10,592 bases of DNA from an uncultured Eubacteriales bacterium. GTDB lineage: Bacteria > Acidobacteriota > Aminicenantia > Aminicenantales > Aminicenantaceae. Each line of letters opens with the position of its first letter. Within the stretch, counting starts at the first letter, position 1. Below, piece after piece: positions 1 to 10,592 of the stretch. Both the position numbers and the translations under genes were made by a program. The notes beneath the pieces were generated by a model, which saw only the letters and a list, made by a program, of their open reading frames with translations, was not told where the DNA came from and ran no database searches. The DNA lies in contig CAZLBV010000198.1 in the NCBI GenBank assembly GCA_964557845.1, positions 1-10,592 of the forward strand, read 5' to 3'.

Positions 1-777
1 AGCCTGCTGGAGAGTGAACTCTTCGGTCATGTCAAAGGATCCTTTACAGGTGCCGTTGCCAATAAAAAGGGAATGTTCGAAGTCGCTGAGAAGGGGACGC
101 TTTTTTTAGACGAGGTGGGAGAAATGTCTCCCTGGACCCAGGTGAAACTCTTGCGGGCACTCCAGGAAAGAAAAATCCGGAGAGTGGGAGGAACCGAGGA
201 GATACCGGTGGATGTCAGGATCATTGCAGCCTCCAACCAAGACCTGAAAAAAGCGATAGAAGGGGGAAGATTCAGGGAAGATCTTTTCTACCGCTTGAAC
301 GTGATATCTTTAGAAATGCCCCCCCTGAGAAAAAGAAAGGAGGACATACCTTTACTGGTGAACCATTTTCTCCAAAAACACTGTAAAAAGATGAACCGGA
401 AAATGAAAAGGCTCTCCCCGGATGTCATGGCTTTGCTGGAAAGCTACAACTGGCCGGGAAATATAAGGGAGCTTGAGAATACCATCGAGCGGATCATAGC
501 TATTGAGGAAAGGGAAACCATTACCAGGGTGAGCCTTCCCAGTGAGCTGCTGGAACCGCCAAAATCGCAGGATAATGACTTCATGATCGAGCCGGGATTT
601 AATTTAAACAAAACCCTGGATAATATCACCCAAAAGTATATCCATAAGGCTTTAGAATCGGCCAGAGGCAATCTCACTCAGACAGCCTCATTGTTAGGGA
701 TCAATTACCGCAGTCTTCGTTATCTGATTGAAAAATATGATCTGAATGATTCCAAGGATGAGCTGCGGGGGAGTTAG
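1..777 (+). CDS. Sigma-54-dependent Fis-family transcriptional activator (NtrC/PilR-like), 5'-truncated at window edge; AAA+ sigma-54 interaction domain plus C-terminal Fis-type HTH
   Basis: Frame 1 is open from nt 1; the listed ORF 73..777 is only the internal Met. The translation begins [15 protein letters not shown], a GAFTGA-type sigma-54 contact loop. It continues with Walker [10 protein letters not shown], the arginine-finger region RVGG and the sensor-II region RELEN. The C-terminal Fis-type HTH is [38 protein letters not shown]. Stop TAG at 775-777. Position directly upstream of a sigma-54 promoter and a pilin gene suggests PilR. Confidence 0.85.
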
Positions 778-793
778 ATCCGGTGTGTGATCG

Positions 794-843
794 ACAAATG
801 TATGTCAATAATCTGTCAAGGAAATGACAATAAATGTCAATAA
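794..843 (+). promoter_or_regulatory. Putative upstream activator sequence: five phased TG(T/A)CAA half-sites (CGACAA 794, TGTCAA 803, TGTCAA 814, TGACAA 826, TGTCAA 835)
   Basis: Direct repeats at 9-12 bp spacing, lying 70-130 bp upstream of the -24/-12 element. This is the typical bEBP enhancer distance. The TGTC core resembles the tandem (C/G)TGTC PilR sites described upstream of pilA in Pseudomonas aeruginosa. Confidence 0.45.
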
Positions 844-883
844 AAAGAAGAGAAGAAAAAGAATATGATTTTATGTTATTTAT

Positions 884-896
884 TATCAACAGCTTA
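884..896 (+). promoter_or_regulatory. IHF-like site TATCAAcagcTTA (WATCAANNNNTTR) between enhancer repeats and sigma-54 promoter
   Basis: Matches the IHF consensus inside an AT-rich tract. It is placed where DNA bending is normally needed for looping of sigma-54 activators. Confidence 0.35.
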
Positions 897-911
897 GAAA
901 GATTTAAGTGT

Positions 912-927
912 TGGCATAATATTTGCT
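912..927 (+). promoter_or_regulatory. Sigma-54 (RpoN) -24/-12 promoter TGGCATaataTTTGCT
   Basis: TGGCAT-N4-TTTGCT matches 14 of the 16 positions of the TGGCACG-N4-TTGCW consensus. The GG at 913-914 and GC at 925-926 are invariant with exact 10-nt spacing. It is the only such match in an intergenic region of the window. Predicted TSS is near 938, a leader of about 54 nt before the pilin ATG. Confidence 0.7.
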
Positions 928-991
928 ATAATAATAGCGAGTAAATAAAATAAACTGGTAAATAAAGAAACCAGAATTAAGGAGGTTTTAA

Positions 992-1525
992 ATGCTTAAA
1001 AGGAAAAAAGGTTTTACGCTGATCGAGTTATTGATCGTTGTGGCGATCGTTGGGATTTTAGCTGCACTGCTCATCCCCAATGCGATTTCAGCCATGCAGA
1101 AGGCCAAACAGAAAGGCACCATGAAGGATATCGCCACGATTTCTACCGCGCTGACCGACTACGTGACGGATAATGGGATAGCACCTGAACATAATGGTAA
1201 CGTTGATAACACCCTGCAGGCCACTCTTTCTCAGCTCTATCTAAAGATTTGTCCAACTGAGGATCAGTGGGGTAATCCCCTAAATGTTTATTCGGGTCAG
1301 GACGCAGATTTTGACCACAGGGGATGTATTTTTGGTGGGAGAGATGATTTTGTAGTTGAGTCCTTAGGACGTAACAATGAAGAGGATGGTGATGATTATA
1401 ATTCTAATACACCAGAAGCTGGAATGTATACAGTGACGAATATGGCGTCTTTTAACAATGACTTGGTTATGTTTAATGGATCTTGGGTAATCGGACCAGT
1501 TACCAGATCCGGAGCATCGACTTAA
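992..1525 (+). CDS. Type IV pilin / pseudopilin (prepilin N-terminal cleavage-methylation domain; GspG/PilA-like N-terminus, D/N/G-rich C-terminal domain)
   Basis: Strong RBS AGGAGG at 980-985, 6 nt before the ATG. Short basic leader MLKRKKG, then the class III signal FTLIELLIVVAIVGILAALLIP with Phe+1 and Glu+5. The following segment AISAMQKAKQKGTMKDIATISTALTDYVTDNG resembles the GspG/PulG-type alpha1C region. Two Cys residues (C86, C112) could form a disulfide loop. DADFDHRG and EEDGDDYNSN are candidate Ca-binding loops. Confidence 0.85.
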   Translation: MLKRKKGFTLIELLIVVAIVGILAALLIPNAISAMQKAKQKGTMKDIATISTALTDYVTDNGIAPEHNGNVDNTLQATLSQLYLKICPTEDQWGNPLNVYSGQDADFDHRGCIFGGRDDFVVESLGRNNEEDGDDYNSNTPEAGMYTVTNMASFNNDLVMFNGSWVIGPVTRSGAST

Positions 1526-1559
1526 TTTAAGGCGAACCGAGCGTAACGACCAGCCTTTA

Positions 1560-1597
1560 GGCGGCACATCCCGAGTGGGTGCGCCGCCTTTTTTTTT
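1560..1597 (+). terminator. Rho-independent terminator after pilin gene
   Basis: GC-rich hairpin GGCGGCAC / GTGCGCCGCC (1560-1588) followed by a run of 9 T (1589-1597). Confidence 0.75.
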
Positions 1598-1657
1598 GCC
1601 CTTTTTTAACTGCTGCTTGATTTAAGATCTTACTGGGATATAAAATATACCCCGTTC

Positions 1658-2359
1658 ATGCGTACGATACTTTTTCTGCTTATCTTCAGCCCGATCGCGC
1701 TGGCATCTGTCCCCTTCTGGCTGCTATTTTCTCTTCTCAGGCTGATATCGCCTTTATATAGCTTAGGTAAAGGATTGGTGCGGATGGCGTTTTTTTTACT
1801 GGGAATTGAGATCCAAGCTCATGGAAGGGAAAATATTGATAAAAACAAAAATTATATCTTTATGCCCAATCATTTAAGTTTCTTGGACGGACCTTTAATC
1901 GTTATGCTGATCCCGCAGCCGGTCCGGGTCATAGTGAAAAAGGAAGTTTACAAGATACCGGTTTTCAATTATGCCATCCGTAAAGCTGAATTCATACCGG
2001 TTGACAGAGAGGGGAAAGAGGCGGGAAAGCAAAGCATCGAAGCGGCCACAGCTCTCATTAAGCAAAAAAGATATTCTTTTCTGGTTTTTCCCGAAGGAAC
2101 CCGCAGCCGGACAGGAGATCTTCAGGGTTTTAGACGAGGGGGCTTTTTTCTTGCCGTTGACAGTCAAACCCCGATTCTGCCGATTGTTATCAAAGGGTCT
2201 TATGACCTTATGCCGAAAGGCAGTTTTTTCGTAAAAAAAGGGAAAGTAGAGGTGACTTTTCTGCAGTCTGTCCCCATGGATAAATACAACCGGCAGAATA
2301 TGTTAGAATTAATAGATACAGTCAGAGAAAAAATGTCCCTGGAATTATTGAAAACATAG
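1658..2359 (+). CDS. plsC: 1-acyl-sn-glycerol-3-phosphate acyltransferase family protein (PlsC/LPLAT)
   Basis: N-terminal hydrophobic anchor. Acyltransferase motif I NHLSFLDGP (HX4D). Motif III FPEGTRS. Length 233 aa is typical of the family. Possible sigma-70 promoter TTGATT (1617-1622)-N16-TATAAA (1639-1644) lies only about 10 nt before the ATG. No clear Shine-Dalgarno is present, so the start codon is uncertain. Confidence 0.8.
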   Translation: MRTILFLLIFSPIALASVPFWLLFSLLRLISPLYSLGKGLVRMAFFLLGIEIQAHGRENIDKNKNYIFMPNHLSFLDGPLIVMLIPQPVRVIVKKEVYKIPVFNYAIRKAEFIPVDREGKEAGKQSIEAATALIKQKRYSFLVFPEGTRSRTGDLQGFRRGGFFLAVDSQTPILPIVIKGSYDLMPKGSFFVKKGKVEVTFLQSVPMDKYNRQNMLELIDTVREKMSLELLKT

Positions 2360-2372
2360 GAGTGATTTTAAT

Positions 2373-2936
2373 ATGGACTATCAACATGCAGCCCTGGAAC
2401 TTAAAGATGTAATTGAAAGATTTTTCCTTCAGCGGGAAAAAGACTTTGATCAAGCATTGGAGCTTATTCTTCGTGCCTTCCGTTCCGGAAATAAGCTTAT
2501 GGCCTTTGGAAATGGCGGAAGCGCCTCTCAGGCTCAGCATTTTGCGGCGGAGCTGGTGGGCAGATTCCAGAAAGAACGCGTTCCTTTTCCCGCCATCGCC
2601 TTGACCTCCGATACTTCTTTGCTTACAGCCCTTGCCAATGATTATTCCTATGAGATGGTTTTTCACCGCCAGGTTGAAGGGCTCAGCCGGCCGGGAGATG
2701 TAGTGTTTGGGCTTACTACCAGCGGTAGATCCCCTAATGTGGTCGCTGCCTTTAAAAAGGCCAGAGAGATGCAGCTTAATTCTATTGCCTTAACCGGAAA
2801 GGGGGGGGCTGATCTGGCCCCTCTGGTGGATGTGCTTCTTGCTGTTCCTTCAGAAGACACTCCCAGGGTCCAGGAAGCCCATCTCTTCCTCATTCATCTT
2901 CTGGCTCACGAGATAGAAAAGCAGAAGATAGAATAA
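2373..2936 (+). CDS. gmhA: SIS-domain phosphoheptose isomerase (D-sedoheptulose-7-phosphate isomerase GmhA; DiaA-like alternative)
   Basis: Diagnostic GNGGSASQAQHFAAELVGRF motif, TTSGRSPNV and the C-terminal QEAHLFLIHLL region are typical of GmhA/DiaA SIS proteins. RBS AGGAG at 2358-2362. Start is 13 nt after the plsC-like stop, so the two are probably co-transcribed. Confidence 0.8.
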   Translation: MDYQHAALELKDVIERFFLQREKDFDQALELILRAFRSGNKLMAFGNGGSASQAQHFAAELVGRFQKERVPFPAIALTSDTSLLTALANDYSYEMVFHRQVEGLSRPGDVVFGLTTSGRSPNVVAAFKKAREMQLNSIALTGKGGADLAPLVDVLLAVPSEDTPRVQEAHLFLIHLLAHEIEKQKIE

Positions 2937-2939
2937 AAT

Positions 2940-3052
2940 CAGAAGATAGGAGAAACCGAGAAGCCAGGAGTCAGAAGAAAAACCAAAAATCCGAAATCCG
3001 AAGCACGAGATCCGAATGTCGCATTCGGATTTTCTTCTGACTCCTATCTTCT
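2940..3052. repeat. Composite palindromic element between convergent genes: inner perfect hairpin ATCCGAATG-tcg-CATTCGGAT (3010-3030) nested inside an outer inverted repeat (2941-2981 vs 3030-3052); probable bidirectional terminator
   Basis: The inner 9-bp stem with 3-nt loop is followed by TTTTCTTCT on the plus strand. The outer arms are AGAAGATAGGAG...GGAGTCAGAAGAAAA and its exact reverse complement TTTTCTTCTGACTCCTATCTTCT. The 5' arm is interrupted by an 18-nt insertion. It lies between the gmhA stop (2936) and the PEPCK stop (3076). Confidence 0.6.
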
Positions 3053-3075
3053 GGCTTTCAATCTTCTGATCTTTA

Positions 3076-4929
3076 TTATTTCCGGGGGTATATCCCCTCT
3101 CTTCTGGGCCGTGATTTTGTTTCCCAATTATAGGTAAGGGGTTGGGTCTGTTCTTCTTCATCTTCCGTCTCTTTTGGGCTGCCGGGAACCCTCACGCTGC
3201 TTTTTGCTCTGGATTTATCGATCCGGAAAGATCTTTCGGCTGCGTTTAAGACTTCGGTACGAAGGCCTTCCTCTGAGATCTCTTCGGTGAATTCTTTTCT
3301 TCCTTCTACCAGATCATGAATATAATCCTGGATCTGTTCTTGGGAGTAAAATTTTTTTATATCCCATTCCTCAAGTTCCCGGCCTTCCACATGGGTGATC
3401 TCTTTGGTGCCGAGTTGGCCTTTTTCATAGCGGTTGGTCCCGCGCAGATCCCCTCTTTGTATCTGGGCCATGAGGCTGATAGGGACTCGGTTGGCCTTGC
3501 GGACCATCTGTTTTTTGCTGCGGCCGTTTTCTGCATATTCCTTGATTATCTCTCCCATGCCCCCGGTGTTGTACTGCAGAAATTTCAGTTTGTCCGGATA
3601 ATTAGCGGCCAGGGTCATTATGATCTCATAAAAGTGATTGACCTTGGCGCCGCGGGAACCTATGATAAATGGATCCGTGCCCACGATACGGACAGATTCA
3701 CCTGCTTTGAGCGGCTGGCTGGCAAAACTATGGGTGCTTTCTCCCCAGAGATAGGCTAGAGTTGCCTGTTCCGGGGTTAGTTCCTGAGCAAAGGGCATGA
3801 TCGTGTTTCTTCTGGTGATAAAGGCGAACACCAATCCATCCAGTTCCTCGAGCGGAGGGAGATTGATCGATTTTGAAAAGATGCCGACCATTTTTCCTTT
3901 GAGGTTGACCTTTAGCTTCCGGCGCGCTATGACCGCCCGGCCGTTCGCCGTGAGGCTTTCATCCAGAAAGTCCACATCGCCGTTGGATTTGATCATGACA
4001 TTTTCAAACAGGGCGCTTTTATCAATGAGAGCATTATACATGGCTTCCTGGTATTTTTGTTCTACATCGGTCTTAACGAAAAAGTTGTTCTCTGAACCTA
4101 AAGCCGATCCATCCCTGCGCAAAAAGCAGATATCATCCTGAGTAACTAAAGTCTTTTCCCCTTTATCGTAATCCAGTCCGAGCTGATGGCAGGACCAGGT
4201 CGATTTTCCGGTGGCCGTAAGGCCGAATAAAAACACGCCGTAGCGTTTCAACTTGTCATCCGAGCCCCTGACCGTCACTATTTTAGTCCCGGCATGCAGG
4301 CCCAGCATCCCCTCACGATCCGCTGCCCACATGGCCTGCCGGAGAAACCCCTTTTTATCTTCACCCATATAATCGGTGCCCAGCGCGATATTGATGTTGT
4401 ATTCCGGAAGAACCAGCACCTGCTGCCGGATAGGATGCTCCTCAGGGATATGGATCATTATGAATTCAGGCCCCGGCCTTTTTGAAGGCTTGAACATGGT
4501 CGTTCCCCACATGAGCCCCAGCCGGTAATTGATGAGATCTGCTTCAGATAACACCAAGCTGCACATGGGATTATAGGTATCGTTTTCTCCCATCCTACGC
4601 TTGATGAGAAAAAAAGGCAGGGTCCGCAGCAGATGCAAAACTTTATCCAATTCTTCAGGGGCTGCGGCAATCAAAGCTTCCTGCTGGGAGGTCGGCCGAT
4701 GCAGGCGCACGGCGGGATTGCCCAAGTAGACGGTTCTGGGAGCGATGCGACTCGAGATGGCTGATCTCCATCCATAAGAACCGTATTTAGTTTTGATACC
4801 GGTGGCTTTGGCCCTGGGTTCCAGCCATTTCAGGTCTACTCTTTTTATATTAGGGCCGTTAAGCACCACAGCCAGTTCCTGGGCGAATTTTTTATAAGCG
4901 TCTTGGTTGTAGATAGTTTGATCACTCAT
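3076..4929 (-). CDS. pckA: Phosphoenolpyruvate carboxykinase (ATP-type, PckA family) with about 80-aa acidic/basic C-terminal extension
   Basis: Collinear with E. coli PckA motifs. YMGEDKKG matches the kinase-1a motif [20 protein letters not shown] matches the P-loop [19 protein letters not shown] matches the metal-binding [36 protein letters not shown] matches [33 protein letters not shown] matches the adenine-binding LVNTGWNG. Confidence 0.7.
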   Translation of the reverse strand: [617 protein letters not shown]

Positions 4930-4975
4930 TGGTAAGCCATATTGTTTTTCTGAACCATGCCAGGTTTATAAATTG

Positions 4976-7315
4976 TCAGGTTTCCTGGTTAAAAATTATT
5001 TTTTTTATATCTTCATCCTTAGCTGTTCCGCTGTTAAAAATGAAACAGCGTGTGCATTCGAGCAGATGACGGTAAAAATTTCTCTGAAAATCTATTCTTT
5101 CTGGAGTGGTCACCAAAAGATGGGGATTAAAAAAGGGTGAAGCATCGCTTGGGGTCTTCTGGACTCCTATGGTTTCTCCGGCTTCCAGAAAGCGGAGAAC
5201 ATCTTCTGGGTCTGCCTCAAACAATGGAGGCGAGAATTTATCATTTTTAAGAATAAACACCCATTTAAGCGCCGTGCGTTTGACATGTTTGGCCGGGCCC
5301 TCTATCCAGTAGGGATCAAGGAGGGCCATGGATTTTTTCGAGGCCGTATAACAAAAGGGTGAGCCCCTGTCCAGCCGGCAGTCATCTATTTGGAGGCATT
5401 TTTCATTCGTACAATCTTCCTTGCGGGTAATGACGTTTTCGCATTTGCTGTGGTCGAATAGGGATGCCAATTCTGGATAGGAATCGACTGTATTGGTCGG
5501 CATAAACAGTTTCCTGTCGATCGCATCCGCCAGGGGAGTTCCTGCGGAAAAGCGGACGAAAATACAGTCATTGGAATGCAGCTTGGCCTGAGGATCATTT
5601 AGTAGGGAAAAGAAGAGTTCGGTTTTTTTGGTGCCTTTGGGGCCGATCAGTACCAGGCCTTGCCCGTTGAAATCCAGGGACATCCCCCGGACTGCATTGG
5701 AATTGAACAGGCGCTCGGATATATCCATGATCATACCTACTGCCAGGCTCCGGAGGGGACCATAATGATCAGCATTCACTACGATCCCGGTTTTTGTCTC
5801 GCTGTTATAGAAAACCCTTGGTTCCCTTCCCGGGATATTATCAACGGCATAAATGATCCCATGGGGCTCTAGATTGGCCTCTAATTCTGCGGGATACCAG
5901 TTTTCCAGCCAGAAGTCGTACAGATGGGATACATTTGTTCTTAGTTGAACGATCACACCATTTATATTGGCGTTCCATTCAAAATAATTTTGGTATGTGA
6001 GGTGGGATTCCATTTCTCCCACAAGGGCATCACGCATTTGGACCGAAATAGAGCCATCTGCCGGGACTGTTCCCCGGGTGTTGGTGAGAGTATTGTTCAG
6101 AGCGATCTTCTTGACTTTTCGGGCGGTTTTAAGATGGGTCAAAGCTTCGGTGATCCTGTCCATCCCCTTCTCTAGATTTTGCATGGAGGTCGCATAAGAC
6201 AAGCGGATGTAATCATCGGCGCCGAAGGCATCACCCGGAACCACTGCTACCTTGGCTTCCTTAAGCAGGTAATATGCCAGGCCGTAAGAGTTCCTGATCT
6301 GGGTTTGGTTGAATTCTTTTTTGTAATAGGCAGAAAAATTAGGGAATAGATAAAAAGCGCCCTGAGGTTTAAAGCAGGATAATTCCGGGATGCTTTGTAT
6401 GCGCATCAAAACATAATTTCTGCGCCGCTGAAATTCAGCCTGCATTTTCGAAATCTCATGTTGCGGTCCGTTAAGGGCTTCCAAACTGGCTTTTTGGGAG
6501 ATGGAACAGGGATTTGAAGTCGTGTGGCTCTGGATTTTTGCCATCCCGCTGATAATGTCTGCCGGCCCGGCAGTGTAACCGATTCTCCACCCCGTCATGG
6601 AATAGGATTTGGAGACTCCATTGATGATGATCGTTTTTTTCTTAACTTCTTCTCCTAAAGAAGCAAAGCTGAAAAAGCGAAAATCGTCGAAGATGAGTTT
6701 TTCGTAGATCTCATCTGCGATAACATAAATATTCTCTTCCAGGATAATATCGGCTAGAGCCTGGAGTTCGTTTTTTTGGTAGCATGCACCGGTTGGATTA
6801 GAGGGATTGTTTAGAATTAAAGCCTTGGTGGCAGGAGTGATGGCTGCTTTGAGCTGCTCGGGAGTGAGGAGAAAGCCATTTTCTTCTCTGGTGGGGATGA
6901 AAACGGTTTTACCTTCAGCCAGAGAGACCGCATGTGGGTAGGTTACCCAGTAAGGCGCGGGTACTATGACTTCATCTCCTTTGTTTATAATGGCTTGGAT
7001 GGCATGATACAGAGAACTTTTTGCTCCTGTGGAAACAATTATTTCATTCCGTTCATAGGAAAGGCCCGAATCTTCTTTGAATTTCTTGATTATCGCATCT
7101 TTGAGCAGAGGGATGCCTTCTGCCTGAGTGTATTTGGTGAAATCATCTTTTATGGCCTGGATCCCGGCGTTTTTTATATTTTCTGGAGTTGCGAAATCAG
7201 GCTCGCCCACACTGAGATCGACGACGTCTATCCCCTCGGCCTTCATAGCCTTGGCCTTGCTGGTTACCTTGAGGGTGGGGGATTCCCCAATTAAATTTGC
7301 CTTTTCTGATACCAT
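4976..7315 (-). CDS. Fusion protein: N-terminal class-I aspartate aminotransferase (aa 1-~397; nt ~6125-7315) + C-terminal truncated, motif-divergent PEP-carboxykinase-like P-loop domain (aa ~400-779; nt 4976-~6118)
   Basis: N-terminal half has GEPDF, [15 protein letters not shown] and the PLP-lysine motif [13 protein letters not shown] (bacterial AspAT). C-terminal half is collinear with PEPCK. [24 protein letters not shown] aligns with [25 protein letters not shown]. P-loop [13 protein letters not shown] is present. LHSNDCIFV aligns with [39 protein letters not shown] aligns with [38 protein letters not shown] aligns with LVNTGWN. The kinase-1a Lys-Lys and the first metal-binding Asp are not conserved. 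RBS AAGGAA upstream; 30-nt gap to the flotillin stop. Confidence 0.8.
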   Translation of the reverse strand: [779 protein letters not shown]

Positions 7316-7345
7316 TTTATTCCTTTTTTATACTAATAAGAGGAA

Positions 7346-8755
7346 TTAATTCTCTTCTTTTTCTTCCTCAGGATTCAGTTTATCTTTCATATATTTCTTT
7401 ATATCGACTCCAGTAAGAGATTTAACCACCTCGGGCATCTGGGCAATTATCTCAGCGACCTGACCCGTAATTTTTGAGGCGCCTGTTCCCTTGTCCCCTC
7501 CGATCAGCACGATCTTCTCGATCTTAGAGAGGGGCTCAGAGACGGCCCTGGCTAATTCCGGTAAACTGTTGAGGTACATTTCCAGAATGGCTGCCTGGTT
7601 GAATTTTTCCCAGGCTTTAGCTTTTTCCAGCATGGATTCGGCTTCGGCGAATCCGCTTAATTTGATCTTTTCCGCTTCCGCTGATCCTTCAAGCTTCATA
7701 GCGACTGACTTTCCTTTGGCTTCTGACTGGATGCGGTATTCTTCTGCATCTGCCTCTGCTTTTATCTGATTCTTTCTGGCTTCAGCCGGTTTAATGACAT
7801 TGGATTCAAGTTCTTTTTCGCGGCGTTCGATCTCCAGTTCCTCGATTTTTATGGCTTCCTGTTTTTCGATCTGCTTGACCTTGGCTTCCTGTTTCTTTAA
7901 TTCCTGATTGATCTTGTAACGTTCAATTTCGTAGGCAAAATCCGCGATGGCTTTTTTCTGATTGACTTCTACCTGTGACTCAGCTTTTTTAGCTTCATTC
8001 TCCCATTGGGCTTTTGCGATCAGGGCTTCGGCTTGCAGCCGGGCAACCTCTCCTTCTTTTTTCGCTTCTGAGGATTTGATGATGGCTTCTTTATCGGTTT
8101 CAGCCTCTGCAATGGCAGCATCCCGCTTGACTGCCGCGATCTGAGGTTTTCCCAGAGCAGCCAGGTATCCCTGTGTGTCGCTGATATCTTTCAGGGAAAA
8201 AGACATGATAAGCAGCCCCATTTGTGAAAAATCCTTTTGAGCTGCAGCGAACACATTCTGGGAGAATTCATCGCGATTGCGGTAGATCTGCTCAACTGTC
8301 ATTTTACCAAGAACTTCACGCATTTTTCCTTCCAGTATATTGACCGACACGTCCCTGATGCCTTCCTTGCCGATCCCCAGAAATTGTTCTGCGGCTTTTT
8401 GAATGGATTGTTCCGAGGATTCGATCTTAACCTGGGCCACCGCCTCTGCCATGATATGTACACCGCCAAAAGTCAGCACTTCCGGAGTTTTGATGTTTAT
8501 GGAGATGATCTCCATAGGAAGCACATCTACGGTTTCCAGAAAGGGGAGAACAAAGGTGCCGCCGCCGACTCGGTAGCGGTATCCGATCTTGGTTTTAGTC
8601 CCATCCGGGGCAATGGCTGTTCTTTTCCTTCCGCCGGATATTATGAGCACTTCATGTGGGCCGACTTTACGGTATTGTTTGGCCATGAGAAAAGAAAGCA
8701 GGCCAAGGATGACTATGATTATTCCGAAAAGAATTAAATAGGAGACAAGACTCAT
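7346..8755 (-). CDS. Flotillin / SPFH (band-7) domain protein (FloT/YuaG-like) with N-terminal TM helix and long Glu/Ala/Lys-rich coiled coil
   Basis: N-terminal hydrophobic helix LILFGIIIVILGLLSFLMA. SPFH core HEVLIISGG...VLPFLETV...TVEQIYRNRDEF. Extended EA-rich heptad region (AEAETDKEA...KELESNVIKPAEARKNQIKAEADAEEY). C-terminal flotillin tail LIGGDKGTGASKITGQVAEI. RBS AGGAGG 5 nt before the ATG. Confidence 0.85.
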   Translation of the reverse strand: MSLVSYLILFGIIIVILGLLSFLMAKQYRKVGPHEVLIISGGRKRTAIAPDGTKTKIGYRYRVGGGTFVLPFLETVDVLPMEIISINIKTPEVLTFGGVHIMAEAVAQVKIESSEQSIQKAAEQFLGIGKEGIRDVSVNILEGKMREVLGKMTVEQIYRNRDEFSQNVFAAAQKDFSQMGLLIMSFSLKDISDTQGYLAALGKPQIAAVKRDAAIAEAETDKEAIIKSSEAKKEGEVARLQAEALIAKAQWENEAKKAESQVEVNQKKAIADFAYEIERYKINQELKKQEAKVKQIEKQEAIKIEELEIERREKELESNVIKPAEARKNQIKAEADAEEYRIQSEAKGKSVAMKLEGSAEAEKIKLSGFAEAESMLEKAKAWEKFNQAAILEMYLNSLPELARAVSEPLSKIEKIVLIGGDKGTGASKITGQVAEIIAQMPEVVKSLTGVDIKKYMKDKLNPEEEKEEN

Positions 8756-8854
8756 TCTGACCTCCTTTGAATGATACCTTTGTTATTTTCGATAAAAATT
8801 GTGTAATATTAAATCATATAATTTTTTTCGTGTATTTTTCAACAGATTTATCAT

Positions 8855-8897
8855 AGATATAGATATTTCCAGTTATTTAATCGAAATATCTATATCT
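8855..8897. repeat. Perfect 15-bp inverted repeat AGATATAGATATTTC-N13-GAAATATCTATATCT overlapping the stop codon of the GT2 gene
   Basis: The right arm encodes the C-terminal RYRYF of the GT2 protein. The left arm lies in the 121-bp gap upstream of the flotillin operon. It could act as a terminator-like hairpin for the GT2 transcript or as a palindromic operator. Confidence 0.4.
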
Positions 8898-9575
8898 TAT
8901 TAAATGAAATATCGCGGCTAACCCATCCTTCCACCCGATCTTTTTTCCCTCATCATAGTCCCTTCCAGAATAAGAGATAGGGACTTCATAGATGCGGCAT
9001 TTCAATTTTGCTAATTTTATGGTTATTTCCGGTTCGAAACCGAATCGGTTTGACTTTAGTGTTATCTTATCAAGAATTTCCTTTTTAATGACTTTATAAC
9101 AAGTCTCCATATCCGATAGATTCAAATTTGACAGCATATTTGAGAATGTGGTGAGAACCTTATTTCCGACATAGTGCCAGAAAAAAAGAACCCGGTGAGG
9201 GCCTCCAAGAAACCTGGAGCCATAAACAGCGTCTGCTCTGCCGTCTAAGATCGGTTCCAACAAGACCGGGTATTCAGCGGGATTGTATTCAAGATCGGCA
9301 TCCTGAATAAGAACTAAGTCACCGGAGGCATGGGAGAATCCGGTTCGCAGGGCTGCGCCTTTGCCTTGGTTCTTTTCATGAAAAAAAACTTTTATTTTAT
9401 TCCCTTGAAGCTTTTTTAGGATTTCTTTCCCACCATCCTGGGAACAGTCATCTACCAGGATTATCTCTTTTTCCAGCGGGATATCAACTTTTTGAACTCG
9501 GTTGAGGATCTTTTCAATAGTATTCTTTTCGTTGTAGATCGGAATGACTATAGAAATTTTGTTAAAGGCATTCAT
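8877..9575 (-). CDS. GT2-family polyprenyl-phosphate glycosyltransferase (DPM1/ArnC/GtrB-like catalytic domain, no C-terminal TM segments)
   Basis: N-terminal SIVIPIYNE...[12 protein letters not shown] and DXD-like LIQDADLEY are typical of GT-A fold GT2 dolichyl/undecaprenyl-phosphate sugar transferases. Start ATG overlaps the upstream gene's TAA (TAATG). Confidence 0.75.
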
Positions 9576-10516
9576 TATTTGTTTGCAGTTAATTTCTTTT
9601 TAAAATAATCGATTGTTTTTGTCAGGCCTTCCTCCCAAGAAGTTTTCGGCGACCATTTGAGCATTTTTTTGGCCAAAGATATATCCGGACATCTTCTGAC
9701 CGGATCATCAGAGGGAAGAGGGTTAAACTTGATCTTGGATCTACTTCCGGTCAGTTTAATGATTTTTTCAGCCAGCTCCAGAATAGTGCCCTCATCCGGA
9801 TTGCCAAGATTTACCGGGCCGATAAAATCTTCTTTGTCCATCATCAACTGGATCGCCTCGATCAAATCAGTCACAAAGCAGAACGAGCGAGTCTGGCTTC
9901 CGTCTCCATAAATGGTTAAAGGTTCCTCTTTGAGAGCCTGGACCACAAAATTACTGACAACCCGGCCATCATCAACAGCCATGCGGGGGCCATAAGTATT
10001 AAAGATCCGTGCGATCTTTATGTCTACATGATTCTGCCGGAAATAGTCCATAGCCAGAGTTTCCGCCACCCGTTTTCCTTCATCATAACAGCTCCTGATA
10101 CCGATGGGATTCACATGGCCCCAATAATCTTCAGGTTGAGGATGGACATCTGGATTCCCGTAGACCTCCGAGGTAGATGCAAGTAAAATCCTGGCTTTTG
10201 TCCTCTTGGCTAAACCTAACATGTTGATAGTACCCAAAACATTGGTCTTGATCGTCTTGATCGCATTATACTGGTAATGAATAGGAGAAGCAGGAGATGC
10301 CAGGTGAAAGATCTGGTCCACTTCCACAAACAGAGGTCGTATGATGTCGTGACGTATAACTTCAAAATAGGGAAAACCGGTTAAATGCCGGATGTTGTCT
10401 TTATGCCCTGAAAAAAAATTATCCAGGCACAGCACGTCATCGCCTTTTTCCAGTAAAGCTTGGCAGAGATGACTTCCTAGAAAACCGGCTCCTCCCGTAA
10501 CCAGAATACGCTTCAT
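9575..10516 (-). CDS. uxs: UDP-glucuronic acid decarboxylase (UDP-xylose synthase, extended SDR)
   Basis: Collinear with UXS1-type enzymes. [14 protein letters not shown] Rossmann motif. [20 protein letters not shown], the catalytic YDEGKR motif, [10 protein letters not shown] and [23 protein letters not shown] upstream. Confidence 0.88.
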
Positions 10517-10592
10517 CCTTTTTCTCCTTCATTTTGACCGTAGGCAATAAAGAGCATAGATTTAGTCTTGAGAACCTGTTTTTGCATCGCTA

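Follow-up and report, generated by a model that had tools for sequence, protein, structure and literature searches.

The window analysed here, 10,592 nucleotides of an Aminicenantes contig, carries two adjoining minus-strand genes that both contain a PEPCK-like fold. One (positions 4976 to 7315) encodes a 779-residue fusion of a class-I aspartate aminotransferase (AspAT) to a degenerate, truncated PEPCK-fold domain for which Pfam has no model, referred to below as X (fusion residues 400 to 779; 4979 to 6118, minus strand). The other (3076 to 4929, minus strand) encodes a divergent ATP-type PEPCK of 617 residues with a full catalytic set. This layout raises the question of what X does: whether it is a second active PEPCK, an enzyme with another chemistry, or a non-catalytic partner.

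The AspAT half (fusion residues 1 to 396; 6128 to 7315, minus strand) is apparently intact. The aspartate transaminase model NF004769 matches residues 7-395 with 449 bits. Membership of the class-I aminotransferases is indicated by PF00155 (residues 30-388, 267 bits, E=3e-79), by the PLP-lysine motif SK236SYSMTGWR, and by R371 in IR371LSYA; NPSNPTG (170) and DEIY (201) are also present. A linker of only ~8 residues leads from AspAT into X. Proteins that carry X are routinely annotated as 'aminotransferase' only.

The 617-residue protein is predicted to be the active PEPCK of the locus, from a divergent subfamily. The motifs Y187MGEDKKG194, G236LTATGKST244 and T263QDD266 lie where the original prediction put them, and the protein exceeds the gathering score of PF01293 (91.2 bits versus 26.5). 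Mapping onto E. coli PckA equates Y207 with Y187, K212/K213 with K192/K193, H232 with H212, K254/T255 with K242/S243, D268/D269 with D265/D266, R333 with R331, and R65 with approximately R61 (within one column). That is, all mapped catalytic residues are present, and they are invariant in 7 relatives. The enzyme had been called canonical, which is accurate for its catalytic residues but not by family thresholds: it falls below the NCBIfam cut-offs of NF006821 (281 bits versus 369) and TIGR00224 (30.6 versus 590), and solved PckA chains are matched only at E ~1e-6. Its C-terminal tail (residues 570-617; 3079 to 3222, minus strand) consists of a variable acidic/Pro linker and a basic segment, KSRPRRxGxxxR. 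The basic tail is conserved in Aminicenantes and in the distant loci L003 and L087 (ARPRRPGVWRWR), and is found neither in E. coli PckA nor in the natural X::PEPCK fusion P0254 described below. To regard it as a docking element is speculation.

From the stop codon of the fusion to the start codon of the PEPCK gene, the sequence reads 46 nt (4930 to 4975, minus strand), with no minus-strand terminator-like site found in this spacer. At 69 related loci the corresponding spacer has a median of ~22 nt (range -9 to 248). The co-oriented, operon-like arrangement agrees with the co-transcription predicted from the 46-nt spacing. The AspAT::X architecture is common to all 80 related genome loci, and the order fusion-then-PEPCK to about 70 of the 80 Aminicenantes loci; at 9 of the 80, the fusion has no adjacent PEPCK (judged on the locus neighbourhood only) and the motifs of X are unchanged. 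Adjacency of the two genes also occurs in other phyla. The linkage is kept in L003, where X identity is 45%, and in L088; in the Calditrichota locus L087 the PEPCK gene is linked at 4.6 kb, and in the Zixibacteria locus L089 there is none within 3 kb. Immediately 5' of the fusion lies a Band7/flotillin-like gene (7346 to 8755, minus strand; PF01145, E=7e-28), possibly of the same operon. It is present at this position in 76 of the 80 loci, the remaining four (L059, L066, L067, L079) reaching a contig end first, and it is directly upstream in L003 and L087 as well. In other lineages, genes of the X family often have NDK beside them.

The fold of X is that of PEPCK. All of the 35 top Foldseek matches are ATP-PEPCKs, the two-domain PEPCK fold is present, and hhalign relates X to the family of the neighbouring PEPCK with a probability of 93%. 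At the level of family profiles, Pfam returns no match at E<=10, PF01293 included, and thus none above the curated ATP-PEPCK threshold; NCBIfam returns hpr-ser alone (E=0.16), and phmmer against the PDB nothing relevant. X has 380 residues and no C-terminal subdomain; relative to PEPCK, it ends 85-150 residues short. In a permissive hhalign alignment, residue 3 of X stands opposite residue 65 of the 617-residue protein, past the segment that bears R65, in a stretch of low confidence. An AF2 model of the whole fusion has a pTM of 0.52 and a low-confidence linker, so that the geometry of the domains is not readable from it.

Profile-profile alignment with hhalign sets the motifs of X opposite those of PEPCK (probability 86-93%, E 4e-7 to 5e-6). 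Opposite the PEPCK-specific motif GTxYxGExKKG stand X residues 115-125 (5744 to 5776, minus strand), by hhalign column mapping with the E. coli numbering checked. Here YxGExKKG (Y207, K212, K213) is absent and H118-Y119-G-P-L-R123-S124 stands instead, with R123 at the position of K212 and S124 at that of the Mn ligand K213. This segment and S182-N183-D184 had been picked out correctly in the original prediction, but its label for the Lys-Lys motif, kinase-1a, belongs to the P-loop. The counterpart of the second Mn ligand (E. coli H232, the catalytic His of HprK) is R144 (5687 to 5689, minus strand) by spacing and HMMER: it precedes the P-loop Lys by 21 residues, compared with 21 in HprK and 22 in E. 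coli PckA, and HMMER aligns VRGM of X with MHGV of HprK. An alternative hhalign alignment places N141 rather than R144 opposite H232; neither is His in the window. The P-loop itself, G159PKGTKKT166 (5621 to 5644, minus strand), deviates from the kinase-1a pattern GxxGxGK[ST] in that the Gly preceding the Lys (Gly253) is replaced by K164, the Lys and Thr being retained; this deviation had gone unmentioned in the earlier reading. Among 82 Aminicenantes-type sequences, conservation of K165 reaches 98% or more and position 166 holds Thr or Ser, while position 164 varies (K/R/N/S/Q). The kinase-2 pair D268-D269 corresponds by hhalign to N183-D184 (5567 to 5572, minus strand), preceded by S182. D268 is thus replaced, and the D269 equivalent D184 is retained, as Asp or Glu within Aminicenantes. 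Of the three Mn2+ ligands K213, H232 and D269, represented by S124, R144 or N141, and D184, only the Asp survives.

In the profile alignment, the column of the PEPCK substrate Arg (E. coli R333) is occupied by a Cys4 insertion, C236-x4-C241-x5-C247-x8-C256 (5351 to 5413, minus strand). Each of these Cys reaches at least 98% conservation in Aminicenantes, and the stand-alone proteins P0251 and P0265 have all four; the Zixibacteria-type clade has lost three. A metal knuckle, perhaps for Zn, is a possible reading. Near-invariant polar positions of X include R60, N62, H65, R98, N115, R202, K203, E227, N228, N331 and N362. The losses seen in this mapping to E. coli PckA bear out the view of X as a degenerate PEPCK-fold module and not a second active PEPCK.

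The family of X comprises short PEPCK-like proteins in 392 clusters at 50% identity. Stand-alone relatives retain K/H/APTGTGK[ST]/DD, with YYGQxKSW at the Lys-motif position and SIHGA at the His position; the sole PEPCK model they match, NF006821, is also the best model of the neighbouring PEPCK, and one member contains an intein directly after GTGK. The AspAT-fused clade, with R/R, is monophyletic and forms a single derived branch. Other fused lineages have a fully degenerate P-loop (APNVKKER in P0241, GSSENDIA in P0254), which indicates that nucleotide chemistry is dispensable for fused X. P0254, of 899 residues, joins X directly to the PEPCK subfamily of the neighbour: its N-terminal part shares 32% identity with X of the window (E 5e-56), and its PEPCK part shares 40% with the Aminicenantes subfamily (E 1e-130). 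It is identical in three independent assemblies, which together form one cluster and stem from the same sequencing project, and there is no AspAT in 8 kb upstream or ~3.3 kb downstream of it. Within the 82 sequences, 92 of 378 X positions are at least 98% conserved. The mean identity of X to the window is 66%, as against 52% for the neighbouring SIS and 49% for the acyltransferase, and 430 or more species-level genomes, from Aminicenantes and related groups, encode X. X is under strong purifying selection and is not decaying. Homology to an enzyme, loss of key catalytic residues and purifying selection together would class it, as judged from sequence, as a pseudoenzyme.

The reading we prefer, to which we give an even chance, is that X is a pseudo-PEPCK that would link AspAT with PEPCK non-catalytically, as an adaptor or as a sensor; the proposal would include physical contact, channelling and the binding of a ligand. 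The ancestor would have come from an old family of P-loop proteins, short, stand-alone and PEPCK/HprK-like, and would have been joined once to a class-I AspAT. After the fusion, X would have lost the residues with which PEPCK decarboxylates oxaloacetate in a Mn-dependent reaction and transfers the phosphoryl group, and would now act non-catalytically with the intact, co-transcribed PEPCK 46 nt downstream. Most likely it would serve as a docking module that keeps AspAT and PEPCK together, letting labile oxaloacetate pass between the two enzymes (Asp <-> oxaloacetate <-> PEP), and it may keep phosphate or anion binding through the surviving P-loop Lys and Thr, the acidic residue and many conserved Arg and Lys. 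Adjacency across phyla and the natural fusion P0254 lend genuine, if indirect, support to the idea of a tether to PEPCK. Several observations weigh on the other side. Within Aminicenantes, the invariant P-loop Lys, Thr/Ser166, Asp/Glu184 and many conserved polar residues would be compatible with an active enzyme too; PEPCK is not adjacent in 9 of the 80 loci, with unchanged X motifs; in L089 the nearest 3 kb contain no PEPCK; and the X::PEPCK fusion is one cluster from one project. A stricter form of the proposal is doubtful, with about one chance in three: X would be a purpose-built adaptor, a dead PEPCK paralogue on AspAT that forms a hetero-oligomer with the live PEPCK in a dedicated Asp-oxaloacetate-PEP metabolon and possibly captures its conserved basic C-terminal tail as well.

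That X is still an enzyme is unlikely, with a probability of little more than one in five. It would then be a phosphotransferase or lyase of altered chemistry in which the side chains of R123, R144 and K164 replace the Mn2+ site, acting on a substrate or product of AspAT or on a phosphorylated anion. This would accord with the conserved K165, with the retained T/S166 and D/E184, and with the 92 near-invariant positions, many of them polar. The stand-alone family, including the intein-bearing member, looks catalytically competent, and the changes H -> R, G -> K and D -> N each add positive charge, as if side chains stood in for the cation. Against it, two of the Mn ligands, out of three, are lost, as both substrate arginines appear to be in the profile alignment (its N-terminal part, at R65, being of low confidence), the adenine-binding C-terminal part is missing, the residue in place of Gly before the P-loop Lys is variable, and total loss of the P-loop is tolerated in the sister fused lineages P0241 and P0254.

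Improbable too, at somewhat under one in five, is that X is an allosteric sensor for AspAT only, binding PEP, oxaloacetate, nucleotide or PPi, in which case PEPCK adjacency would reflect shared pathway regulation without contact. The permanent fusion to AspAT through so short a linker, the surviving phosphate-binding elements, the unchanged X at 9 loci without adjacent PEPCK, and the hint of a nucleotide link in the frequent NDK neighbours are all consistent with it. P0254 argues otherwise: it has no AspAT nearby, which implies that X also functions with PEPCK when AspAT is absent in cis, and the P-loop loss in P0254 and P0241 speaks against a sensor that must bind nucleotide or phosphate. The view that X is a recent, decaying tandem duplicate of the adjoining PEPCK, which takes the duplication of the original prediction literally, is very improbable; two PEPCK-fold units do adjoin on the same strand, but the view is contradicted by the lack of any BLASTP match between the two and by the separate, deep family of X, with stand-alone forms in other lineages and strong conservation across 430 species genomes. 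A second active PEPCK has next to no probability, since, beyond the shared fold, X has no PF01293 match, changed K213 and H232 equivalents, no R65 or R333 equivalents in the profile alignment (its N-terminal part of low confidence) and two truncated ends.

X marks an annotation gap, being 380 strongly conserved residues without a model in the Pfam copy searched. With X as a PEPCK-fold pseudoenzyme and its neighbour as the active PEPCK, the reconstruction of the Asp/oxaloacetate/PEP node in uncultured anaerobes would change. The three architectures, i.e., stand-alone with full motifs, AspAT-fused with R/R/ND, and PEPCK-fused without a P-loop, form a natural series and a testable model, suited to the study of how a P-loop enzyme may become a non-catalytic partner; within the PEPCK/HprK superfamily, the stand-alone proteins form an uncharacterised branch of their own. 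If the adaptor reading is true, a bacterial enzyme recruits its pathway neighbour via a pseudo-copy, conserved over hundreds of uncultured species.

Compared with ATP-dependent PckA (PF01293; E. coli 1aq2, T. cruzi 1ii2), which has ~540 residues to the 380 of X, X lacks the R65-bearing N-terminal segment (in a low-confidence alignment) and the C-terminal subdomain, shows R/S at K212/K213, R at H232, GTKKT in place of GTGKT and ND in place of DD, carries the Cys4 insertion at the R333 site, and is detected by no PEPCK model. The HPr kinase/phosphorylase C-terminal domain (PF07475) and HprK-related or ScmC-like proteins are a second point of comparison: HprK covers only ~135 residues of X, which has the full PEPCK N-terminal lobe besides, and all scores fall below the family cut-offs; by profile cut-off and by HprK domain architecture, X is not a member of HprK/P. 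Prozymes, such as the trypanosomatid AdoMetDC prozyme, are degenerate paralogues under purifying selection that lie beside, or are bound to, an active relative. X is likewise a degenerate paralogue kept beside an active relative; unlike prozymes, it is joined to an enzyme of another kind, AspAT, which shares a metabolite with that relative, and heteromer formation or activation is only proposed. Oxaloacetate is also handled by a metabolon of MDH, citrate synthase and AspAT. The logic proposed here would match theirs, in that two enzymes with unstable oxaloacetate in common are held together; unlike in those metabolons, the channelling is putative and the proposed adaptor would be a pseudo-enzyme domain and a homologue of one partner.

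The source of the window is an uncultured Aminicenantes (OP8) bacterium; its closest relatives are Aminicenantes MAGs, and an identical sequence occurs in JGI 3300001335 (ML8_10003642) and in a Logan assembly. The minus strand carries, in this order, genes for an epimerase, a GT2, a Band7/flotillin-like protein (7346-8755) directly upstream of the fusion, the 779-aa AspAT::X fusion (4976-7315) and, after a 46-nt spacer, the 617-aa PEPCK_ATP neighbour (3076-4929). Domain X, whose residues are numbered separately here, spans fusion residues 400-779 (4979-6118, minus strand). The coordinates, motifs and 46-nt spacing in the original prediction were all correct on re-reading. The opposite strand carries SIS and acyltransferase genes, convergent toward the fusion and PEPCK genes. 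Its features include a sigma-54 activator gene (73-777), inside which the window starts and of which only the C-terminal part is present, a type IV pilin-like gene (992-1525) and a GmhA-like SIS gene (2373-2936). A longer version of the contig additionally has genes for LpxK, a lipid A acyltransferase, a PilS-like kinase and T2SS-F. Scanning the window for Rfam families and tRNAs gave no matches.

The N-terminal half of the fusion matches PF00155 (E=3e-79) and NF004769 (449 bits) and has both R371 and the PLP lysine, K236; it is predicted to be an intact class-I aspartate aminotransferase. Public records for the proteins P0002-P0120 do not go beyond 'pyridoxal phosphate-dependent aminotransferase' or 'hypothetical' in naming the fusion, and many gene calls take as their start an internal Met (MENLEKG...) within the C-terminal part of AspAT, so that X resembles a separate 400-aa protein. 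Our literature searches found no paper describing the AspAT::X fusion or domain X.

Because X alone has no match in Pfam, even at E<=10, and no BLASTP similarity to the 617-aa neighbour, the proposed PEPCK fold was assessed with structures and profiles. Searches of X alone against the PDB (phmmer) and NCBIfam returned nothing useful. The AF2 model of X, built with 25 homologues, is confident (pLDDT 89.5, pTM 0.88), and its 35 best Foldseek matches are all ATP-PEPCKs (E about 1e-17, TMq 0.70-0.75). When the X-family profile was compared with a profile of the neighbour's family that also included E. coli PckA, the probability was 93% (E=4e-7). Both results uphold the original assignment of the fused domain to this fold. 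The AF2 model of the full-length fusion (pTM 0.52, linker pLDDT below 50) is uninformative on the packing of AspAT against X.

Residue mapping to E. coli PckA, whose numbering was confirmed and which was aligned to the neighbour, likewise bears out the predicted contrast: most catalytic residues are replaced or absent in X, whereas the neighbour keeps them all, each invariant among its relatives. R65, Y207, K212, K213, H232, G253-K254-T255, D268-D269 and R333 of PckA correspond in the neighbour to R61 (within one column), Y187, K192, K193, H212, G241-K242-S243, D265-D266 and R331. In X, R65 appears to be absent, as the domain starts after that segment (a low-confidence alignment); Y207 is replaced by H118, which is variable and adjoins a conserved Y119; K212 and K213 by R123 and S124; H232 by R144; the P-loop triplet by K164-K165-T166; and the Asp pair by N183-D184. 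The assignment of R144 follows from P-loop spacing and an HprK alignment; hhalign places N141 there, and neither is a His. R333 appears to have no counterpart, a Cys4 insertion lying at that place in the profile alignment (C-x4-C-x5-C-x8-C, 5351-5413, minus strand) that is absent from PEPCK. All four Cys are at least 98% conserved in Aminicenantes and occur in stand-alone relatives; a Zixibacteria-type clade has lost three of them. This motif is a possible Zn site. In the profile alignment X ends shortly past the NSG (NTG) motif, and it therefore lacks the PEPCK C-terminal subdomain. That is, the Mn2+ and oxaloacetate elements of PEPCK appear to be gone from X, leaving a single acidic residue and the Lys/Thr of the P-loop.

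The downstream enzyme had been called canonical. This holds for its catalytic residues and is otherwise too strong, since its scores fall below the cut-offs of both NF006821 (281 bits against 369) and TIGR00224 (30 against 590), and it carries a C-terminal tail. Its best match among solved PckA chains reaches E of about 1e-6 over 150 residues; judged from its sequence, it is a divergent PEPCK despite the full catalytic set. The tail, of about 50 residues, begins with an acidic/Pro linker, which varies, and continues with a basic motif that is conserved, [KA][ST]RPRRxGxWRxR; E. coli PckA has no such tail. It occurs here (3079-3222, minus strand) and in the PEPCKs of the related loci L003 (7291-9132) and L087 (9056-10420). 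The tail could be a docking peptide; it is missing in P0254, a direct X-to-PEPCK fusion.

Among the 80 related Aminicenantes loci, about 70 have PEPCK directly after the fusion, the two genes being separated by a median of about 22 nt, and 76 have a Band7/flotillin-like gene immediately upstream of the fusion (the contig ends first in L059, L066, L067 and L079). The latter gene precedes AspAT::X in distant loci as well: at L003 (3529-4767), where X is 45% identical and the order is Band7, AspAT, X, PEPCK, NDK, and at Calditrichota L087 (1103-2497), where NDK-PEPCK lies 4.6 kb away on the opposite strand. Flotillin-AspAT::X-PEPCK may thus be a conserved unit. Outside Aminicenantes, NDK repeatedly adjoins X-family genes, PEPCK or both (L003 9149-9562; L088 2764-3189, in the order AspAT::X, NDK, PEPCK; L087 8527-8940; L004 7039-7461; L094 4325-4825), and it lies next to P0245, a stand-alone relative of X in which the catalytic motifs are complete. 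This proximity may point to an ancestral role connected with nucleotides, or to use of a nucleotide other than ATP by this PEPCK subfamily. The gene context of L004, a Zixibacteria 'chromosome' (CP070796.1 969915-982943), was disregarded as unreliable because its gene calls look fragmented, in regular ~100-nt steps, probably from scaffold gaps or mosaic assembly.

The strongest evidence for joint action of X and this PEPCK, by a Rosetta-stone argument from sequence, is P0254 (899 aa; L090 8001-10700), identical in three independent assemblies, in which an X-type domain is joined straight to a PEPCK of the neighbour's subfamily. In its X part, identity to X of the window is 32% (E 5e-56) and the R/R/ND states are present; the PEPCK part shares 40% identity with the Aminicenantes subfamily (E 1e-130). 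The P-loop of the X part is wholly absent, and X would thus need no nucleotide site to act with PEPCK. Neighbouring genes in this AT-rich contig have V4R/Robl_LC7 and faint TFIIE/HTH matches, which suggests an archaeal host.

The best-supported reading, in which we place middling confidence, is that X is a pseudo-PEPCK coupling AspAT, at the oxaloacetate node (Asp <-> OAA <-> PEP), to the putatively active PEPCK. The data show the fold, the lost residues, a single derived origin of the fused clade, purifying selection, linkage of the genes and a naturally occurring fusion. From these we infer physical contact between AspAT::X and PEPCK, and channelling; X may retain anion or phosphate binding. 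An unlikely alternative is that X has remained an enzyme in which Arg/Lys takes the place of Mn2+. The P-loop reads GT[KRNSQ]K[TS] in the Aminicenantes fusions; it is degenerate in the Zixibacteria-type fused clade (e.g. GMKRGS, GLKRGS, GMGRGT) and is APNVKKER in the fused protein P0241. Somewhat more doubtful is that X is an allosteric sensor for AspAT alone. Nine of the 80 loci have SIS directly after the fusion, without an adjacent PEPCK and with X motifs unchanged; around P0254, no AspAT is found within 8 kb on the upstream side or about 3.3 kb on the downstream side.

Scanning genomes gave 430 at the species level that encode X; the best 80 of these are all Aminicenantes, and in all 80 loci X is joined in frame to AspAT. 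Selection was judged by amino-acid conservation relative to neighbouring genes, because the nearest relatives are 60-71% identical and a dN/dS comparison would meet saturation at synonymous sites. Identity to the window averages 66% in X, against 76% in AspAT and 75% in PEPCK, and falls to 52% in SIS and 49% in the acyltransferase, and 92 of 378 positions in X are at least 98% conserved (82 sequences), including K165, R123, R144, the four Cys and many polar residues. This pattern indicates that X is under purifying selection and not decaying.

The suggested origin by duplication does not survive as a local copy: X lacks BLASTP similarity to the neighbour and belongs to its own family of 392 clusters at 50% identity (full-library profile search, E<=1e-3). 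With this and the strong conservation, the data contradict the very improbable idea of a decaying local duplicate. Many family members are stand-alone proteins of 350-560 aa with YYGQxKSW, SIHGA, APTGTGK[ST] and DD, motifs that could plausibly support catalysis; the sole PEPCK model they match, NF006821 (E 1e-5 to 1e-18), is also the neighbour's best. Two carry a newer weak label, PF27840 'ScmC'; the Pfam copy searched has no model for X. One stand-alone member, P0321 (754 aa), contains an intein (PF14890, E=1.5e-16, residues about 216-393) directly after its P-loop GTGK, a site typical for inteins in functional P-loop proteins. AspAT-fused sequences fall into a single derived clade of an NJ tree, with R123 and R144 in common. 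The fusion partners seen are class-I aminotransferase and, once, PEPCK. The genes ahead of P0117 (L005 1009-2442; 477 aa, no Pfam match) and P0251 (L093 4194-5882; 562 aa, faint Radical_SAM match) are large and may encode partners of the ancestral family.

Least probable of all, a second active PEPCK is contradicted by the loss of the Mn2+ and oxaloacetate elements. X and PEPCK have the same fold, but by sequence X fails PEPCK membership, lacking the profile match, the KK motif, the full set of Mn ligands and the P-loop Gly; on sequence and model, it should best be described not as a PEPCK but as a PEPCK-fold pseudoenzyme domain.

Follow-up and report, generated by a model that had tools for sequence, protein, structure and literature searches.

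A predicted PEPCK-fold domain with a degenerate active site, fused to a class Ib aminotransferase and encoded beside a PEPCK homologue

Oxaloacetate is unstable and its cellular concentration is very low. How it is handed over from one enzyme to the next is a long-standing question, pursued mostly with mitochondrial complexes of malate dehydrogenase, citrate synthase and aspartate aminotransferase (AspAT). The window that we analyzed, a 10,592-nucleotide stretch of DNA from an uncultured member of the Aminicenantaceae, contains a gene whose product joins an aminotransferase to a domain resembling phosphoenolpyruvate carboxykinase (PEPCK), the enzyme that interconverts oxaloacetate and PEP. An earlier note on this DNA took the second domain for a PEPCK-like one and proposed that oxaloacetate is channelled, in either direction, between it and the aminotransferase within one polypeptide. 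We asked whether the join is genuine, whether the domain has the residues of a working carboxykinase and, if not, what it might do on the end of an aminotransferase. The features discussed below are listed in Table 1.

Table 1. Features of the fusion gene and its surroundings (coordinates are those of the window; aa, residues of the fusion protein unless given as a length)
Feature	Position	Strand	Remarks
Fusion gene	4976..7315	-	779 aa + stop; AspAT domain, then degenerate mini-PEPCK domain; from the ORF list
Class I (subgroup Ib) aspartate-aminotransferase domain	6131..7315	-	aa 1-395; PF00155, E 2.8e-79
PLP-lysine motif (13 residues)	6575..6613	-	aa 235-247; aligns with 13 residues of 6f35
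Junction segment	6044..6130	-	aa 396-424; conserved in the family consensus
Predicted compact PEPCK-fold domain (mini-PEPCK), catalytically degenerate	4979..6118	-	aa 400-779
VRGMS	5678..5692	-	aa 542-546; Arg in place of the Mn-ligand His (E. coli H232)
Aberrant P-loop GPKGTKKTE	5618..5644	-	aa 558-566; equivalent of E. coli GLSGTGKTT
Cysteine cluster C-x9-C-x4-C-x5-C-x8-C	5351..5443	-	aa 625-655; between the ENV motif and the R333-equivalent position
20-residue C-terminal block	5177..5236	-	aa 694-713
FNSGT	5024..5038	-	aa 760-764
617-aa ATP-PEPCK homologue	3076..4929	-	immediately downstream of the fusion; PF01293, E 8.2e-26
Flotillin / SPFH-domain membrane scaffold gene	7346..8755	-	469 aa; PF01145, E 7e-28; PF15975
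Promoter-like site	8813..8842	-	upstream of the flotillin gene; 10/12 consensus match

An intact fusion gene with an aminotransferase domain

The fusion is encoded by one ATG-to-stop ORF. A trivial explanation would be an artefact in which a sequencing or assembly frameshift near nt 6120 joined two ordinary adjacent genes. The one point in its favor was the presence of two split members (391 and 402 aa) in the 90% cluster of the 779-aa protein, which also has at least seven full-length members. However, in both the frameshift follows VPGDAFG and falls within the aminotransferase domain, away from the junction. The stop-to-stop ORF (779-798 aa) is unbroken in 19 of 20 independent loci in metagenome-assembled genomes (MAGs) from several phyla and different studies, and the sole broken copy, L010, is likewise interrupted within the aminotransferase domain. 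The identical 779-aa sequence is recorded from NCBI, JGI, ENA and Logan assemblies (at least seven assemblies). The junction segment, which begins with a 20-residue stretch, is also conserved: its N9 and T12 are nearly invariant in the family consensus, its LxNxxT is already the N-terminal strand of the second domain, and the same segment is found at the N terminus of a standalone homologue, P0117. These results refute a frameshift or assembly artefact, to which we attach practically no probability, and bear out the continuous join described in the earlier note.

Fusion to aspartate aminotransferase occurs in Aminicenantes, Zixibacteria, Calditrichota, and other lineages. At the same loci, identity is 44-68% for the C-terminal domain, 59-79% for the aminotransferase domain and 62-77% for the PEPCK neighbor; the C-terminal domain thus evolves faster than either and retains many residues that are invariant across loci. 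We conclude that the fusion is real and under selection. In the full-length structural model (pLDDT 85, pTM 0.52), both domains are well folded and their mutual packing is not fixed, as expected of a tethered module; the junction segment has pLDDT 66-86. Homology searches also returned shorter matches of 350-430 aa. Most were rejected as natural standalone C-terminal domains because they start with an aminotransferase tail or an internal Met, or lie on short contigs; true standalone forms occur only in a more distant, canonical (unfused) family. Databases name the fusion proteins simply "aminotransferase", leaving about 380 residues without annotation, and literature searches on PEPCK-like domains, aminotransferase fusions, Aminicenantes PEPCK and PEPCK pseudoenzymes did not find the architecture described.

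As had been proposed, the protein begins with a complete aminotransferase of the AspAT type. Residues 30-388 match PF00155 with 267 bits (cut-off 19.7), and the PLP-binding Lys and the cofactor- and carboxylate-binding motifs are present. The N-terminal 395 residues align end to end with class Ib aspartate/prephenate aminotransferases (6f35/6f77, Phormidium 1j32, Thermus 1bkg, and Arabidopsis PAT 5wmh; E 1e-108 to 1e-91); among these, R. meliloti AspAT B (6f35, E 1.5e-108), 1j32, and the Thermus AspAT are the best relatives of known structure. The PLP-Lys, NPxNPTG, and R(I/L)SYA motifs of this class are intact, and a 27-residue stretch and IRLSYATS align with the equivalent motifs of 6f35. Unlike the fusion protein, none of the solved or curated relatives has a C-terminal PEPCK-fold domain. 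The best NCBIfam model is the aspartate transaminase PRK06107 (449 bits, cut-off 617), and asp_aminotase_Arch scores 419 bits (cut-off 550). The domain falls below every NCBIfam equivalog cut-off, so that it may act on Asp, aromatic substrates, or prephenate; from these similarities, AspAT is our best guess.

A compact PEPCK-like domain and its catalytic residues

Direct sequence searches with the C-terminal domain were uninformative. It matched no Pfam family at E ≤ 10 and no PEPCK model in NCBIfam, where the sole match was HprK TIGR00679 (E 0.16, 11 bits); the curated ATP-PEPCK models, PF01293 and the NCBIfam pckA models, gave no match above threshold. A phmmer search of the PDB returned only a chance match to the Lon P-loop, and BLASTP against the neighboring PEPCK gave none. 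Since such searches were unusable, fold and profile-profile comparisons were needed. The structural model predicts that residues 400-779 adopt the whole two-lobe PEPCK fold. With hhalign, a narrow profile of the fused clade aligned to the single sequence of E. coli Pck at a probability of 31%, with the Y207/K212 region in a different register. When canonical unfused relatives were added, the probability rose to 99.4% and this register was corrected. The residue equivalences below are taken from this second alignment, together with the predicted structure. Thus, the relationship to PEPCK put forward earlier was upheld by fold and profile alignment, but not by any Pfam or NCBIfam PEPCK model, and the match to HprK was insignificant.

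The three motifs quoted in the earlier note (GPKGTKKTE, the 20-residue block and FNSGT) are all present at the positions listed in Table 1, and in the profile-profile alignment the three align with 31 residues of E. coli Pck and with its VNTG. An HprK-type protein kinase was rejected as the nearest type, since the match is limited to the P-loop core. Only about 135 residues align with the C-terminal domain of HPr kinase/phosphorylase, whereas the mini-PEPCK also has the PEPCK N-terminal lobe and C-terminal motifs, which HprK lacks; its scores are far below the Hpr_kinase_C and TIGR00679 thresholds and its layout is not that of HprK alone.

Compared with ATP-PEPCK (PckA, PF01293; E. coli 1aq2, T. 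cruzi 1ii2, and Thermus 1j3b), the mini-PEPCK is fused to an aminotransferase, is about 140 residues shorter, and lacks both the adenine-binding tail and the part that precedes E. coli residue 66. It also carries a cysteine-rich insertion that is absent from PEPCK. Within this cluster C236, C247, and C256 (domain numbering, used below for residues of the fused domain) are invariant or nearly so, and the region is modeled with pLDDT 76-87. The cysteines may form a metal site or disulfides.

The main difference from ATP-PEPCK lies in the active site, where Mn ligands, oxaloacetate/PEP-binding residues, K288, and the Walker Gly have given way to other residues. We examined the Mn2+ ligands K213, H232, and D269 of E. 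coli Pck, the oxaloacetate/PEP-binding residues R65, Y207, and R333, and the phosphate-binding residue K288. At the ligand positions the domain has S124, R144, and D184, so that only the Asp is kept. Y207, R333, and K288 correspond to H118, M264, and P207, and the R65 equivalent falls outside the aligned region. K212 is replaced by Arg, G253 by Lys, and D268 by Asn; the domain keeps D269, E282, ENV, and NSG.

These replacements recur among aminotransferase-linked members. Arg occupies the H232 position in 83 of 84 and the K212 position in 82 of 86, and Pro is found at the K288 position in 58 of 74. Few keep the canonical residue at R333 (12/65), at Y207 (18/84), or at the Walker Gly (11/81). 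In contrast, unlinked relatives, a comparison group selected to have His at the H232 position, retain Y, K, H, GK[ST], DD, R/K, and R. The unfused, mostly archaeal family keeps YYGQxK, H, APTGTGK[ST]T, DD, ERxYxRT, EN, and R, and thus the residues lost in the window, except that all have Ser at K213. As these unfused relatives keep the catalytic residues, the loss is specific to the fused, aminotransferase-linked clade.

The P-loop has also diverged. In the window, it retains the Walker Lys and Thr, has Lys in place of the preceding Gly, and does not fit the kinase-1a consensus G-x-x-G-x-G-K-[ST]. Across the fused clade the loop is erratic (GTKKTE, GTGKAT, GTGKLG, GMGRGT, NVKKER), with K, R, or L at the Lys position and T, S, A, L, V, M, or G at the Thr position in different subclades. 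Such variation is inconsistent with a conserved Mg-ATP chemistry. The Aminicenantes subclade has a constrained G-P-x-G-T-x-K-[TS]-[ED] loop in which the Walker Lys and Thr are retained, along with D269, E282, ENV, and NSG elsewhere in the domain; with these features, its members may bind phosphate or nucleotide, or even have a non-canonical activity. The fused clade also has invariant polar residues of its own (R60, H86, R98, R123, R144, and R281), which could mark more than an interface, namely a new active site.

Gene neighbors and unfused relatives

Immediately downstream of the fusion, 46 nt past its stop codon, lies a gene for a full-length ATP-PEPCK homologue, which the earlier note had missed. 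Its product matches PF01293 with 91 bits (cut-off 26.5) and conserves Y207, G209, E210, K212, K213, H232, K254, D268, D269, E282, K288, and R333; Ser replaces T255, and R65 is probably present too, one residue off in the alignment. The scores against NF006821 (281 bits, cut-off 369) and the pckA equivalog TIGR00224 (31 bits, cut-off 590) place it in a divergent branch of the family. With its catalytic set complete, it is likely the catalytic partner of the fusion. The PEPCK gene adjoins the fusion in 15 of 17 informative loci. It is not nearby in the other two (L013 and L014), and in a rearranged locus, L018, it has moved yet is still in the cluster.

On the other side, 30 nt upstream, is a flotillin gene. 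It is directly 5' of the fusion in 18 of 19 informative loci, remains clustered with it in L018, and is more tightly linked to it than is the PEPCK gene. The short gaps between the three genes, and the lack of a minus-strand terminator-like site in either gap, fit an operon layout, and the fusion and PEPCK genes are probably in the same operon. The promoter-like site upstream of the flotillin gene could possibly be the start of a flotillin-fusion-PEPCK operon; it is weak evidence, since the total number of such sites is not above chance expectation.

Homologues of the C-terminal domain form 436 representative clusters in all. Members of the unfused mini-PEPCK family (for example P0117, P0125, and P0404) are about 370-410 aa long, mostly archaeal and annotated as hypothetical proteins. 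They have the length and the N-terminal LxNxxT strand of the window's domain, but not the aminotransferase; P0117 is 32% identical to it over 97% of the domain. Distant unfused relatives have only weak or faint precomputed matches to PF07475 and PF27840 (ScmC). We discarded an identity as ScmC, as TIGR04249 scores only 15 bits (cut-off 125); literature searches for ScmC found only unrelated acronyms. We found no conserved neighbors of the unfused family in the genomic contexts, and a metagenome scan gave a single locus.

Two archaeal proteins connect the mini-domain to PEPCK directly. In P0135 (899 aa, three assemblies), a mini-PEPCK domain is joined to the N terminus of an orthologue of the window's PEPCK neighbor (40% identity over 546 aa). 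The same join is found in P0396, from a JGI sample, which is 49% identical to P0135 over the mini-domain query region. The P0135 mini-domain is 32% identical to that of the window and, like it, has Arg at the His position. It differs in that its P-loop is wholly destroyed (GSSENDIAT), the Cys cluster is absent and the context is archaeal, with PEPCK and not the aminotransferase as the fusion partner. The order, mini-domain and then PEPCK, is that of the bacterial operon. These fusions thus provide a domain-fusion (Rosetta-stone) link between the mini-domain and this type of PEPCK.

Possible roles of the fused domain

We considered what the fused domain contributes. If it were itself an active mini-PEPCK, as the earlier note implied, one polypeptide would channel oxaloacetate between its two sites and the downstream gene would encode a redundant paralogue. 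The whole fold, the retained Walker Lys and Thr, D269, E282, ENV, and NSG of the window, and the constrained Aminicenantes P-loop agree with this. However, two of three Mn ligands (H232 and K213) are replaced, along with Y207, R333, K288, D268, and G253, and most of the replaced positions have been mutation targets in structural studies of E. coli Pck, whose entry titles name Y207F, K212I/C, K213S, D269N, K254S, S250A, and R65Q. Moreover, the losses are confined to the fused clade (Ser at K213 excepted), no PEPCK model is matched, and a complete PEPCK is encoded next door. We therefore consider carboxykinase activity of this domain very unlikely. The connection of AspAT to PEPCK through oxaloacetate survives by another route, via gene adjacency and the archaeal fusion and not via catalysis by the fused domain.

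Alternatively, the degenerate domain could be an allosteric sensor of the attached aminotransferase, in which an Arg-rich site binds a metabolite such as oxaloacetate, PEP, a nucleotide, or (pyro)phosphate in the absence of a metal, and binding to PEPCK is not needed. The systematic change of His and Lys to Arg at R144 and R123, the retention of other cleft residues (D269, ENV, NSG, and the P-loop backbone), the flexible tether, and the two loci with a fusion and no adjacent PEPCK gene are as such a sensor would predict. This reading is unlikely, as it leaves the conserved PEPCK adjacency and the archaeal fusion of a degenerate domain to PEPCK unexplained, and the P-loop varies too much between subclades for one conserved phosphate ligand. 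Another explanation is catalysis of a new kind: the domain would extend the aminotransferase reaction by a further step, for example as a kinase or phosphotransferase acting on another carboxylate or amino-acid-derived substrate through the xK[ST] loop and clade-specific residues. Consistent with this, the clade has invariant residues at R60, N62, H65, H86, R98, K225, E227, N228, D268, W271, R281, N331, and N362, the Cys cluster is conserved, and the Aminicenantes subclade conserves K165, T/S166, and E/D167. Against it, the Walker Lys and Thr are not conserved over the whole fused clade, the neighboring genes suggest no candidate substrate other than oxaloacetate and PEP, and the domain evolves faster than its partners; we regard a new activity as distinctly unlikely.

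The explanation that we favor, to which we give an even chance, is that the pseudo-PEPCK domain is a docking and/or ligand-sensing module that couples AspAT to the neighboring PEPCK. The protein would be an active class Ib aspartate aminotransferase bearing at its C terminus a compact, catalytically degenerate copy of ATP-PEPCK, and the true carboxykinase would be the product of the next gene. The pseudo-PEPCK domain would no longer interconvert oxaloacetate and PEP. Instead, it would pair the dimeric aminotransferase with the neighboring PEPCK, so that oxaloacetate from one enzyme is handed to the other. The flux could run either from Asp and 2-oxoglutarate via oxaloacetate to PEP and CO2 or, in anaerobes, from PEP and CO2 via oxaloacetate to Asp. 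Several observations count against the adaptor: the Aminicenantes subclade keeps its constrained P-loop and other cleft residues, the fused clade has invariant polar residues of its own, L013 and L014, 2 of the 17 informative loci, have no PEPCK gene nearby, and the tighter linkage of the flotillin gene is left unexplained.

A broader scenario, which we advance only tentatively, is that a duplicated PEPCK gave rise to a pseudoenzyme adaptor that heterodimerizes with the catalytic PEPCK and became fused to PEPCK in some archaea and to aspartate aminotransferase in Aminicenantes, Zixibacteria, Calditrichota, and others. The result would be a bacterial Asp-oxaloacetate-PEP metabolon, possibly organized at the membrane by the co-conserved flotillin. 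In the same scenario the unfused relatives, about 380 aa long and catalytically complete, would constitute a previously unrecognized class of compact archaeal PEPCK-type carboxykinases.

At this locus oxaloacetate hand-over would be hard-wired in the genes and hence open to testing: an aminotransferase that makes or uses oxaloacetate bears a dead copy of the enzyme encoded beside it, and a second lineage has the same dead copy attached to the PEPCK enzyme itself. Should docking prove to be its role, the domain would clearly illustrate how an enzyme of central metabolism can give rise to a pseudoenzyme that serves as an assembly adaptor, and this would clarify how carbon and nitrogen flow, in amino-acid fermentation or anaplerosis, in abundant uncultured phyla of sediments.

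The fused reading frame and the fold of its C-terminal domain

The fusion gene is one unbroken ORF of 779 aa. Pfam Aminotran_1_2 matched residues 30-388 of its product (E 2.8e-79), and the best NCBIfam models were aspartate transaminases, at 449 bits, below the equivalog cut-off of 617. The solved structures nearest to the aminotransferase half were class Ib aspartate/prephenate aminotransferases (6f35 best, E 1.5e-108), followed by 1j32, Thermus 1bkg and Arabidopsis 5wmh; every cofactor motif, including the 13-residue motif at aa 235-247, aligned with these relatives. Databases name the protein only 'aspartate/methionine/tyrosine aminotransferase'.

An earlier note on this DNA had claimed a continuous frame through both domains and asked for read-through in independent assemblies. 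Scanning one genome per species, we obtained 20 loci, all from metagenome-assembled genomes, with labels that included Aminicenantes, Saccharicenans, Zixibacteria, Caldithrix and Acidobacteria. The two domains lay within a single stop-to-stop ORF of 779-798 aa in 19 of the 20; in the sole exception, L010, the break falls inside the aminotransferase domain. The identical 779-aa protein is on record from NCBI, JGI, ENA and Logan assemblies, and its 90% cluster holds at least seven members of that length. Two split members of the cluster are frameshifted after VPGDAFG, again inside the aminotransferase domain and not at the domain boundary, and the junction segment (LKTAKKVKR..LNN..T) is conserved across the family. 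The claimed frame is thus borne out, with no break at the junction. The fusion of an aminotransferase to a PEPCK-fold domain is genuine, and a merger of adjoining genes by assembly or frameshift error is extremely improbable.

The C-terminal domain (aa 400-779) had no Pfam match at E≤10, nothing but HprK (E 0.16) among NCBIfam models, and no match in a PDB sequence search or, by BLASTP, in the neighbouring PEPCK. An AlphaFold2 model built with 48 homologues reached pLDDT 90.6 and pTM 0.89, and the best 35 Foldseek matches in the PDB were all ATP-PEPCKs (E 1e-17 to 2e-15, query TM 0.65-0.75). Profile-profile comparison of the family and its unfused relatives with an ATP-PEPCK profile gave 99.4% probability (E 1.6e-20, 347 columns), with the alignment spanning E. 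coli Pck residues 66-464. The proposed PEPCK-like fold was therefore recovered by Foldseek and profile-profile alignment, although Pfam and NCBIfam models find no PEPCK. Because structure and profile methods agree, the domain is best described, on its predicted structure, as a compact whole PEPCK. An HprK-like half was ruled out, as both PEPCK lobes are present. The motif equivalences proposed earlier were also correct: GPKGTKKTE and the second motif block pair with Pck, and FNSG corresponds to VNTG.

Features of the window
Feature	Position	Strand	Remarks
Sigma-54-dependent activator, C-terminal part only	73..777	+	PF00158 positions 89-167, AAA lid, Fis-type HTH
Type IV pilin/T2SS pseudopilin-like protein	992..1525	+	N-terminal methylation motif
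PlsC-type acyltransferase	1658..2359	+	convergent on PEPCK gene 3′ end
SIS-domain (phosphoheptose-isomerase-like) protein	2373..2936	+	convergent on PEPCK gene 3′ end
PEPCK homologue	3076..4929	-	617 aa; 46 nt downstream of fusion
Charged extension of PEPCK homologue	3076..3260	-	C-terminal ~60 aa
Fusion gene	4976..7315	-	779 aa
C-terminal motifs of fusion	aa 558-566, 694-713, 760-764		quoted in the earlier note
Cys cluster of fusion, C-x9-C-x4-C-x5-C-x8-C	5351..5443 (aa 625-655)	-	insertion relative to PEPCK
Flotillin/SPFH gene	7346..8755	-	30 nt upstream of fusion
Family-2 glycosyltransferase	8877..9575	-
NAD-dependent epimerase/dehydratase (UDP-glucuronate decarboxylase-like)	9575..10516	-	one-base overlap (9575)

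Catalytic residues of the fused domain

We assigned residue equivalences from an alignment that included unfused relatives; a narrower alignment agreed except in the Y207/K212 register, where the broader one is better supported. Numbered within the domain (full-protein numbers are 399 higher), the E. coli Pck residues Y207, K212, K213, H232, S250, G253, D268, K288 and R333 are replaced in the window's fusion by H118, R123, S124, R144, K161, K164, N183, P207 and M264, while K254, T255 and D269 are kept as K165, T166 and D184. Most of these positions are mutation targets in E. coli Pck structures (Y207F, K212I/C, K213S, S250A, K254S, D269N and R65Q in PDB entry titles).

We then compared 88 aminotransferase-linked members with 75 unlinked relatives, the latter chosen by His at the H232 position. 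Among linked members, this position is Arg in 83/84 and the K212 position Arg in 82/86; D268 is replaced by Asn in 61/77 and K288 by Pro in 58/74. The Walker Gly is retained in 11/81, Tyr at Y207 in only 18/84 and Arg at R333 in only 12/65. The His-selected unlinked relatives retain the Tyr (62/73), the Lys (66/75), the P-loop Gly (69/72) and Lys (66/72), D268 (59/69) and D269 (65/69), with Arg or Lys at K288 in 49/56 and Arg at R333 in 41/43. In a separate alignment of 16 unlinked proteins, the invariant columns were exactly these catalytic residues. By these alignments, loss of PEPCK catalytic residues is specific to the aminotransferase-linked clade. The P-loop sequence also varies from subclade to subclade within this clade, which is hard to square with conserved Mg-ATP chemistry. 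The fused domain is probably not a working PEPCK.

The domain is nonetheless clearly constrained, with 44-68% identity across phyla; within the same loci it has diverged faster than either the aminotransferase domain (59-79%) or the neighbouring PEPCK (62-77%). A clade-specific set is invariant (R60, N62, H65, H86, R98, K225, E227, N228, D268, W271, R281, N331 and N362). Of the residues in the Cys cluster, C247 is invariant, with C236 and C256 nearly so; many canonical unfused members and the archaeal P0135 lack the cluster, which may bind Zn or an Fe-S centre or else form disulfides.

The neighbouring PEPCK, the gene cluster and archaeal relatives

The neighbouring gene product matched PF01293 (E 8e-26) and, at 281 bits, under the cut-off of 369, the NF006821 'phosphoenolpyruvate carboxykinase' subfamily; its orthologues in Aminicenantes genomes are annotated as ATP-PEPCK. 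It retains Y207, G209, E210, K212, K213, H232, the GK[ST] P-loop, D268, D269, E282, K288 and R333, and probably R65. Past the PEPCK core lies a charged low-complexity extension (…SPKETEDEEEQTQPLTYNWETKSRPRREGIYPRK), over which orthologue similarity fades; alignments with the Caldithrix-like L016 and with L018 end at about residues 568-584.

The fusion has a PEPCK gene next to it in 15 of 17 informative loci; in L018 the PEPCK gene has shifted to the far side of the flotillin gene but stays in the cluster (order PEPCK, flotillin, fusion). Linkage to flotillin is tighter: in 18 of 19 informative loci, drawn from several phyla, its gene is the one immediately upstream of the fusion. In a scan whose site counts were at chance level, a promoter-like site lay upstream of the flotillin gene and neither gap among the three genes had a minus-strand terminator-like site, which is weak evidence on their transcription.

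Since relatives of the sigma-54 activator reach ~490 aa, the start of its gene probably lies at the window edge or outside it; the activator and pilin-like pair also flanks the cluster in L002, L008 and L010. The SIS gene is kept at the PEPCK 3′ end in most Aminicenantes loci. Upstream of flotillin, on the same strand, the glycosyltransferase and epimerase are envelope-sugar genes, syntenic in several Aminicenantes loci.

An exhaustive profile search placed the C-terminal domain in a mini-PEPCK family of 436 representative clusters. In one member, P0135 (899 aa; L023:8001-10700, L024 and L025), known from three assemblies, an N-terminal mini-domain 32% identical to the window's precedes a PEPCK orthologous to the window's neighbour (40% identity over 546 aa). 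In this mini-domain Arg takes the place of the His, and the P-loop is destroyed (GSSENDIAT). P0396 (L027:1316-3082, a JGI sample) has the same order, its mini-domain query region being 49% identical to P0135. As the P0396 gene lies beside ribosomal protein S8e and a related fragment is labelled Jordarchaeaceae, both fusions are archaeal; V4R, TFIIE-like and ribosomal S8e genes are among those near them. Their PEPCK part appears to be catalytically complete and of the neighbour's subtype. The order of mini-domain then PEPCK is that of the bacterial operon, and the archaeal fusions constitute a Rosetta-stone link between mini-domain and PEPCK.

Unfused mini-PEPCKs (~370-410 aa; P0117, P0124-P0134 and P0399-P0470; L021, L026 and L028-L033) are annotated as hypothetical and are mostly from archaea (Bathyarchaeia, Methanosarcinales and soil archaea). 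They are ~140 aa shorter than PckA and keep its catalytic residues except K213, which is Ser family-wide; they might be a compact carboxykinase. Since canonical unfused members match NF006821 end to end (E 3e-13), the family may derive from a PEPCK of that type. We found no conserved neighbours of the unfused genes in loci L021, L026 and L028-L033; one of these genes, in L026, shares 4 nt with an arginase-family gene. In another family member, P0197 (754 aa), an intein splicing domain (PF14890, E 1.5e-16) interrupts the sequence at about aa 216-393, shortly past the P-loop region.

Possible roles of the fused domain

Both halves of the full-length fusion model were confident (mean pLDDT 85.3), but pTM was 0.52 and no fixed inter-domain packing was predicted. 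Class I aminotransferases are obligate homodimers, and the model fits a module tethered to such a dimer. The most likely reading, which we hold with about even confidence, is that of a pseudo-PEPCK, by which the aminotransferase would be docked to the neighbouring catalytic PEPCK or ligands sensed for that enzyme. With this neighbour, the pseudo-PEPCK would couple Asp ⇄ oxaloacetate ⇄ PEP. The analysis shows the architecture, the fold, the residue loss, the intact neighbour, the conserved adjacency and the archaeal fusion; from these we infer physical association, channelling and the direction of AspAT-PEPCK coupling.

The tethered domain could instead be a self-contained allosteric sensor, which we think unlikely given the conserved adjacency to PEPCK. 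A neo-functionalised enzyme that relies on the xK[ST] loop and on newly invariant residues is less probable, and at odds with the variable P-loop. Less probable still is the active fused PEPCK of the earlier note: the fold and the retained K254, T255 and D269 positions accord with it, but catalytic positions are replaced in the window and across the linked clade. The pseudo-PEPCK reading leaves unexplained the role of the Cys cluster and the tight linkage to flotillin, a membrane-scaffold protein travelling with two soluble metabolic enzymes, for which no explanation so far accounts.

A literature search turned up no description of an aminotransferase joined to a PEPCK fold, nor of a comparable PEPCK pseudoenzyme. 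The superfamilies of the components are known, and therefore what is new is limited to the domain architecture and the degenerate PEPCK subfamily. The fusion locus yields a clear and testable hypothesis of how oxaloacetate is handed over.
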